From the IMG/VR virus record IMGVR_UViG_3300030419_004471, positions 62,001 to 126,000 of that record: a stretch of DNA of 64,000 nucleotides; one strand, given 5' to 3'. Position 1 is the stretch's first letter, and every line of letters starts with the position of its first letter. Positions 1-64,000 of this stretch are shown piece after piece. The notes beneath the pieces are model-generated. The model was not told the DNA's origin and did not search any database. It worked only from the letters and a program-made list of their open reading frames with translations. Position numbers and translations under genes: made by a program.

Positions 1-15
1 TCAATAAATGTTTCA

Positions 16-942
16 TTATGCAAAGTGTTGAATAGCAATTACAATTGCTACCGAGATTGTAATACCTAATATTAATTTAAGAAAATCTTTACCAATCAAT
101 GGAAACACCTTTTTGAAGTTTCCAGATGATGAGAATGTACTCAATGCTAATTCCCTACCAGCCAACATTCCAATAAATACAAATGTAGTTGACATTGGTA
201 TATTGTTATATTGTTTAAAGTAAAGTAATAGGAATGCATAAACTAAATCTATGATTGTTGCTGAACGAACAAACTTGGTGTTGGTTTTTGATATTACTAA
301 TTGTTGAATCTTACCTCCACCGATTTTAAATACATAACCAAGAACTCCTATATAAAATAATATCATTAAAGAAGTTTCAAGCCAAGTATGTTCTCTTGGT
401 AAGAATACTGCTATATTTGCATGGTCGTGTTGTAACCATTGAGTCCATAAGAAACCAGTAGAAAACCATTGTCCTATTCTCCACCATTTATCATATTTAG
501 AATCTGGCTTTGTTTTTTCATCTATAATTTTAGAAATTACAAACCATAAGATATATGCAGTTACAGCTGCTACTCCATATCCTAAAAAACTCTTTACTAA
601 CATCTTTTCCATTATAAACGATGATGCAAAAGCTGATAGGACTAAGAATGATGTTGATACAGGTATTCCTTTTCTTGTAAGTAGTAGAAGTGCTAGTGGG
701 GCAAGTACATGCCAAATGGTTGGTTCTATATAAGGTATCTTATCTAATCTACCATATGCAACATCACCCTGAAATTGACCATAGATAAATACTCCTGCTA
801 ATATAACAGAAGCAAATGCCCATAACCAATACCATTTGATATCTTTATTTGAGTTTAACCAAGTTCCTAAAGTTTGTAGTGAATCGTTTGCAATTACTGC
901 GTATCCTGCGAGTAAAAAACCTAATAGTGCGAGTGTTTCCAT
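16..942 (-). CDS. Polytopic membrane protein, PiT (inorganic phosphate transporter)-like
   Basis: About 9-10 hydrophobic segments; N-terminal ANDSLQTLGT and internal HDHANIAVFLP recall the duplicated PiT signature; start moved to METLALL (942). Confidence 0.5.
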   Translation of the reverse strand: METLALLGFLLAGYAVIANDSLQTLGTWLNSNKDIKWYWLWAFASVILAGVFIYGQFQGDVAYGRLDKIPYIEPTIWHVLAPLALLLLTRKGIPVSTSFLVLSAFASSFIMEKMLVKSFLGYGVAAVTAYILWFVISKIIDEKTKPDSKYDKWWRIGQWFSTGFLWTQWLQHDHANIAVFLPREHTWLETSLMILFYIGVLGYVFKIGGGKIQQLVISKTNTKFVRSATIIDLVYAFLLLYFKQYNNIPMSTTFVFIGMLAGRELALSTFSSSGNFKKVFPLIGKDFLKLILGITISVAIVIAIQHFA

Positions 943-1006
943 ATGATAGTGTTTTATATAACACACATACATACTGAAACTCGTTCAATTTGATGTTAAG
1001 TTAATA

Positions 1007-2710
1007 TTATCTTTTCTTAAACTTTAATCGTTTTTTCTTAGAAATGAAGAAGTTACCTATCACTAAGTAATCCATATCACACTTTAGGAAGGTTTCGATG
1101 GCTTCTTTTGAGTTTCTTACCATCGTTTGGTCTTTAAGATTAAATGAAGTATTTAATATAATCGGATACTCATTTTCAATCTCAACTTGTTTTAATAATT
1201 TATATATTTTTTCGTTAAAGTTTTTCTTTACAGTTTGTACTCTAGCCGTTCCGTCTATATGTGTGATTGCTGGTAACTTATCTTGATACTCATCTCTAAC
1301 TTGAACAATCTGATTCATATAAGGAATCTCATCGGTTAGATGAAAATATTTATTTCTATCTTTATAAGTAACCATAGGTGCAAACGGTCTGAATCCTTCT
1401 CTTTTCTTAACAACCATATTTACCCTCTTCTTCATTTGTGGGTCTTTTGGGTTTGCTAATATAGAACGATTACCTAATGCTCTTGCACCAAATTCTAATT
1501 TACCATCAACCCACCCAATAATGTTTCCTTTAGAGATTAGTTTAGCTACCTTTTTTATTAATGCGGTTTCGGTCATAACATCATAATCAATGTAGTTACG
1601 ATTTTCGTATATAGAATATAATGCTTCTGTATTGGTTTCTTCTGGTCCTAAAAATGGAGTTTTGTTTTCTTTCCTATCGTTAGTTATATGATTCCAATAA
1701 TTAAGTGCGGCTCCTATCGCAGAACCAGCATCAGATGGAGCTGGTGGAATCCATATATTTTTAAATGGTGTATTTTCTTTTATCTTTCCGTTGGCTGTTC
1801 CGTTATATGCACATCCTCCACTTAAACATAAGTTATCTGATTTGGTTTTGGTGTGTAGTTTGTTTAATAATCTAAAGAAGTGTTTTTCATAAACATATTG
1901 TAATGCAGCTGCAATGTTTTTATGTTTATCATTTAGTGGTTCGTTTGGTAATCGATTTGGAATACCAAATAATTTAGATAGTTTAGTATTAAACATTGTA
2001 CTTTCTGAATGGTGGAATGAAAAATATTTAAGGTTTAGTTCAAACCCATCTTTAGTTTCTTTTATTAGTTCTTTAAATTTCTTTTCATAAAAAACAGGAT
2101 GTCCATATGGTGCTAATCCCATTACTTTATATTCACCTTCGTTTGGTTTAAATCCTAAGAAAGCCGTTATAGTAGAATATAATAATCCTAATGAGTGTGG
2201 ATATATAACTTCATTCATTCTTACTATTTGATTATCTTTAGCGTACGCAGATACAGTTGTATCCCACTCACCAACACCATCTACAGAAAATACGGCAGAT
2301 TCTTTAAAGTCAGATGTAAAATAAGAATAAGCTAAATGAGATAAGTGATGATTTCCCATAACGATAATTGAATTGGGAAAGTTTTCTTGAAGAAGTTCAT
2401 CTGATGTATCGGTGTATGGGAAGTTAAGTGGATTTTTCCAAAAATACTTCCAATAAGATTTCCAACTTCTATCAGTTTTTAGTTTTGGGTGTTCATAATA
2501 ACAAACGGCGTGTATATCATCTCTTGATAGTCCATGCTTTTTAAGAGTCCAATTTATTGAATTGATTGGAAATCTATCTTCATGCTTTATTCCAGTAAAT
2601 CTCTCTTCTTCTACTGCTGATAAAACAACTCCGTTTTGTAATAAAGCAACTGCTGAATCGTGATACCCGTAAGATATTCCTAATATGTAATTATTGGTGA
2701 TACTCGTCAT
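1007..2710 (-). CDS. Carbamoyltransferase (NodU/CmcH/TobZ family)
   Basis: ILGISYGYHDS, EEERF, HHLSH, DGVGE, EYKVMGLAPYG, LSGGCAYN, EFGARALGNRSIL, REGFRPFAP, DGTARVQTV, NTSFN. Confidence 0.95.
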   Translation of the reverse strand: MTSITNNYILGISYGYHDSAVALLQNGVVLSAVEEERFTGIKHEDRFPINSINWTLKKHGLSRDDIHAVCYYEHPKLKTDRSWKSYWKYFWKNPLNFPYTDTSDELLQENFPNSIIVMGNHHLSHLAYSYFTSDFKESAVFSVDGVGEWDTTVSAYAKDNQIVRMNEVIYPHSLGLLYSTITAFLGFKPNEGEYKVMGLAPYGHPVFYEKKFKELIKETKDGFELNLKYFSFHHSESTMFNTKLSKLFGIPNRLPNEPLNDKHKNIAAALQYVYEKHFFRLLNKLHTKTKSDNLCLSGGCAYNGTANGKIKENTPFKNIWIPPAPSDAGSAIGAALNYWNHITNDRKENKTPFLGPEETNTEALYSIYENRNYIDYDVMTETALIKKVAKLISKGNIIGWVDGKLEFGARALGNRSILANPKDPQMKKRVNMVVKKREGFRPFAPMVTYKDRNKYFHLTDEIPYMNQIVQVRDEYQDKLPAITHIDGTARVQTVKKNFNEKIYKLLKQVEIENEYPIILNTSFNLKDQTMVRNSKEAIETFLKCDMDYLVIGNFFISKKKRLKFKKR

Positions 2711-3422
2711 CCCAAAACTCATTAATATTCTCCTCTACTACATCTCCTTCTAAAAATGCATTTAACATTTTTTTCTGATGTTGTTTCATAACATTCACAA
2801 CCTTAGTAATGTAGTGAGTTTTACAATCAGTCATTTCTCTGATTAGTAAGTATAAATGTTTTTTATTAAAGTTCTCTATATAATCTGCTCTTCTAAATAA
2901 TTCTAATACTGCATCAGCGATTTGTATATCTCTTTTCTTTGTAAATACAACTGTAAGATTCTTATCCCAATAGCTTAACATTATTTTTCTGAATTCAGAG
3001 AACTCCTCATTCTGTTCTGTTTTATAAAAATCATTTTCAGGATTCCAAGTTACTGGCATTTCTGAAATTAATTGATTCTTCTGCCATCTTTTGTAGTTAC
3101 CATTATTATTTAGAATCAAATAATTTTTTGCAATAATTGTAAAGTAAGAGAATGCCTTTCCTTTACCTTCTTTAAACATATGAATCTTTTCTACCATAGC
3201 AGATACAACTTCTTTTTGTATATCCTTTTTCGGTACATCAAAGTATGTAAACTTAAATGTGTTTAAAACATTTTCTGCTAATTTTTCAAAAGGATATTTA
3301 ATCCCTTCATTGTATATTTGATTTTTCTTTTTTTGATTCTTACATTTATTATATGCAATAATAGCCTCTTGGGCAGGTGTACCAAAATACATTTTGGATT
3401 TTTTTCTTCTCGGTCTCGGCAT
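2691..3422 (-). CDS. Putative phage-encoded RNA polymerase sigma factor-like protein
   Basis: DIQKEVVSAMVEKIHMFKEGKGKAFSYFTIIAKNYL resembles sigma region 2 (D.+Q..+..+E.+..F...KG..FS.Y). Confidence 0.55.
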   Translation of the reverse strand: MPRPRRKKSKMYFGTPAQEAIIAYNKCKNQKKKNQIYNEGIKYPFEKLAENVLNTFKFTYFDVPKKDIQKEVVSAMVEKIHMFKEGKGKAFSYFTIIAKNYLILNNNGNYKRWQKNQLISEMPVTWNPENDFYKTEQNEEFSEFRKIMLSYWDKNLTVVFTKKRDIQIADAVLELFRRADYIENFNKKHLYLLIREMTDCKTHYITKVVNVMKQHQKKMLNAFLEGDVVEENINEFWDDEYHQ

Positions 3423-3425
3423 TTC

Positions 3426-3689
3426 TTATTTAAATTTTTCGTTTAGCTCTGTTACTATTCCTTTTAGTTCTGTAAATACAGTACCAACCTCATCATCAGA
3501 TTCAAAAGAACCCCTAATGTCTGCTTCCTCCATTCTGGCGTTTGCTTCTCTTACTCTTTCTGTAACATCAGAAACTGTTCCAACCAAATCATCTTCCAGT
3601 TGTTCGTTTTGTTTAAGTAAATTCCTTACCCCATATAGAAGTAATCCATTGGCTACAACAGATACTCCTAATAATATTTCTATAACCAT
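3426..3689 (-). CDS. Hypothetical protein, N-terminal TM helix plus coiled coil
   Basis: ORF in operon-like spacing; hydrophobic N-terminus. Confidence 0.6.
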   Translation of the reverse strand: MVIEILLGVSVVANGLLLYGVRNLLKQNEQLEDDLVGTVSDVTERVREANARMEEADIRGSFESDDEVGTVFTELKGIVTELNEKFK

Positions 3690-3690
3690 T

Positions 3691-4269
3691 TTAATTTAAT
3701 TTAATATCGTATCCACTAAATAGCTTCATATACGATGTTATCTTTGTACCATAAGCATCTTTAAAAACTTTACCATTTTTAAAGTATCTTTTTACTGAAC
3801 CCTGTCCTCCAAGATGTGCAGCTGCTAATATACCACTTTCTGAAATGTACATACCATTGACTGTTTCACCATCGAATAAATCAATATAAGTTTGTAATTT
3901 TTCTTTGTTGTGTAGTAGTAAAGCCATCATAGCTTCTTCTTGTAGTTGTGGGTTGTTGAGGAATTCTTTACGAGTAACTTCAAATCCTAACCCTTTAAGA
4001 GTTGATTTACCAAATTGGTATTTACCCATATATCCCCAAGTGTTTGTAATATCATATCTATTACCACTTTCTCTAAATCCAATATCAGTTAAGAATCTGT
4101 TAAGTTCATCTTCGTGATATTTTTTGATTCTAAGTTCTTCAGCTTCTTTTCTGAGTTTTTCCTCTGTTATCAACTTATCATAGTTGTATAATTCGGATGT
4201 TGTTGCGGAATCTATCATTCCAAACGATAGTATTGATAACACCATCGTTGCGATTATTGTTTTTCTCAT
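3691..4269 (-). CDS. Lysozyme-like/lytic transglycosylase with signal peptide
   Basis: Catalytic-Glu motif IGFRESGNRY, GYMGKYQFG, GILAAAHLGGQGSV. Confidence 0.7.
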   Translation of the reverse strand: MRKTIIATMVLSILSFGMIDSATTSELYNYDKLITEEKLRKEAEELRIKKYHEDELNRFLTDIGFRESGNRYDITNTWGYMGKYQFGKSTLKGLGFEVTRKEFLNNPQLQEEAMMALLLHNKEKLQTYIDLFDGETVNGMYISESGILAAAHLGGQGSVKRYFKNGKVFKDAYGTKITSYMKLFSGYDIKLN

Positions 4270-4298
4270 ACGGTCTCCCTTTTGATTAAACTTCTTTA

Positions 4299-4329
4299 CA
4301 AATATACGAAAAATATTTCATATATCCAA
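4299..4329 (-). promoter_or_regulatory. Bacteroidota sigmaA-type promoter (copy 1)
   Basis: TTGG-N19-TATATTTG on minus strand, upstream of 4269. Confidence 0.8.
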
Positions 4330-4346
4330 ATAAAACTTGATTTTTT

Positions 4347-4601
4347 TTATGCTTTACCCATAGGACCGAAGTAAATGCCCCGCATAACATCTTCATCAAT
4401 ATCCACTTTTTTTCTTAATTCTTTGGCTTGTTGAATTAGTTTTGCGTATTCTCTTGCTGTTTCGTAGAACAGTTCAAGATTTGTTCGTAGTCTCTCTTCT
4501 ACCTCTTCTTTAGTTATTAATTCCTTTTCAATTAACAATTCTAATATAGATTGATTAAGTAACGTTTGTTCCACTAAGTTATCCTTAATTTGTTTTATCA
4601 T
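4347..4601 (-). CDS. Hypothetical protein
   Basis: ORF in tightly packed minus-strand run. Confidence 0.6.
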   Translation of the reverse strand: MIKQIKDNLVEQTLLNQSILELLIEKELITKEEVEERLRTNLELFYETAREYAKLIQQAKELRKKVDIDEDVMRGIYFGPMGKA

Positions 4602-4830
4602 TTTCTTTTATATCCTTCAATAATGTTTTTATATTATCTCTAGTATCTTTTAAGTCCCCAAAAGAACCTTGAATGCTTTTTGGTGAATAACCTAATGAGT
4701 GTGCTAATCTTATTGTGATTGCTTTAAACTCGTTTATGTTCATATCGTCTGGAACTTCAAACTTAATTTCGTTTGCTTCTCTTACGTTTTGCTTCCATCC
4801 GTTACTGTATTTAAATATTAGTTTTGCCAT
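4585..4830 (-). CDS. Hypothetical protein
   Basis: ORF in tightly packed minus-strand run. Confidence 0.6.
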   Translation of the reverse strand: MAKLIFKYSNGWKQNVREANEIKFEVPDDMNINEFKAITIRLAHSLGYSPKSIQGSFGDLKDTRDNIKTLLKDIKENDKTN

Positions 4831-4844
4831 CGTTCCATTGTTTT

Positions 4845-5468
4845 TTATACAATTTGATATCCTTTCTCCAATAATGGTAGTGCTTTTTTGTATTTCATAA
4901 ACTCTGTTTCACCATCTGGAGATTTTATCATAATCCTTTCGTTTCTTCCATATTTTTTTTCAGATTTTCTTGTAGTACTATATGCTCTAATCTCATCAGT
5001 AATTAAAATACCATCTAAATGGTCAATCTCATGCTGAGCCACTACACATTCTAGCAATCCTTCATCACCAAAATAATTATGACCTTCTGTTCCAATCTTA
5101 TCTGGTTCATCTGGTCCAAACTCTATCGTACCTAAGTTATCAGTCTCAACTGTAATGTTAATACTCCTTACAGTGTTCTTTGGTTTTCTCATTGTTTTGG
5201 GTAAAGATAAACAACTCTCAATATATTGAACTGCTTCTTCACTTCTTTTAGTTATTCTTGGATTCACTAACACCAATGGGTCTTTTATGCTTATTGCACA
5301 CATTCGTTTATCTACTCCAATCTGATTAGCAGATAATCCAAACCCTTTGTGATTTTTTATTCCCGTCAATAAAGCTGCTCCAATTACATCTTGTTCTGAT
5401 TTGTTTTTTGGAACATCTACTAATGGGGTTCTTAATTTACTTAAATCGGTTACTATTTTACTCATCAA
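4845..5468 (-). CDS. def: Peptide deformylase
   Basis: Three PDF motifs: GFGLSANQIG, ESCLS, QHEIDHLDG. Confidence 0.95.
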   Translation of the reverse strand: MMSKIVTDLSKLRTPLVDVPKNKSEQDVIGAALLTGIKNHKGFGLSANQIGVDKRMCAISIKDPLVLVNPRITKRSEEAVQYIESCLSLPKTMRKPKNTVRSINITVETDNLGTIEFGPDEPDKIGTEGHNYFGDEGLLECVVAQHEIDHLDGILITDEIRAYSTTRKSEKKYGRNERIMIKSPDGETEFMKYKKALPLLEKGYQIV

Positions 5469-5751
5469 ATAATTTTAATTGTTTATCGTTTTCTTTCTTT
5501 GAATCTTCCCAAGTATGATTTGTTGTCCACGTTGGAAGTTCATCTACTAAAACTTGTTCTCTTGTGGATATATCTGCTCCTAATCTTCTACGAGTTACAG
5601 TTTTACCACCATCGGGTGATTCATATATCCAACTTCTATCATCTTCTTTAAAGAAGTTTTCTTGTTGTAACCAGTACAACTGTCTTACCTTTTCACCTAA
5701 CTCAAAATCGTTAGGATATGTTTCTACTAATCTTTTAATGTGATTATCCAT
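5458..5751 (-). CDS. Hypothetical phage protein
   Basis: ORF overlapping its neighbours; WIYESPDGGKTV motif. Confidence 0.6.
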   Translation of the reverse strand: MDNHIKRLVETYPNDFELGEKVRQLYWLQQENFFKEDDRSWIYESPDGGKTVTRRRLGADISTREQVLVDELPTWTTNHTWEDSKKENDKQLKLFDE

Positions 5752-6292
5752 TTTTTATTCTCCTTACTAATGTTTTTGTATTTAATCTATTTTGGTGTGG
5801 ATTCTTCCACAACTCTGTATTATCATATTCGTTTAATCTTTTAATCTCTGCGTTTGGGTGTATATCTATAAAATCATCTACTACAGCGTTGTTAATTAAG
5901 ATATACCCACCTTTTACTAAGTTACCCCAAGCCCAGTTAAATAATAAATATCTAGCATCTCTATCTGTATCTAAAGAGCCGATATCTATATCACAATATG
6001 CTATTGGTCTATGATGGGTGTTTTCTTCATATACATCTAATGAAAATACTCTCGGGTGATTTAATGGATTGAATAAATCATATCCATAAACCCTATCGTA
6101 TCCAAATTGATTACATAGTTTTTCAACAGTAATACCTAACCCACAACCAAATTGTATAATATCACCCTTTGGTAATTTAAGCTTAGATATTATTTCTGAT
6201 ACTACTTTGTAGGAATGATAGTCGTAACCATATTCACTCCATATGGTGTTTCCACCATCAAACCAGTCGTTCCATTGTTTTTTATAACCCAT
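5744..6292 (-). CDS. Class I SAM-dependent methyltransferase-like
   Basis: IIQFGCGLG motif I, YGYDL, LVKGGYIL. Confidence 0.7.
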   Translation of the reverse strand: MGYKKQWNDWFDGGNTIWSEYGYDYHSYKVVSEIISKLKLPKGDIIQFGCGLGITVEKLCNQFGYDRVYGYDLFNPLNHPRVFSLDVYEENTHHRPIAYCDIDIGSLDTDRDARYLLFNWAWGNLVKGGYILINNAVVDDFIDIHPNAEIKRLNEYDNTELWKNPHQNRLNTKTLVRRIKNG

Positions 6293-6974
6293 CTTTTATA
6301 AAATAACTTATTCCTTGAGTTTCACTTTCTACAATATCTTTTATTGGTATTTGCTTTCCATTAGTAAACTTACCATTCTTTAAATCCCTTATAAATTTGG
6401 GAACATCTTCATTGTATCCACTGCTATAAACAGTATCGTGAAATGCTACAATTCCTCCTTTTTTTACAAGAGGATAATATAATAAAAAATCTGCTAATAC
6501 TGATGCGTATGTATGATTCCCATCAATAAATAACATACTTATGTTTTCGTGCTTATCATATACACGCTCAACTATTTTTTCATCATTTGATAATCCGTGA
6601 TAAAATTTTGATTTACCATCATCTAAAATAAATTTGTTATAGAATTTTTTTATATTTCTACCAAACTCTCTAACCCGTTCCCATTCTTTTTCTATTGTTA
6701 TTGCTTCATCAAATAACTGTCTCCATAAAAAATGAGTACTACCAAAATGACCCAAACCAATTTCTAAACAAGACCCGTTGTCGTTTTTTGTTTCTAATAT
6801 TTTTTCAACTAATATGTAAAGTTCTTTTCTAACTTGCTGAATTCCTTTTTCTTCATTTAAAGAATTTTCAGCTACACAAATATATGGATTATATTCATAC
6901 TCAAGATAATTTCCATCACCTTTGGTAGAAACCCATTTATCTAAGTTTGTAAATATATTAGAAATCGTTTTCAC
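6282..6974 (-). CDS. Class I SAM methyltransferase (Methyltransf_24-like)
   Basis: CLEIG motif I; LFIDGNHTY..VLADF..Y..LVKKGGIVAFHD. Confidence 0.85.
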   Translation of the reverse strand: MKTISNIFTNLDKWVSTKGDGNYLEYEYNPYICVAENSLNEEKGIQQVRKELYILVEKILETKNDNGSCLEIGLGHFGSTHFLWRQLFDEAITIEKEWERVREFGRNIKKFYNKFILDDGKSKFYHGLSNDEKIVERVYDKHENISMLFIDGNHTYASVLADFLLYYPLVKKGGIVAFHDTVYSSGYNEDVPKFIRDLKNGKFTNGKQIPIKDIVESETQGISYFIKDGL

Positions 6975-7456
6975 TAAACTGCTAAATTATTATATTTTTC
7001 TAACAACCAAGATGAAGATTGAACCTTATCTCCCAATCCCCATACCATATCGATACCATATCCTTTACAAACATCTTCTTCGGTTTCAGGAACTTCACCA
7101 GCAACTCTATCACCTCCATTACCGAAAGCCATAACTCCGTTTTCCCATTCGTTTCCATTATCCCTCATATATTTGTGTCTTGCTGCATCTATGAAATCAC
7201 ATGCAGTAGTATCGTTGTGTATTCTTGGATTCATAATGTAAACCCAATCAACTCCTTTTATATTATCCATTACGAAAGCTCTTTCTCTTTCTTTCATAAA
7301 TGATTTTCCTTTTTTATTTCTTAACCAACTATCGTTATTAAGTCCTATCCAAACTTCATCCGCAAGTTCTCTTGCGTTTTGGATACATTGTATATGACCT
7401 TTGTGGACGGGGTCAAAACCGCCGCTTATTAAAATTACTTTATACTTTTTGCTCAT
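6974..7456 (-). CDS. HxGH nucleotidyltransferase (HldE C-terminal/TagD-like)
   Basis: ISGGFDPVHKGH, VGLNND, FGNGGDR, KVQSSS. Confidence 0.9.
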   Translation of the reverse strand: MSKKYKVILISGGFDPVHKGHIQCIQNARELADEVWIGLNNDSWLRNKKGKSFMKERERAFVMDNIKGVDWVYIMNPRIHNDTTACDFIDAARHKYMRDNGNEWENGVMAFGNGGDRVAGEVPETEEDVCKGYGIDMVWGLGDKVQSSSWLLEKYNNLAV

Positions 7457-7836
7457 TTGTTTTCTGTTTTCCAGTTTTCTCCAAACGCTCCAACTTCTTT
7501 TCTATGTTCATCTGTTGGGTCGTATTTTCGTGTAACATAGTATCCCAAGATTGTACCAGGTTCTAATGCTTTATATCCGTGATATACGCCTGGTGGAATC
7601 TTTAATACTCTTGGGTATCTATCTGAAAGGTATTTAAATGAACATCCTTCTTCTTCGGTTGCCCATCCAACTTTTAAACTTCCTTTCAAACAAATCCAAT
7701 AATCAGTTTGTTTTTCATGCTTATGCCAAGCAACAATATGTTCTGTAGAATTAATGTAAGATATGTTTACTTGTCCTTTTTCAATTGGAAACACATCTAA
7801 CAATCTTTGTGCTCTATCATCTTCGTGGTATTTCAT
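7453..7836 (-). CDS. RmlC-like cupin (NDP-sugar 3,5-epimerase family)
   Basis: VAWHKHEKQTDYW, LKIPPGVYHGY, Y..YDP.DE. Confidence 0.8.
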   Translation of the reverse strand: MKYHEDDRAQRLLDVFPIEKGQVNISYINSTEHIVAWHKHEKQTDYWICLKGSLKVGWATEEEGCSFKYLSDRYPRVLKIPPGVYHGYKALEPGTILGYYVTRKYDPTDEHRKEVGAFGENWKTENK

Positions 7837-7838
7837 AA

Positions 7839-8651
7839 CTAATTATTTAATGGTGCTTTGATTGTGGGATGTGATTCATAACTATAAATCTCATAATCAA
7901 ACTCACCCTCTAATATATGAATATTAGATAATTTAATTTTTGGCAAATTATACGAATCTCTTTTTATTTGTTCGTGGGCTTGTTCTAAATGATTTTTATA
8001 TAAATGTACATCACCTAAGTTACCAATCAGTTCACCTGGTTGTAATCCTGTTTCTTCACATAATAATAAAAGAAGTAATCCATAAGATGCTATATTAAAT
8101 GGTAATCCTAAGAATACATCTACACTTCTTTGATTCCACATAAGTGAAAGTTTACCATCATTTACATAACATTGGAATCCATAATGACAAGGTGGTAATA
8201 CCATCTTATCTAAATCTCCAACATTCCATGCATTAACCATCAACCTTCTTGAATCAGGATTAGTTTTTATTTCATTTATAAGATTTGTTATTTGGTCGAT
8301 AGAAGTCTCTCCATAATCAGTAGTCCAACCTCTCCATTGTTTACCATAGATTGGACCAAGCTCACCATCGGTTCTTCCGCTCTTGGTGTAATCACCATCC
8401 CAAATCTTACAACCATTATCTCTTAGATATTTTATATCTGTTCTTCCTTTTAAGAACCATCTAAGTTCTGTAACCATTTGTTTGATTGCCATCTTCTTTG
8501 TAGTAAGAAGTGGAAACCCATCTTTCATATTGTGTCTAAATGTATCTCCAAAGTAAGATAAAGTACCTGTACCTGTCCTATCTTTTTTCTCTGTACCATA
8601 CATTATAAGTTTCCTAAGAAACCCTTGATATTGTTTGTCTACTGTATTCAT
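7839..8651 (-). CDS. thyA: Thymidylate synthase
   Basis: DRTGTGT, FPLLTTKK, LGPIYGKQWR, LPPCH, NQRSVDVFLGLPFNIASY. Confidence 0.97.
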   Translation of the reverse strand: MNTVDKQYQGFLRKLIMYGTEKKDRTGTGTLSYFGDTFRHNMKDGFPLLTTKKMAIKQMVTELRWFLKGRTDIKYLRDNGCKIWDGDYTKSGRTDGELGPIYGKQWRGWTTDYGETSIDQITNLINEIKTNPDSRRLMVNAWNVGDLDKMVLPPCHYGFQCYVNDGKLSLMWNQRSVDVFLGLPFNIASYGLLLLLLCEETGLQPGELIGNLGDVHLYKNHLEQAHEQIKRDSYNLPKIKLSNIHILEGEFDYEIYSYESHPTIKAPLNN

Positions 8652-8652
8652 A

Positions 8653-9006
8653 TTATACCATCTTATCTCCAGTCATTCCATCATAGGATTCAAACCTATA
8701 ATAAACTGTTATTTCTTCTCCTACTTTTATTGGACGTATAGAATATAAAGTTCTATCTTCGTTTTCAGTATTTATGTAGCAATTGGGAGTTTCACTATGA
8801 TTTATAAATCCACCAAGTGGAGTTCTAACCCACTCCCTTCTATTTTTACTAACTACAAATACGTGAGTTTCTCCAAAGTCATGCCCTGCTTCAATATCCT
8901 CCGTTGCAAATAAACCCAATCCATGCACTTTACTTTTCTTAATAGTAAGTCCATATTGTAAAGGTTTATATGTTTCTTCAGTAAATTCTTTAATTATTTC
9001 TGTCAT
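8653..9006 (-). CDS. SET domain protein
   Basis: SKVHGLGLFATEDI, GGFINHSETPNC, IKVGEEITVYY. Confidence 0.9.
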   Translation of the reverse strand: MTEIIKEFTEETYKPLQYGLTIKKSKVHGLGLFATEDIEAGHDFGETHVFVVSKNRREWVRTPLGGFINHSETPNCYINTENEDRTLYSIRPIKVGEEITVYYRFESYDGMTGDKMV

Positions 9007-9230
9007 ATTATTTCTATGGTTAGTCCATATTCTTTTCCATATATTTCGTAACCGTGATTTCTGTTGTCTATTTTAAATTCTGTAAATTGATAAACTACTA
9101 TCTCTACATCACCTATCCAACCAAATACTGCGTTATCAGCATAATCAATTGATAAATGTGTTAAGGATTTATCGGCTATAGCTTTTTTAGCTTCTTTAGT
9201 TAAATCCTTAAATGGTATGTTTATAATCAT
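9003..9230 (-). CDS. Hypothetical protein
   Basis: ATGA overlap with both neighbours. Confidence 0.6.
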   Translation of the reverse strand: MIINIPFKDLTKEAKKAIADKSLTHLSIDYADNAVFGWIGDVEIVVYQFTEFKIDNRNHGYEIYGKEYGLTIEII

Positions 9231-9364
9231 GTCAACAATCCATAGATAATCATTCCAACCAGAATTATTCCTAATCCCATTGTTGAAATGAATGCAAGTT
9301 TTTCATTATTTTCTGTTTGACGTTTACTTCTACCCTGTCTATACTTCTTATCCTCTTCGGTCAT
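9227..9364 (-). CDS. Small membrane protein (45 aa, below the ORF-track cutoff)
   Basis: MTEEDKKYRQGRSKRQTENNEKLAFISTMGLGIILVGMIIYGLLT; directly after promoter copy 2; ATGA overlap downstream. Confidence 0.65.
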   Translation of the reverse strand: MTEEDKKYRQGRSKRQTENNEKLAFISTMGLGIILVGMIIYGLLT

Positions 9365-9376
9365 TATAATTTAAAT

Positions 9377-10621
9377 TTATACTAATATACGAAATTTTTT
9401 TGATATATCCAAGGAATTTCCATATTTTTTTAAAATTTCTTTTTTACTAATAAATACATTTTTATGAAATTTCATTTTTTCATACCTCTCAAGTATAACT
9501 TCTTTATTTCCATAGACATTACCAAATACAAATTTAGCCATCTGCTCGTGCCTATTATTATCTATATGAACCAATTCAAACAATCTTTTTTGATTGTTTA
9601 AAAATCTATCCTTACATTCTAAATATACTTTGTGAATATCTAGCTTAGATAATTTTTCTATTTCGTTTACTATTAATTTTGATTTCTTTATGAGATTATT
9701 TTCGTTATCATAAGAATGGTCTATAATATCATCAAACATATCAAATCCCCAATCTCTTAAATATTGTATATAATTTGGTTGTGCAAAGAAAATTGGAAAT
9801 TGTAATCCTAAAAATGGTTTAGCCGCTTTCTCTGTAACAAATGTTGATTTATCCTTTGGTAGTGATTCGCATTGAATTTCTATATATGAATTTTTAGCAA
9901 GCTCTGGTTGTATTTTAAATCTATTTAGATTTTTACCGTTTGTATCTAATTCTGTAAATTTAGAATCAAATGTTTTACCACCATTCCAAGTAGTATATCC
10001 AATGTTTCCTATTTCTGATTTTTTTAATTCGTTAGTGAATATTTTTCTATCTGGTCTATTCTCACCAACTAAACAAGAAAATAATTTTTCCTTTTTGTCA
10101 TCAGTCCATTCTAAACCCAATATCGTCTCTCTTTGATATATAGTACTAATTGCTGCGTGGTTTGTGTGGTGTTGAAAAAATCGTAATCCTGCAAATGGAG
10201 ATAAAAACATTTCCCATCCAAATGTTTCGTATTTGTATTCTTCTATCGGTGATAATACTATTTTTCTTTTACAAGTTATGTTTAGTGATTTTAATTTTTT
10301 GTTTTTTTCTTCTAACTGGTCGGGTTCTATAAATTCTCCTGAATGAGAAAGTATTATTGTATCTACGAATATGTTTTTTATATCTAACTTGTCTAACGTA
10401 TTATATCCATCAAATATAAGATAATCATATTTTTTATTTTTATCAAATGTAGCTATTGTATCAACTTCAATCTTATTTCCATATATTGGAGTTCCATTAT
10501 AATCGTTAATGGAATCTATAAAAGAAAATGATGGAATACCGTGCTTCACTTCTTCATTTTGATATGCGTCTGCTACATTAAGTATCTTACAATCTTTTAC
10601 TTTATAAAAAGTTACTATCAT
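9377..10621 (-). CDS. Glycosyltransferase-like protein with GT10-type E..TEK motif
   Basis: ESLPKDKSTFVTEKAAKPFLGLQFPIFF...WGFDMFDDIIDHSYD. Confidence 0.55.
   Translation of the reverse strand: MIVTFYKVKDCKILNVADAYQNEEVKHGIPSFSFIDSINDYNGTPIYGNKIEVDTIATFDKNKKYDYLIFDGYNTLDKLDIKNIFVDTIILSHSGEFIEPDQLEEKNKKLKSLNITCKRKIVLSPIEEYKYETFGWEMFLSPFAGLRFFQHHTNHAAISTIYQRETILGLEWTDDKKEKLFSCLVGENRPDRKIFTNELKKSEIGNIGYTTWNGGKTFDSKFTELDTNGKNLNRFKIQPELAKNSYIEIQCESLPKDKSTFVTEKAAKPFLGLQFPIFFAQPNYIQYLRDWGFDMFDDIIDHSYDNENNLIKKSKLIVNEIEKLSKLDIHKVYLECKDRFLNNQKRLFELVHIDNNRHEQMAKFVFGNVYGNKEVILERYEKMKFHKNVFISKKEILKKYGNSLDISKKFRILV
9382..9412 (-). promoter_or_regulatory. Bacteroidota sigmaA-type promoter (copy 2)
   Basis: TTGG-N19-TATATTAG; lies inside the last codons of 9377..10621. 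Confidence 0.75.
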
Positions 10622-11436
10622 AAACCTATCTTACAAGTTTTACAAGGACCATTCTTTGGTCCGTCGTTCATATGTTGTTCTCTCCAAATTTTATATGAAT
10701 CACCTTTCCATATTTCTTTTATTGGTGTTTCAAATGCATTTCCCATACACCCTATATCGTGTTGTTGAATATCTGACCTGAGATTACAACAAATCATAAC
10801 GCTACCATTATAATCAATATACATTGAGGTAAATGGTTTCTCACACTTTTCTGTTCTTACATAATCAACTGCCAATGGTACTGTCTCTCCTCTACTACTC
10901 CCATCATATGTAAAATTTCTACCTCTAATATGAACCGTCATATCTTTATAAGATAAATCGTACTCTATCTTTCTATCTGGATAATCGTAAAGTAATTTGT
11001 AGGGTAATCCAATTTTAGTTAATTTTTTTTGTATTCTTGTCTTAACTCTATCGTGATTATACATCTCATTGTTTTTTAGATATTGTTGAATAAACAATTC
11101 ATCCAACCCCGCTTTCTCTAAATCAACAATGTAATCTTTTGTAACATAATCACCATTTGAGTTGGTTCTTAATTTTGCTTTTGGTAAATATTCTCTTGCT
11201 TGTTTTAATCTTTTTATAAAAATGTCTTTATGTGATAGAGGTTCGTTATATCTACTATATGCAATTTCTCCCTCAAAGTTCATATCTTTCAATTGCTGAA
11301 GAATGTTTAAATACTTTTCCTCAGGCATTATAAGATTTTCGGTTCTTCTATCTATAAATGAGTTTGGACAGAACCAACATTTTCTGTTACAATATGAGAA
11401 TACTTCAATCTCAATAAAAACAAAATCATTAAGCAT
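10618..11436 (-). CDS. Radical SAM/SPASM(twitch) domain protein
   Basis: CNRKCWFC; CEKPF..MYIDYNGSVMICC..GN....I.EIW...C..C. Confidence 0.9.
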   Translation of the reverse strand: MLNDFVFIEIEVFSYCNRKCWFCPNSFIDRRTENLIMPEEKYLNILQQLKDMNFEGEIAYSRYNEPLSHKDIFIKRLKQAREYLPKAKLRTNSNGDYVTKDYIVDLEKAGLDELFIQQYLKNNEMYNHDRVKTRIQKKLTKIGLPYKLLYDYPDRKIEYDLSYKDMTVHIRGRNFTYDGSSRGETVPLAVDYVRTEKCEKPFTSMYIDYNGSVMICCNLRSDIQQHDIGCMGNAFETPIKEIWKGDSYKIWREQHMNDGPKNGPCKTCKIGL

Positions 11437-12541
11437 TTGATTTTATATTAGCTATCCAATATTTCACTGCATCAGAATCATTTTGCCAAAGTTCTTTCAA
11501 ACCCCATTCAAAGTTTGAATGCATGTAATATGGTTTTCCTTGAAACTCTTCATTATTCTTTGCTGCTCTTATCAAGGGCTCTCCCATATGAAGTAGCATT
11601 TGTTTCTTTGTACGTCTTTTTTTAGATTTTTTCTTCTTAGGTGGGACTACCACTTCTGGTAGTACTACTTCCATTTCATCAGCAATCTCTTCTTCTGGCT
11701 CTTCGTTATATAACTCTCTCCTACGAATTACTTTTTGTTTATCTACAATACCCCTATCAACCATCAAAGCATTGTTAAAAGCAACTACAAGCGTTACTGC
11801 GAGTGGGTCAAATACAAATATAATAGTTAGTATTAACCAATTAATTATTTGATTCATTGGTCTATCTAACAACTCACTTAAATATTGTAGTGGACCTAAC
11901 TCTGATGATACGCCTTCCATTGATTGTAATTCTAATATTTTTAGTTGTATTGATTGTAAGGAGTCAGCTGCTACTTCTCTTTTAGCTTGTACAGCTTTTC
12001 TATTCTCTTCTTCTACTGTTATTCTTTGTTGTGATAATCTAAGTTCAGTAGTTGATATTGTATTTCTAAATCCTGTTGCTGATGCTGTATCTCTTACTTG
12101 TATTGAACTTGCCCTTGCGTTAGATAGTGTAGATATATTAGAAGATATTCTTTCGAGCTCCGTATCGTATCTTGCTACATCATCACCCCAAAACGATTCT
12201 TTTTGTTCTAAGAACGCTATTTCCTTTTCCTTTATATTAAATTGATTGTAGGTATCTTGAAATGCTGATGTTAGGAATCCATATATACCCATTGATGTAA
12301 TTAGAATTAAAATTAATACACCTCCAACTAAATAAGTTCTAAGTAATTTATTTATGTGAGTCCAATAATTATAAAGATATCCAGCCGTTATTAATTTTGC
12401 TATTTCTAAAGAACTAGCCATTATGATTACAGACAAAGATGCTCCAGCAAATAGTTTAGATAAACCACTTACCGAAAAGAACGCAGCATTGAACGCCACG
12501 AATAGTGCTGATAATCCTAATAGTAAAGTTCTAAATTTCAT
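11429..12541 (-). CDS. Membrane-anchored coiled-coil protein
   Basis: Three N-terminal TM helices, long coiled coil, fourth TM (IIFVFDPLAV), basic C-terminal tail. Confidence 0.6.
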   Translation of the reverse strand: MKFRTLLLGLSALFVAFNAAFFSVSGLSKLFAGASLSVIIMASSLEIAKLITAGYLYNYWTHINKLLRTYLVGGVLILILITSMGIYGFLTSAFQDTYNQFNIKEKEIAFLEQKESFWGDDVARYDTELERISSNISTLSNARASSIQVRDTASATGFRNTISTTELRLSQQRITVEEENRKAVQAKREVAADSLQSIQLKILELQSMEGVSSELGPLQYLSELLDRPMNQIINWLILTIIFVFDPLAVTLVVAFNNALMVDRGIVDKQKVIRRRELYNEEPEEEIADEMEVVLPEVVVPPKKKKSKKRRTKKQMLLHMGEPLIRAAKNNEEFQGKPYYMHSNFEWGLKELWQNDSDAVKYWIANIKSNA

Positions 12542-12720
12542 TACGAAATATCGACTAACTCTCTAACGTCTGAATTTAGTTGTTTTATTTCTTGTACTAA
12601 CCTAAGTGCGGTGTTCGGGTCTACTTTTTGAGCGCCGGTTACGCCTTTCTCTAATAACGTAACTCTACTTTCAATTCCATTAATTAAATTGTATGCTCTT
12701 TGTTTATAAACGTCTTTCAT
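12541..12720 (-). CDS. Small hypothetical protein (59 aa, below cutoff)
   Basis: MKDVYKQRAYNLINGIESRVTLLEKGVTGAQKVDPNTALRLVQEIKQLNSDVRELVDIS; TAATG coupling to next gene. Confidence 0.65.
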   Translation of the reverse strand: MKDVYKQRAYNLINGIESRVTLLEKGVTGAQKVDPNTALRLVQEIKQLNSDVRELVDIS

Positions 12721-12760
12721 ATTGATATGTTTTTTATACTATTATAAATATTAAATATAT

Positions 12761-12784
12761 AAAAAAAGGGGAAATAACTTCCCC
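12761..12784 (-). terminator. Rho-independent terminator after hsp20
   Basis: GGGGAA-GTTAT-TTCCCC followed by T7. Confidence 0.8.
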
Positions 12785-12810
12785 CTTCTTTGATTAATTC
12801 GAAATTTTAA

Positions 12811-13185
12811 TTAATAAGATATTTTCAGAGTTTTAGATTTCTTGTCTATCTTCTTATCAATCAGGAGAGTGAGTAGTCCGTTTTCGAATTTTGCTGTTGA
12901 TTTCGTACCATCATAGTCTTTTCCAACTGTTAATGTTAAATCAATATCTGTAACAAATCTAGAAGTATCTTCTTCTGCTTTAGATTTAATTGTGATTTCT
13001 TCTTCAGTAACATTAACTGTTATGTTTTTGGGATTATGTCCCGTTGTGTTTACTGTAACTTTTTGTTTTCCATCATCTAATACACTTACATCAAATGGTG
13101 TAAATGATTTTGTTTTAGTGATAGGTGTTTGAAAAAATGAGTCATTAAATACGTCATCAATAAAGTGGTTAAATAATAGTGCCAT
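12811..13185 (-). CDS. Hsp20/alpha-crystallin small heat shock protein
   Basis: C-terminal AKFENGLLTLLIDK and I.I (KISY) motif; typical length. Confidence 0.85.
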   Translation of the reverse strand: MALLFNHFIDDVFNDSFFQTPITKTKSFTPFDVSVLDDGKQKVTVNTTGHNPKNITVNVTEEEITIKSKAEEDTSRFVTDIDLTLTVGKDYDGTKSTAKFENGLLTLLIDKKIDKKSKTLKISY

Positions 13186-13223
13186 AATTTTTATATTTTT
13201 TAATTAAACTTCACTATTATATA

Positions 13224-13297
13224 AACCATTTCCGTACCAAAGTACTTTTACTGACATTTTGTCAGGTTTTATTAAAAACCTCCTGACATTTTGTCAT
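13224..13297 (-). promoter_or_regulatory. Two TGACA-N3-TGTCA palindromes plus a sigma54-like -24 box upstream of hsp20
   Basis: CTGACATTTTGTCAG 13251-13265, CTGACATTTTGTCAT 13283-13297, TTGGTACGG 13232-13240 on minus strand. Confidence 0.55.
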
Positions 13298-13964
13298 ACA
13301 TTCCATTTTTAACTCTATATTCTGAGTTTTCTTGTCTGGTACTCATATTATCTGCCCAGTGAAGAATGTAAGGTAAATCGGTTTTAAGTTGGAAATCTTC
13401 ATTATAAGATATCCAATATTTTTTAGTTGCTTCATTGTATAATCCATCAGCCATCATAATACCCAATTGTTCTTTCTGAGTATATGTTATTCCATATTTG
13501 TTAAGTAACCAAAATGCTCTATCAGTTACATCAAAGTATTGTAACTTTGGATTGTGTACAAAATATTCTTTTTTGTTTTTTTGATGCCACTCTGAATCTT
13601 GTGGTATATAGTATGGTTCTGTACCATCTCCAAGTTTACCTAAATCGTGATGGAATGCAGCAAAGAATAGTTCTTCATCCGTAAAGTTTACATATCCTCC
13701 ACCTTCTTCAAATATTTTTTTTATTTTATGTGCATTTCTTGCTACATTCATTACGTGGTCTATATAACCTCCTTCATAACAATTATGAAAATTAAGTTTA
13801 CCACTTGCTGGTGCCAATGTTAACTCTGTTCCTAATTCTTTCTCAGAGTACATATGTTTTAGTTTTTTTAGTCTATCACCACTAAAAACTTTCTCTAATG
13901 CTGAGATAAATTTATTGTAGTTTTCTTGTAATTGTTCTGCTGTGTAGTTTTTTATTTTATGCAT
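13272..13964 (-). CDS. HD-domain phosphohydrolase
   Basis: GGYIDHVMNV, AAFHHDLGKLG, HWAD. Confidence 0.85.
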   Translation of the reverse strand: MHKIKNYTAEQLQENYNKFISALEKVFSGDRLKKLKHMYSEKELGTELTLAPASGKLNFHNCYEGGYIDHVMNVARNAHKIKKIFEEGGGYVNFTDEELFFAAFHHDLGKLGDGTEPYYIPQDSEWHQKNKKEYFVHNPKLQYFDVTDRAFWLLNKYGITYTQKEQLGIMMADGLYNEATKKYWISYNEDFQLKTDLPYILHWADNMSTRQENSEYRVKNGMYDKMSGGF

Positions 13965-14268
13965 ATATTGATTTTTTAGTTAAGATTTTATATAGTATTT
14001 CTATTTCTTCTTCTGTTGTACATTGTCCTAGTCCTCCACAGTCTAATAGTTGTACAACATAACAACCCTTTTCTATACCTCGTATTTTATCTTTATTGCT
14101 TGTAGATATAAGAGATAGTCCGTATGGGTCTTTACTTTCTTTTGGAAGTGGTAAAACATATTGATATATTTCTTCCATTTCATTATCATCATGCTCCTTT
14201 CTCCATCCTTGTTTTTTGAATGTTTCTTCTGTAATAGGAGTTTGGGGAATATTAATTGGTTCTCTCAT
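13957..14268 (-). CDS. Hypothetical protein
   Basis: ORF overlapping its neighbours. Confidence 0.6.
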   Translation of the reverse strand: MREPINIPQTPITEETFKKQGWRKEHDDNEMEEIYQYVLPLPKESKDPYGLSLISTSNKDKIRGIEKGCYVVQLLDCGGLGQCTTEEEIEILYKILTKKSIYA

Positions 14269-14690
14269 TCTAATATTATTTTAATTGTATCTGTTACTAA
14301 ATGTTCTCTTATAGTTCCAGTTAGAATAAGAGTATCACCCACCATTGTTTTTATAGGTGCTATTACATTCATTACCTTACCATTGACAACATATGATGAT
14401 TGATTAGATGTACTAACCTCAAACTCATCTTGTAGATACCAAGTTAGATTACTTTCCCAATCTACTTTCATTGGTTCATCCCAATAAAGTGTATTACCAA
14501 CTGTACCACTTATGGTGTGTATTGTTTGATGCGAACTATCGCTGAGTTCTAATAGATAGTATCCATTACTATCCATAGGTAACCTACCATCCAATTCTAA
14601 TGTTGGTTCTTGTATTAACATTATATCCTCATCCGCTGAACAAGAAAATAATGCTAATGTTATAATAAGTAGTCTAATACCTTTTCCCAT
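14265..14690 (-). CDS. Putative lipoprotein
   Basis: Signal peptide with lipobox LALFS-C followed by acidic residues. Confidence 0.65.
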   Translation of the reverse strand: MGKGIRLLIITLALFSCSADEDIMLIQEPTLELDGRLPMDSNGYYLLELSDSSHQTIHTISGTVGNTLYWDEPMKVDWESNLTWYLQDEFEVSTSNQSSYVVNGKVMNVIAPIKTMVGDTLILTGTIREHLVTDTIKIILE

Positions 14691-15136
14691 TTATAAAATT
14701 TGTTCCATTTGTTTTCCATATAGTTCCATCCAAAATCTAAAACTTCTCCTTTGAATTTGTCAGCTCCATTCATAGTAGGTCTATCATCTATTAAATAATC
14801 ACCCATTAATAAATCCTTTCTATGTGTTATAAACATTTTTTTATAAAACATTTCACCGAAATACTTTTCTATCCAATATCTTTTATCTACAGCCGATTGT
14901 GGATTACTCCAAGGTGCTGATGTAGCTATAAACATATCATATTTGTCTGAATCATATAATTTGTGTACTGCTGAAATTGAATCTTCTAATGGTGGTGCAT
15001 CTCTAAATACTCCGTGTATGTGGTCTGGAGTATCTACATATTTTTTGTTCTGTGGTAATCCTAATAACAATTTCATTTGTGCATCTAAGTCTACCAACAC
15101 ACCATCCATATCGATATATAATATTTTTTTATTCAT
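14660..15136 (-). CDS. 5'(3')-deoxyribonucleotidase (HAD, NT5C-like)
   Basis: YIDMDGVLVD, ATSAPW, DYLIDDRP. Confidence 0.9.
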   Translation of the reverse strand: MNKKILYIDMDGVLVDLDAQMKLLLGLPQNKKYVDTPDHIHGVFRDAPPLEDSISAVHKLYDSDKYDMFIATSAPWSNPQSAVDKRYWIEKYFGEMFYKKMFITHRKDLLMGDYLIDDRPTMNGADKFKGEVLDFGWNYMENKWNKFYKWEKVLDYLL

Positions 15137-15143
15137 AGTTTAG

Positions 15144-15215
15144 TAGCCCGACGGAGAATCGAACTCCGGTTACAAGGATGAAAACCTTGCGTCCTAACCA
15201 CTAGACGACCGGGCC
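15144..15215 (-). tRNA. trnE: tRNA-Glu(TTC)
   Basis: Cloverleaf; CAAGG-TTTTCAT-CCTTG anticodon arm; GTTCGATTC T-loop; CCA not encoded. Confidence 0.93.
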
Positions 15216-15225
15216 TGCTTGTTAT

Positions 15226-15336
15226 TTATTTTATTTCTTCGAATTCACAATTTTCTTTGCAATCTCCGCATCTTTCATATTCTACCATTCCCATCCAAGG
15301 TCCGGCTCCACAACAATTTGATACTAATTCATTCAT
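15226..15336 (-). CDS. Cys-rich mini-protein (36 aa, putative Zn ribbon)
   Basis: MNELVSNCCGAGPWMGMVEYERCGDCKENCEFEEIK. Confidence 0.6.
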   Translation of the reverse strand: MNELVSNCCGAGPWMGMVEYERCGDCKENCEFEEIK

Positions 15337-15340
15337 ATTT

Positions 15341-15523
15341 TTATTTATTTTTTTCTTCTTTCATATGATGCCTGAATCCAAGTACTGGCACATGTCCTGT
15401 TATTTCTATTTCTCTTTTTCTAATAAACTGCTTAGACACTTTAAGAGTTTCTAAATCAGTTTCATTCATTACCCAATCTTTAAAAAGGTAAGTTAGTAAT
15501 TTAGATTTAATTGCCTTTATCAT
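15341..15523 (-). CDS. Hypothetical protein
   Basis: ORF in packed run. Confidence 0.55.
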   Translation of the reverse strand: MIKAIKSKLLTYLFKDWVMNETDLETLKVSKQFIRKREIEITGHVPVLGFRHHMKEEKNK

Positions 15524-15714
15524 ATTTTTAGTATTTGTGATTTATCTATCAATGTGTTTACCCAACCCAATCCGAATGTATCGTGCCAAACTTTAAGTTG
15601 AACACAACCATTTAAGTCTTTATCGAAATCACATTGGTAGTTTGTATCGGTGATAATACCTTCTTCGATATTACCCCATTTATCTTCAAATTTTACTTTA
15701 TCGTTTATTTTCAT
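15520..15714 (-). CDS. Hypothetical protein
   Basis: ORF in packed run. Confidence 0.55.
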   Translation of the reverse strand: MKINDKVKFEDKWGNIEEGIITDTNYQCDFDKDLNGCVQLKVWHDTFGLGWVNTLIDKSQILKI

Positions 15715-15715
15715 A

Positions 15716-16273
15716 TTATAGTGATTTAAGGTTTAATTCAACTTTACTATATTCTTTATCAGTCATATAAGTTTTATTCTTTGATAAAAAATCATCTATT
15801 GATAATTTTTCTCCTGAATACCAAAATTGGTTTAACCAATATTCATAAGAACCCCATTTTGGTTTATTATTAACAAAAACATAAGAAGGGAAATACTTCA
15901 TTGGAGTACCATTATCAGTAGTAGGAGAATCTTCTCTCATTTCGTACATATCAATCATACCATTAAAAGTACCATTTTTAAGTTTATTAGAGAAAGCATC
16001 AATGTCTGATTCAATCCATTTATCTACTTTAGGACTGTTGGGTTTAGAAATATTTATATCAACAGAAGAACCACCACTATAAACACTAGAAGTAGCCCAT
16101 ACTTTAAGGGTTGGATAGTGTTTCTTAATATATTGTTTGATTACTGAAGCCGTTGATTTAGCGTTCATATGGATATATTTCTCTTTAGTATCACTATAAG
16201 TGTCTACTTGAACTTGAGAAATAGGAAGTTGGAACTCTGTTCCATCTATTGAAAATTTAAATTTTTTACTCAT
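15716..16273 (-). CDS. Hypothetical protein, LPD29-like
   Basis: VIKQYIKKHYPTLKVWATSSVYSGGSSVDI...FNGMIDMYE resembles large-polyvalent-protein domain 29. Confidence 0.45.
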   Translation of the reverse strand: MSKKFKFSIDGTEFQLPISQVQVDTYSDTKEKYIHMNAKSTASVIKQYIKKHYPTLKVWATSSVYSGGSSVDINISKPNSPKVDKWIESDIDAFSNKLKNGTFNGMIDMYEMREDSPTTDNGTPMKYFPSYVFVNNKPKWGSYEYWLNQFWYSGEKLSIDDFLSKNKTYMTDKEYSKVELNLKSL

Positions 16274-16307
16274 AGTTTTAAGGTTTAATTATTAATCATT
16301 TACATAG

Positions 16308-16338
16308 TAAATATACGAAATTTTCCTGAGAAATCCAA
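16308..16338 (-). promoter_or_regulatory. Bacteroidota sigmaA-type promoter (copy 3)
   Basis: TTGG-N19-TATATTTA. Confidence 0.8.
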
Positions 16339-16361
16339 GGAAAAAGTGAATTATTTTTAAA

Positions 16362-16547
16362 TTATTTTTGTAGTAAAAAGTCTCTGAAATCTATTAAAAG
16401 CCCTTTCTTCATATCATTAGATAATCCATTAGTTTTAATATCATCTAATTGTGTTTGGAGGTTTTTAATTTTTCTATCTCTACTCATTAGATACTTCACT
16501 AAAGTATCTTTATGAATTGCTTGGTATGTTGATTTTGAATATCCCAT
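16362..16547 (-). CDS. Hypothetical protein
   Basis: ORF between two promoter copies. Confidence 0.55.
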   Translation of the reverse strand: MGYSKSTYQAIHKDTLVKYLMSRDRKIKNLQTQLDDIKTNGLSNDMKKGLLIDFRDFLLQK

Positions 16548-16548
16548 A

Positions 16549-16743
16549 TTATGTTAACATCATTAATTGTTTATCTATCTTGTTTAAATCACCTATAGCA
16601 TCTTGAAGAGAAAACCTAACATCATCAGACATTGGGAAATCCTTCCTCATCTTTCTAAGGGTATTTATCTTATCTACAGCAACAGGTCTTTGTTTTTGTA
16701 GTTTTCTTATTTTATCGTTTTTTATTTTAAGAAAGGTCATCAT
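16549..16743 (-). CDS. Hypothetical protein
   Basis: ORF directly after promoter copy 4. Confidence 0.55.
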   Translation of the reverse strand: MMTFLKIKNDKIRKLQKQRPVAVDKINTLRKMRKDFPMSDDVRFSLQDAIGDLNKIDKQLMMLT

Positions 16744-16762
16744 ATCTTACTTATTTACAAGG

Positions 16763-16793
16763 TAAATATACGAAAAATATTTGACATATACAA
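16763..16793 (-). promoter_or_regulatory. Bacteroidota sigmaA-type promoter (copy 4)
   Basis: TTGT-N19-TATATTTA. Confidence 0.75.
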
Positions 16794-16805
16794 GGAAAAA
16801 GTGAA

Positions 16806-17507
16806 TTATTTTTTCAAATTATTAACAATATAATCACATAATTTTTGATTTGCTTCTGTACTTTTGTGATTATCATTGATTTGTGGAAGTACCTCTTCTA
16901 TGGTTGGGTTATGCCAAACACCAGTCCACGGAAATAATTTTGGTGAGTTTGGTATTTTAAAGTCAGGTTTAGGTAAAAACATTCCAAATATATTTGGTTT
17001 ACCCAATTTAGTTAATGTATCTGCTATTGTACAGAAGTATTGAATAATAAAATAATTTGTGTTTTCTCCAAACTTATTTGTATAATCTAACAAAAGCATT
17101 TCATCTTCTGTACTTCCAATCGCACCCTTTCCGGCTGTTACAACTCCGCATTTGGTTTCAGATTGAGCCGATGGAAGAGCGCCCCTAACTGATATTGATT
17201 TCCAGTTTACCCAGTTACCATCTTCCATATGTAAAATTAGGTTTGTAAAAAATCCAAACTGATATATAACCAAAGGGTTTTTTAACGAAAGTATGTATGG
17301 GATTTTATCTATTAGAGTTTGTAAAGTAAAAACCATTGGCATTCCAGGTTCTCCAAAAGTTTCCCACTTACAATTATAGTGTTCACCCAATAGTTGAGGG
17401 TATGATTTAAACTCATAGTTAGCTTTTTCAAATTCAGACTGGTAAGGTCGAAGTTGTTCGATTTCATTGGTATATGAATCACCTATACAAATAACATTTG
17501 AATACAT
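16806..17507 (-). CDS. SGNH/GDSL-like protein (paralog 1)
   Basis: ICIGDSYT at N-terminus; NDNHKS near C-terminus. Confidence 0.6.
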   Translation of the reverse strand: MYSNVICIGDSYTNEIEQLRPYQSEFEKANYEFKSYPQLLGEHYNCKWETFGEPGMPMVFTLQTLIDKIPYILSLKNPLVIYQFGFFTNLILHMEDGNWVNWKSISVRGALPSAQSETKCGVVTAGKGAIGSTEDEMLLLDYTNKFGENTNYFIIQYFCTIADTLTKLGKPNIFGMFLPKPDFKIPNSPKLFPWTGVWHNPTIEEVLPQINDNHKSTEANQKLCDYIVNNLKK

Positions 17508-17508
17508 A

Positions 17509-18225
17509 TTAGATTATTGGTTTTTTACCTGGTTGCTTTAACTTATATTTTGGATGTAGATAGTCATTTAATTCAAATGGGTCTAAATCCAAATCCCATT
17601 TATTTATTATTTCAAAGGACTCGATTCTATCCTCACCATATAAATCCTCATAATATGTTATTGGAATATTTAGCTCTTCTGATAATAAATTTATTTGTTT
17701 CTTTTCTTTTTCAAATACATCTTTGGCATTTTGTCCTGTTTTCTTTTTAAAGTTTTGTAGTGTTTTATTAATTACCTCTTTTGTTAAATCTCCCTCATAC
17801 CATTTTTTTTGTGAAGTATCTATTAACTCTTCGTTATCATTAATTCTAACTTTTAATCGATTATCACTAGTAATATGCTTTATGAGATTCAGATAGCTTG
17901 TAAAATGTTCAGTATCATTTTTTCTGTCTAACAATATTACTCTATCGAATTGTTTAATAAATGTTTTTTGAAATTCTATAAAAAAATCAATTCCATTTGG
18001 GTCTCCATCAAATTGCCACTCATCTTGGTGAGGAACCTGAGATGTGAGAGATTTTACACAAACGTTTTGTTCTGTTTCTAACTCTGGTATTGGATATGGT
18101 ATTTTATCTTTTATACGAAGAGCATAGTTAAAAGGTTCACCAATTTTAATATATCCTTGCTTAGATATTCCTCTTAATAAAGAAGATGTTCCGCTTCTTG
18201 CTACTCCTATAATCTGAATCTTCAT
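17509..18225 (-). CDS. Sulfotransferase-like P-loop protein
   Basis: IIGVARSGTSSL 5'-PSB motif, GEPF, ILLDRKN, ITYYEDL. Confidence 0.7.
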   Translation of the reverse strand: MKIQIIGVARSGTSSLLRGISKQGYIKIGEPFNYALRIKDKIPYPIPELETEQNVCVKSLTSQVPHQDEWQFDGDPNGIDFFIEFQKTFIKQFDRVILLDRKNDTEHFTSYLNLIKHITSDNRLKVRINDNEELIDTSQKKWYEGDLTKEVINKTLQNFKKKTGQNAKDVFEKEKKQINLLSEELNIPITYYEDLYGEDRIESFEIINKWDLDLDPFELNDYLHPKYKLKQPGKKPII

Positions 18226-18803
18226 TAGTATTCTCTATTATATACTTTTATAAATTCATATTGTTCGTCTGGATTCTCTTGTAGTTTTTGTACTATCTTT
18301 ATTGGTGCTACATTCCACCCATCCATATAACCAAATCCCCATTCCCATCTTGTGAATAGATAACTTAGTAGTTGTAAATAAAGTTGGAATCCGCTTGTTG
18401 GTGGGAGCTCTTGGCTTTTTGTTATATATGTACCACCCATATAGTATGCATCATCATTAGGTAAATCATGCACTTTGTTTATCCAATCATAGGTGAATAC
18501 ATCAGAAAACCAACCCCATCCAATTGGAGTTTCCCAGTTTTTGTGAAAGAATAGAAACACTCCAGATATTGTACTTAATCTTTTTCTTACTACCTCTAAT
18601 GTTGGTTTATCTTCCCAATCTGGTAGTTCTCTTTCTATGGAATCGCATATAAATTTTATATCATCTATATCATCCCAATTTTCAATATCATCGGTGTTTT
18701 TTCTATCAACTACTTTATAATAGAAGTCATTATCTATTTTGTAGTTTTTCGGATTGTATGTATCTCGATGTTGTCTTACTTGATAGTAATTATCAGTATT
18801 CAT
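18225..18803 (-). CDS. Hypothetical protein, possibly GNAT-like
   Basis: PIGWGWF strand; resembles 29491..29973 (PIGLRWF). Confidence 0.4.
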   Translation of the reverse strand: MNTDNYYQVRQHRDTYNPKNYKIDNDFYYKVVDRKNTDDIENWDDIDDIKFICDSIERELPDWEDKPTLEVVRKRLSTISGVFLFFHKNWETPIGWGWFSDVFTYDWINKVHDLPNDDAYYMGGTYITKSQELPPTSGFQLYLQLLSYLFTRWEWGFGYMDGWNVAPIKIVQKLQENPDEQYEFIKVYNREY

Positions 18804-18952
18804 TTGGTATGAATATTATAAGTGCTTTGCTTTAAAGTATGTGAAGAACTTTCCAATGATATCTGTTGTTTGTGTTTGTTCTGCCGAACTTATACTATTG
18901 GTTGTTCTAACAACACTTCGTTTTACTTTTTTATATATTACTGGCTTTTCCA

Positions 18953-21322
18953 TTATTTATTGTGTACTATTATTCCGTTTGCGATATACGAATGTAATCT
19001 ATCAACTGTTATGTTATAAACTGTTTCTTTTGGATTAGAGCGTGCTACTTTAATTTCTTTTATTGTTTTCCACTCACCACTAACATTTACTTGGTCTCCA
19101 TCCTTTAATATATGATTTGTTAAATCAACACCATACATTGATTTATATGGTTCTTGATTTGAATCTGGTACTAAAGATTTCCAACCATCTTTTGTTAAGA
19201 ATGGGTGTTCCGGTGTAAACTCAATACCTGTATCATCTATTGTATATAAAGATGGTTCATTTCCTAATCGTTCACAAGCAGCTGCGTGTGATTCTACAGT
19301 GTGTGTATTATCGGTTGCTATTACTTCTGCTGAATCTAACTTTTCACCATCCCATCCTAATACCACATCTCCAACTACAATATCTTCAATGTTTTTAACA
19401 TCTCCATTTGATAAAGATATTTGTGTTCCAGCTGCAAAACAAGTAGGTGGTAATCTGTTGTGTGCTAAGAATGACCAAGCAAAGAAGTTGTGATTCTTAT
19501 CAACACTATCTAAGTTATATACAGTTTGTGGTTCTTCGTGTTCGATTATATCTACTATCCTTACACCATATCCATCAGCGTGTAATACCTCATCTCCTAT
19601 AGCTATTTGTTCTACATCTAATCCACAATCCTCTTTAGTTCTTTTTGGGTCGTATGATGCATATCCTTTACCACATACAAACAATGGGTGGTCTGGTGTA
19701 CCTGTTAGTTCTTTTACTATTCTGTTTGATTTGAATTCTTCTTTAGCAAATATATAACTAACAACCTTTTCGTTCTCCTTAACCATTGTAGATTTTACTT
19801 CACAATATTCATTATGGTCTCCATCGTGATTGTATGTTAATACTTTATCTCCAACAACTACATCTTCAATATTTGTTTGTCCTTTTTCTTCAACTTCTAT
19901 CATAGTTCCAGCAACAAAACAAGGTGCGTTGTGTACAACAAATGGTGTTGATGCACTTACAAAATATGTATCAGTATCTTCAACATCTACTCTATATAAT
20001 GAGTGAGATGATGGTTCATCTATAATCGCAACGTGTGATTCGGATATTGCGAGTATATCTCCGTTTTCATCTACCAATGAATGGCTTGCTGGATTTAATT
20101 CTCCAGCTGGTTTGAATAGGAATTGATTTGAACCTGTATCATAAACTAATACATTTTTTAATATTGAAAAATAAATGTTTTCTCCACCAGTTAAATTTAG
20201 TTCTATACAACACCCATATGATAATGAACTTGATTCTATTTTTTCTACTATAGAAGATGTAACTTTAGAACCACCTCCTAATTGGTTACCTTCGTGTGAC
20301 CAAGAATAAAATATTTCTGAATCATCTGTATCTGGTGAACCTGAAACATAATAAGATTTAAGAGATTCACTAACTATTAAGTTGTATGGGTATTTAAAAC
20401 TATCATCTGGCTTTTGTAGTTGTTCCGAACCCAACATACCATCAGTTGAAGCTTCTCTCATCCAATTTGTAGTCCATTCAAAATAATGTTTTATTGGTAG
20501 TCTAACTGCAGAACCTGTTGTTGTATATGTAGATATATTTGATGGTAGTCCGTATTCTCCATCTATTTTATAATTACCCAATCTCACATAAGATATATCA
20601 GTTCCATATACAATACCAAATTCTCTAATTGATTGTACTTTTCCTGCTGATAGTTGTGTTGGGTTTGTGTGATATCTTTCAAGATATCTATATGATTTAG
20701 CTAGATAGGTATCTCTATAATAGGTAAGGTTGTCCGCCGAAGATGTATTAGATGTATCTGTAAATTTAAAGAATGCCAATGGTGCGTGTCTTTCGTCTGC
20801 ATCCTTTTCTATTATATCTGGTACTATATTAGAATCGTTAATAGCTGAAGTCATTGTGTTAGCTTCGTAGTTACTACCACTATAATAAAACTCTGGGATT
20901 AAACTATCTTGTGAATTATCGTGAAATAATTTTAATACTTCTACTCTACTTCTTGCATAGCCAGAATCAAATAGTGCGTTTTCATCATAACACAATCTTA
21001 AAATAAATCTATCAGATGCATCATCAACAGCAGTTGGATATATACAATTAACTTCTTCCTTTATCTTAGTTACTTGTGTTATAAACGTTGCATCATTTGC
21101 GATTACCTCTTCTAATTTTTCAACCATATTTGATTGAAATCCTTTATAAATCAACCAAAGTTTTGTAATGTTATTAGTTGATAGTATGTTAATAAACGCA
21201 GTAAAGTCGAATTTGGAATCAAGCGTTGAACTCAAGAATCCAGTATCTGTATTGAATTCCAATAATCTTAGATTATCGTTCTCATCAATAATAAAATCCG
21301 AAGAAAATAAAGTACCTTTCAT
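18953..21322 (-). CDS. ATP-grasp-like N-terminus fused to three tandem Hint (BIL/intein-like) domains
   Basis: SDF...LRLLEFNTDT; FVVHN-AP-CFVAGT; LAHN-RLPPT-CFAAGT; TPEHPF and TPDHPL block B; VYN...IIVHN-K. Confidence 0.85.
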   Translation of the reverse strand: MKGTLFSSDFIIDENDNLRLLEFNTDTGFLSSTLDSKFDFTAFINILSTNNITKLWLIYKGFQSNMVEKLEEVIANDATFITQVTKIKEEVNCIYPTAVDDASDRFILRLCYDENALFDSGYARSRVEVLKLFHDNSQDSLIPEFYYSGSNYEANTMTSAINDSNIVPDIIEKDADERHAPLAFFKFTDTSNTSSADNLTYYRDTYLAKSYRYLERYHTNPTQLSAGKVQSIREFGIVYGTDISYVRLGNYKIDGEYGLPSNISTYTTTGSAVRLPIKHYFEWTTNWMREASTDGMLGSEQLQKPDDSFKYPYNLIVSESLKSYYVSGSPDTDDSEIFYSWSHEGNQLGGGSKVTSSIVEKIESSSLSYGCCIELNLTGGENIYFSILKNVLVYDTGSNQFLFKPAGELNPASHSLVDENGDILAISESHVAIIDEPSSHSLYRVDVEDTDTYFVSASTPFVVHNAPCFVAGTMIEVEEKGQTNIEDVVVGDKVLTYNHDGDHNEYCEVKSTMVKENEKVVSYIFAKEEFKSNRIVKELTGTPDHPLFVCGKGYASYDPKRTKEDCGLDVEQIAIGDEVLHADGYGVRIVDIIEHEEPQTVYNLDSVDKNHNFFAWSFLAHNRLPPTCFAAGTQISLSNGDVKNIEDIVVGDVVLGWDGEKLDSAEVIATDNTHTVESHAAACERLGNEPSLYTIDDTGIEFTPEHPFLTKDGWKSLVPDSNQEPYKSMYGVDLTNHILKDGDQVNVSGEWKTIKEIKVARSNPKETVYNITVDRLHSYIANGIIVHNK

Positions 21323-21373
21323 TAATATTTATCCTATTTGTTGTTCTTTATATAAGTATTTGATTATATGTTT

Positions 21374-21730
21374 TTAAGAAATTAATCCACCATTTCTCAT
21401 ATTATTTCTTATCTCTGTTGCCGATATTGCTCTAACTTGTGCTGGTGGCTCGTGTTCTATTACTTCATATCCCACCTCTCTACCATAATTAACTGATTCT
21501 ATATCAGGAATAATAATTACTTTAACTATTCCACTTTCAACTAAATCAGATAATTCGTATTCTATATTGTTCTTTATCTCTTTTGAACTCCAAGGTTGTT
21601 CTTCATTTTTAGGAACATCTCTTATAGCAATACAAACATTTTTGTTTTCTTTTAATCGTTGTTCTATTAACCAACGATGACCTTTATGCCAAGGTTGCCA
21701 CCTTCCAATAAACAAGCTATATTTTCTCAT
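21374..21730 (-). CDS. HxGH nucleotidyltransferase (APS-kinase-associated/NMNAT-like)
   Basis: FIGRWQPWHKGH, YGREVGY, ISATEIR. Confidence 0.75.
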   Translation of the reverse strand: MRKYSLFIGRWQPWHKGHRWLIEQRLKENKNVCIAIRDVPKNEEQPWSSKEIKNNIEYELSDLVESGIVKVIIIPDIESVNYGREVGYEVIEHEPPAQVRAISATEIRNNMRNGGLIS

Positions 21731-22074
21731 ATTAAAGCTTTTTTTCTCTCTAGCTTTGGTCTTTTTATAATAACTTTATCTATATCTCTTATTCTTGCAC
21801 ACTCTAAATATTCTTCTTTGTGTAGAAAAAATTTCATACACTCATCTAATATATCATCATATTCTGATTTGTGTACATAACACATTTTATCTCTTCCTAA
21901 TCTTAATAAAGGTATTCCTATCCGATTTCTTTGTTTCGCTTCTTTGATTCTATCTACAACTTCTTTATATATTTCAACACCATGCACATCCATATATTCT
22001 GATATCAAAGAATGGTATCCAAACTTTAGATATTTCTGCCAATATAGATTGTGTACTATTAATGGTTGTATCAT
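21727..22074 (-). CDS. Hypothetical protein with C-terminal UVR-like motif
   Basis: KEEYLECARIRD. Confidence 0.5.
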   Translation of the reverse strand: MIQPLIVHNLYWQKYLKFGYHSLISEYMDVHGVEIYKEVVDRIKEAKQRNRIGIPLLRLGRDKMCYVHKSEYDDILDECMKFFLHKEEYLECARIRDIDKVIIKRPKLERKKALI

Positions 22075-22090
22075 ACATATAAGTATCTAC

Positions 22091-22456
22091 TTAATTTGTT
22101 TCCTTCCAAAGAACTTGTACTAAAACTATGAGAAAACAAAGTATGAGTTGCACAAAGATTTTAGATGTTACAGGTTGCTTAAAGAAGTGAGCAGTAAGTA
22201 GTGCGTAAGATATAATTCCTAATATAAATCCAATGAATCTGTTTGGCCATAACTGATTGTCGAATACCGTTACTCCATAGTATGTTCCTTTTAGAAACAT
22301 CCAAGTAATCGGTATAGCTACAATATACCATCCCCACCATTCTGGTTTATATTTAGGATTAATAAATTGCCAATTGTGTTGAAACCATACTATCACTTGT
22401 GCGGCTGAAATAAGTGTTACTGCGTAGAATAAATGTAACCAATTAAATTTTTCCAT
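22091..22456 (-). CDS. 4-TM membrane protein
   Basis: Four hydrophobic helices. Confidence 0.6.
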   Translation of the reverse strand: MEKFNWLHLFYAVTLISAAQVIVWFQHNWQFINPKYKPEWWGWYIVAIPITWMFLKGTYYGVTVFDNQLWPNRFIGFILGIISYALLTAHFFKQPVTSKIFVQLILCFLIVLVQVLWKETN

Positions 22457-23282
22457 AAAAGTTTTTAATGTATTTGTGTATTTCGTTTGCTACCTCTATA
22501 TGTGCTGTGTAGCTGGGGTGTAAGTCATCGGTGTATCCTTTTAACTCATCCCTTAATGCTGTCTTTCTATCGTTTATATACCAACCTGACATACAATCAT
22601 TATGTTCTTCAAACTTAATAATTCTATCATCTAATTTGTATTTTAGAAAAAAGTTTTTGTAATGATGTGCGGTATGGTGTCTTATCGCTTGATTAACTAT
22701 AAAGAATTCAGCTCCTATTGTTTTCATAAAAGAATAGAACTTTACAAATTGCTCTGCTTCTTTTTTAGAGTGATGTTCTTCATCTATCATATTTTTAATA
22801 TAACTTTCTAATTCTTTTTGTATTATTTTTCTATCTTCTTCACTATCTGTTAAATCTTTTGGATTCTCAATATTACCAATTGTTAGATTATAATATCTAT
22901 TAAGTTTATTAAACCATATTTCATCTCTATATCCAGCTGTCGTTTCTATAACGAATAAGGTGTTTTTTACTTTATCTAAGTTTTGCTCACACCATTCCAT
23001 AGTCATTCTCATAGCTCTGATAGATGAACCACCTCCTCTACTCTCATCTATTAATTCTGCATTTAAAATCTTCGCTAATCTATTTGGCCAATTAATAGAA
23101 ATCTTACTATCTACTTCTAACTCTGGACTTGTTACATCCCATTCCCATCCAAAGTTTTCTTTGTAGTAATCTCGATAATCTTTTTGATTGAGTGGCCAGC
23201 CGTGAGTAATACTGCTACCATTTGTGTATAACCTTTTGAATTTCTTCATTAATTTTATATACGATTCTTTCTTTGTCTCCAC
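22443..23282 (-). CDS. SGNH/GDSL-like protein (paralog 2)
   Basis: LYTNGSSITHG; SRGGGS; DDLHPSYTAH. Confidence 0.6.
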   Translation of the reverse strand: METKKESYIKLMKKFKRLYTNGSSITHGWPLNQKDYRDYYKENFGWEWDVTSPELEVDSKISINWPNRLAKILNAELIDESRGGGSSIRAMRMTMEWCEQNLDKVKNTLFVIETTAGYRDEIWFNKLNRYYNLTIGNIENPKDLTDSEEDRKIIQKELESYIKNMIDEEHHSKKEAEQFVKFYSFMKTIGAEFFIVNQAIRHHTAHHYKNFFLKYKLDDRIIKFEEHNDCMSGWYINDRKTALRDELKGYTDDLHPSYTAHIEVANEIHKYIKNFYGKI

Positions 23283-24166
23283 CTTATCTTTGGTGGTTTA
23301 TTTGAGCCAGCAATAATTTCATCTAAAGTTACTGTACCAGCTATTTCATCTTTTGTTTTAAAAGCTCCCAAGTCTCCATTACCATCTCTTAGTGGTTGTT
23401 CTATTTCAGTTTTTTGGCAAATCCAATCTACGTGCTTTACTATTTCCTCAATAGAATCTAATTGTGTTGTTGGTACGTTGGTAGCGTATTCTTCTTGTGG
23501 TCTAAATAGTTCTTTATCAACATAAGGTCTTATATCTGATGTATTTATTTCTACTATAGGTACACTCATATTAAAATATGCATTTCCTTCTGAACTTGCT
23601 CTGTTCATTTTTTCTTTAAATTGTGGCGATGTATATGGAGAACCATCTATCAATAAAATAAAATTAATAGAAGTTCCAGCAACAACAGTAGCTCCACCTA
23701 AATCATTTGGAGCGTTAACTGTTTGGGAGTTTCCATAATGCCCTCTTACAGTTTGGCCTGAATAATATTGTTTGATATTAGTTTCTCCTGCCTCTTTTAC
23801 TGATGAGTCTGTAGCTGGGTATTGGTTTATATATGTATCTAACCCTTTATATGCTGATACAATTACTTTACCAATTGCTCCTGTGCCTCCTACCTCTTTT
23901 GCCTTTTCAGGTGGTTTTGGAAGCTTTGGTTTTTTCTTTACTACTGGAGGTTTTGTTGGTACTGGAGATTTTGGTATCTTTACTACATCTCGACCAATTA
24001 TTGGTTTACCAACATCATCTATTCCATCATCGACTCTTTGTTTCCTTCTTCTATTTCGTTTAAATGTACCAGCGCCAGACCTTCTCCTTTGAGATGGTTT
24101 GTTTCTTCTTCCACCAAATGATTCTTCGTTATCAGAATCTCTATTTCGTCTGTTTCTTCTTGCCAT
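23255..24166 (-). CDS. Hypothetical protein with Arg-rich N-terminus and Pro/Lys-rich linker
   Basis: Long ORF; TATTTATA motif 4 nt before ATG. Confidence 0.65.
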   Translation of the reverse strand: MARRNRRNRDSDNEESFGGRRNKPSQRRRSGAGTFKRNRRRKQRVDDGIDDVGKPIIGRDVVKIPKSPVPTKPPVVKKKPKLPKPPEKAKEVGGTGAIGKVIVSAYKGLDTYINQYPATDSSVKEAGETNIKQYYSGQTVRGHYGNSQTVNAPNDLGGATVVAGTSINFILLIDGSPYTSPQFKEKMNRASSEGNAYFNMSVPIVEINTSDIRPYVDKELFRPQEEYATNVPTTQLDSIEEIVKHVDWICQKTEIEQPLRDGNGDLGAFKTKDEIAGTVTLDEIIAGSNKPPKIRWRQRKNRI

Positions 24167-24186
24167 ACCTATAAATATGATGAAAT

Positions 24187-24351
24187 CTATAATTTAGATT
24201 CTACCAATTCTCTGTATGCTTCGTCGTAAGAATCTACCAATTCCATATATGGTCTTTTCTCTCTTATTTCAGCTGCTCTTTCCATAACCTCATCTCTCAT
24301 TCCTGCTGCGTATGCTTCCATTAGAATTTCCTCTAATCTATCGCTACCCAT
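24187..24351 (-). CDS. Small hypothetical protein (54 aa)
   Basis: MGSDRLEEILMEAYAAGMRDEV...; fills the gap on the coding strand. Confidence 0.55.
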   Translation of the reverse strand: MGSDRLEEILMEAYAAGMRDEVMERAAEIREKRPYMELVDSYDEAYRELVESKL

Positions 24352-24354
24352 AAC

Positions 24355-24501
24355 TTAGTCCTTTCTGTTTAATTTTTGTTGTAGTTTTTGTAATTTTAAT
24401 TTATCTTCTTCAGATAATGGATGCTGCATTTTTAGTTCTATTATTTGATTAATTATCTCTTGCATTTCCTTATCTTCCAAATATTCGTCAATTGTTTGCA
24501 T
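24355..24501 (-). CDS. Small hypothetical protein (48 aa)
   Basis: MQTIDEYLEDKEMQEII...; fills the gap on the coding strand. Confidence 0.5.
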   Translation of the reverse strand: MQTIDEYLEDKEMQEIINQIIELKMQHPLSEEDKLKLQKLQQKLNRKD

Positions 24502-24503
24502 GT

Positions 24504-24962
24504 TTATATAATTGTTGTTTCATCATACCATTGTACATTGACTCCAGCCTCTTCAAACATCTCCATACTTCTTTCAGCTGATTCAACCCATTTCTCTGAA
24601 GTTGCCCCGCTTGCTCCTCTTACTATGAAGATTCTGGCTATCCCTGCGTTTATAATACCTCTTGCACAATCTGCGCAAGGTATTCCACAAGTTAGATACA
24701 TAGTGCATCCCTTTGTGGATACGCCAATACGAGCAGCATTATAAATAGCATTTCGTTCAGCGTGTTCAAACCAAAAATACTTTTCTGGTCTTTCTTGTCT
24801 ATCTGCTTTCCAATCATCTATTCCTCTTGGAAAAGAGTTATATCCAGTAGATACAATTTCTTTATCTTTACCAACTATGACCGCACCTATCTTAGTTCTC
24901 TCATCTTTGGATTTTTCCTTAACTGTTTCGGCTATACTTCTAAAATAATCTACCCAATTCAT
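24504..24962 (-). CDS. dCMP deaminase (cytidine deaminase family)
   Basis: KSKD, GYNSFP, HAERNAI, PCADCARGI. Confidence 0.92.
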   Translation of the reverse strand: MNWVDYFRSIAETVKEKSKDERTKIGAVIVGKDKEIVSTGYNSFPRGIDDWKADRQERPEKYFWFEHAERNAIYNAARIGVSTKGCTMYLTCGIPCADCARGIINAGIARIFIVRGASGATSEKWVESAERSMEMFEEAGVNVQWYDETTII

Positions 24963-25474
24963 AATATTGTTTTATAACCATCTAATTTTAAATGTTCTTT
25001 ATGTAACCAACATACTAATACATATCGTAAGCCTCTAATAAGTTTAGTAACTTTATGTTTTCTTGCGGAATCAAATAATATTACATTCCCTATTTCTTTA
25101 GAACATCCCTTACCACCTACTACTAATCTAGCTCCACTATAATCATTCTCTTCGGATAGTTGTATTATTAGAGTTTGTTTTCTATATGCATATTCTTTAT
25201 CGTTTGCGTCTGAGTGTTCTCTAAAGAAACTTCCTTCTTTGTATTTTAGTATTTTACAATCATCTGGCAATCCCTTTACACCTAGCTTATTTAGTTTCGG
25301 TAATAGAATTTCTTTAAGTTTATCTAAATCGGTTACATATGATTCTTCTGATATTCTACTAGATAGTTTAACTTTGGATGTTTTACTGTAAACCATTGAT
25401 TCGGTAAACTCACCTTGTAGTTGTAATATTGAATTACATTCTTCTTTACTTAATAAAATTTGTTCACTAAACAT
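24959..25474 (-). CDS. 2OG-Fe(II) oxygenase (prolyl-4-hydroxylase-like)
   Basis: FREHSD...HKV..LIRGLRYVLVCW. Confidence 0.85.
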   Translation of the reverse strand: MFSEQILLSKEECNSILQLQGEFTESMVYSKTSKVKLSSRISEESYVTDLDKLKEILLPKLNKLGVKGLPDDCKILKYKEGSFFREHSDANDKEYAYRKQTLIIQLSEENDYSGARLVVGGKGCSKEIGNVILFDSARKHKVTKLIRGLRYVLVCWLHKEHLKLDGYKTIL

Positions 25475-25566
25475 ATTCTTAATTAAATGATTCCATATCG
25501 TACATTTGTTGTAACCAATGTTTTATTTCTTTAGGTATTCTAATAAAGAAAACTCTTAACCATATT

Positions 25567-25785
25567 CTAATCTTTTTTAACATATTCCCACTCTGGTTCT
25601 TCTATTGAATCACAAAACATATATACTCCGTGCTTAGCTACTTTAAATGCAGTATCACATCCCAAGTATTTCTTCACATCGTTAACGCTTACCTTTTCAA
25701 CTTGTTCAATTTTTATCTCAGCGAATACCTGATATGGGTTTCCGTTGATGTATTGTATCGGTCTTTGAAATGCTGGGTAAATCAT
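25567..25785 (-). CDS. Hypothetical protein
   Basis: ORF after tRNA-Ala. Confidence 0.55.
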   Translation of the reverse strand: MIYPAFQRPIQYINGNPYQVFAEIKIEQVEKVSVNDVKKYLGCDTAFKVAKHGVYMFCDSIEEPEWEYVKKD

Positions 25786-25795
25786 TATTTTTTAG

Positions 25796-26027
<232 letters not shown>

Positions 26028-26126
26028 CTTTATTTTTGTGTTTCTTCTTTCTAGTATAATCTTTCTTACTCTTAACAACCTTCTCAGTCATCTTCTTACC
26101 TATGTGATGCGATAGCTCACCTAATG

Positions 26127-26981
26127 TCATATGAGTCCAGTCTGGTTTTTGTTTGTAAGTTTCTTTTCGTTTTCCCATTGTTGTTCTAAATAATCAATAA
26201 CAGTGTGCATATCTTCATCTCTATGATATGATTCTAAATGTAAAAATTTATTACTAAATAAATGATTAAAGTCATTCTCCTTTTTATCATAATGTGGGCG
26301 TGGTGGTTTCTTATCATAAACAAAACCAACATCCGTATTATAATACTTTAAATAATTATAAAATAAAAATTGTTCATAGAATTGTGCTGAATATACAGGT
26401 GGTATTTTAAATACATCTTCTCCAAGCATATCCAATATTGTTTGGTATGTTTTGGAAACAATATAAGGATTGTTAACAAATACTAAACTGTTATTAGGAA
26501 ATACACACCAATCGAATTTAACTGGAGTATCCTTTACGTTTAATCTGAATTTATTATAATAGTTTTCATAATATTCTTCTACATAAGGTATTTGCCATTT
26601 TTTTGCTTCAAGACTATCTTCTATTGAAGTATCAACTTCTTTAAATCCAAATGTAACAGAGTTGGTTGGTTGTATCTTTTCAAATAATATGATATCTAAA
26701 TCCATAACAACATATGGTGTTGTTTGTTTAATCATTGATAAAATCTTAGGCATACAATAACTATGTATTCTTACTTTATCAAATTCACGAGACATATCAA
26801 CAAATTCATCAAACTCAATTCCATTCTCATTAAATAAGGATTCTGTTTTTCTATCAGCGTATAGTACTGTTGTGTAATATTTTTTTGTATGGTTTACAGA
26901 TAGTTTTGCTAGCTTCCAAAAGTATTCATCTTTCGGTTTCCAAAAGGTATCCATAAATTTATAACAATAGATTGCTTTCAT
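26127..26981 (-). CDS. Glycosyltransferase/nucleotidyltransferase-like protein (GT-A DxD, DUF6734-like)
   Basis: YCMPKI...PYVVMDLDIILF; FYEQFLF. Confidence 0.55.
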   Translation of the reverse strand: MKAIYCYKFMDTFWKPKDEYFWKLAKLSVNHTKKYYTTVLYADRKTESLFNENGIEFDEFVDMSREFDKVRIHSYCMPKILSMIKQTTPYVVMDLDIILFEKIQPTNSVTFGFKEVDTSIEDSLEAKKWQIPYVEEYYENYYNKFRLNVKDTPVKFDWCVFPNNSLVFVNNPYIVSKTYQTILDMLGEDVFKIPPVYSAQFYEQFLFYNYLKYYNTDVGFVYDKKPPRPHYDKKENDFNHLFSNKFLHLESYHRDEDMHTVIDYLEQQWENEKKLTNKNQTGLI

Positions 26982-26984
26982 TAA

Positions 26985-27176
26985 TTAAAGTTCTCTTGAT
27001 GTCGGTTCTGTTTCTTCTGTTTCTTCATCTTCAACCAGTTCCATTGTTGTGTTAGTTCGATTTCTCAAATATTGTTCCTCAGTCCATTGAGGGGTTCTAT
27101 CTGTAATAAACTCTATAAACTTATTAGTTTGAGAGTTTTCTGTTTCTTCTACTATTCTATATACTAACTTTCTCAT
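26985..27176 (-). CDS. Hypothetical protein
   Basis: ORF in packed run. Confidence 0.55.
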   Translation of the reverse strand: MRKLVYRIVEETENSQTNKFIEFITDRTPQWTEEQYLRNRTNTTMELVEDEETEETEPTSREL

Positions 27177-27177
27177 A

Positions 27178-27399
27178 TTATCCGTATATTATTATTTCAC
27201 CTAAATTATGTGTGGGAATATGATATTTAAGTTCCCACTTATTAATTATATCTTTTATAATTGTTTGTTGTAGTTTTTTAGAGTTGCCTGTAATTGCTCT
27301 AACTTGCCATCCAAAATTAACTGATTCTCGTAAGCATATATCTTCTAATTTTAGTACGGCTTCGTTATGGTGCATCCCGTGCAAATCTACTTCTTTCAT
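27178..27399 (-). CDS. Stand-alone Smr domain protein
   Basis: VDLHGM...AITGNS...NLG. Confidence 0.75.
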   Translation of the reverse strand: MKEVDLHGMHHNEAVLKLEDICLRESVNFGWQVRAITGNSKKLQQTIIKDIINKWELKYHIPTHNLGEIIIYG

Positions 27400-27401
27400 T
27401 T

Positions 27402-27432
27402 ACAATATACAAAAAATATTTGAATTATCCAA
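27402..27432 (-). promoter_or_regulatory. Bacteroidota sigmaA-type promoter (copy 5)
   Basis: TTGG-N19-TATATTGT; the ATG follows after 2 nt. Confidence 0.7.
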
Positions 27433-27449
27433 ATTTTTTATCATCTTTT

Positions 27450-29522
27450 TTAAAATAAAGTTTTTTTAGATTCATCCCAAGTACCTTTTCCTTCCCATTT
27501 AAAATCAAAGCTGAAATCTTTTGTTTTGTTAAGAAATCGTTCTTCTGCATATAACTCTTTCACTTCGTTTTCGGTTCTACTACCATCTTCCCATTTTGGT
27601 TTTGCGAAGGTTCTTGCTCTTTCTATTAGTGAGGATTTTTGTTGTGAGAAATCCATAACCTTAAATGGTCTATCTTTGGGTTGAGTATATTTTGCTTTTA
27701 TTTTACAAAACCAATCTCCTTCTTTATTTATCTTAAAATAATATTCTGCATCATATGGAGATTCCAATGCGGCTCCGAATTCTAACTCATCTATCTTTTT
27801 ATCGAATTTTAATTCCATCTCATATCCTCCTCTTGCTCTCCATAATATTTCAAATAATGTAAATGGTTCTTTTATTAAAGAATCAGCAAACACATTTAGG
27901 TTTGTGTTTAATATTTTTAGTTCGGTATCGTTATAATCAATTTTATTAAATACACTCGGGTCATCATATTTTATATTATATAGTTTTCGTAAATTTGGTC
28001 TATCCCATATTTTAATTGTTGAATCGGGTTGTACCTCAATCAATAGAATATCAAAGGCCTTTTGTCTAGTTAACATATGTGGCTTACCAAATGAAAAATC
28101 ATTTCTTATAAAATTCATATCATATGTAAAATTCGCTAATCCAAATTTTTCTGGGTTTTGTCCCACAATCGTTTCTGCACTTAGTATAAACCCTGGATTA
28201 GAACCAATACCTGTCATCTTATTTCTATTTTTGTAAATAAAGGTTAGGGTTGATTTGTGGTCTATTCTTCTTTCCGTTGGGAATCCATTTATAAATGTCG
28301 TAAATGTATCAATACCTGCTTCTTTAAAATCAAGAAAGTTTTTATCCATTATCTCCCTAGTCATTCTTTTACTCATATCCTCAAGCACTTTGTTACTTGC
28401 GCTTTCACCTCCAATCTTTAATAAAAAGCATCCTGATTTCTTTAATAGTTTAAGATATTCTAAATCCATTCGTTTATCACATCTTGCGAACCCAGCCCAC
28501 TTTATATCTAGTCCTCTTTCTATAATTCCTTCTGCAAACTCTGTTAATGCTTTTAGGTTTCCGTTTACTAAACTATCTAAAAACCAAATAACATTAGTAC
28601 CTTTCGTTTTATTGAGATGTTCTATTTCATCTAATGCGGATGTAGAACTTCTTTGTCTGTATTTCCAAAAGTGAGTCTCTGAACAAAACGTACACTTAGC
28701 TATACATCCTCTACTGAATTCTGTAAGTAATCCATTTGGCATTTCGTATTTTGAAAAATCAAAATCTTTATAGTTTGGTATAGGAAAGTTGTTAAGGTTT
28801 ATTCTTTGATTTATCGGTTGTGTTAGAAGCTTCATACCCTTATGATTCATCTTACCATTATCAATCTCTTCTAATATATCTAATATTATTAATTCGGATT
28901 CCCCTACAATACCATATTGAAAAAGTGGTTTGTTATTGTATGAGTAAATTTTACCTTGCTCAATATCGTGCTTTCTAAAATGTAGATTAGGTCCTCCGCA
29001 TATGAATGTGGTGTTTGGTAATCTTTTTCTTAGTTCAGTTGCAAACCACTGTACTGGCCCTTCATTACAATAATATAAAGTAAACCCAATTACTTTTGGA
29101 TTTGCTCTTACTATTTTGTTTATGTACTTTTTTAATATTTTAGATACTGGTTTTTCTAAATGCTTTGGATATTCATTTATTTCCCATCGTTGTAGGTGGT
29201 GTGGATTAAATGGGTCAAATGGAGTTATCCCGTCTTTTACCCAACTACGAGATTGTTGATATACTTCAATGTTTAAATCTAAACAAGATGATTTATATCC
29301 GGCCTCATTTACAAGGGATGATAATCTTGCTATGTTATATGGAGGTAAGTCATAAGCCCATTCGGGTAATAATAGAAACAATACATCTGAGTTTCTCTTT
29401 AACTTTTGAATGTGTACATCCGTTAAGTTTTTAGTAGAAGGCTGTGCGTGCTTCTTTATTTCTTCAAAAAATAAAACATCCGAATTCATATTAAAAATAT
29501 ATTTTCTTTTTAGCTGCTCCAA
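27450..29522 (-). CDS. Cobalamin-binding radical SAM protein
   Basis: LPPYNIARLSS, IGFTLY, ICGGP B12-binding module; FSRGCIAKCTFC; GGESAS; INGFPTE. Confidence 0.9.
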   Translation of the reverse strand: MEQLKRKYIFNMNSDVLFFEEIKKHAQPSTKNLTDVHIQKLKRNSDVLFLLLPEWAYDLPPYNIARLSSLVNEAGYKSSCLDLNIEVYQQSRSWVKDGITPFDPFNPHHLQRWEINEYPKHLEKPVSKILKKYINKIVRANPKVIGFTLYYCNEGPVQWFATELRKRLPNTTFICGGPNLHFRKHDIEQGKIYSYNNKPLFQYGIVGESELIILDILEEIDNGKMNHKGMKLLTQPINQRINLNNFPIPNYKDFDFSKYEMPNGLLTEFSRGCIAKCTFCSETHFWKYRQRSSTSALDEIEHLNKTKGTNVIWFLDSLVNGNLKALTEFAEGIIERGLDIKWAGFARCDKRMDLEYLKLLKKSGCFLLKIGGESASNKVLEDMSKRMTREIMDKNFLDFKEAGIDTFTTFINGFPTERRIDHKSTLTFIYKNRNKMTGIGSNPGFILSAETIVGQNPEKFGLANFTYDMNFIRNDFSFGKPHMLTRQKAFDILLIEVQPDSTIKIWDRPNLRKLYNIKYDDPSVFNKIDYNDTELKILNTNLNVFADSLIKEPFTLFEILWRARGGYEMELKFDKKIDELEFGAALESPYDAEYYFKINKEGDWFCKIKAKYTQPKDRPFKVMDFSQQKSSLIERARTFAKPKWEDGSRTENEVKELYAEERFLNKTKDFSFDFKWEGKGTWDESKKTLF

Positions 29523-29973
29523 TCATATCTCTAAATGTATGAATCGATATGGATTGAAATCCTTTTACTTTAGATGCCCTATACCACATCTTATCATTCC
29601 AATCATCACAATATGCTATAAGTGATTCATAACCTTTTTTGTAAAACATATTGTTTGTTGATTCATAAAACTTATCAGATATTCCATCTTTTCGTTTGGT
29701 GCTAATAAATAGATTAAACGAATATATGTTTGGTCTTACACTATAGAACCATCTCAATCCTATTGGATTGTTGTTATCATATAACATCATACAAATACAC
29801 CCATCCTTAAATCTTTGTATGATATCTTTCTTTGTGTACATATCCTTCCATTTTATCTCTTTCTTTATGGTAAGCATTAACTGAATCAAATCGGGTGTTA
29901 GTTCTGTAACTTCCCTAATATCAATATCCTTATGTTCCTTTGATTCGGCTAAGTTTATTTTATAGTACTTCAT
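29491..29973 (-). CDS. GNAT-like hypothetical protein
   Basis: PIGLRWF, KRKDGIS, WNDK..YRASKVKGF. Confidence 0.45.
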   Translation of the reverse strand: MKYYKINLAESKEHKDIDIREVTELTPDLIQLMLTIKKEIKWKDMYTKKDIIQRFKDGCICMMLYDNNNPIGLRWFYSVRPNIYSFNLFISTKRKDGISDKFYESTNNMFYKKGYESLIAYCDDWNDKMWYRASKVKGFQSISIHTFRDMIGAAKKKIYF

Positions 29974-30253
29974 TTATATGCCTATTATCCAAGTGTATTA
30001 TGTTCCCTAAGTGTAGTTCCCATCTATCTTTTATTTTAACCTCATTACATTCTACTACCATATGAGTTGGGTTTTTATGGTAAGCGTATTGAAAGAATAT
30101 TAATTTAATATCCTTGCCATGCAATCTTCTATTCCAATAATCAGTTCTATCTCTGTATTCAATCTTCTTCGAACCATTCATTATTCTAACGAAGGGGTCT
30201 TTCATTAGAACCAAATGTAATACTTCTTTACCTTCCCAAATCATATTATCCAA
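29960..30253 (-). CDS. ASCH domain protein
   Basis: FVRIMNGSKKIEYRD..YWNRRL. Confidence 0.75.
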   Translation of the reverse strand: MDNMIWEGKEVLHLVLMKDPFVRIMNGSKKIEYRDRTDYWNRRLHGKDIKLIFFQYAYHKNPTHMVVECNEVKIKDRWELHLGNIIHLDNRHINEVL

Positions 30254-30968
30254 ATATTTCTACACGAATATCCTTCATCATTTCAAATCCTCTTTCTGCT
30301 AGATGTTGTCTACCTTCATCAATCATCTTAGTCCATCCACAATAATAAACAATTGGTTTCTCTTTCATACTATCTATGATTGGTAAGTATGCACTATGTA
30401 CATATCCATTGTGACCATCCCATTGTTCTTTTGATAAACAAGGTATATATTCAAAGTTAGGAATTATCTTTTCAAAGTTCTTCATCTCTTCGTAATACGG
30501 AATATCCTCTTTGGTACGAGTTCCAAAAAACAATTTGAGATTCTTCGTTGGTATTTTGTTCTTAGCAATATATCCTAACATAGAGCGGAATGGTGATATA
30601 CCAGAGCCAGTACTTACAAAGTATATATCTCTATCTATCTTATCGGGTAGAGTGAATACACCCATAGGTCCTTTATAAACTATCTCATCACCAATCTCAA
30701 TTTCGTTGAATAGGTATTCGCTCATTAACCCACCCTTTAGATAAGTGATAATAAGTTCAAATCTATTCGTACCATCAGCCCAAGAGGCAATCGAATAATT
30801 TCTTTTTATAATATTGTGGTTTCCGAATTTTTTAAGTTGATGTTTGGCAAGTAGTTGTACTAACATACCTGATTCAAACTTTAATTCATCATAAAGGGGT
30901 GATTCGAATATAAACCTCCAATTTGATTTGGTTTCTTTTATTATATCTACTAATACTGCAACATTCAT
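30246..30968 (-). CDS. FAD/NAD(P)-binding oxidoreductase (ferredoxin-NADP reductase family)
   Basis: RNYSIAS, GGLMSEYL, GPMGVF, STGSGISPF, LFFGTRT, YYCGW. Confidence 0.9.
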   Translation of the reverse strand: MNVAVLVDIIKETKSNWRFIFESPLYDELKFESGMLVQLLAKHQLKKFGNHNIIKRNYSIASWADGTNRFELIITYLKGGLMSEYLFNEIEIGDEIVYKGPMGVFTLPDKIDRDIYFVSTGSGISPFRSMLGYIAKNKIPTKNLKLFFGTRTKEDIPYYEEMKNFEKIIPNFEYIPCLSKEQWDGHNGYVHSAYLPIIDSMKEKPIVYYCGWTKMIDEGRQHLAERGFEMMKDIRVEIFG

Positions 30969-30991
30969 TTTTTTATAATTCTATATACTTA

Positions 30992-31049
30992 TACTTGACT
31001 ACTTGACTACTTGACAGACAGCAAAGACACTGACAACTGACTACTGACT
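30992..31049. repeat. Short imperfect tandem repeats
   Basis: TACTTGAC x3 followed by CTGACAA CTGACTA CTGACTA. Confidence 0.7.
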
Positions 31050-31275
31050 AAGTAAGGGGTGGCCATTTCTTTCGTAAAAGGTTATAAAGTCTCATTCTTA
31101 ATTCCGTTTCTTTTGGGAATTTCTTTTCAAACAATTCAATATACTTAACACAACTCTTATGTTGTAAGAGATTATCCGTACTATCGATTATGTTCAATCC
31201 TCTCATATACGCATAATGTACATCAACCCCTTCATCTGTCGGAGTCGAATTTTTAAAAAAATTTTTAATCTTCAT
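31048..31275 (-). CDS. Hypothetical protein
   Basis: ORF after tRNA-Cys. Confidence 0.55.
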   Translation of the reverse strand: MKIKNFFKNSTPTDEGVDVHYAYMRGLNIIDSTDNLLQHKSCVKYIELFEKKFPKETELRMRLYNLLRKKWPPLT

Positions 31276-31295
31276 TTATTTGATAGTTTTAGTTG

Positions 31296-31366
31296 AGGTG
31301 GAGATAGGATTCGAACCTATGTAAGAAGATTTGCAGTCTGCCACCTAGCCGCTCGGTCACTCCACC
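31296..31366 (-). tRNA. trnC: tRNA-Cys(GCA)
   Basis: GGTGGAG/CTCCACC acceptor stem, U73 discriminator, CT-GCA-AA loop, GGTTCGAATCC; one mismatch in the anticodon stem. Confidence 0.9.
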
Positions 31367-31371
31367 ATTCG

Positions 31372-31500
31372 TTATTCACAATCGCAACAACAATCATCGC
31401 CACAAGTGACCTTCTTCTTATCCTTTAATCCAAAGATGAGCATAAGCATAATACCTGCCATTACACCCAATACTAAAGTTCCTTCCATTAATATACTCAT
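31372..31500 (-). CDS. Small membrane protein with Cys-rich tail (42 aa)
   Basis: TM helix followed by KKKVTCGDDCCCDCE. Confidence 0.55.
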   Translation of the reverse strand: MSILMEGTLVLGVMAGIMLMLIFGLKDKKKVTCGDDCCCDCE

Positions 31501-31527
31501 ACTTATATATATATTTATCTTTTAAAT

Positions 31528-31776
31528 ATGTCCTTACTCACATTAGAACAACGATACGATAGAGTTAACAATGAAAAGAATATCATTGTTGCCTCTGATA
31601 TGTCTGTTCATCTTGTTTCTCATATCACTATGTTGAGAGATTGTGTAGTGGTACATACTGAAGGTAATCTTATTTATATAGATACCGAAGTCTTTACCTA
31701 TGATGAATTATATCAAGCTGAGGTGGAGGTAGATACTCTTCTTACCGAGCTTGATTTGAAATCCCCAATGTGTTAA
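31528..31776 (+). CDS. Hypothetical protein (one of two likely plus-strand genes)
   Basis: Occupies otherwise empty space; TACTTATA/TATTTATC upstream on the plus strand; stop abuts the convergent gene. Confidence 0.6.
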   Translation: MSLLTLEQRYDRVNNEKNIIVASDMSVHLVSHITMLRDCVVVHTEGNLIYIDTEVFTYDELYQAEVEVDTLLTELDLKSPMC

Positions 31777-31992
31777 CTACAATCCCAAGTTGTTATTATC
31801 GTTATTCATTAATTCATCTATTATCCTATAAATGAATAAACAAAATGTAATAGGCCATAGGAGGAAATTCATACCTCTTTCTCGCCAACCCCAAGGTAGT
31901 GATTCCTCTTCCATATCTTTATTGTTTGTAGTCAACCACTCTAAAGTCATTACCCACATACATCCAAATAAAAAATAAGTCGATAGTTCCAT
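31777..31992 (-). CDS. Small membrane protein
   Basis: Two hydrophobic segments. Confidence 0.55.
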   Translation of the reverse strand: MELSTYFLFGCMWVMTLEWLTTNNKDMEEESLPWGWRERGMNFLLWPITFCLFIYRIIDELMNNDNNNLGL

Positions 31993-32276
31993 TACTTTGG
32001 TATATCCTTTATAAACTTTGTTATCTTATGTATCATAGATATAAAAATAGCTAATCCTATTCCTCCTGCGAATATTCTAGCATTATTAGCAAAGGGTTTC
32101 ATAGCGTACATATAAGCTACTAACGCCATAAAATCTATTATAACCATAACCACCGGTACTCCCAATCCTAAGTCTTTTCCAAACTTTATTGTTATATGGA
32201 ATACCAAGTATGTTATTTGTAGTAATAGTAATACTACTCCAAACCCTAGCAAAAAATCTATTAGCTCTACATTCAT
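31992..32276 (-). CDS. 3-TM membrane protein
   Basis: Hydrophobic helices; TAATG coupling. Confidence 0.6.
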   Translation of the reverse strand: MNVELIDFLLGFGVVLLLLQITYLVFHITIKFGKDLGLGVPVVMVIIDFMALVAYMYAMKPFANNARIFAGGIGLAIFISMIHKITKFIKDIPK

Positions 32277-32277
32277 C

Positions 32278-32448
32278 TTATATATGTTTTATCTCCTGTT
32301 TCTAAATCTTCTACTTCTACCGAAATTTCGCAGTACTCTCCACATTGTGGACAGTTAACTAAGTCTAACGACAGAATCGCACCGCATCCGTTACAATTGT
32401 TATTATCCATCGGATATGAGTGATGAACTAAATCTTTTAAAAAATCCA
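32278..32448 (-). CDS. Small Zn-ribbon protein (56 aa)
   Basis: CNGCGAILSLDLVNCPQCG. Confidence 0.6.
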
Positions 32449-32622
32449 TTTAATTACAGTCCACCAAAACCCTATAGTGAATAATGTGATTCCCCACCAT
32501 ACTAATGCTTTAGTGTAATCTCTGTTTTGTTTCATTTGATTTATTCTTTAATTTCTTTTTATTAATGAAATCAACTCTATCTTTAATTGTTTTCATTCTT
32601 AACATTTCTTTATCTAAGTCTT

Positions 32623-33069
32623 TTAGTTTAGCCATTTCTTCATTACTATGTTATTCACTTTAAATCCATTCTTTTCATAGAAGGGTTCTAACTCTGGTTT
32701 ACAGAATAGGGATACTCTAAAACAATCTTCCATTTCTGCTATATAGAGTAACTCCTCAATTAACTTTATACCTACTCCACTACCTCTAAGTTTTTTATCT
32801 ACTACCACATCTTCTATATGTCCAGCTACCTCACCTCTTATTTTGTTTTCGATAACTATACTTCCGTATGCCACAACTTCATCACCTATAAGACCAACAA
32901 CTGCGTTAGAGCTGGTATTAGCTTTGAATTTATGCCAAGCCTTTGTTGTATCAAAGTTATGTATTTTACTTTCACTTAATTGGTTTAGTAGAAGAACCAC
33001 TTGGGTCATATGATACTGTCGTATCGGTCTAAACTTTACATCTATTTTTTCTTTTTCTTTGGAATCCAT
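32623..33069 (-). CDS. GNAT acetyltransferase, glucosamine-6-phosphate N-acetyltransferase-like
   Basis: IENKIRG..GHIEDVVVDKKLRGSGVG; C....PFYEKNGF. Confidence 0.85.
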   Translation of the reverse strand: MDSKEKEKIDVKFRPIRQYHMTQVVLLLNQLSESKIHNFDTTKAWHKFKANTSSNAVVGLIGDEVVAYGSIVIENKIRGEVAGHIEDVVVDKKLRGSGVGIKLIEELLYIAEMEDCFRVSLFCKPELEPFYEKNGFKVNNIVMKKWLN

Positions 33070-33224
33070 TCTATTACATCTGTTATTTTATATTCGAATT
33101 GTTTTATTAGTTCTTTGTTACCTCCACCGAACTTAGCCTTTTCTCTTTCGATTAAGCCAGTCAAGTCGTTTATTATTCTTTCTTGTCTCTTTTTTTGTTT
33201 CGGTGTTAATTTTACTTCTGCCAT
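33042..33224 (-). CDS. Hypothetical protein
   Basis: ORF in packed run. Confidence 0.5.
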   Translation of the reverse strand: MAEVKLTPKQKKRQERIINDLTGLIEREKAKFGGGNKELIKQFEYKITDVIEWIPKKKKK

Positions 33225-33424
33225 ATTTTATGTTTTTTCTTATATTTCTCTACAAATGATTTTCCTACTCCCACATCATAAATCTCGGCATCATTAGGAA
33301 TAAGTGGTTTTCTCTTTCTTGCGTTAAGAATATCATCTACATTACATTCGAAGGTTTCCACTTTAACCTTTTTTCCATATTTTAATTTATACGCTACTAC
33401 CACGCATTTCTTAGGATGTTCCAT
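33212..33424 (-). CDS. Hypothetical protein
   Basis: ORF in packed run. Confidence 0.55.
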   Translation of the reverse strand: MEHPKKCVVVAYKLKYGKKVKVETFECNVDDILNARKRKPLIPNDAEIYDVGVGKSFVEKYKKKHKIWQK

Positions 33425-33582
33425 ACGATAAACGCATTAGCTGTTACTGCTTGTAATACTATTAATGTTCTAAAGAAAGCTACCCAATCAGCTTCTTTAT
33501 TGTTTCCAACCTTTTCACCTAAAGCTTTCGCCCATAGTCTCCATAGTTTTTTCATCTCTCTATTCTTTTTATTCCTCCCCAT
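33397..33582 (-). CDS. Small membrane protein
   Basis: LWRLWAKALGEK...hydrophobic C-terminus. Confidence 0.55.
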   Translation of the reverse strand: MGRNKKNREMKKLWRLWAKALGEKVGNNKEADWVAFFRTLIVLQAVTANAFIVWNILRNAW

Positions 33583-33908
33583 CTATCTACATTTACAAAT
33601 GTAATCTTATCTACTGTTATTATCATCTTCTTTGTCTGTTTGTTTCTTACTACTAGTTTAACTTTAATACTACTGTTTCCTAGCTCTATCAATTCACATC
33701 CAAATTCTATTATATCTCCTACCATTACAGGTGATACAAACTCTATCTCTGACATTGCTTTGGTTACAAGGTGAGGAGTATCTGCTTGGCAGAATGCGAA
33801 TATAGCCGCTTCCTCATCTATCCATTTTAGTAATTGTCCTCCAAATAAAGTACCCCTTGCGTTTAAGTCGGTTGGTTTAACTAATTTTCTTGTTTTATAT
33901 TGCATCAT
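33552..33908 (-). CDS. Acyl-CoA thioesterase (hotdog fold)
   Basis: VKPTDLNARGTLFGGQLLKWIDEEAAI; TFVNVD. Confidence 0.88.
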   Translation of the reverse strand: MMQYKTRKLVKPTDLNARGTLFGGQLLKWIDEEAAIFAFCQADTPHLVTKAMSEIEFVSPVMVGDIIEFGCELIELGNSSIKVKLVVRNKQTKKMIITVDKITFVNVDRWGGIKRIER

Positions 33909-33914
33909 CTAAAT

Positions 33915-34247
33915 TTAAAGATATTGTGGTCCGAAATAACTAAATTTTGCACTTCCATCGAAAATGTTTCCTCTACTATGTTTCGCTGGTGTTTTCCAAT
34001 CTGCTGCTTTTAATAAATCTCCCTTACAAACTAATGCTCCTTTATGTACTCCTTCGTACATAGATACAAATCCCCAAACTGAACTACCTTTCGTTACTTT
34101 GATGAACTTCCTACCTTTTGAGTAGGTTAGGGGATGGTATGTTCCACCAAATCGTTTTTGGTGTTCAGACTTTAATTCTTGATTGGTTCTATCCAACCAT
34201 ATTGTAAACTGACTTCTCTCCATTATTATATTTTTTCTTGTCCCCAA
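33915..34247 (-). CDS. Conserved phage hypothetical protein
   Basis: KFIKV...VWGFV...GDLLKAA.WK.PAK..RGNIF. Confidence 0.6.
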   Translation of the reverse strand: MGTRKNIIMERSQFTIWLDRTNQELKSEHQKRFGGTYHPLTYSKGRKFIKVTKGSSVWGFVSMYEGVHKGALVCKGDLLKAADWKTPAKHSRGNIFDGSAKFSYFGPQYL

Positions 34248-34513
34248 ATATCATAATCTTGGGCTTCTAAATCTGCTTCGTAGTCAAAGACATCTTTACG
34301 GATGTTATAACAATATAACCTTCCACAATCATCGTCATCATCTACGAGTTCTTCATCTATAACCCAACCATACGGAAGGATTTTCTGTAGTGTATCCATA
34401 TCAATCTCACTCCAGTATCCAAATCGGAAAGATAATCCTTTACCATCTCCCGATATCTCAAAAGAGCCAAGCTCTTTATTTATTTTTTTAAGTGTTTTAA
34501 ATTCTAATCGCAT
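34226..34513 (-). CDS. Hypothetical acidic protein
   Basis: ORF in packed run. Confidence 0.55.
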   Translation of the reverse strand: MRLEFKTLKKINKELGSFEISGDGKGLSFRFGYWSEIDMDTLQKILPYGWVIDEELVDDDDDCGRLYCYNIRKDVFDYEADLEAQDYDIWGQEKI

Positions 34514-34514
34514 A

Positions 34515-34832
34515 TTAATATCCTATAAAGTTTATGTTTTCATCAATATTTTCTACCCACCCCTTTTTAACGGCATATGGGAACTCATCGTTTAACCAAT
34601 AGTTTTGAACTTCGTTTAGGTGGGACAGGCAATCTTCGTATAGTTCGGAGGTATCAAATCCCTCACCATAACTAATACCACCACAAAGTACTATTAATTC
34701 GTTTAGGATATCAAAGTTATTGTGGTTTTTTTCTATTGCTTCTTCAATTTTCTCCTTCATCAAACTAGCTACGAAATCATTATATTCGTACATCTCTTTT
34801 GACCAGGGTTTTGTAATGTTAGGTTTTACCAT
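34515..34832 (-). CDS. Hypothetical protein
   Basis: ORF after promoter copy 6. Confidence 0.6.
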   Translation of the reverse strand: MVKPNITKPWSKEMYEYNDFVASLMKEKIEEAIEKNHNNFDILNELIVLCGGISYGEGFDTSELYEDCLSHLNEVQNYWLNDEFPYAVKKGWVENIDENINFIGY

Positions 34833-34858
34833 TTTAGTATTTTAAATTATTTACATAG

Positions 34859-34889
34859 TAAATATACGAAAAAAATTTCACATATCCAA
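34859..34889 (-). promoter_or_regulatory. Bacteroidota sigmaA-type promoter (copy 6)
   Basis: TTGG-N19-TATATTTA. Confidence 0.8.
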
Positions 34890-34949
34890 GGAAAAAGTTA
34901 ATTATTTTTCAATTTTTTTTAAGTTAGTTTTCTATTTAAGACTAAGAAA

Positions 34950-35144
34950 ATGAATATTAATGAAGAACCACGTAAATTTACCCCAGAAGAAGTCGATGCT
35001 ATAGCTAAGTATATCTTTATATTTCAGATTTCTTATCTAATGTTAATATTATTTATGTGGTACACTGGAGGATTTGATGAGGGAAGTTCATATTTTAAGG
35101 GTTTCGCTAAAATACTTGACTTTTTTAAAGATATTATTCTCTAA
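34950..35144 (+). CDS. Small membrane protein (plus strand)
   Basis: Fills the gap between minus-strand units; single TM helix. Confidence 0.5.
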   Translation: MNINEEPRKFTPEEVDAIAKYIFIFQISYLMLILFMWYTGGFDEGSSYFKGFAKILDFFKDIIL

Positions 35145-35209
35145 TGATTGAACTACTTTTCCTATTTTTTATAATAATTTACTTCAGAAAGTTCTTAATG
35201 AGCATGTGG

Positions 35210-36046
35210 TTAAAATAAAGTTTTCTTTGTGAAATACTCTCCTCCATTTTGAGATGATAATATTACCGCTAATCTTTTTCCAATAGATAAATGTCCCTTT
35301 TCTGAGTAGTGTCTATCATCAATTTCTCCGTTTGTAGCTTCATCGATTCGTTCTGGAGTTCCATATGCATATGCTACTTCGGTAGAAGAAGCTTTTCCTT
35401 CTTCTGTCCACATATCGATAACCTCAAATGGTAGGTTTTTATAATCCCACCAATCCTCGTCTGCGTAAAATTTTCTGTAATGTTGGTAACTAAACGGAGT
35501 CCAAAAGACTGTATCCTTTGGTAAGACTAATTTTAATAGATTCTGCCAATCACTTATTTCTTTTAGTGTGGCATAACACATTCTTCGTGCAGTTTGTTTC
35601 TCTATAAACGGGTGCATTTTCTCATCTGACTCTTCTTCTGTACCAAAGCTTGGACTTGCTGGTAGCCAAGATGGGTCAAATGATGGATGGTTCTTTTGCA
35701 TCCAAGGCCCATTTTCTCTTTTTGAGTTCTCCTCTGCTATAAATCTCCATCGTGCAATACTTGACCAACCAATTAAAACTATATCATCTTTTTTAATTTC
35801 TCTAAAATGATAGCATATAGTTTGTAGTATTGTGTAATTATCGAAGCCACCTATTGCATAGTTTCTAACTTCTTCTATTTTAGGTCCGTTTTCTGAATTT
35901 ATAATTGATGTGAATGTTTCAGCGAAGTGATGAGGTATTTTATTTAGATATTTACAATATTGTACTTGAGGGTAAGATTCTGTTCTCTTTAGAACTCCTT
36001 TCCAAGATTCAGAAAAGGAGTCTCCAAATATCCATAGTGTTCTCAT
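35210..36046 (-). CDS. SGNH/GDSL-like protein (paralog 3)
   Basis: LWIFGDSFS; NYAIGGFDN; DDRHYSEKGH. Confidence 0.65.
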   Translation of the reverse strand: MRTLWIFGDSFSESWKGVLKRTESYPQVQYCKYLNKIPHHFAETFTSIINSENGPKIEEVRNYAIGGFDNYTILQTICYHFREIKKDDIVLIGWSSIARWRFIAEENSKRENGPWMQKNHPSFDPSWLPASPSFGTEEESDEKMHPFIEKQTARRMCYATLKEISDWQNLLKLVLPKDTVFWTPFSYQHYRKFYADEDWWDYKNLPFEVIDMWTEEGKASSTEVAYAYGTPERIDEATNGEIDDRHYSEKGHLSIGKRLAVILSSQNGGEYFTKKTLF

Positions 36047-36086
36047 AAAAAAACAGTTAGCGTAACTGGTTGTAGTTTTTACTTCC

Positions 36087-36296
36087 TTATGCTTTCCAAA
36101 TTCTCATAGTCTCATTGTCAAGACCCATTTCTTCTTGGATTTCTGATAAATCTGTCCACTCTGCATCATAGAATCTTAATTCGTTTCCATCACATAGACC
36201 AGTTTCTTCATCATAGTTTTCTGCGCGCCATGTGTCGAACTCTTCATCAGTCCACTCATGCACTACTTCACCTTTAATGTTTAATAATTGTCCCAT
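36087..36296 (-). CDS. Hypothetical acidic protein
   Basis: ORF with upstream TATTTATA motif. Confidence 0.55.
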   Translation of the reverse strand: MGQLLNIKGEVVHEWTDEEFDTWRAENYDEETGLCDGNELRFYDAEWTDLSEIQEEMGLDNETMRIWKA

Positions 36297-36353
36297 AATT
36301 TTTCTCCTATTAATAGTTAATATAAATGTACTTGTACCTATATAAATATTAAA

Positions 36354-36548
36354 TTAATTAATTTCAACACCTCTTTTATCAAGTTCTCGTTTAATAACGT
36401 TCTTTTTTCTTGGTGTTGATTGGTACAATTTAAGTAACTCTTCCGTAGATGTTCCACTAACTGTATAATGTTTCCATATCCACTTATTAGTCATTCTACC
36501 GTTCTTATCTCGTTTGTATTCTTTTGTACTTGGTTTTAGCTTTGGCAT
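36354..36548 (-). CDS. Hypothetical basic protein
   Basis: ORF in packed run. Confidence 0.55.
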   Translation of the reverse strand: MPKLKPSTKEYKRDKNGRMTNKWIWKHYTVSGTSTEELLKLYQSTPRKKNVIKRELDKRGVEIN

Positions 36549-36705
36549 CGTATTGTCTTAAAAATTATCTTTGTCCAACCACTTAAACAAGAGATGCATA
36601 AATAACCAAAATCCCATAAACATAAAAATAATCTTTAGTGTTAACATCACTCTCCCAATTGTTAGCTTGGTAACTAAAGATGGTTGGCTCTTTGTAGAAT
36701 AAATA

Positions 36706-37047
36706 TTAGGGGATTTGTGATTCCATTAAAGTTGTTAGTCCTCCGATACTCCAACCCTTCTTTTCGTAATAATGTGTGGAATCAGGTAAGCAGTATGCAA
36801 TCACTTTATATCCTTTGTAATTCTCTTTACAATATTCCATTCTTGCATTCCATAATTTTGTATAAACTCCGTTACCTCTGTACTCCTCCATCACAAATGC
36901 GCTGGAGAATTTTAATGTTTTATCTGATAAGAATATTAGTTTAACCCAACCTATGGCTGAACCTTCATATAAGGCAATCCATCCACACTCGTTTTTGGGG
37001 GTAGGTGTGGTACCTGGTAATTGATAAGATATAATGTCTACATTCAT
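36706..37047 (-). CDS. GNAT acetyltransferase
   Basis: AFVMEEYRGNGVYTKL; HYYEKKGW. Confidence 0.85.
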   Translation of the reverse strand: MNVDIISYQLPGTTPTPKNECGWIALYEGSAIGWVKLIFLSDKTLKFSSAFVMEEYRGNGVYTKLWNARMEYCKENYKGYKVIAYCLPDSTHYYEKKGWSIGGLTTLMESQIP

Positions 37048-37108
37048 TTGTATATACTTCCATCAAAATAGTTGGGATGTTAAAAGAATAAATATAGAAA
37101 ATATATAC

Positions 37109-37834
37109 CTAGCGTAATTCGGATAAAAATAGTTTAACTATAACGTCGAATCCAACTCTGGATAAGTGATTATCGTTGCTTGGTCTGATGTGGTCAGGTC
37201 TAGGAGAATCATCATTACCTAATTCATCGTATATAGTAAGATTACTTTCATCAATCCAGTTCATCCATCCTTTTCCATTTGGTGCTTTGAATAGATAAGG
37301 TGAGTTCTGATAATCATCTAATCCCCAAAAGAGAATTTTAATACCTTTCATCTCACACCACTCTGAAATAATTGGAAATGCTTGGTACATAGTAGATAAG
37401 GTAAATCTTGGAATGTTATATAAAACTATATAATCGTTAACCAATTTAATAAATCTGGAATCATCAGCCCAAGGTTCTTTTTTCCACCATTGTCCAATTT
37501 GGTCAAGAGGGCCTGCCAAATGTATCATCTCATCTGTTGGACTGTGATGCATTGTAACTCTTTCTCCGAATGTAGATTGTAGTATTATAACATCACCTTC
37601 TTTGAATAGGTGTTTTGATTTGTAGAATTTTCTGAGGATAGATTCGTTGGATGTACCCGCATCACCATTGTTTACCCATTTCATTCCTAACTCTGTAGCA
37701 AGTTTACTTACCCAATGTTGTTCTTCGGTAAACCCTGATTCTGTACCACTTATTAGACCTTTATCGTAAATACAATAATTTTTATAATATGTCCAATCTG
37801 TGAAGGAACATCCAAAAGCATATAACGTATTCAT
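37109..37834 (-). CDS. SGNH/GDSL-like protein (paralog 4)
   Basis: LYAFGCSFT; NNGDAGTSN; NDNHLSRVG. Confidence 0.65.
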   Translation of the reverse strand: MNTLYAFGCSFTDWTYYKNYCIYDKGLISGTESGFTEEQHWVSKLATELGMKWVNNGDAGTSNESILRKFYKSKHLFKEGDVIILQSTFGERVTMHHSPTDEMIHLAGPLDQIGQWWKKEPWADDSRFIKLVNDYIVLYNIPRFTLSTMYQAFPIISEWCEMKGIKILFWGLDDYQNSPYLFKAPNGKGWMNWIDESNLTIYDELGNDDSPRPDHIRPSNDNHLSRVGFDVIVKLFLSELR

Positions 37835-37910
37835 ATTAAATAAATATCGGTAACACTAATAATACTACTATAAGGTATATACATAATACAGACTAAAGAC
37901 TAATATAAAA

Positions 37911-38063
37911 TTATTTACCCTTAACTTCTTGACATAATCTATCTGAAGCATATGTAATAAGTACATTAGGAAACCAAGCGTGTATAAACAACGCAATAGA
38001 GCATTTCATCGCAAACCACCAATGTTCCCAATATCCTACTTTATTTTCTTTTAGATGATTCAT
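37911..38063 (-). CDS. Small protein, DUF6356-like (50 aa)
   Basis: MNHLKENKVGYWEHWWFAMKCSIALFIHAWFP. Confidence 0.55.
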   Translation of the reverse strand: MNHLKENKVGYWEHWWFAMKCSIALFIHAWFPNVLITYASDRLCQEVKGK

Positions 38064-38264
38064 TTCTCTTTTTCATATGTTGGGTTAAATTTGGATATAA
38101 ACCATATAGTTGATTTTCTAACCATACATTTACCCAAATAATAAGATTCCAAATTCGTTTCATAGAACTATAAATAGGGTGAGCTTAAAAGAAAAGGGCT
38201 AAAAGAGAAGCTTGACACCTTTAACTACCCACAGGTGGGTACTACCCTATTTTTTCTATACGAG

Positions 38265-38303
38265 AAAAAACCAGGCTCGATATAAAAACGCACCCGAGCC
38301 CGG
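38265..38303 (-). terminator. Terminator-like hairpin
   Basis: CCGGGCTCG-N15-CGAGCCTGG followed by T6. Confidence 0.55.
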
Positions 38304-38462
38304 CGTGGCATAAAACGCTTTTCGCTAGTTACAAGAAACCTCCGTTGCCTATATAGTAGTATAGGGTTGCCTTGCTTATTTTATTTTAGCTATTGTCTGT
38401 ATGTGTATATAGGTAGTATTAGTCTTATTGGGTGTACCGAGCTCCGTTCTTGGTGAAAGCAT

Positions 38463-38493
38463 AAAAAAACCATCAGATGGGAAAACTGATGGT
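38463..38493 (-). terminator. Rho-independent terminator
   Basis: ACCATCAG-N9-CTGATGGT followed by a T-run. Confidence 0.8.
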
Positions 38494-38782
38494 GAACATT
38501 GGTTGTTACTTGTTGGAGGGTCTCTAGTCCCCCTATAGGAGAGATGTAGTGATAGCCCATTTTAAGTGGCATCGTGCGTAGTATCATTTCATCACCTCTG
38601 ACACGATGTAGAGCGGAAGGATAGAACTGCCCTATCTTCTCCTGACTGGATGCCAGGCGAGTTTCTCTTAACTCTTCTCCCGCATAAGTGCTAGTTTTCT
38701 ATATTTGAAGGAGTAAACTAGCAAAGACTCCTGCTTATTTTAATATCTTTAGTGTATTTTAGAGCTATTCTCAATCAAACAC
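38463..38782 (-). ncRNA. Candidate structured non-coding RNA (~320 nt), family unknown
   Basis: Bounded by promoter copy 7 and a terminator; GC-richer than its surroundings; multiple helices and an H-type pseudoknot; no credible ORF. Confidence 0.55.
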
Positions 38783-38786
38783 ACTA

Positions 38787-38817
38787 CTAATATACGAATA
38801 ATTCCCGAGATATCCAA
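38787..38817 (-). promoter_or_regulatory. Bacteroidota sigmaA-type promoter (copy 7)
   Basis: TTGG-N19-TATATTAG; no ORF downstream. Confidence 0.75.
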
Positions 38818-38829
38818 GGAAAATCGTAA

Positions 38830-39063
38830 TTATTTTTGCTTTTTTTCACGTTCTTCTATTAGAATACCACCTAATATTAGCAAAAATAGGAGGAAAAAGA
38901 ACGATAGGCCCTCTAATGGGTTATTCAAAAGCAGTAAAAACCCTTTACTAATGAACTGAATGGCTGGTTGTACGCTAAATAATACCAGAATTACCAGCAA
39001 TAACAGCCCTAATCCGATTAAAGTCTCACCAATTGGTCTTAATTTTCTTAACATATCAAACAT
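38830..39063 (-). CDS. 2-TM membrane protein
   Basis: Hydrophobic; ATG just after promoter copy 8. Confidence 0.6.
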   Translation of the reverse strand: MFDMLRKLRPIGETLIGLGLLLLVILVLFSVQPAIQFISKGFLLLLNNPLEGLSFFFLLFLLILGGILIEEREKKQK

Positions 39064-39071
39064 TTACATAG

Positions 39072-39102
39072 TAAATATACAAAAAATTCCTGATATATCC
39101 AA
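39072..39102 (-). promoter_or_regulatory. Bacteroidota sigmaA-type promoter (copy 8)
   Basis: TTGG-N19-TATATTTA. Confidence 0.8.
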
Positions 39103-39166
39103 GGAAAACCCGAATTATTTTCAATTTATTTTTGCTTAGCTTTAAGACATGCCACCCACTCCACCC

Positions 39167-39197
39167 TAAAGATACAAAAAAATAAGCAAATATCCAA
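39167..39197 (-). promoter_or_regulatory. Bacteroidota sigmaA-type promoter (copy 9)
   Basis: TTGG-N19-TATCTTTA. Confidence 0.7.
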
Positions 39198-39206
39198 GGA
39201 AAAAGC

Positions 39207-39324
39207 ATGACAATTTGTCAGGCCATATGGAATTACATTATTCGTAACGAAACTTAGCTTTTATTGAAAATTCCATATCTCACAGCGCTACCTTTTTAAG
39301 AATAATATACTGACAATATGTCAC
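39207..39324. promoter_or_regulatory. Two further TGACA-N3-TGTCA palindromes
   Basis: ATGACAATTTGTCAG 39207-39221; CTGACAATATGTCAC 39310-39324. Confidence 0.5.
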
Positions 39325-39325
39325 C

Positions 39326-39373
39326 TGTGTTACAAATGTGTTACAAATTCCAGTGATAGAGCGCTTGTAACAC
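39326..39373. repeat. TGTGTTACAAA tandem pair plus inverted copy
   Basis: 39326-39347 two direct copies; TTGTAACAC 39365-39373 inverted. Confidence 0.65.
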
Positions 39374-39712
39374 CGTTATCGTGTAAAAATCCCCAAGAAA
39401 AAAAATTGGACATGCAGAGAGATACGCTAGAGCCTTCAAATTATAGTGATATATTGTGAAATAGGGTGTCATTACACTAAAATATGTAACAATTTAATAT
39501 GATATAAGTGGTTTTGTGAAAGACCTTAGGGAATAGTACCTACCCAAAGCCGCTTGTATAGTGTTATAGGAGGGTTTTGGAGGGTTAATTCATAGGGGTG
39601 TGATAAATGGGTACGGATACACTTCCTCAGCGCTTAAAACTCATTAAAATGGGGGGTATTTTCAGTAGGGAATTCTTAGCTATTTTTATTATAGCTTGGG
39701 GTAGGAATTTCT

Positions 39713-40054
39713 TTATTTAATCTTATTGATTTTATGTTGGGATTCTGGGGTGTAGTTATATGTGTTGACCATAGTATCTATCTCTTCTCCTATGTATATA
39801 TCTACTACTATTTTCTGAAGTACCGAACATAGTTCATATTGTTCTCGTCTCTCCAATATAAGAATTGCGTTTTCTATTCGTTTTTGGGGTATGAGATTTG
39901 TTATGGTTTTTGTTCGTATTTTGCCTTCTTCCCATCTTTCATACATCCAAGCAAAGGAACGCACCTCCGCATAGAAGAATTGATTCGCTAATGCTTTTGG
40001 TTCATATAGTGGGATATCTTCCCACTCGTCGTCATTGCCGTTATAAAGTTTCAT
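39713..40054 (-). CDS. Hypothetical protein with UVR-like motif
   Basis: LERREQYELCSVLQK. Confidence 0.55.
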   Translation of the reverse strand: MKLYNGNDDEWEDIPLYEPKALANQFFYAEVRSFAWMYERWEEGKIRTKTITNLIPQKRIENAILILERREQYELCSVLQKIVVDIYIGEEIDTMVNTYNYTPESQHKINKIK

Positions 40055-40099
40055 ACCTATAAATATTATAGTATATGGGGAAAGAGGGTTTGGAAGGGC

Positions 40100-40258
40100 T
40101 TAACGCTTAAGATTATTGAATAACCAATTCCTTGCTTCAACTGCCTCTTTATTGGTTTCTTTACATTCACAAGCATTTGGGTCTACCTTACTTCTACCAT
40201 TACATTTACATCTATTCTTACTTGCTTCTAATCGTTCTTGTCTTATATTATATCTCAT
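40100..40258 (-). CDS. Small Cys-containing protein (52 aa)
   Basis: MRYNIRQERLEASKNRCKCNGRSKVDPNACECKE... Confidence 0.5.
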   Translation of the reverse strand: MRYNIRQERLEASKNRCKCNGRSKVDPNACECKETNKEAVEARNWLFNNLKR

Positions 40259-40338
40259 ACTATCAATAATTATTCCCTCAAAAAATTTTTTGTTCCGACT
40301 CCATCCCCACCGATAGGATGTAAAGGGGAGTAGTTTGC

Positions 40339-41292
40339 TTATTCGGAGTTGTTTGTAGTTATGTTTTTGATGCTTCTTTTGAATCCATCTTTTGTGGTAT
40401 CCCCGCTATTATCATCGGATGGGGATTCCGTATTTATTCCCTTTTTTCTTATTATAAAATGATTAAGCATTCTATCCTGTACTTTATCCCAAGTATTGTA
40501 TTCTACCGTTTCTATAGGAGGTACATTATATCCTGCTTTTACTAACTTATTTAAATCATTTACAAATCTTTCTAAATCTTCTCTAACCTCACCCAAATCG
40601 TCTCCTCCTATTACTCCTCCTGGTTTTATCTTCGGCCATAGGTTTATTAAGTTATTATATACCGAACCTGGCTGATGGTCTCCATCAATCCATACGAATT
40701 TTAATTGATTATCATCATATAGTCTATGTGCATACTTTTCATCACAAGTTATAAAATTAACATAATCTACCAACCCTAATTGTAATAATGGGTTTTTTAC
40801 AATATCTATTATACTAGCACCGTAATTACCTGGACCTGTTTTTTTAATCATTTCATAATATGCATAAAATTGGTGTGGATGGGAATTTTTTTTCCAATCT
40901 TCAATCACTGGTGGAATTAACCAAAATAAATCAATTGAATCGAATTTTATTTTCTTTCCCGAATTCTTAATTTCTTGTGCCATATGTGTTGCTGATTGAC
41001 CCAATAATGTTCCTATCTCAACGAAGTGGTCACCATCTTCTGCTTCTCTAACCATATTTAGATACACATTTTCTGCATCATTAATCCAACCTGGAACTTC
41101 TCTAAAACTTTTTGGTTGAAATGGATATCCTTCCTCCATATAGTATTTAGGGAAGTGATACGGGTCAACTACTCCCTTTTCTAAATCTTCTTCTACTCTT
41201 TTTTGTAGGTGTGAATTATCAAACTTACGTTCTGCGTTTTCAACTCTTACCTCTTCTTGTTTAGGTATTATAATTTCTTTATCTTTTGCCAT
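40339..41292 (-). CDS. Class I SAM methyltransferase (Methyltransf_24-like)
   Basis: FVEIGTLLGQSA, SIDLF, VWIDGDH, IKPGGVIGGDD. Confidence 0.85.
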   Translation of the reverse strand: MAKDKEIIIPKQEEVRVENAERKFDNSHLQKRVEEDLEKGVVDPYHFPKYYMEEGYPFQPKSFREVPGWINDAENVYLNMVREAEDGDHFVEIGTLLGQSATHMAQEIKNSGKKIKFDSIDLFWLIPPVIEDWKKNSHPHQFYAYYEMIKKTGPGNYGASIIDIVKNPLLQLGLVDYVNFITCDEKYAHRLYDDNQLKFVWIDGDHQPGSVYNNLINLWPKIKPGGVIGGDDLGEVREDLERFVNDLNKLVKAGYNVPPIETVEYNTWDKVQDRMLNHFIIRKKGINTESPSDDNSGDTTKDGFKRSIKNITTNNSE

Positions 41293-41293
41293 A

Positions 41294-42205
41294 TTATGAT
41301 TTTTTAAAAGCTAATGTTACATTTGGTATATCTGAATTCATTTGGTCTTTCAATATTAATTCATATCCCAACTCTTTTGCAACTTTAGTTAAAATAGTGC
41401 TTGAATTTATAGTAAATAGAAATGAAGTTCCATCTTTATAAAAAGTCTTTAGTGCAGTTGCCTGTCTTTTCATTTCAACTTCTTCAAAATTAAAACTATC
41501 CAAATCACCATCTATTATATCTATATATATTATTCCACCTTTATTTAATGATTTATAAAGCTCTTTTAAATAAACATAAAAATCTATAACTCCTAAGTGG
41601 ATAAATACTGCTTGAGAATATACAAAATCTATGTTTTTTATATGTGCTAAATCTATTGAATCTTCTATTAGGTGATATTCTATATTATTTTTATCTTTAT
41701 TAAATTCTTTACAATATTGTATTAGTTGTGGATTAATATCTAAACAATGTAAAAGATTAACCTTATCTGACATCCAATTTGCCATTACTCCAGTCCCAGA
41801 ACCTATTTCAAGTGCTTTACACTCTTTTAAAGATTCTATTTCTTTTAATTTACAAATTTGAGTATGGATATGTGATGCATGCCATCTCTTTTCATTTTCT
41901 ATCTCTAAAATTCTTTTGTTGAACTCATCTATTCTGAAACTTTTCACTTTATTAAGTTCATCCATAACAAAGTAATCATTAAAATCTATACCATATAGAC
42001 CCAATAACGAATCCCAATTAGTTCCATTCATTAATCCCATCAGCGATTGCCCAACATTAATTTCATCTCTGATTTCAATTTCTGGTTTATCGGATATATG
42101 TTGTGCATATTCCTTATGCATTTGAACTATCAATTTTGAAATATCCAATTCCTTTGGTTTTGGATTTATCATATTATCAAATGCTTTCTCTAAATCTTTC
42201 ATCAT
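41294..42205 (-). CDS. Class I SAM methyltransferase
   Basis: ALEIGSGTG, CLDIN, FVYSQAVFIHL, LNKGG. Confidence 0.88.
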   Translation of the reverse strand: MMKDLEKAFDNMINPKPKELDISKLIVQMHKEYAQHISDKPEIEIRDEINVGQSLMGLMNGTNWDSLLGLYGIDFNDYFVMDELNKVKSFRIDEFNKRILEIENEKRWHASHIHTQICKLKEIESLKECKALEIGSGTGVMANWMSDKVNLLHCLDINPQLIQYCKEFNKDKNNIEYHLIEDSIDLAHIKNIDFVYSQAVFIHLGVIDFYVYLKELYKSLNKGGIIYIDIIDGDLDSFNFEEVEMKRQATALKTFYKDGTSFLFTINSSTILTKVAKELGYELILKDQMNSDIPNVTLAFKKS

Positions 42206-43101
42206 ATTAATTTCAAATTATGAACGTTCCAACCCCATTTATCTATAAAAAATTTATTAATAGATTCACCTATTATTTTATGAGCTTTTGGTGTTGGGTG
42301 ATTATTATTAGTACCTCTGAATTCCTTTGCAATCTCAAATATTTCATTATTATCAGCCATACCCTTATCCAATGTTTGAAGTGAATCATATTGCTTATTA
42401 TTATATATCATTGGTATTAATTTATCTTTGAATTCATAACATTTAGAAAATGATTTATGATTTTCATATCCCCAAGGACCTATAAAATATACATCAAATC
42501 GTTGCATTAAATCAAATATATAAGAATAGTAAAATAATTTAGTATTTCTGTATGCTAATTTATCAAATATTTTTTCTGAATTTTCCAACATATCTTCTAT
42601 AGAATCATATCCCATTATTTCAGTTAAAGATTCCATAACTTCATTATCATTTAATAAATTTTGTACTCCTTGATTCAAAAGATTTTCATAAAGTGGTAGT
42701 TCTATATCATTTGGAAATGCAGCTGCATGTGGTGATTTAGGGTTTTTCCAAAATACATTAGAATGGAAAAAAGAACGGTCTGCAGGTGGTATCTGTATCA
42801 CAATAACATCATCTTTTTGGAACAGATATCTTTTAGCTAATAGATTTGCGTTTCTAATTACAGTATGAAAATTACCTCCATTATTTGGTTGAACATACTT
42901 TTCAAATCCATCTACATAGTTTGTAAATCGATTAGATGCTCTCCATTCCTCAACTTCAGTATCTTTGTAATCAGAAATATCTCTTAGTTCTATATCTGTT
43001 GCTTGTTGATTTCTCATTGATTTGAATGGTTCTTTATCCATATACAATTCTAATCCCTCACCCCAAGTAAAAGAATCTCCTAAAAATAATATCTTTTTCA
43101 T
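42202..43101 (-). CDS. SGNH/GDSL-like protein (paralog 5)
   Basis: ILFLGDSFTWGEG; NNGGN; NNNHPTPKAH. Confidence 0.65.
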   Translation of the reverse strand: MKKILFLGDSFTWGEGLELYMDKEPFKSMRNQQATDIELRDISDYKDTEVEEWRASNRFTNYVDGFEKYVQPNNGGNFHTVIRNANLLAKRYLFQKDDVIVIQIPPADRSFFHSNVFWKNPKSPHAAAFPNDIELPLYENLLNQGVQNLLNDNEVMESLTEIMGYDSIEDMLENSEKIFDKLAYRNTKLFYYSYIFDLMQRFDVYFIGPWGYENHKSFSKCYEFKDKLIPMIYNNKQYDSLQTLDKGMADNNEIFEIAKEFRGTNNNHPTPKAHKIIGESINKFFIDKWGWNVHNLKLI

Positions 43102-43790
43102 ACTCTTATTTCTTTTTCTTCATAGGTTAATAATTCATTGTAATTTTGTTCAGCACGTGATTTATGAAATCCAAATGCTGAATAATCAGGTTCTCTAGAA
43201 TGCCACTTAGAGAATATATCATTCCATTCCCAACCTTTGTAATCTGTTAACATATCGTTTGTAATTACATCTTCGTTGTAATCTGTACCTCTATCAATTC
43301 TAGTCCTCCAATATTCCGTTGTTACTTTTTCTCTGAGAATTTTATCTGCTTTTTTACTCTTCAAACTCATACCACCAAATAAACCATATCTATTTTTATC
43401 GTATCTATGATGAAGTGCTGGTTCTGCTAACAAATCGTAATCTAAAAAATCATCTGTCCACTTTGTAAAATCTATTGGATAACCATCCCACTCAAATCTA
43501 ATGGTATGTGTATAATCACTCAAATGTAATTGCATATCTCTCATCACAAAGTATGGATATGAATATATTGTAGGTACTACCAATCTATCTCTACCAGGGT
43601 GCTCATCAAATTGAGGAATCAAAATATCAGCGTGATTTTCATTAGCTGAGAATCTTATTACTCTCAAACCCAATTCTTTATATCTATCAACTACTCTATT
43701 TGTTATATGAGCTCTTTGTTCTGAAAACCCATCTGCTCCACCATCTACTGTAACAAATATAACATCATTTTTTAATCTATCTGTTATCAT
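43098..43790 (-). CDS. DUF5672-like (glycosyltransferase-associated) protein
   Basis: YSYFVM...IRFEWDGY....W.DDFLDYD; GGMSLKS; NED; FGFH. Confidence 0.65.
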   Translation of the reverse strand: MITDRLKNDVIFVTVDGGADGFSEQRAHITNRVVDRYKELGLRVIRFSANENHADILIPQFDEHPGRDRLVVPTIYSYPYFVMRDMQLHLSDYTHTIRFEWDGYPIDFTKWTDDFLDYDLLAEPALHHRYDKNRYGLFGGMSLKSKKADKILREKVTTEYWRTRIDRGTDYNEDVITNDMLTDYKGWEWNDIFSKWHSREPDYSAFGFHKSRAEQNYNELLTYEEKEIRV

Positions 43791-44854
43791 TTTTTAAACA
43801 TCCATTTAATTACATCTAATTTAAAATCTTGGTCTTTATAGAACCAATCATACAATATTTTTTGATTATTTTTTATCTTATCTATGTTTTTTTCCTTTAC
43901 AGATTTAGTACCATTCTTATTTAGATACTCAAATGTATCAACTAATAAATCTTTTCCATTTTTTGTTTCATCAAAAACTTCATTTGTTGGAGTCCAAAAT
44001 CCAGAATCTATTAAGAATTTATGTTTATCTGTTGATATTCCTAACATAACCATATTCCCACACATTAATGCTCTAAATGTTTTTTCTGTAAAAAATTGAT
44101 TAATACTATCCTCAATATGACCTGTTTCAAAAACAATAAAACAGTCTGATGAATTAAAATCCCAATACCAACCCATATTTTTAAAATCTTCATTTATTCC
44201 ACCAAAGTTACACTTTTTAAAATCTTCGGTTTTTACTATTGGTTTAATAACATCAGGTTTTATTTTATCTAATTCTTTAATTGTATCTGTTCTCCATTCA
44301 CCTTTTTTATTATCAGAATCTAATCTTCCGCTATATACTGAGAATTCTGGTTTAAAAGTTTCTACTTTAGATAGATTAAATTTATATATCTCTGGGTTAT
44401 AATGAAATCCATAGAAATAAAAATTACGAGTGAAATGTAATTTTGGTTCAAAATATCTATCTTTTTGGTAATTACATTCTACTGGATATTTACCCTTATC
44501 AATCGAAGAAAATATAGTTTTCCAATATTTTGATGTTAATTCTTCTTCAATATCAGGACCTGCAGATTCTCCATCATTTTTAAAATATACAGTGCTTGGT
44601 CTTCGTGATAAAGAAGAACAAAACGCATCCATATAGATTATTCTTTCATATCCACCAAGTTTTAGTGAAGTTATATCATTAAAATTTTGTCTACATAAAA
44701 AGAAATGAGTCTTATCTATGGAATCTTTTTTAACAAGAATTCCTAACTCATCATCTCTTATAATATCAAATGGATAAAATAGTGCGAAAAAAGATGAATA
44801 ATCGTTTTTTAATTGAGTTGAATACTCACAATGTGGAAATACCACTAATTTCAT
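43787..44854 (-). CDS. Glycosyltransferase-like protein with GT10-type E..TEK motif
   Basis: FIVFETGHIEDSINQFFTEKTFRALMCG..VMLG. Confidence 0.5.
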   Translation of the reverse strand: MKLVVFPHCEYSTQLKNDYSSFFALFYPFDIIRDDELGILVKKDSIDKTHFFLCRQNFNDITSLKLGGYERIIYMDAFCSSLSRRPSTVYFKNDGESAGPDIEEELTSKYWKTIFSSIDKGKYPVECNYQKDRYFEPKLHFTRNFYFYGFHYNPEIYKFNLSKVETFKPEFSVYSGRLDSDNKKGEWRTDTIKELDKIKPDVIKPIVKTEDFKKCNFGGINEDFKNMGWYWDFNSSDCFIVFETGHIEDSINQFFTEKTFRALMCGNMVMLGISTDKHKFLIDSGFWTPTNEVFDETKNGKDLLVDTFEYLNKNGTKSVKEKNIDKIKNNQKILYDWFYKDQDFKLDVIKWMFKK

Positions 44855-45699
44855 AAACTATCAATATATTCTTTTAATCTATCTTCTGGTTTCCAATTCA
44901 ATCTATCTACCGTATCATTGTTTTCTCTAAGAGTTTCTCTATAGTTACCCTTTTGGTCGGGTATATACATGCAATCACTACCGAATTTCTCTTTAAACAT
45001 TTCATAGACCTCATTCACCGAATAATTTATTCCAGTTCCCAATTCCCAAGCATCTTCGTGCTTTTCATTACCAACACCAACTTTGTATAGTGCATCACAA
45101 ATATCCACAACGTGTGTGAAATCTCTTCTTTGTTCTCCATCACCAACGATTGTTATTTTTTGATTATTATTGACTTGATTTCTCCATATACCAATCACAG
45201 CTGCCCAATCACCATCAACGATTTCTTTTGGTCCATATACATTGTAGAATCTACAAATCTCTACATCAACTTCAAATGTTGATTTATATAATTTACAAAC
45301 CTCTTCACCTAAGAATTTATACATAGCATATGGTGAATCTGATGGATTATGGTGTTTTGAAGATGAACCAGCATATACTACTTTTACATTATTATGTCTA
45401 GCCCACTCACAAACAGCTTCAGTTCCTCTAACATTTACTCTGAATGTATCTGTTGGGTTCTCAAATGAAGGTTGAATCCTACTCAATGCTGCAAGATGGA
45501 AACATAAATCGAAATCATCTCCTTTGATATATTCAATTGTTTCTATATCCGCATTTATATATTTTACATTAGTGATATGATTTTCTTCTAATCCACTATC
45601 GTAATTATCTAATGAGACAACTGTGTGTCCTTCTTTTACTAATCTTTCGATTAAATTGGTGCCTATAAAACCTGCACCTCCTGTTACTAATATTTTCAT
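44851..45699 (-). CDS. NAD-dependent epimerase/dehydratase (extended SDR)
   Basis: TGGAGFIG, FHLAA, AGSSS, YAMYK, RFYNVYGP, RRDFTHV. Confidence 0.95.
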   Translation of the reverse strand: MKILVTGGAGFIGTNLIERLVKEGHTVVSLDNYDSGLEENHITNVKYINADIETIEYIKGDDFDLCFHLAALSRIQPSFENPTDTFRVNVRGTEAVCEWARHNNVKVVYAGSSSKHHNPSDSPYAMYKFLGEEVCKLYKSTFEVDVEICRFYNVYGPKEIVDGDWAAVIGIWRNQVNNNQKITIVGDGEQRRDFTHVVDICDALYKVGVGNEKHEDAWELGTGINYSVNEVYEMFKEKFGSDCMYIPDQKGNYRETLRENNDTVDRLNWKPEDRLKEYIDSL

Positions 45700-45701
45700 A
45701 T

Positions 45702-46007
45702 TTATAAAATTTTAATTTTACCTCTTAATATATCCCAAAACATCAGCCAATCTGATATTTTAGCTTTTACTGGGTCTTTAAATGCTGCTGGTTCATTCTT
45801 TTCAAATAAAAAATGACCTGTCCAAGCAAATGGATAAATTATAAAAGGTATAATAGGTATCAAATACCATAACCAATGATAAAATATCAAAAAAGTACAA
45901 ATCAATGTAACCCATTGACCCAAAAAATGTAATCTAATACAATTCTTATTTCGATGTAGTGTTAGATACATCTTATAATATTCTTTTATTCCCACGATAC
46001 TTCCCAA
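45702..46007 (-). CDS. DUF962/Mpo1-like membrane protein
   Basis: YLTLHRNKNCIRLHFLG; AWTGHFLFEKNEPA. Confidence 0.8.
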   Translation of the reverse strand: MGSIVGIKEYYKMYLTLHRNKNCIRLHFLGQWVTLICTFLIFYHWLWYLIPIIPFIIYPFAWTGHFLFEKNEPAAFKDPVKAKISDWLMFWDILRGKIKIL

Positions 46008-46426
46008 TCTTTAAATTCATCAGCTATACAATCTATCTTATAGTCCTTTCTTCCTCCATCAAACTCTTGAATCTTATTTTTAGCTGTATTTCTGATTCCA
46101 TTTAGACCGTGTGTAAGTAATAGTTTATTTCCAGCATCTATTCCATTTCTAGCATTATCTTCATTTTGCCAAATATGTAAATTCATCTGAGATAGTACAA
46201 TAACTGCTCTCAAAAACTCTGCATCTATTAGAGGTAATTGTTCTTGCATTTTATCACCTATAAATTTATTCATTTTTTCTTTTAGTATAACATCAATATC
46301 ATTTACGATATCTTTAATTTCTTTAGCATATTCCTCTTTATGATTAGGAATCTTTAATTCTTTTATCTGAATTATTGATAATCTATCAATAAGTTCTCCT
46401 AATGTTGGTAAGTACTTTCGTTCCAT
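45986..46426 (-). CDS. Hypothetical protein, DUF6165-like
   Basis: TLGELIDRLSIIQIK...LWQ.ED..R...N..R...K. Confidence 0.55.
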   Translation of the reverse strand: MERKYLPTLGELIDRLSIIQIKELKIPNHKEEYAKEIKDIVNDIDVILKEKMNKFIGDKMQEQLPLIDAEFLRAVIVLSQMNLHIWQNEDNARNGIDAGNKLLLTHGLNGIRNTAKNKIQEFDGGRKDYKIDCIADEFKDWEVSWE

Positions 46427-46977
46427 TTATTATATAATTTATTTACTAATTCGCTATCTTCTACCTCTTTACATTTAAATCCTTTTCCATACTCATATAA
46501 CTCTTCACTACACCACCAATCTTCATATATTTCTCCTTTAGAATTTGTTACATCTTCACAAATCAGTTTGTATCCTTTTTCTTTTAATAATTTTCTTTGA
46601 GGTTGTCTGTTTGTTAAATCTCTATTTTCAGCTCTACCTAACAAACCCCAATATGCATCATGCTCAATTGTGATTACCTTAACACCAAATTTTTCTAATG
46701 GTACATTCTCTAAAACTTTGTATGAGTCTTTATCAGCATCAATAGATAAGTAATCTATTTTTTTATCTATAAAATCCCAATTAGTTTTGGTTGCATCCAA
46801 TTTATGGAATTCCATCCCATCCCAGCCATCAAAATCTTCTATGTCAACGAAATAACCATCACATCCTAATTGTATTAGAGGATAGCATACACTGTTACCG
46901 GGGGTACTACATCCTATATCTAAGAATGTAAAAGGTTCAAATATTAAGTTCAACGGAAAGATTGCTTGGGTTCTCAT
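46399..46977 (-). CDS. FkbM-like methyltransferase
   Basis: FLDIG, IDYLSIDAD, VITIEHD, YEDWW. Confidence 0.7.
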   Translation of the reverse strand: MRTQAIFPLNLIFEPFTFLDIGCSTPGNSVCYPLIQLGCDGYFVDIEDFDGWDGMEFHKLDATKTNWDFIDKKIDYLSIDADKDSYKVLENVPLEKFGVKVITIEHDAYWGLLGRAENRDLTNRQPQRKLLKEKGYKLICEDVTNSKGEIYEDWWCSEELYEYGKGFKCKEVEDSELVNKLYNKWNESTYQH

Positions 46978-47717
46978 ATCGTTGTAACTCCTCTTTTTTG
47001 TACTACTATTGTAGCATTATCGTTAGCTAATTTTATTGCCTTATCTATATTCTGAGATTGTAAATATTCATATGCAAATGATGCCATCCAAGTATCTCCA
47101 GCTCCACTTAAATCTCTAACTTCAACTGAATTATCTACAGGATATCTTTTTCCATTATACATACATCCTCTTTCACTCATAGTTACAATTAATCTATCCT
47201 TCCAATCTTTATATACTGCGCCCTTTTCAACACAAATATCCCACTCTTCTTCATTCATTTTAACAAATGTATAATCTTTGAAGTAATTTCCACTTCCTAT
47301 AGTTTTTTTAGTATCAATAAAAGATAGTTTAGAGCTCTCTCCTATTTTCTTTATATTATCATATGTAAGATATCCCTTATCATAATCGGATACAATAACT
47401 GCATCATATGAATCAAAATCTACCTTACGATGGTCAAATGTATTAGAAACCTTATCATTACCATCTACCCTAAGTAGCATTTGGTTTGATTTTGTTTCTA
47501 CATATCTTGTCTTTTGAATTTGTTCGTTGTTTGTGATTAGTTCAGTTTTTCTAACTCCTAATGCTCTGAGATTCTCAACAACATTTCCTGCCATACCTTG
47601 ATTGGTTATGGTTTTTGATGGATTAAATACTGGAATTGGTGCTTCAGGACATAACCTCCCACAATTACCATATACAAAAACATCTGTACAACTATCTCCA
47701 ATAACTAATATTTTCAA
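46974..47717 (-). CDS. PfkB kinase, HldE/RfaE heptose-7-phosphate kinase domain-like
   Basis: VIGDSCTD, RLCPEAPIPV, GMAGNV, SDYDKG, DLSGAGDT, VVQKRG. Confidence 0.9.
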   Translation of the reverse strand: MKILVIGDSCTDVFVYGNCGRLCPEAPIPVFNPSKTITNQGMAGNVVENLRALGVRKTELITNNEQIQKTRYVETKSNQMLLRVDGNDKVSNTFDHRKVDFDSYDAVIVSDYDKGYLTYDNIKKIGESSKLSFIDTKKTIGSGNYFKDYTFVKMNEEEWDICVEKGAVYKDWKDRLIVTMSERGCMYNGKRYPVDNSVEVRDLSGAGDTWMASFAYEYLQSQNIDKAIKLANDNATIVVQKRGVTTI

Positions 47718-48067
47718 AACTTTTTACTTTTACTTATAAAACTTTCAAGACTTTTGATTTCTAAGAAATCTTGTAAGTTTTTTATTCTCTGACAGATTTC
47801 ATATTCTTCTACTCCTTCAGCCCAGTCTAAAGCTTTAGCTAAAGTATCATCAATTTCCTCTCTTCTTACAAAGAATTCAAATTTTCTTATTTTATTATTA
47901 ATCTTATTTCTAACTTCCAGAGCTAATTTCTCATTTTCACCCTTATATAACATCTCTTCTGCAGCTGTTACTAATTCTGGAAATATTATCTGAGGATTAT
48001 CGTGAGTCCATAGATAAATGTCATTATCTCCTATATTAATCTTCGTACCTCTGCGTGGTTCATCCAT
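47714..48067 (-). CDS. Hypothetical protein with UVR-like motif
   Basis: AEGVEEYEICQRIKN. Confidence 0.55.
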   Translation of the reverse strand: MDEPRRGTKINIGDNDIYLWTHDNPQIIFPELVTAAEEMLYKGENEKLALEVRNKINNKIRKFEFFVRREEIDDTLAKALDWAEGVEEYEICQRIKNLQDFLEIKSLESFISKSKKF

Positions 48068-48071
48068 TTTA

Positions 48072-48893
48072 TTAGTTTTCTACGTCCATTAATAATGTTT
48101 TCTGTAGTTCTGTAAGTTCTTCTTGTTTATTTTCTTCTTTTCTATAATACCAATATCTTCCGAAATGATTTACAGATGCCTTACCATCAAAGAAATCATA
48201 AACTGCTTTAATAACCCCAGCGTGTATGCTTGGACAATTATGATATAATCCATCAGCAGCTTCTATTGCTATAAAAGCTTTTCCATCGATATGGTCTTTT
48301 TCCAAATCTTCTTCACTTACCTCATCAATTTTATTAATATGATAATCACCTGAATAATCATCTCCACAAATATATCCACCTGGTTTTACTTTTTTCCAAC
48401 CAATTTCTATATCTTTTTTTACACAACTATATTCATGCCCACCATCAATAAATAATATATCTACTGATTCATCTTCTAATTTAGCTAATTCTTCGTGAGA
48501 ATTTCCTTTAACAAGAGTTGTTACTTCAAATGGGTCATATTGGTAATTACCATCTTCTTTACCTTTATTCTCTAATATCTTAATAACGCTTTGATATCTC
48601 TCATCAACCTTTTCTTTATCATCTGTAAAGTTATGATTATCAACCCACTCTTCTCCATCTACAGTTACGTTTCCCTGAAACCAATCAATTGCGATTAGTT
48701 TACCATTATAATATTTTCTTTTTATTAAATCGGTTAATTCACAAGTATCGTGTCCGATACCAACACCAACTTGAACAATTAGTGGTGAATATGGCTTTTT
48801 GGGATTAACTCCTTCTGGAAGTTCATATGATTGCCAATTTTGTCCTGAGTTTATGAATGTTTCTACAAAAGAACTTATCCAAGTACTATTCAT
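48072..48893 (-). CDS. Class I SAM methyltransferase (Methyltransf_24-like)
   Basis: VQVGVGIG, AIDWF, LFIDGGHEY..VKKDI, VKPGGYICGDDY. Confidence 0.85.
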   Translation of the reverse strand: MNSTWISSFVETFINSGQNWQSYELPEGVNPKKPYSPLIVQVGVGIGHDTCELTDLIKRKYYNGKLIAIDWFQGNVTVDGEEWVDNHNFTDDKEKVDERYQSVIKILENKGKEDGNYQYDPFEVTTLVKGNSHEELAKLEDESVDILFIDGGHEYSCVKKDIEIGWKKVKPGGYICGDDYSGDYHINKIDEVSEEDLEKDHIDGKAFIAIEAADGLYHNCPSIHAGVIKAVYDFFDGKASVNHFGRYWYYRKEENKQEELTELQKTLLMDVEN

Positions 48894-48903
48894 ATTTTAT
48901 TTA

Positions 48904-49173
48904 TTAAAATTCTACATCTAATACAATAGAAGTGAGTCCTTCATATTTTGGTTTTTCTATTGTAATTTTTTTTATTTTCCAGTTTGTCTTTTGGTATCTG
49001 ATTGTTCCTCCTACATTGTAGCAAGGTCCTCCTTCAAAATCAAACATTGTTATTTCACGATTATTGTTTTCAGCTATACGTGGTTCGATAGATTCGCCCA
49101 TAATTCGTATTCTGTCATCACCTAGTTTTTCGATACTTCTATCTAATCCATATCGAGATTTTATTACATCCAT
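48904..49173 (-). CDS. Conserved phage hypothetical protein
   Basis: SRYG..R; MFDFEGGP. Confidence 0.6.
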   Translation of the reverse strand: MDVIKSRYGLDRSIEKLGDDRIRIMGESIEPRIAENNNREITMFDFEGGPCYNVGGTIRYQKTNWKIKKITIEKPKYEGLTSIVLDVEF

Positions 49174-49210
49174 TATAATATATTTGTATATACTATAAAT
49201 ATTAGATATT

Positions 49211-49237
49211 AAAAAAAGAAGGGATATTTCTATCCCT
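49211..49237 (-). terminator. Rho-independent terminator
   Basis: AGGGATA-GAAA-TATCCCT followed by TCTTTTTTT. Confidence 0.8.
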
Positions 49238-49245
49238 CCTCTATA

Positions 49246-49497
49246 TTAATCTAAATTTTCGAAAAAATGTTGTGTAAATAATTTCTCATATACATCTTTA
49301 CCTACCTCGTCTGAGGTAACTTGTAAAGATTCGAATGCTTTTGTAATTGCATTAGTTACTTGAGAATATGAATATTTTGGAGTTGCTAATGCTATTTGCT
49401 CATTAACAAAATCAAGATAATCATCAGATTTTTTCCATTGTTCGAACTGATAGTCATCATCAGCGAAATCAACCTTTTCATCAAAGTTTATTGCCAT
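49246..49497 (-). CDS. Hypothetical acidic protein
   Basis: ORF before terminator. Confidence 0.55.
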   Translation of the reverse strand: MAINFDEKVDFADDDYQFEQWKKSDDYLDFVNEQIALATPKYSYSQVTNAITKAFESLQVTSDEVGKDVYEKLFTQHFFENLD

Positions 49498-49633
49498 CCT
49501 TTATTCGTTTAATTTGTTGCTCTGTTAATATTCGTTTAGGTTTTATAACCTCTTCGCTTGGTACGGAATATTTTTTTACTAAATCTTCCATCCAATCTTC
49601 TCTTTTTTTACTCATTTTATTATATATTTAAAC

Positions 49634-50635
49634 TTAAACTTCACTTAATGATTTTTCAATCACTTTCACTATCTTATAAGGGTCTGCATTTGAAGCAGGT
49701 CTCCTATCTTCTAAATACCCAATCCAATTTTTTGAAGTTGCTTGTGGTATTCTAATTGAAGCTCCTCTATCTGATACTCCCCAACTAAATTTCTTAATTG
49801 ATTGAGTCTCATGCAAACCTGTTAATCTTTGTTCATTAGATGAGCCATAATTTTCTATATGTTCTATATGATTCTTTGCAAATGATTCAAATATTCTAAA
49901 GAATAACTCTTCACCACCTGTTTCTCTCATTTCTGTTGTTGAAAAATTAGTATGTAATCCAGAACCATTCCAATCTCCTGTGATTGGTTTTGGATGAAAT
50001 TCTACTTTCAAATTATATTTTTCTGAGATTCTATGTAAAAGATATCTTGAAATCCATAATTGGTCACAAGCTTCTTTATTACCTTTACCCATTACTTGGT
50101 ATTCCCACTGTCCTAACATTACTTCAGCATTGATTCCAGTGATATCTAAACCTGCATCTAAACATTGATTTAAGTGTTCATCTACAATATCTCTACCACT
50201 TACAAGTCCACCACCTACTGAACAATAATATTTTCCTTGTGGTGCAGGATATCCATCTTTTGGAAATCCAATAGGTTTACCATCTTTCATAAAAGTATAT
50301 TCTTGTTCGAATCCATACCAATTATCAGGATTATCTTCCAATTCTGCTCTGGTATTTGATTCGTGTGGTGTTCCATCTGTATTTAACACTTCACATAAAC
50401 AAAGAAACCCATTTTCTCTTAATGGGTCTTTTACCAACTTTACTGGTTTTAATAAACAATCTGAATAGTTTCCTTCAGCTTGTAATGTTGAACTACCATC
50501 GAATCCCCATTCAGGACAATCTTCAATAGACAAGGCCTTAGATTCAATAATTTTTGTTTTACTTCTCAAATTTGGTTCTGGTTTATAACCATCTAACCAA
50601 ATGTACTCTACTTTAAATTTTTCAAATTTAATCAT
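49634..50635 (-). CDS. glnII: Glutamine synthetase, type II-like
   Basis: EYIWLDG, WGFDGSST, GFEQEY, GINAEVMLGQWEYQ, HPKP..GDWNGSGLHTNFS, RLTGLHET, DRGASIRIP, YLEDRRPASNADPY; 333 aa. Confidence 0.95.
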   Translation of the reverse strand: MIKFEKFKVEYIWLDGYKPEPNLRSKTKIIESKALSIEDCPEWGFDGSSTLQAEGNYSDCLLKPVKLVKDPLRENGFLCLCEVLNTDGTPHESNTRAELEDNPDNWYGFEQEYTFMKDGKPIGFPKDGYPAPQGKYYCSVGGGLVSGRDIVDEHLNQCLDAGLDITGINAEVMLGQWEYQVMGKGNKEACDQLWISRYLLHRISEKYNLKVEFHPKPITGDWNGSGLHTNFSTTEMRETGGEELFFRIFESFAKNHIEHIENYGSSNEQRLTGLHETQSIKKFSWGVSDRGASIRIPQATSKNWIGYLEDRRPASNADPYKIVKVIEKSLSEV

Positions 50636-50666
50636 AATATTCTCCTTTTATTTTAGTTTAAAAAAA

Positions 50667-50939
50667 TCATCGAACTATCTTCCACGATTCTACTTTGTTA
50701 CATTTTACACAAATTTTTGTATCTATTCTACCTCTGGTTGTCCAATCTTGTTCCCATAATTCTACCGTTATTGGTTCTTCACAAAAACATTCATTTTCAT
50801 TATGAGCTGGAATTGAATTCCATACACTCAATTGATTATTATTCATCCACTCATCTCTAGTGTAAACTGTCTTTTTTGGGTCATACCAATTTGGTAAAAC
50901 CTCATTTAGTGCTTTTTGTAATTTTTTATCTATTGCCAT
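50667..50939 (-). CDS. Hypothetical protein with CxC/CxxC (Zn-binding?)
   Basis: ECFC...ICVKC. Confidence 0.5.
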   Translation of the reverse strand: MAIDKKLQKALNEVLPNWYDPKKTVYTRDEWMNNNQLSVWNSIPAHNENECFCEEPITVELWEQDWTTRGRIDTKICVKCNKVESWKIVR

Positions 50940-50940
50940 T

Positions 50941-51207
50941 TTAAAATCCTGTTATTAAATTCTTTGTCCAAGCTACGATTCCATTAATATTTAAAACTGC
51001 TAAGTTCCATTGTTTCCTTGATATTACTTGTATTCCCGTACAAATGAATCCTATAATAAATAACCAAGGCTCAACAGTCCAATGTGCAGCTAATATAAAA
51101 CCAGTACCCATATATCCAATTTTAGATGCTGTTTTTTCAAATTGTGTTTGCTTCCTATTATATTTTAAATATCGTATAAGAGCTCTCCACCTAATGTTTT
51201 TCAACAT
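50941..51207 (-). CDS. Small membrane protein
   Basis: Three short hydrophobic segments. Confidence 0.6.
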   Translation of the reverse strand: MLKNIRWRALIRYLKYNRKQTQFEKTASKIGYMGTGFILAAHWTVEPWLFIIGFICTGIQVISRKQWNLAVLNINGIVAWTKNLITGF

Positions 51208-51355
51208 AATATTAATTTCATTTTCATAACTACAAAAAAAGAGACATTAAATTATTAAAATCTCAATTTTTACTCTCTTTTTTAATTATATTTTAAGGTT
51301 AGGAATTCGGGGTAGAGAACCTACCCCTTTTTCCATTTGTAAATAATTGATAACC

Positions 51356-52576
51356 TTAAAACTGAGGAACATCGTCCTCATTATCTTCAGTGTCCTCATC
51401 TTTCACATCATTGAATAGAGGTTCACCATTTTCATCTTTTTGATACTTCTGTACCAATTGTTTCACATAAGTTCTTTCTGAATCAACTCCACCATCCTGA
51501 GAGAAGAATGGAAAGATAGAAATCTCAGCTGCTTCACCTAATTCGAAACCGTCATAAAGTAATCCAGCCATTTCAACACTTGCTCTGGTAGAAACCATAG
51601 CGGTAAGTTTACCATTTTCACTCATCGATTGAGTTCTAGTGTGGTGTGCAATTTCAGCTACTGCTTTCAAATCATCTTCGTTTACTTCAGGAAACATATA
51701 ATTTAGTAATCCAAATTCTTCAGTATCATTAAGAACATCCATTTCGATAGTAACAAATCTATCTAAGATTGCTCTATCCATTACTCTAGTCGATGTATAT
51801 TCATTACCGATGTTAGCCGTAGCGATGAAGGTAACTCCTTCAGCCACATTCACAATCGGTGAACCTTCGGCTTCATCTAATCTCAAATATCTCTGACCAC
51901 TATCAAGAACAGTCATTAAGATGTTCCAAGCATCAGGGTGAGCCCTACTCAACTCATCTAATAGAATAACTGCGTTTGGAGTTTTGATTGCGGTAACAAA
52001 GGCAGATTCTGAAAAGAAAGTACCCTTACCTTTATCAAAGTGTGTGTTACCGATTAATGTTGCTCTTGGGTCCTGCGTAGCTCCCAAGTTAAAATAGAAA
52101 TCAGGTCTATCTAATGCCTTAACCAATGCTTTTGCAGCCATAGTTTTACCACAACCAGCAGGTCCTGTCATCATAATATTTTTTGCTCTTACAGCAGACC
52201 TAATAAGATATTTCCACTTTAGTTCTTTCATCACCAATTCTTGTGGTTTCAAAGATGTAGAACCCTTATGGATAAAATCTTTAATTGCTGTATGGTCTCC
52301 CTTATCTTCAAATTGAACACCACCATTATCGGTATTCATTGGGATAACTAATGCGTTATAAACTTCCATATCAACTTTTCTATAAACTTTTTTTCCGTTT
52401 TTGTTGATATATGCTTGAACCGCCTTACCTTCGTTGTAAGCCGATTTTCTCACACCAGTGGTGGCACCTAAAGTACCTACTTTTACACCAGTGGTATCAA
52501 TTAATTTAAATGTGTTTCCAAAGGTTTCAACTTTGTAAACTTCGTTTGGTACATAACCAGTTTTAATTTCACTCAT
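51356..52576 (-). CDS. MoxR/CbbQ/CobS-type AAA+ ATPase
   Basis: GPAGCGKT, ATLIGN, LLDELSRAH, ATANIG, MDRAILDRF, STR. Confidence 0.9.
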   Translation of the reverse strand: MSEIKTGYVPNEVYKVETFGNTFKLIDTTGVKVGTLGATTGVRKSAYNEGKAVQAYINKNGKKVYRKVDMEVYNALVIPMNTDNGGVQFEDKGDHTAIKDFIHKGSTSLKPQELVMKELKWKYLIRSAVRAKNIMMTGPAGCGKTMAAKALVKALDRPDFYFNLGATQDPRATLIGNTHFDKGKGTFFSESAFVTAIKTPNAVILLDELSRAHPDAWNILMTVLDSGQRYLRLDEAEGSPIVNVAEGVTFIATANIGNEYTSTRVMDRAILDRFVTIEMDVLNDTEEFGLLNYMFPEVNEDDLKAVAEIAHHTRTQSMSENGKLTAMVSTRASVEMAGLLYDGFELGEAAEISIFPFFSQDGGVDSERTYVKQLVQKYQKDENGEPLFNDVKDEDTEDNEDDVPQF

Positions 52577-52604
52577 AGTTTTAAGGTTTTATCAATTTAT
52601 ATTA

Positions 52605-52635
52605 CTAATATACGAATTTTTCCTGAGAATTCCAA
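52605..52635 (-). promoter_or_regulatory. Bacteroidota sigmaA-type promoter (copy 10)
   Basis: TTGG-N19-TATATTAG. Confidence 0.8.
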
Positions 52636-52658
52636 GGAAAAATCCAATTATTTTTTGT

Positions 52659-54740
52659 TTATTTTTGTAAGAATAATTCATTTAATGTTTTTGTAATTTG
52701 ACCTACATTTTGTACATCAATCATTTTAGCTCCTTTACCATACATTGTTTTGAAATCTCTTTCATCACTACTGTAAGAACTACCATCTCCAATAAAATAA
52801 GCTAAAGTTTTAATTCCCATATTTTCAATCATCTTCACCATTTTGTTAGTATGTTGAGCTGCTCTTTCTCCACCATAGTAGAAACCAGGACCTGAATAGT
52901 AAGGTTGCCCATCTGAAAGGTTTAGGAAATAAGAATCTATATCATTATTCGAAGATAGAAATTCTTTTTCAATAGCTTCGAAACATAATCCTTCTGGTGT
53001 AGTACCATTTGGTCCAAGACCAGAAAAGTATTTTTTTACTTTGGAGAATTTATCTACTCTACTATCATAAGCCATTACAATATAAGGTTTGTTATTAGTA
53101 GTAGCTCTGAAACTTACTTGGACTTGTATGTTTTGAATCATATCAACTGCTTTACAAATCGCAACTACATTAGTCATAGTTTTACTCCACTTATCTCCAC
53201 CCATTGATGAACTAGCATCGATAGAAATATGTAGATTAGCTTTTTTATAAGAATCTAATTCACTAAATTGGAATACATTTTCGTTACCAAATCCAAGAGA
53301 TGAAATCATTCTCTTATCAATCTTACCAACTTTCTGTCTATTGAAAATAGTTGTTCTATCTTCTCCTCTTACTTGAAGTTTTTTACCCAATATAGTACCT
53401 AATTTAATTCCATCTGCAACTTCATCTTCATAATAATGAGCCATATTTCCTTCCCAATTTTTGTATGATAATGGAAACAGATGTGATTCGAAAAGTGATT
53501 TAGTAAGTTTCTTAACTACGATACATTGAGTAGTTGGATTACCATAATAATCACCACTAGCTCCCTTACCAACTTCTTTAAGTTCCGAACCTGATTCTTC
53601 AATAGCGTTAATGTTTTTTGAATCCGATTTACTAATTGATGTTTTTTGAATATCACCATCCAAAAACTTCTTTTGTTTTTCTATTTTCTTTTTAAGTAAT
53701 TGTTTTTGTCTATCAGTTAATTGAACTTCATTATCTGATTTAGAGTTTGATTTATTATTTGTTGGTTTACCACTAAGGTTATCAGGTAAGTTTTGAACAT
53801 CAATTCCACCACCACCAGTTGGAGTATCATCTGAACCACCATTTAAATCAGTACCATTTAAGATTGAGTTAGAAAACTCTTCAAACTCTTCATCACTCAT
53901 AGTTCCATCGGATGAACCTCCATCCCCTGCTTCTGAACCATCTGTACTGTCTGTTGTTTTTTGTGGTTTTAGGTTTGGAGGGTTATTATCATCTATGTTA
54001 ACATTATTTAAGTTAGATAATATTATTGTGAATATTTTTATTGCAATATCAAATGAATCTTGTGAATTCTGTAATCTACTAATATTTTTTAAATCAAGAA
54101 GTTTGTATATTTCTCTCAATCCATTTAGAGAGGAAAGTTTAGAATTCTTATTGTGAAGATTTATAATTCTAAACATATATGATGTCATACTTTCATCTGT
54201 AAATTCATTGGTTAAAAGAGCTTTATCGATTACTTTATCATTAAAGTATTTATTATACATCTTTCTATAATAATCTCTATAACCAGGTGCAGATTTAAAT
54301 ACATAATTATCAATTCTTCTATCCTCTACATAGTTCCAAAGATTTTTAATAGTTTCTTGTGAATTGTAAATACCCTTCTTAATAGCTCCCTCAGTAATGT
54401 GAATAGGGATTAACTTGTGTAATCGGTTTAATAAATCAAAATCTGAAAGTTTGATGTGAGAACCTTCGTGTAAAGCCAATCCAACAGCCACATCGAAATC
54501 TTTTGGTTCTGAAACCCTAGTACCTATAACAACTGATTTTCCATCAGTATAAGATTCTCCTCTTTCTTTGAATCTAACAGGAATAGAATCATTCGTAACA
54601 ATACTTACGAAGTTTGATATAGCTCTTTTTGATGCAGCTAATTTATAAAGGTCTAATGATTTTTTTTCTTGAGTTGAGAGGGAATCTGTGATGATATCGT
54701 TATCATCGAAAGAGTACCAATAAGAAGAATTATAATTCAT
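52659..54740 (-). CDS. VWA domain protein with N-terminal HExxH domain (CobT-like partner)
   Basis: LHEGSH, NYVEDRRI, acidic Gly linker, MIDAS DASSSM, GTTPEG, LSDGQP. Confidence 0.88.
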   Translation of the reverse strand: MNYNSSYWYSFDDNDIITDSLSTQEKKSLDLYKLAASKRAISNFVSIVTNDSIPVRFKERGESYTDGKSVVIGTRVSEPKDFDVAVGLALHEGSHIKLSDFDLLNRLHKLIPIHITEGAIKKGIYNSQETIKNLWNYVEDRRIDNYVFKSAPGYRDYYRKMYNKYFNDKVIDKALLTNEFTDESMTSYMFRIINLHNKNSKLSSLNGLREIYKLLDLKNISRLQNSQDSFDIAIKIFTIILSNLNNVNIDDNNPPNLKPQKTTDSTDGSEAGDGGSSDGTMSDEEFEEFSNSILNGTDLNGGSDDTPTGGGGIDVQNLPDNLSGKPTNNKSNSKSDNEVQLTDRQKQLLKKKIEKQKKFLDGDIQKTSISKSDSKNINAIEESGSELKEVGKGASGDYYGNPTTQCIVVKKLTKSLFESHLFPLSYKNWEGNMAHYYEDEVADGIKLGTILGKKLQVRGEDRTTIFNRQKVGKIDKRMISSLGFGNENVFQFSELDSYKKANLHISIDASSSMGGDKWSKTMTNVVAICKAVDMIQNIQVQVSFRATTNNKPYIVMAYDSRVDKFSKVKKYFSGLGPNGTTPEGLCFEAIEKEFLSSNNDIDSYFLNLSDGQPYYSGPGFYYGGERAAQHTNKMVKMIENMGIKTLAYFIGDGSSYSSDERDFKTMYGKGAKMIDVQNVGQITKTLNELFLQK

Positions 54741-54768
54741 AGTTTTAAGGTTTTATCAATTTATATTA

Positions 54769-54799
54769 CTAATATACAAAATATTCCTGAGAAATCCAA
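54769..54799 (-). promoter_or_regulatory. Bacteroidota sigmaA-type promoter (copy 11)
   Basis: TTGG-N19-TATATTAG. Confidence 0.8.
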
Positions 54800-54816
54800 G
54801 GAATTTTGTAATTATT

Positions 54817-55044
54817 TTATCTGTATAATGTTACTACTGAACCGAAACTCTTATCGAATGTTTGGATTAGGTTTTCATAATCACCACTCATCATTTCATT
54901 CAACAAATCTTTTTCGTAAGTTTTAGTCATTCCGAATTCTTTACACAATCTTTTAGCCAAACCTAAGATAACAAAAGCATTACCATCAGGTCCTGTCAAA
55001 TCGATTTCGATTCCGTTGTTTTTGTATTTTTTACTTTTAATCAT
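54817..55044 (-). CDS. Conserved hypothetical protein
   Basis: IDLTGPDGNAFVILG...MMSGDYENL. Confidence 0.65.
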   Translation of the reverse strand: MIKSKKYKNNGIEIDLTGPDGNAFVILGLAKRLCKEFGMTKTYEKDLLNEMMSGDYENLIQTFDKSFGSVVTLYR

Positions 55045-55061
55045 ATCACTTATTTACATAG

Positions 55062-55092
55062 TAAATATACGAAAAAAAGTCGAGAAATCCAA
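55062..55092 (-). promoter_or_regulatory. Bacteroidota sigmaA-type promoter (copy 12)
   Basis: TTGG-N19-TATATTTA. Confidence 0.8.
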
Positions 55093-55104
55093 GGAAAAAG
55101 TGAA

Positions 55105-55869
55105 TTATTTTTTAGAAATTTTTACCCATCCAACAGGATGTTTAAAGGGTTCGTTTATGTTAGGATATGTTATATTATATCCATCTTCACCATATATTTT
55201 TTCAATATCATCTTTGATAAAATCCCAATCGAGTTTCCAGCCATCATTAATATCAAAGTCAAATCTATACCAATATTTTTTATCTAGAACTTCAGGGTAC
55301 TCAAAATACCATACATCAGTAACACCATCTTCTAATTCAATACCAAAATCGTGTATGTATATTGTAGGTTTAACATTTTGGTTTGCTATCTCTCTTAATT
55401 CGTGAGTTAATGGATTATCAGTAAAATTATCATATCCCCCACCATGCGCATCTAAAAAGAACACATCAGTATCTTTTAATTTTAGTGATTCTAATAATTC
55501 TTTACTTGGTTGAAGAAAACTATTAATTTTATTTCTATAATGGTGGTTTTGTAAAAATCTGTATTTTGCTATTGTATAATATTCTTCATCAACTTCACAA
55601 GTAAATACATCTTCAATATCTCCACTTTCTAATAAATCTGAAAATTCTAATATAAAAGAACCGAATTCAGTTCCAGTTTCAATAAATCGCTTTCCATCTC
55701 CTTTTAAAGAATCTCTAATACTATCTACTAAATCAGTATCCATAGCTGTAACTGCTTCAGGATTTAAGAATCTATCCTTGTTGTTATCAAATTTCTCTTT
55801 TACTCTTTCAGTAAAATCCGTATCGGTATAGTTATTATCTAACCATACAAAAAAATCATTTCTATTCAT
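55105..55869 (-). CDS. SAM methyltransferase-like protein
   Basis: FIETGT..G, TCEVD, FFLDAH, PL..EL..I, IYIHDF. Confidence 0.6.
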   Translation of the reverse strand: MNRNDFFVWLDNNYTDTDFTERVKEKFDNNKDRFLNPEAVTAMDTDLVDSIRDSLKGDGKRFIETGTEFGSFILEFSDLLESGDIEDVFTCEVDEEYYTIAKYRFLQNHHYRNKINSFLQPSKELLESLKLKDTDVFFLDAHGGGYDNFTDNPLTHELREIANQNVKPTIYIHDFGIELEDGVTDVWYFEYPEVLDKKYWYRFDFDINDGWKLDWDFIKDDIEKIYGEDGYNITYPNINEPFKHPVGWVKISKK

Positions 55870-56254
55870 TTAAATATTTATCCATTAATGTTGATGGGTT
55901 ATCTCTATATATTCTGTAAGAGTCCTCATCGAAATGTTCTGTACTCACTTCAAATACTATTGAATTTGGTTTAAGTGATGTTAATTGATGTGGTTGTCCT
56001 CTTTCTATAGTAACAGAATCACCAACCTGTAATACATCCGTATTTAATTGTGCATTTTCTGTATCAATCCAATCAAATTTAAAACTTCCTTCTTGCACAT
56101 ACCAACTCTCTTTCTTTTTTAAATGATAGTGCATTGAAAAATTAGCATATGCTTCTTCAAACACCAATAATTTACCACAATATTCTTCATCATTATGAAC
56201 CCATAGTTCATATCCCCAAACTTTATCTACCTTTTTTGGTTTAGTTATCTTCAT
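55862..56254 (-). CDS. Cupin (mannose-6-phosphate isomerase/sugar epimerase-like)
   Basis: KVWGYE, YCGKLL, SMHYHLKKKESW, QPHQL, EVST.HFDEDSYR. Confidence 0.8.
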   Translation of the reverse strand: MKITKPKKVDKVWGYELWVHNDEEYCGKLLVFEEAYANFSMHYHLKKKESWYVQEGSFKFDWIDTENAQLNTDVLQVGDSVTIERGQPHQLTSLKPNSIVFEVSTEHFDEDSYRIYRDNPSTLMDKYLNE

Positions 56255-56741
56255 AAAATCCTGATATTATCATTGTTAACTTATTCTCTAACGAACCATT
56301 TGCTGACATATGAATTGCTTCACTATCCCAAATGTATGCATCACCCTTTTTCCAATTGGTGATTATTTTATCTTCTACCATTATTACTTGTCCGAAAATC
56401 CAATCATTCATACAAACTAATATTCGGTATGCCTTTTCAGTAAATCCTTTATTTTTAATCATATCAAAGGAATCCCTATGTGGAGGTATAATACAACCAG
56501 GTTTCTGCATTTGAAAATTGGCATTAACTTTAACCATAGGGAACTTATCTACATATAAATTTAACCAAGTTGGAAAATCTTCTCCCCAACACTTCATCAT
56601 CTCTGTATTATCACCATAACCCATTGATTTAGCTTTTACAGAATCTTTATCTGAATGCTTATTAATCTTATGACTATGAAATTTGAAATCATTTAGATTA
56701 ATTTCATTATCAAATGGGAAATTTCCTAAAAATTTATACAT
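56241..56741 (-). CDS. 2OG-Fe(II) oxygenase-like (Asp/Asn beta-hydroxylase fold)
   Basis: PGCIIPPHRD, WKKGD, HMSAN, MIISG. Confidence 0.7.
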   Translation of the reverse strand: MYKFLGNFPFDNEINLNDFKFHSHKINKHSDKDSVKAKSMGYGDNTEMMKCWGEDFPTWLNLYVDKFPMVKVNANFQMQKPGCIIPPHRDSFDMIKNKGFTEKAYRILVCMNDWIFGQVIMVEDKIITNWKKGDAYIWDSEAIHMSANGSLENKLTMIISGFYEDN

Positions 56742-57661
56742 TATTTAAATTTACTATCATAATAGTTTAACGTTGGGTCATCCAACATCATATCTCCTAT
56801 TTCATTGGATAAACAAATCCTTCTGAAATCAGTACCTCTATTATACATATCGAATTTTGAAGAATTGGAATTTCCTAAACCAAATATAACAGATTTGGAT
56901 GGTTCTAAATCATACTCATTACATATTAGTTCTTGCCTAACCCTATATTTGTTATAAATGTAATCGCATGGATAGTTATCTATAATATTATTACCAACAT
57001 AACAACCTACAGCTGATACCATACTCATAGAATTAGCTACATCTATTCCATCATCTTCATATTTTCTTTTCATACGAACACCTATTCTAAGTCTTTCACA
57101 GCCATAAAACCCTTTTGTTAGACTAAAAGAAATACCTTCAATACAATTATATCGTAAATCCAATAGTATATTACCAGCCATTATCATATAAGCTGCATCA
57201 ATCCATACTGGAATACCTTTCTTTTCGCATTCGGTAAGTATTAGATGTAATTCTTCTGGTTCATTACCACTATCTGAAAATGGTACTGATATAATCATAC
57301 AATCTCCATTTTGTAAAACACCCTCTTCATAAAAATGATGAGTCATATTGTTTTTTACACACAATTGATGATATAAGAAATCTCCTCTAAGAGTAACTAA
57401 TCGTTTACCACTATGTTTAAAATAAAAATTATCAAATGATTGGGATGTTCCGTGTACATAGGTTAGTTCTTTAAAATCATCTAATCCTATGATATTATTA
57501 AGTTTGGAGGCTTGAATCCAAATCTTAAATTTTTCTAAAAAAAGAGGATGTACTTCTCTTTCATAAAGGTAATCATATGATTCCTTTACCGATTTTTTTA
57601 TAAATGTAAATATATTTTTATCAGGTATTGGTCTACCTGCTTTATGAAGTTCTGTAAACAT
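56741..57661 (-). CDS. PLP-dependent transferase (fold type I)-like
   Basis: HGTSQSF, ISVPFS, VWIDAAY, FSLTKGF...RIG. Confidence 0.7.
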   Translation of the reverse strand: MFTELHKAGRPIPDKNIFTFIKKSVKESYDYLYEREVHPLFLEKFKIWIQASKLNNIIGLDDFKELTYVHGTSQSFDNFYFKHSGKRLVTLRGDFLYHQLCVKNNMTHHFYEEGVLQNGDCMIISVPFSDSGNEPEELHLILTECEKKGIPVWIDAAYMIMAGNILLDLRYNCIEGISFSLTKGFYGCERLRIGVRMKRKYEDDGIDVANSMSMVSAVGCYVGNNIIDNYPCDYIYNKYRVRQELICNEYDLEPSKSVIFGLGNSNSSKFDMYNRGTDFRRICLSNEIGDMMLDDPTLNYYDSKFK

Positions 57662-57822
57662 TAATCGTAATCTTCTGTATATAACTCATCTCCACGCTCT
57701 AATCTATCATATAATTCATCGAGCATATCATATGCCTTTTGAGTAGCTTTCCAATCCTGCTCTTCAATTGCATCTTCTAAAATGGTTGTAATTCTTCCGA
57801 TTTCTTGTGTTAAATCTCCCAT
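57661..57822 (-). CDS. Small acidic protein (53 aa)
   Basis: MGDLTQEIGRITTILEDAIEEQDWK...; TAATG coupling. Confidence 0.6.
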   Translation of the reverse strand: MGDLTQEIGRITTILEDAIEEQDWKATQKAYDMLDELYDRLERGDELYTEDYD

Positions 57823-57863
57823 AGTTTATTTTATTTGGAGATAAATATTAAAAAATGAAAAAA

Positions 57864-58298
57864 TTAGTATTTGTTTTCATCAGCATCTGATATTCCATCA
57901 TTATCAGAATCAGTATCTATATAATTCGGAATACCATCACCATCTACATCACCTGGTGTTGGTGCAATTCCACCAGCTCCAGTTCCTCCACAATAATTAC
58001 AATCTCCAGCAGCTGGTCCAGCTGGTGCTGGGTCATCTACTGCTTGTATTAGTGCTGTATCTGTATCTTGCTTTTGAAACCAAAAATCTATTATCTTACC
58101 ATAGGAAGCAATAAATGCACCCAAAACTAATAATAATATCTCTTTCCATTCTGCACCCATAGCTGCTTCACTAAATAGTGCAACACCTATACCAACCATT
58201 ATCAACATAAATGTTGTTAATACTAGCGATGTTATAACTAACCTATTTCTATTGGTGCTTTTCAATATTTGCAATAATTGCTTATCTGCTTCGTTCAC
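57864..58298 (-). CDS. 2-TM protein with C-terminal TSP3-like Ca-binding repeat
   Basis: DVDGDGIPNYIDTDSDNDGISD; GTG start called after the upstream small ORF. Confidence 0.6.
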   Translation of the reverse strand: MNEADKQLLQILKSTNRNRLVITSLVLTTFMLIMVGIGVALFSEAAMGAEWKEILLLVLGAFIASYGKIIDFWFQKQDTDTALIQAVDDPAPAGPAAGDCNYCGGTGAGGIAPTPGDVDGDGIPNYIDTDSDNDGISDADENKY

Positions 58299-58302
58299 GT
58301 TA

Positions 58303-58449
58303 CTACCTTCCTTGGCCTCTATACTTTTTGACATAATTTTTAGAACCTTTCGAATTTGAGTGATTATTCTTAGAATGAACTCCTGGTCTCTTCTTTTTTG
58401 CACCTTTTAAAAAGGCACCTCCACCAAATGTTCCTCCTCTTCCTGCCAC
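58303..58449 (-). CDS. Small highly basic protein (48 aa)
   Basis: GTG start overlapping TAG; ...KKKRPGVHSKNNHSNSKGSKNYVKKYRGQGR. Confidence 0.6.
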   Translation of the reverse strand: MAGRGGTFGGGAFLKGAKKKRPGVHSKNNHSNSKGSKNYVKKYRGQGR

Positions 58450-59267
58450 TATTTTCTAATGTATCCCGATTTTTTTAATGCTCTAGCGTTTTCTACCCAC
58501 TTAACACCAATTCTATTATAAATCGGTTTTCTAACAAATGCGTTAGCAGCTTTTTGAATACTCTTCGTTACTGGTTTATAAACTGTATTATCTACAACTC
58601 TGAAATTTCCCCCGAACAAACTTTGAAATTTACCTAAGTTATCTTGGCATTCTTTCCAAGACTCTTTAACTATATCATCTGGTATTACTCGTTCTCTCGC
58701 GGCATTTCTTTCTAAAGCTACTTCTAATGAAGTATTTACGAAAACCATATAACAATCGTAACCAAGCTTTTCAGCTTTTATTTTTTGTTTTTTAATCTTA
58801 TTATAATTATCTCCAGTACCATCTATAATCATACCTAATCTACCTGCTTCGTAAAATTTCCTTTGCATAGCAGTTAGTTTTTTTGCTCTATCTCTAATTC
58901 CTCCTGGTACTTTTGTAATTTTATCCCAAAGTTCAGCATCTTCTTTTTCGATTCTTGCTAAATCTTTTGGGTCTATTCCATTTTTCTTTAATCCAGCTTC
59001 AAATGCTGAATCTGAATTAACTGATTTAAGACCTGTTGCTGATACTGAAGAAAGTCCTTTCCCTATACCAAATATTTCATTAGCAGTAAATGATTTACCA
59101 CTACCAGGCCCTCCAGCCATAAAAACACATTTCAATATACCAGGGTCATCAACACCTTCAGTCATAAGACTAAAGACAATAGATTTCTTAATTGACATCA
59201 TGTCTCCCTCGACATCAAATAAGGAATCTTTAATTACCTCTTCTTTGATATATGTTTTTAAACTCAA
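58449..59267 (-). CDS. P-loop kinase, zeta-toxin/AAA_33-like
   Basis: MAGGPGSGKS, VNSD, IIDGTG, VNTSLEVALERN..RER. Confidence 0.75.
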   Translation of the reverse strand: MSLKTYIKEEVIKDSLFDVEGDMMSIKKSIVFSLMTEGVDDPGILKCVFMAGGPGSGKSFTANEIFGIGKGLSSVSATGLKSVNSDSAFEAGLKKNGIDPKDLARIEKEDAELWDKITKVPGGIRDRAKKLTAMQRKFYEAGRLGMIIDGTGDNYNKIKKQKIKAEKLGYDCYMVFVNTSLEVALERNAARERVIPDDIVKESWKECQDNLGKFQSLFGGNFRVVDNTVYKPVTKSIQKAANAFVRKPIYNRIGVKWVENARALKKSGYIRK

Positions 59268-59275
59268 TGTTACTC

Positions 59276-59641
59276 CTACTTTTTACCTTTTCGGTATCCA
59301 CTATGCGTATGACCTGGCTTACCAACTTTAGTAGATTTCTTTTTTGGTTTTCTACCTTTTCTTGGTTTACCCTTTGCAGCTGAACCAACATCTCCGATTT
59401 GGTTTCCTACTTCTTTTACTGCATCCGCAACATCTTTTAGCTCTTCTTTAACTCTTCGAGCTCTTGTTTTAACAGCTTTAACTGTTTTTTTAACTTTCTT
59501 TTTACCTTTATCAACTGTATCCTCAACTTCATCGGGAATATAATCACCGTCTCTGTCATTGATTTTACCAGTTTTGTAAAAATATAGGTAAACTGCAGCT
59601 CCAACCGCAACAATACCTAAAATAATTAAAATTGTATTCAT
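59276..59641 (-). CDS. Membrane-anchored basic coiled-coil protein
   Basis: N-terminal TM, DRDGDYIPD, Lys-rich tail. Confidence 0.55.
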   Translation of the reverse strand: MNTILIILGIVAVGAAVYLYFYKTGKINDRDGDYIPDEVEDTVDKGKKKVKKTVKAVKTRARRVKEELKDVADAVKEVGNQIGDVGSAAKGKPRKGRKPKKKSTKVGKPGHTHSGYRKGKK

Positions 59642-59817
59642 AATTTCCTTTTTTTATTAATTAAATTGATTACTACTATAAATATAAAGATAAAAAATAA
59701 AATTAAATAAACATGTGTTCATCTTTATTTTCTTCATCTTCATATGTTCTCTGAATATCGTTAACTTGTACTCCTAGCATAGTTAACAATCCGAATAATA
59801 TTAGTACTAGCTTTTTT

Positions 59818-60084
59818 CTAATTCTCTCCATATAATGACCACGTTTTAGTTGGTTCAGGTTCTATAACCTTCTCCTCAGTTTTAACAATATAAGTGTAAC
59901 CATCTCTCGCGTCCATATAGAACTGGGTTACTCCTCTTTTTTGATAAATGTACTCTAAAACGTCTGTAAGAGATTCTAATACTAATGTTGGGTTATCTAA
60001 AGGAGACCATCTATCGCCAGGTGGTACTCTTTTTGCAACCGCTTCTTTAACTTCTTCTTTTACTATTTCAGCTTTTTTAGCCAT
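59818..60084 (-). CDS. Hypothetical protein
   Basis: RVPPGDRW motif; TAATG coupling. Confidence 0.6.
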   Translation of the reverse strand: MAKKAEIVKEEVKEAVAKRVPPGDRWSPLDNPTLVLESLTDVLEYIYQKRGVTQFYMDARDGYTYIVKTEEKVIEPEPTKTWSLYGEN

Positions 60085-60290
60085 TACTCAATAACTCTAA
60101 GGATTCTACTTTCCTTGGCTCCAACAACTTTGTAATCGATTGAAACATCTTTAAAATCCTTAACAACTCTAGCTTCTGCTTCTGTTACTGACATTGCATC
60201 AACTAGATAGATTTCTTTTACTTTTTTGTCTTTGCCATTTTTAAGTGTAGCAACCACTACTTCTACTGTAACTTCGAAAAATTTTGCCAT
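60084..60290 (-). CDS. DUF4494-like protein
   Basis: FFEV.V...GK.KKVKE.YLVDA.S.TEAEARV. Confidence 0.7.
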   Translation of the reverse strand: MAKFFEVTVEVVVATLKNGKDKKVKEIYLVDAMSVTEAEARVVKDFKDVSIDYKVVGAKESRILRVIE

Positions 60291-60329
60291 AATTTATTTG
60301 TTTATATTAATATATATGTATGTTTAACA

Positions 60330-60360
60330 CAAAGATACAAAAAAAATTTGAATTATCCAA
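60330..60360 (-). promoter_or_regulatory. Bacteroidota sigmaA-type promoter (copy 13)
   Basis: TTGG-N19-TATCTTTG (perfect TAnnTTTG). Confidence 0.8.
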
Positions 60361-60661
60361 ACTTTTGTCCAAAAAATTCATAATTTTCTTTTACTTTATC
60401 CAACTCACCTGCTTCTATTGCTTCTTCTTCATCTGCATAGATTGCTTTAACTGGACATTCTGGAATACAAGCACCACAATCTATACACTCTGATGGGTCT
60501 ATATAAAGTTGTAATCCTTTAAGTTCCTCTTCAGACATTGATTCAACCTCTTTACCTGCGCCATCTGTTTTAATCGGTCCATGTATACAATTAACTGGAC
60601 AAACCGTAACACAAGCGGTATCACATACACCTTCACATGCTTTACCAATAATGAAACTCAT
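60353..60661 (-). CDS. Dicluster Fe-S ferredoxin
   Basis: CEGVCDTACVTVCPVNCI; CIDCGACIPECP. Confidence 0.92.
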   Translation of the reverse strand: MSFIIGKACEGVCDTACVTVCPVNCIHGPIKTDGAGKEVESMSEEELKGLQLYIDPSECIDCGACIPECPVKAIYADEEEAIEAGELDKVKENYEFFGQKFG

Positions 60662-61225
60662 CTAATATTCGTATTCTTTTTTAGGACCTGTAAGATTTCC
60701 GTTTATTAAAAAGGAACAATTGAAACATAACATTCTTAGATTTTCATATTTATGATTCTTTCTATCACCATCTATAAAATCTAATACCAATGGTACTTTA
60801 CCATCAACAATTCTTTTTTCTTCGAACCCACAAGAATTACATTTCTCTAACATATACCCATTAAGTAGTAATCTACTTTTTAGTTTCCATATAGGATAAT
60901 CAGGATATTTACCAGCTATTAAATCATCTAATGAATATTTTCCTCTCTTTATATTGTATCCTTTACGAATTCCAGTTCCATCAGGATTTTTTAAATCTTC
61001 AAAGATACCATATTTTCTAGCGTATTTTTTGTAGGTATTATAAGATACACCTAATACTCTTGCCGCTTCCATAGCAGAACGAGCTTTCTTTTGTGCATCT
61101 CTAATCTCAGATTCTAATAGAGGTTTAGCCCCTAATCCTCTTTTCATTCTTCTTTGCTTACCTGCTTGAGAAAGGTCTTTGGTTGGGTCAAAGTTTGGAA
61201 AAACTTTGTTTTCTTTATTTTCCAT
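60662..61225 (-). CDS. HTH plus degenerate HNH-like protein
   Basis: AARVLGVSYNTY; CNSCG...LDFIDGD..NH..ENLRMLCFNC. Confidence 0.7.
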   Translation of the reverse strand: MENKENKVFPNFDPTKDLSQAGKQRRMKRGLGAKPLLESEIRDAQKKARSAMEAARVLGVSYNTYKKYARKYGIFEDLKNPDGTGIRKGYNIKRGKYSLDDLIAGKYPDYPIWKLKSRLLLNGYMLEKCNSCGFEEKRIVDGKVPLVLDFIDGDRKNHKYENLRMLCFNCSFLINGNLTGPKKEYEY

Positions 61226-61239
61226 AGTAATGTTCTTTA

Positions 61240-62391
61240 CTATAAGTATACTGTATTATAATTTTCGGAAGAAATATCAAAAGAATCTGTAAAAATAAAT
61301 TTTGCTATATCTACATTCCTCTTTGATTCTAAATTATATTTGTTGATTAATTTCTGATTATTTAATAATCTTTCTTTACATTTTTTATTTATATCATGCC
61401 AATCTAACTTACTTAATCTAAGTAATTCATCTGCTATAACTTTAGCTTTATTCATAACATCCCCATTTATATCATCATAAGAGTGGTCTATGATATCATC
61501 GAACATATCAAATCCTAATTTTCTATAATATTCAACAATACCTTTATAACCAAATATTATTGGAAATTGTAATGAAAGAAAAGAATTTAGTGGTTTTTCT
61601 GTATTAAATTGTTTTTCTCCCTCCGTTTCGGTTACTAAATCAATATAAGCGTTATTAGAAAATTGTGGTTTTAATGCCCACCTAAAATCAGTATCCAAAA
61701 TACTATCTATTTTTATTTCTGGAACTTTGATATCTTCATACTCTCCTTCTTTTGAAGATAGAATCGCCATAGAATCTAATTTATTTTGTAGTATATGATG
61801 TACCATAGATACTCTATGTGGTCTCATACTCCAGTTTAAACATTGGAATAGATAAGGTTTATGTTCTACATATTTAGTACCTAAATAAACAGTATCCCAA
61901 GGGTGATAAGTATTATTATGAGGACTTATAAAAAATAGATTTGGAAACTCTGATTTGAATATTTCCCAATCCTTATATTTTATATTATCATCAGAAGTAT
62001 AGACACCAATTAATTTAATAGTATTATACTTTATATTTCTTCTTGTAAGTTCGTTATCCCATCTTTTAAAATCTTCTTCTCTTCTATGCTCACCCATAAA
62101 ATCTATAACAAATGTATCACATTCTATATCATAAAAAGTTGGATTTTCAGAACTAATCTTATTACCAGTACCAGTACCATCATCTGTCCAGTTTATATTG
62201 GGACTACACATTTCTTCTAATTCATATCCATGCACAAAAAACATATCAAACTTTCTATCTAATGTATCTCTTAATACAGATATTGGATAATTTAATCCAA
62301 TTCCATTATTACTTTTTAGTAGAAGTGAAATTCGGTGTTTATTTAATGTACCTAATTTTAACTCTTTATTTAATTGAGTAGTGTAGGGCAT
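61240..62391 (-). CDS. Glycosyltransferase-like protein with GT10-type E..TEK motif
   Basis: IDLVTETEGEKQFNTEKPLNSFLSLQFPIIFG...GFDMFDDIIDHSYD. Confidence 0.55.
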   Translation of the reverse strand: MPYTTQLNKELKLGTLNKHRISLLLKSNNGIGLNYPISVLRDTLDRKFDMFFVHGYELEEMCSPNINWTDDGTGTGNKISSENPTFYDIECDTFVIDFMGEHRREEDFKRWDNELTRRNIKYNTIKLIGVYTSDDNIKYKDWEIFKSEFPNLFFISPHNNTYHPWDTVYLGTKYVEHKPYLFQCLNWSMRPHRVSMVHHILQNKLDSMAILSSKEGEYEDIKVPEIKIDSILDTDFRWALKPQFSNNAYIDLVTETEGEKQFNTEKPLNSFLSLQFPIIFGYKGIVEYYRKLGFDMFDDIIDHSYDDINGDVMNKAKVIADELLRLSKLDWHDINKKCKERLLNNQKLINKYNLESKRNVDIAKFIFTDSFDISSENYNTVYL

Positions 62392-62862
62392 TTATAATTT
62401 TTCTAATTTGTGTAAGTGATTTATAATTTTAGAAAAAGACATATCGGGAGAATCTTCTGTTGTATCTATATCTATGAAATTTATTTCTGGTGCTTCGTAA
62501 TCTTTAGCTCTAAACTTATATCTTTCTCTCTTCTCTGTAGTATGAAGATATATCTCTACGATATCTGAACTTAATTTATCTTTAAATTCTTCTCTTAGTT
62601 TTCTAAATGGTGCAACTACTGAAACAACAACATCACATCCATTGTTATGAGCAAATTCTGCTATCATCTGAGCATTGCGGATATTGGTTTCTCTACCTTT
62701 ATCTGAATAATCTTTGTTTACCGTTAATTTTCTTAAATCATCTCCGTCAATATGGAAAACATCTCGTCTCCAATTTCTTTTTTCGGTTTTTAAAAATTTG
62801 TATAGTTTATTGCCTAACGTAGTCTTACCACTTGAAGGTTGTCCTGTAAACCAGTATATCAT
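62392..62862 (-). CDS. cysC: Adenylyl-sulfate (APS) kinase
   Basis: WFTGQPSSGKTT, IDGDDLR, R..NI, VVAPF...R, YEAP. Confidence 0.9.
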   Translation of the reverse strand: MIYWFTGQPSSGKTTLGNKLYKFLKTEKRNWRRDVFHIDGDDLRKLTVNKDYSDKGRETNIRNAQMIAEFAHNNGCDVVVSVVAPFRKLREEFKDKLSSDIVEIYLHTTEKRERYKFRAKDYEAPEINFIDIDTTEDSPDMSFSKIINHLHKLEKL

Positions 62863-62873
62863 AGAATTTATTT

Positions 62874-63479
62874 TTAAGTTATATCTTTTGATTCAATTAA
62901 TGTATAAGAAAAAGAATTACCCCAAATACCAGCACCCTTTTTAACTATTTCCATAAAAGAATTAAAATCAGATTCCTTAGAAAATACTTGACAACCAGCT
63001 GACCATTTATCTACTTGTGTAGAACCATTAACTCTTGAACCTGCTTTATGTATATTAATACCAAATATACCTTCGTGTATATTGGATTCTAACAAATCAT
63101 AATTGTCATCTCTATTATTATCTCTATAAACCTTTATTGGTTTAGCTTGTCTTAGTGCTTCATATTTATTTTGATGCAGTCCAATCTTATGTGAACCTCT
63201 ATATTGACCTGGTTTTACAATTGCAACTCCAGCATTACTCATTATATTTTCTGTCCAATAAGAACCAGGGTCTGTTGTACAATCCCAACAATGAAAATTC
63301 CATTTACCATTTAAATCTTTATATGATAAAGTCATTTTATCATCAAACCTATTAGTAACTTTTCCATGCGTTGCTGAATTTCTAACTCCTACGATATTTA
63401 CATCGTATCCTTTGTTACCAGTGAACCACTTATAACCTTTTGATTGAACTGCTTTTTGTATTTGTTGTATTGTGTACAT
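62874..63479 (-). CDS. Putative peptidoglycan-acting enzyme with YkuD (L,D-transpeptidase)-like His/Cys motif
   Basis: TTDPG, GINIH-N14-SAGCQ. Confidence 0.55.
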   Translation of the reverse strand: MYTIQQIQKAVQSKGYKWFTGNKGYDVNIVGVRNSATHGKVTNRFDDKMTLSYKDLNGKWNFHCWDCTTDPGSYWTENIMSNAGVAIVKPGQYRGSHKIGLHQNKYEALRQAKPIKVYRDNNRDDNYDLLESNIHEGIFGINIHKAGSRVNGSTQVDKWSAGCQVFSKESDFNSFMEIVKKGAGIWGNSFSYTLIESKDIT

Positions 63480-63500
63480 ATTCCTTGTATTTAGTTGTTA

Positions 63501-64000
63501 TTAATTTAGTAAATATCCATAAGGAGTTGCTGATATATCTTGTCCTATTGGATAGTATTCCAATTTCATTGATACAGTCATAGTTCTTTGAATGTATGGA
63601 TTAAAGAATTCTCCAGCAGCTTCTAAAGAAATTAAACCACTATGAGATTGACCTGCATCATAAACAATGACTTCATTCCAAACAATATATTCTTGGTCAC
63701 CTGGTATTTCTACTCCAGCATATTTGTTATCTGGATTTTCCCAAGTGTATGTACCAAGATCTAATAGTTCTCCATCATCGTTTGCATCTGAATCTAAACA
63801 ATACAATGCAAAGTGTTGTCTATCTAATCTTGGGTCACCTTCATCTATTTGAAGATACAGAATAAATATCTTTTTAAGTTTTTGGTCTACCCATTTTTCT
63901 CCAGCAAATGTAGTGATAACTGAATATCTTTCACTTGGGTCAAATGTTTCACCATCTAAAGTCATTTCGAATTTAGGTAGAAGTATCTCTTCTTCTTCCT
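63501..64000 (-). CDS. Hypothetical protein, 5'-truncated by the window edge
   Basis: Reading frame stays open upstream of 63965 to position 64000 (EEEEILLPKFE-M). Confidence 0.6.
   Translation of the reverse strand, partial: EEEEILLPKFEMTLDGETFDPSERYSVITTFAGEKWVDQKLKKIFILYLQIDEGDPRLDRQHFALYCLDSDANDDGELLDLGTYTWENPDNKYAGVEIPGDQEYIVWNEVIVYDAGQSHSGLISLEAAGEFFNPYIQRTMTVSMKLEYYPIGQDISATPYGYLLN

What the first reader, a model, noticed from the sequence alone, without database searches (positions are those of the whole stretch)
18953..21322. ATP-grasp-like domain followed by three tandem Hint domains joined by tiny linkers (AP, RLPPT)
Seen: a degenerate Hint ending FVVHN (~20440-19928), linker AP, a complete Hint CFVAGT...LAHN (19921-19457), linker RLPPT, a second complete Hint CFAAGT...IIVHN (19441-18959), then a single Lys and the stop. 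Both complete domains carry block-B T..HP and penultimate His-Asn. Known: the residue after HN is A, R or K rather than C/S/T, which marks BIL/Hedgehog-type cleaving or ligating domains, not splicing inteins. The N-terminal SDF....LRLLEFNTDT resembles the D...LE.N.D motif of circularly permuted ATP-grasp ligases (glutathionylspermidine synthase family), though the usual preceding Arg is absent. Inference: a self-processing polyprotein that could release defined micro-peptides (AP, RLPPT), or transfer them by thioester to host or virion targets, possibly coupled to the ATP-grasp domain. The variable number of Hint repeats may be a diversification module.
Basis: partly seen in the sequence, partly recalled or inferred. 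Interest (0 to 1): 0.82.

Follow-up and report, generated by a model that had tools for sequence, protein, structure and literature searches.

The report
Phage ligase with self-cutting Hint tail
A large uncultured aquatic phage encodes a stripped-down ATP-grasp-type ligase fused to one crippled and two intact self-cutting (intein-like) domains and always paired with a tiny 45-residue protein; the cassette is widespread in phage metagenomes, unnamed in four domain libraries, and its role is unknown.

Summary
ORF 18953-21322 (-) encodes 789 aa in this order:
- aa 1-288: a minimal, circularly permuted ATP-grasp domain. Its AF2 model (pLDDT 95.6) hits only eukaryotic glutathione synthetases and E. 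coli YjfC/YgiC.
- aa 295-465: a degenerate Hint with no Cys1 and no block-B His, but a terminal His-Asn kept in 98% of 272 relatives.
- Ala-Pro, Hint1, RLPPT, Hint2, Lys, stop.

The two intact Hints meet the type-A BIL (bacterial intein-like) definition. RLPPT is not a defined peptide: the inter-Hint linker is 1-36 aa, with 114 different sequences among 160 proteins. The Hint copies are old paralogs (25-46% identical), not a fast diversifying array.

New findings:
- Hint-less relatives carry a short Lys/Pro-rich tail, and Hint-bearing relatives have that same tail interrupted by the Hints, as in intein-free versus intein-containing alleles.
- A conserved 45-50-aa basic ORF follows the gene in 79 of 82 loci (stop/start overlap TAATG in the window), whatever the Hint count.

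Best reading: a self-processing carboxylate-amine ligase precursor that works with the small protein. Architecture is solid; function is inferred.

The parts
18953..21322 (-). Whole gene: 789-aa precursor (ATP-grasp-like domain, degenerate Hint, AP, Hint1, RLPPT, Hint2, Lys, stop)
   Evidence: ORF list and translation. More than 650 homologous clusters in metagenomes. 121 IMG/VR phage contigs encode a relative.
20459..21322 (-). aa 1-288: minimal circularly permuted ATP-grasp-like ligase domain
   Evidence: AF2 pLDDT 95.6, pTM 0.90. In Foldseek against the PDB, the only 16 hits with E<=1.6e-4 are eukaryotic (homo)glutathione synthetases and E. coli YjfC/YgiC (TM 0.40-0.47); the next hit has E 0.12. 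Family invariants are D9, E22, N24, T25, D26, T27, K60, D101, R109, D119, S120, K173 and R233.
21242..21304 (-). aa 7-27, S-x-D-F...L-L-E-x-N-T-D-T: predicted Mg2+/substrate-binding hairpin of the ATP-grasp site
   Evidence: Aligns to YgiC 101-120 LDL...LLENNADT (hhalign E 1.5e-4) and to D-Ala-D-Ala ligase 4egj 282-308 ADF...LEVNT. D9 and E22 are invariant and N24 is nearly invariant in 129 diverse sequences.
19928..20440 (-). aa 295-465: degenerate Hint. No Cys1 (Gly295), block-B Thr/His lost, a conserved ~23-aa insertion (aa ~328-355), blocks F and G kept, ends His-Asn
   Evidence: hhalign against the canonical Hint profile: 97.3%, E 2.3e-11. Foldseek: 6y75 BIL2 E 2.8e-9, then many inteins and Hedgehog 1at0. 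Terminal HN present in 267 of 272 relatives, including 18 of 20 Hint-less ones. Modelled as one rigid unit with the ligase domain (pTM 0.89).
19922..19927 (-). aa 466-467: Ala-Pro spacer between the degenerate Hint's His-Asn and Cys1 of Hint1
   Evidence: In two-Hint relatives the spacer is AP in 111, absent in 26, A in 14 and SP in 11.
19457..19921 (-). aa 468-622: Hint1, type-A BIL-like mini-Hint (Cys1, TPDHP, ...LAHN; +1 Arg)
   Evidence: Pfam Hint_2, Hint, PT-HINT and Intein_splicing. Across relatives: Cys1 160/160, T..H 160/160, HN 156/160, +1 residue R in 116 and K in 25.
19442..19456 (-). aa 623-627: RLPPT, the hypervariable inter-Hint linker
   Evidence: Among 160 two-Hint proteins there are 114 distinct linkers of 1-36 aa. 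They start with R or K and often end in T or C.
18959..19441 (-). aa 628-788: Hint2, type-A BIL-like mini-Hint (Cys1, TPEHP, ...IIVHN; +1 Lys)
   Evidence: Pfam Intein_splicing E 1e-10. NCBIfam intein_Nterm 26.8 bits (cut-off 24.5) and intein_Cterm 33.3 bits (cut-off 15.6). Across relatives: Cys1 159/160, HN in 143 of 143 complete copies, +1 always Lys.
18953..18958 (-). Lys789 and the TAA stop; the last A of TAA is the A of the next gene's ATG (TAATG)
   Evidence: Sequence. The tail after the last Hint is a single Lys in 135 of 143 two-Hint relatives.
18816..18953 (-). Conserved partner ORF, 45 aa, basic, no Cys: M..P.IYK....R....L....K....I..F..YFKAKH(L/S)
   Evidence: An ORF of 44-53 aa lies -1 to +31 nt after the stop in 79 of 82 loci. 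It also follows the Hint-less and Cys-rich-tail variants. Y7, K8 and H44 are nearly invariant. It forms its own family of 167 clusters, all 45-50 aa. Three of three members found independently lie just downstream of a ligase-Hint gene.

Best explanation
The gene encodes a self-processing enzyme precursor, and it forms a conserved two-gene phage cassette with the overlapping 45-aa ORF.

(1) Shown. Residues 1-288 fold as a pared-down, circularly permuted ATP-grasp domain of the glutathione-synthetase / GspS / YgiC type. It lacks that family's first ~95 residues but keeps the Asp...Glu-x-Asn metal-ligand hairpin. Its solved relatives activate the C-terminal carboxylate of a short peptide with ATP and join it to an amine.

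(2) Shown. A degenerate Hint (aa 295-465) is packed rigidly against the ligase domain. It has lost the N-terminal nucleophile and the block-B His. Its terminal His-Asn is kept almost universally.
Inferred: it can no longer form a thioester, but it still cuts the chain after Asn465 by Asn cyclisation, or at least holds the tail in its old active site.

(3) Shown. In Hint-less relatives the degenerate Hint is followed by a 1-10-aa Lys/Pro-rich tail. In the window that tail is interrupted by two type-A BIL-like mini-Hints with every catalytic residue intact and no +1 nucleophile.
Inferred: each Hint makes a thioester at its Cys1 and cyclises its terminal Asn. The flanks are then either simply cut or rejoined by attack of the freed amine, which is the published type-A BIL route. 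The mature product would be a ~52-kDa ligase with a free or shed short tail (APRLPPTK), like that of Hint-less relatives. The Hints would act as removable, possibly timing or regulatory, inserts.

(4) Inferred. The ligase acts on or with the co-translated small basic protein, for example by activating a peptide or protein carboxylate and joining it to an amine such as a conserved Lys or a polyamine.
For: Fold of the ligase domain:
- AF2 models have pLDDT 95.6-95.7.
- Foldseek hits to the N-domain are exclusively glutathione synthetases and YjfC/YgiC.
- The motif aligns to YgiC and to Ddl.
- 9 of 129 members weakly match Pfam GSP_synth.
- ESM-Atlas look-alikes are TTL, YheCD, ATP-grasp_3 and GSP_synth clusters.
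- D9 and E22 are invariant and N24, D26, T27 are >=90% conserved across sequences as low as 20% identical.
- YgiC/YjfC are peptide-spermidine ligases (Pederick et al. 2023, cited in PMC12568646).

Hint domains:
- Degenerate Hint identified; its His-Asn is present in 267 of 272 relatives.
- Intact Hints: Cys1 in 403 of 404 copies, T..H in all complete copies, HN in more than 97%, +1 residue basic.
- These features fit the type-A BIL definition and mechanism in PMC4031507.

Insertion in a tail:
- P0132 'HN-PAPPPKL*' against its 66%-identical relative L025 'HN-AP-[Hint]-RGIPKL*'.
- P0164 'HN-YKLKPQF*' against P0154 'HN-AKS-[Hint]-KPQY*'.

Partner ORF.
Against: No biochemical data exist; every reaction step is inferred.

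- TM-scores to ATP-grasp structures are below 0.5, with rmsd 8-10 A. Sequence-level support is marginal (hhalign 52% and 19% probability; no Pfam hit at threshold). The GspS-family Arg is a Ser here, and the ATP-binding lysines could not be mapped.
- If the degenerate Hint really cuts after Asn465, the tail and the Hints are released from the ligase, so rejoining the tail would not decorate the enzyme. The model does not say which fragment matters.
- Pro at the -1 position of Hint1 is, from my own recollection of engineered-intein work, unfavourable for the N-S acyl shift.
- About 10% of relatives have a last Hint without a terminal Asn. These cannot rejoin their flanks.
- The small protein's C-terminal residue is not strictly conserved. 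That weakens the idea that its carboxylate is the site activated.
- The tail-homology argument rests on a few short sequences.
Confidence: 0.45

Rival explanations
1. Thioester conjugation device, in the manner of BUBL or Hedgehog. The Hint thioesters are not hydrolysed or rejoined in cis. Instead an outside nucleophile attacks them, for example a Lys of the small partner protein or of a virion or host protein. The upstream segment would then become covalently attached without ATP.
For: - The best structural match of the degenerate Hint is the Tetrahymena BUBL BIL2 domain. That domain transfers a ubiquitin-like domain to Lys epsilon-amines without ATP (PMC8616854).
- A basic residue, mostly Lys or Arg, follows every His-Asn, and a lone Lys ends the protein.
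- About 10% of relatives carry a last Hint with a Hedgehog-like end and no Asn, which can only cleave or transfer at its N-terminus.
- The partner protein has a nearly invariant Tyr-Lys and Lys-His.
Against: - The partner ORF and the ligase module persist unchanged in Hint-less members. The Hints therefore cannot be essential to the cassette's core function.
- If the conserved His-Asn of the degenerate Hint cuts, only Ala-Pro stays on the Hint1 thioester.
- No cargo domain lies between the Hints.
Confidence: 0.17
2. Micro-peptide factory. An upstream Asn-cyclising Hint frees the N-terminus of each spacer, and the downstream Hint holds the spacer's C-terminus as a thioester. Ala-Pro and the linker peptide would then be released, transferred, or cyclised head-to-tail, for example to cyclo(Ala-Pro).
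For: - The arrangement needed is exactly what is present: His-Asn, then the spacer, then Cys1, at both junctions, with all catalytic residues conserved.
- Two-residue spacers are common (AP, SP, RA, RF, KA, KF). From general chemistry, X-Pro thioesters cyclise readily.
- A hypervariable linker between conserved processing domains recalls the variable core peptides of ribosomally made natural products.
Against: - Linkers of one residue, and junctions with no spacer at all, are frequent (26 of 173 have His-Asn directly before Cys1; 6 inter-Hint linkers are a single Arg).
- One 150-aa domain would be spent for each small peptide.
- Linker composition (Pro/Gly-rich, variable length) is what plain flexible linkers look like.
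- Hint-less members cannot make such products, yet they keep the rest of the cassette.
Confidence: 0.1
3. The intact Hints are selfish or neutral mini-inteins lodged in the tail of a phage enzyme. They have no function beyond removing themselves.
For: - Close relatives differ by the presence or absence of a Hint at the same point of a continuous tail.
- Copy number changed at least 26 times on the N-module tree.
- Hint2 passes the intein N- and C-terminal models.
Against: - There is no homing endonuclease; the domains are only 147-161 aa.
- There is no +1 nucleophile.
- Sitting at the extreme C-terminus, a useless Hint could be lost through a single stop codon. Yet 403 of 404 copies keep Cys1, and paralogs 25-46% identical are both maintained.
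- In relatives the same position hosts other self-processing or cargo modules: a Hedgehog-like Hint, a sub-threshold Peptidase_S74 domain, and Cys-rich domains.
Confidence: 0.2
4. The N-terminal module is not an enzyme. It would be a structural or binding protein, for example a virion or fibre component, that merely retains an ATP-grasp-like shape. The C-terminal domains would serve folding and maturation.
For: - TM-scores are below 0.5, and neither Pfam nor NCBIfam names the domain.
- Some relatives carry a carbohydrate-binding-module-like insert (a lead only).
- One relative carries a tail-fibre-type Peptidase_S74-like C-terminal domain (below threshold).
Against: - The metal-ligand triad is invariant, and a dozen further polar residues are nearly invariant, over deep divergence. 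That is typical of an active site.
- The gene lies among metabolic and auxiliary genes, not structural ones.
Confidence: 0.08

Closest known systems
Type-A bacterial intein-like (BIL) domains (Amitai et al. 2003; Dassa et al. 2004; reviewed in PMC4031507)
   Same: Hint1 and Hint2 have Cys1, block-B T..H and a C-terminal His-Asn, but no Cys/Ser/Thr at +1. They are mini-sized with no endonuclease. They lie in a variable, non-conserved part of the host protein and occur in tandem.
   Different: They are in a phage enzyme, not a bacterial secreted protein. They sit at the extreme C-terminus, with a one-residue (Lys) C-flank. They follow a third, degenerate Hint that keeps only the C-terminal cleavage motif.
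BUBL proteins of Tetrahymena (BIL-ubiquitin-like arrays; BIL2 structures 6y75 and 6tmm)
   Same: BIL2 is the best structural match to the degenerate Hint. Both systems have arrays of Hint domains that cut at both ends, and both involve Lys.
   Different: In BUBL, folded ubiquitin-like cargo domains lie between the BILs. Here only 0-36-aa linkers do, and the large cargo is an N-terminal ligase.
E. coli YgiC/YjfC peptide-spermidine ligases, GspS, and eukaryotic glutathione synthetase (circularly permuted ATP-grasp enzymes)
   Same: The fold matches exclusively. The signature D...LLE-x-N-x-D-T is shared. The phage domain corresponds in length to YgiC residues ~95-386.
   Different: It lacks the N-terminal ~95-residue pre-ATP-grasp part. 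The family's Arg before the first Asp is Ser. Sequence similarity is below family thresholds. It is fused to Hint domains. Its substrate is unknown.
Hedgehog/Hog proteins (N-terminal cargo plus C-terminal Hint)
   Same: The order is the same: a functional N-terminal domain, then C-terminal autoprocessing Hint(s). About 10% of relatives have a last Hint without a terminal Asn plus a ~25-aa extension.
   Different: The window's Hints keep His-Asn. There is no sterol-recognition region, and the cargo is a predicted enzyme.

Membership tests
Hint superfamily (intein / Hedgehog / BIL fold) | Hint fold with blocks A, B, F and G | tested here: met
   Hint1 and Hint2: several Pfam Hint-clan models at E 1e-6 to 1e-14. 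Degenerate Hint: AF2 plus Foldseek E 2.8e-9 and TM 0.77 to 6y75; hhalign 97.3%.
Class-1 splicing intein | Cys/Ser/Thr nucleophile at +1 after the terminal Asn | tested here: not met
   In the window the +1 residues are Ala466, Arg623 and Lys789. Across relatives, +1 is R/K/F/Y after internal Hints and Lys after all complete last Hints of 2- and 3-Hint proteins (K or R in single-Hint forms).
Class-1 splicing intein | Insertion in a conserved site of a host protein, with intein-free alleles showing a continuous extein | tested here: inconclusive
   Hint-less relatives show a continuous short tail that resembles the joined flanks. However, the tail is short and variable, and only a few pairs are informative.
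Class-3 intein | No Cys1, but a conserved block-F Cys (WCT motif) as nucleophile | tested here: not met
   No conserved Cys occurs anywhere in the degenerate Hint across 129 sequences.
Type-A BIL domain | N-terminal Cys, block-B T..H, C-terminal His-Asn, no +1 nucleophile | tested here: met
   All four features are present in Hint1 and Hint2 of the window and are kept in relatives. The definition is taken from PMC4031507.
Type-A BIL domain | Autocatalytic cleavage at both ends, with minor splicing through the freed alpha-amine | not testable with these tools
   This needs expression and mass spectrometry.
Circularly permuted ATP-grasp (GspS / YgiC / eukaryotic GSH synthetase) | The fold | tested here: met
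   All 16 Foldseek hits at E<=1.6e-4 belong to this group (probability 1.0, TM 0.40-0.47); the next hit has E 0.12. The TM-scores are modest, so this is a divergent, reduced version.
Circularly permuted ATP-grasp (GspS / YgiC / eukaryotic GSH synthetase) | Metal-ligand motif Asp...Glu-x-Asn near the N-terminus of the permuted domain | tested here: met
   D9, E22 and N24 align to YgiC D102, E115 and N117 and to the Ddl motif. They are invariant or nearly invariant.
Circularly permuted ATP-grasp (GspS / YgiC / eukaryotic GSH synthetase) | Arg two residues before the first Asp (R-x-D) | tested here: not met
   YgiC R100 corresponds to Ser7, which is nearly invariant in the phage family.
Circularly permuted ATP-grasp (GspS / YgiC / eukaryotic GSH synthetase) | Significant match to the family HMM (Pfam GSP_synth PF03738) | tested here: not met
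   The window protein gives no hit. Nine of 129 relatives match weakly (best E 0.0026). hhalign probability is 52% against one YgiC sequence and 19% against a shallow YgiC alignment.
Circularly permuted ATP-grasp (GspS / YgiC / eukaryotic GSH synthetase) | ATP-binding lysines and ATP-dependent carboxylate-amine ligation | not testable with these tools
   Candidates are K60 and K173 (the latter in P-D-x-V-x-K), both nearly invariant.
Polymorphic-toxin pretoxin-HINT architecture | A toxin domain C-terminal to the Hint | tested here: not met
   Only one Lys follows the last Hint.

The most novel reading that the evidence does not exclude
The cassette could be an autocatalytic peptide- or protein-tagging system. 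The degenerate Hint frees an N-terminus, and the intact Hints hold the short spacers as thioesters. The spacers would then be released as activated or cyclised micro-peptides (for example an Ala-Pro diketopiperazine), or transferred to a Lys of the conserved 45-aa partner protein. The fused ATP-grasp ligase would add a second, ATP-driven ligation. That would be a phage-encoded combination of thioester and acyl-phosphate ligation chemistry in one polypeptide, which I did not find described in the searchable literature.
Probability: 0.12. Interest if true: 0.9.

Novelty: new variant of a known kind. Interest (0 to 1): 0.62.

Why it matters
All the parts are known kinds: an ATP-grasp ligase and Hint/BIL domains. 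Three things are not named in Pfam, PHROGs, NCBIfam or PADLOC, and were not found in the searchable literature:
- the fusion itself;
- a crippled Hint that keeps only its C-terminal His-Asn and has become a rigid part of an enzyme;
- the strict pairing with a tiny protein.

The family is abundant in large aquatic phages. More than 650 protein clusters match the full-length protein, and 121 IMG/VR contigs of up to 326 kb encode a relative.

For intein researchers it offers a natural series with 0, 1, 2 or 3 type-A BILs and a one-residue C-flank. That is a clean system for asking how Hint domains without a +1 nucleophile resolve their thioesters.

For phage biology it points to an unexplored protein- or peptide-modification module. 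In many relatives it is flanked by genes that look like 2OG-Fe(II) oxygenases and SET-type methyltransferases.

If the domains prove efficient, compact BILs that tolerate Pro, Thr or Cys at -1 and Arg or Lys at +1 could be useful protein-engineering tools.

Tried and rejected
- **AXH domain.** Pfam AXH is the top hit (E 1e-21). It covers the same residues as the Hint models (blocks A-B) in both Hints and in all homologs, so I treat it as a cross-match, not as an Ataxin-type domain.
- **Homing endonuclease.** The PADLOC 'HEase' and Pfam Hom_end_hint hits cover only the first ~35 residues of Hint2, which is the Hint part of those models. There is no endonuclease domain, and the Hints are 155 and 161 aa.
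- **Class-3 intein for the degenerate Hint.** Rejected because it has no conserved Cys.
- **Pretoxin-HINT / polymorphic toxin.** Rejected because nothing follows the last Hint.
- **Cultured-phage relatives.** tblastn of the protein against 50,697 phage records found only two unrelated intein hits in Vibrio phage helicases. Megablast of 12 kb around the gene found nothing.
- **Viral structure library (BFVD).** No match to the N-domain; best E 0.11.
- **YgiC-family profile.** The profile I built to strengthen the ATP-grasp link was too shallow (at least 77% identity) and lowered the hhalign probability from 52% to 19%.
- **Upstream 118-aa cytidylyltransferase-like ORF.** It is not a conserved neighbour.
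- **Promoter and terminator scan.** Nothing above chance.
- **First regex-based Hint census.** It under-counted Cys1 and was replaced by an HMM-based census.
- **'Truncated last Hints'.** Initially read this way; they are in fact a coherent alternative Hint subtype.
- **Literature search.** Uninformative, because the word 'hint' is too common.


Full report
**1. What is there**

The minus strand carries one uninterrupted ORF at 18953-21322, encoding 789 aa. The window has 30% G+C, all its genes are on the minus strand, and it has three tRNA genes. It is identical to IMG/VR contig UViG_3300030419_004471, which is 213.6 kb.

The neighbouring genes are auxiliary and metabolic, typical of large aquatic myophages:
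- a carbamoyltransferase;
- a radical-SAM protein with a weak, sub-threshold B12-binding match;
- a glutamine-synthetase-like protein;
- a MoxR/CobS-like AAA ATPase, 55.7% identical to that of Microcystis phage Mel-JY01;
- SGNH-like hydrolases.

Related loci carry PhoH, HSP20, thymidylate synthase and peptide deformylase. No cultured phage in the collection has the gene.

**2. The Hint part**

Pfam places two Hint-clan domains at aa 467-622 and 628-788. NCBIfam's intein N- and C-terminal models are both passed by the second. Both domains start CF.AGT, carry TP(D/E)HP in block B and end His-Asn. The residues that follow are Arg623 and Lys789, and Lys789 is the last residue.

The stretch before them (aa 295-465, ending FVVHN and followed by Ala-Pro) gave only a marginal Pfam hit on its own. 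Three further tests identify it as a Hint:
- A profile of 129 homologs matches the family's canonical Hint profile at 97.3% probability, E 2.3e-11, end to end.
- The same kind of profile reaches the Tetrahymena BIL2 sequence in the PDB (E 9e-4).
- The AF2 model of aa 1-465 (pLDDT 95.7, pTM 0.89) matches BIL2, many inteins and the Hedgehog Hint in this part (E 2.8e-9 downward, TM about 0.8 by target length).

In this degenerate copy the Cys1 position is Gly295 and the block-B Thr and His are gone. A conserved ~23-residue insertion is present, and blocks F and G remain.

**3. The N-terminal part**

No Pfam, PHROGs, NCBIfam or PADLOC model matches aa 1-288. Modelled alone it is very confident (pLDDT 95.6, pTM 0.90).

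Its only significant PDB neighbours are plant, yeast and nematode (homo)glutathione synthetases and E. coli YjfC and YgiC. There are 16 such hits at E 2e-6 to 1.6e-4, all with probability 1.0. The next hit is at E 0.12. These enzymes are the circularly permuted branch of the ATP-grasp superfamily. YgiC and YjfC are peptide-spermidine ligases (Pederick et al. 2023, cited in PMC12568646).

TM-scores are modest (0.40-0.47), so this is a reduced and divergent version. By alignment it begins at about YgiC residue 95 and lacks the family's N-terminal subdomain.

At sequence level the link is confined to the metal-ligand hairpin. SDF...LRLLEFNTDT aligns with YgiC LDL...PKLLENNADT (E 1.5e-4) and with D-Ala-D-Ala ligase ADF...LEVNT. 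Other sequence-level evidence:
- D9 and E22 are invariant, and N24, T25 (invariant), D26, T27, K60, D101, R109, D119 (invariant), S120, K173 and R233 are all at least 90% conserved in 129 sequences as low as 20% identical.
- Nine members weakly hit Pfam GSP_synth.
- Language-model look-alikes are TTL, YheCD, ATP-grasp_3 and GSP_synth clusters.
- The family's Arg (YgiC R100) is Ser7 here.

I conclude that the fold assignment is sound. Catalytic competence is likely but untested.

**4. The family**

The full-length search found more than 650 homologous clusters, all from metagenomes. An exhaustive search with aa 1-465 found 265 representatives, every one starting at residue 1 of the module. Relatives are encoded on 121 IMG/VR phage contigs of up to 326 kb.

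An HMM-based census of 252 non-redundant full-length members gave these results:

| Feature | Result |
|---|---|
| 0 intact Hints | 15 members |
| 1 intact Hint | 70 members |
| 2 intact Hints | 160 members |
| 3 intact Hints | 7 members |
| Cys1 present | 403 of 404 copies |
| Block-B T..H | all complete copies |
| Terminal His-Asn | more than 97% |
| Residue after an internal Hint | Arg 116, Lys 25, rarely Phe or Tyr |
| Residue after the last Hint | Lys (a minority of single-Hint forms have Arg) |
| Tail after the last Hint | a single Lys in 135 of 143 two-Hint proteins |

The inter-Hint linker is 1-36 aa, with 114 distinct sequences among 160 proteins.

The spacer before Hint1 is AP in 111 members, absent in 26, A in 14 and SP in 11.

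Hint copies within one protein are 25-46% identical. In a tree of Hint domains, one well-supported clade holds most second-position copies, and another mixes first-position, single and some second-position copies. On the N-module tree the copy number changes at least 26 times, against 55-67 when labels are shuffled. The array is therefore old, selected and mostly inherited, with occasional gain or loss.

**5. Three observations that change the picture**

(a) The degenerate Hint's terminal His-Asn is present in 267 of 272 members. This includes 18 of 20 that have no intact Hint behind it. That indicates selection on the C-terminal cleavage motif itself.

(b) Hint-less members end in a short Lys/Pro-rich tail. 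Their closest Hint-bearing relatives have the same tail, split by the Hint:

| Hint-less member | Closest Hint-bearing relative | N-module identity |
|---|---|---|
| P0132, HN-PAPPPKL* | L025, HN-AP-[Hint]-RGIPKL* | 66% |
| P0164, HN-YKLKPQF* | P0154, HN-AKS-[Hint]-KPQY* | 41% |

This is the pattern of intein-free and intein-containing alleles. It suggests that the flanks are rejoined after excision, which is the route published for type-A BILs: a thioester at the N-terminus, Asn cyclisation at the C-terminus, then attack by the freed amine (PMC4031507).

(c) Other modules occupy the same position in some relatives:
- In about 10% of members the last Hint keeps Cys1 and block B but ends ...EHNFIVEG.V.SGLGDN..LN..FKRQ..., without a terminal Asn. 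This is Hedgehog-like or type-B-like, and was first mistaken for truncation.
- The most divergent members have a ~80-aa Cys-rich extension.
- One member has a sub-threshold Peptidase_S74 self-cleaving chaperone domain.

**6. The partner gene**

In the window the stop codon overlaps the start of a 45-aa ORF (TAATG). An ORF of 44-53 aa lies -1 to +31 nt after the stop in 79 of 82 loci examined, even where the large proteins are only ~32% identical. It also follows a Hint-less member and a member with a Cys-rich tail.

The protein is basic and has no Cys. Its pattern is P..YK....R....L....K....I..F..YFKAKH(L/S), with Tyr7, Lys8 and His44 nearly invariant.

Searched on its own, it forms a family of 167 clusters, all 45-50 aa and all unnamed. 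Three members picked from that search each lie 4-9 nt downstream of a 618-631-aa ligase-Hint gene. The small protein therefore travels with the ligase module and not with the Hints. That is why I propose it as the ligase's substrate or partner.

**7. Mechanism and its limits**

The best-supported reading is a self-processing ligase precursor; its steps are labelled as shown or inferred in the Best explanation section. I give it 0.45.

The main uncertainties are:
- whether the degenerate Hint really cuts after Asn465;
- whether the intact Hints cleave, rejoin their flanks, or hand their thioesters to another nucleophile, as BUBL BIL2 does with Lys epsilon-amines (PMC8616854);
- what the ligase joins.

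The non-conserved, sometimes absent spacers argue against it, and so do the Hint-less members that keep the rest of the cassette.

**8. Novelty**

Each domain type is known. I did not find the following in the domain libraries or in the searchable literature:
- the fusion;
- the enzyme-integrated degenerate Hint with a conserved His-Asn;
- the BIL inserts at the extreme C-terminus with a single-Lys flank;
- the obligatory small partner.

I rate it a new variant of known kinds, with moderately high interest.

Noticed in passing
L001, L015, L045, L085, L087-L089 and others (downstream of the cassette); not in the window itself: Within three genes downstream of the small ORF, 50 of 82 related loci carry a 2OG-Fe(II) oxygenase-like gene (PF13640). 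In 28 loci there is a ~145-aa SET-domain-like gene (borderline: 22.3 bits against a cut-off of 22.4), and in 26 of those it lies directly after the small ORF. Both are protein Lys/Pro-modifying enzyme types, which is suggestive given the Lys/Pro-rich tails and the Lys-rich partner. However, these phages carry many such oxygenases.
   Followed up: partly
P0114, P0067, P0074 and other ~930-970-aa homologs (about aa 283-450): A subclass has a ~165-aa insert between the ligase domain and the degenerate Hint. It has no Pfam hit. ESM-Atlas features resemble carbohydrate-binding modules (CBM_4_9, CBM30; score 0.95-0.96). This is a lead only.
   Followed up: partly
P0198 (tail after the degenerate Hint); P0239, P0255, P0256, P0258, P0265: One Hint-less relative ends in a sub-threshold Peptidase_S74-like domain, the self-cleaving chaperone of phage tail fibres (E 0.0035). 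The five most divergent relatives end in a ~80-aa Cys-rich extension directly after the His-Asn.
   Followed up: partly
L026, L030, L039-L043, L061, L064-L067, L076 and related proteins (last Hint): An alternative Hint subtype occurs. It has Cys1 and block B intact, but block G is replaced by ...SGLGDN..LN..FKRQ... with no terminal Asn. This recalls Hedgehog or type-B BIL ends.
   Followed up: partly
window 19457-19921 and 18959-19441 (-): The Pfam AXH model (Ataxin-1/HBP1) is the top-scoring Pfam hit (E 1e-21). It covers the N-terminal halves of both Hints, here and in every homolog. This looks like a cross-match of that model to Hint blocks A-B.
   Followed up: partly
window 21374-21730 (-): The upstream 118-aa ORF has a weak cytidylyltransferase-like match (HxGH-type motif, E 4e-4). 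It is not conserved next to the cassette in other loci.
   Followed up: yes
window 27450-29522 (-), 49634-50635 (-), 1007-2722 (-), 51356-52576 (-): Auxiliary genes elsewhere in the window: a 690-aa radical-SAM protein (with a weak, sub-threshold B12-binding match), a short glutamine-synthetase-like protein (another carboxylate-amine ligase fold), a Nol-like carbamoyltransferase, and a MoxR/CobS-like AAA ATPase whose nearest cultured relative is in Microcystis phage Mel-JY01 (55.7% identity).
   Followed up: no
window 15143-15215, 25795-25869, 31295-31366 (-): Three tRNA genes (Glu-TTC, Ala-TGC, Cys-GCA) lie on the same strand as all the protein genes.
   Followed up: no
window 16806-17507 and 22443-23282 (-): Two ORFs near the cassette have an N-terminal GDS(Y/I)T-type motif or a DUF6071 match and look like SGNH/GDSL hydrolases. 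GDSL-like genes also recur downstream of the cassette in relatives (L056, L089).
   Followed up: no
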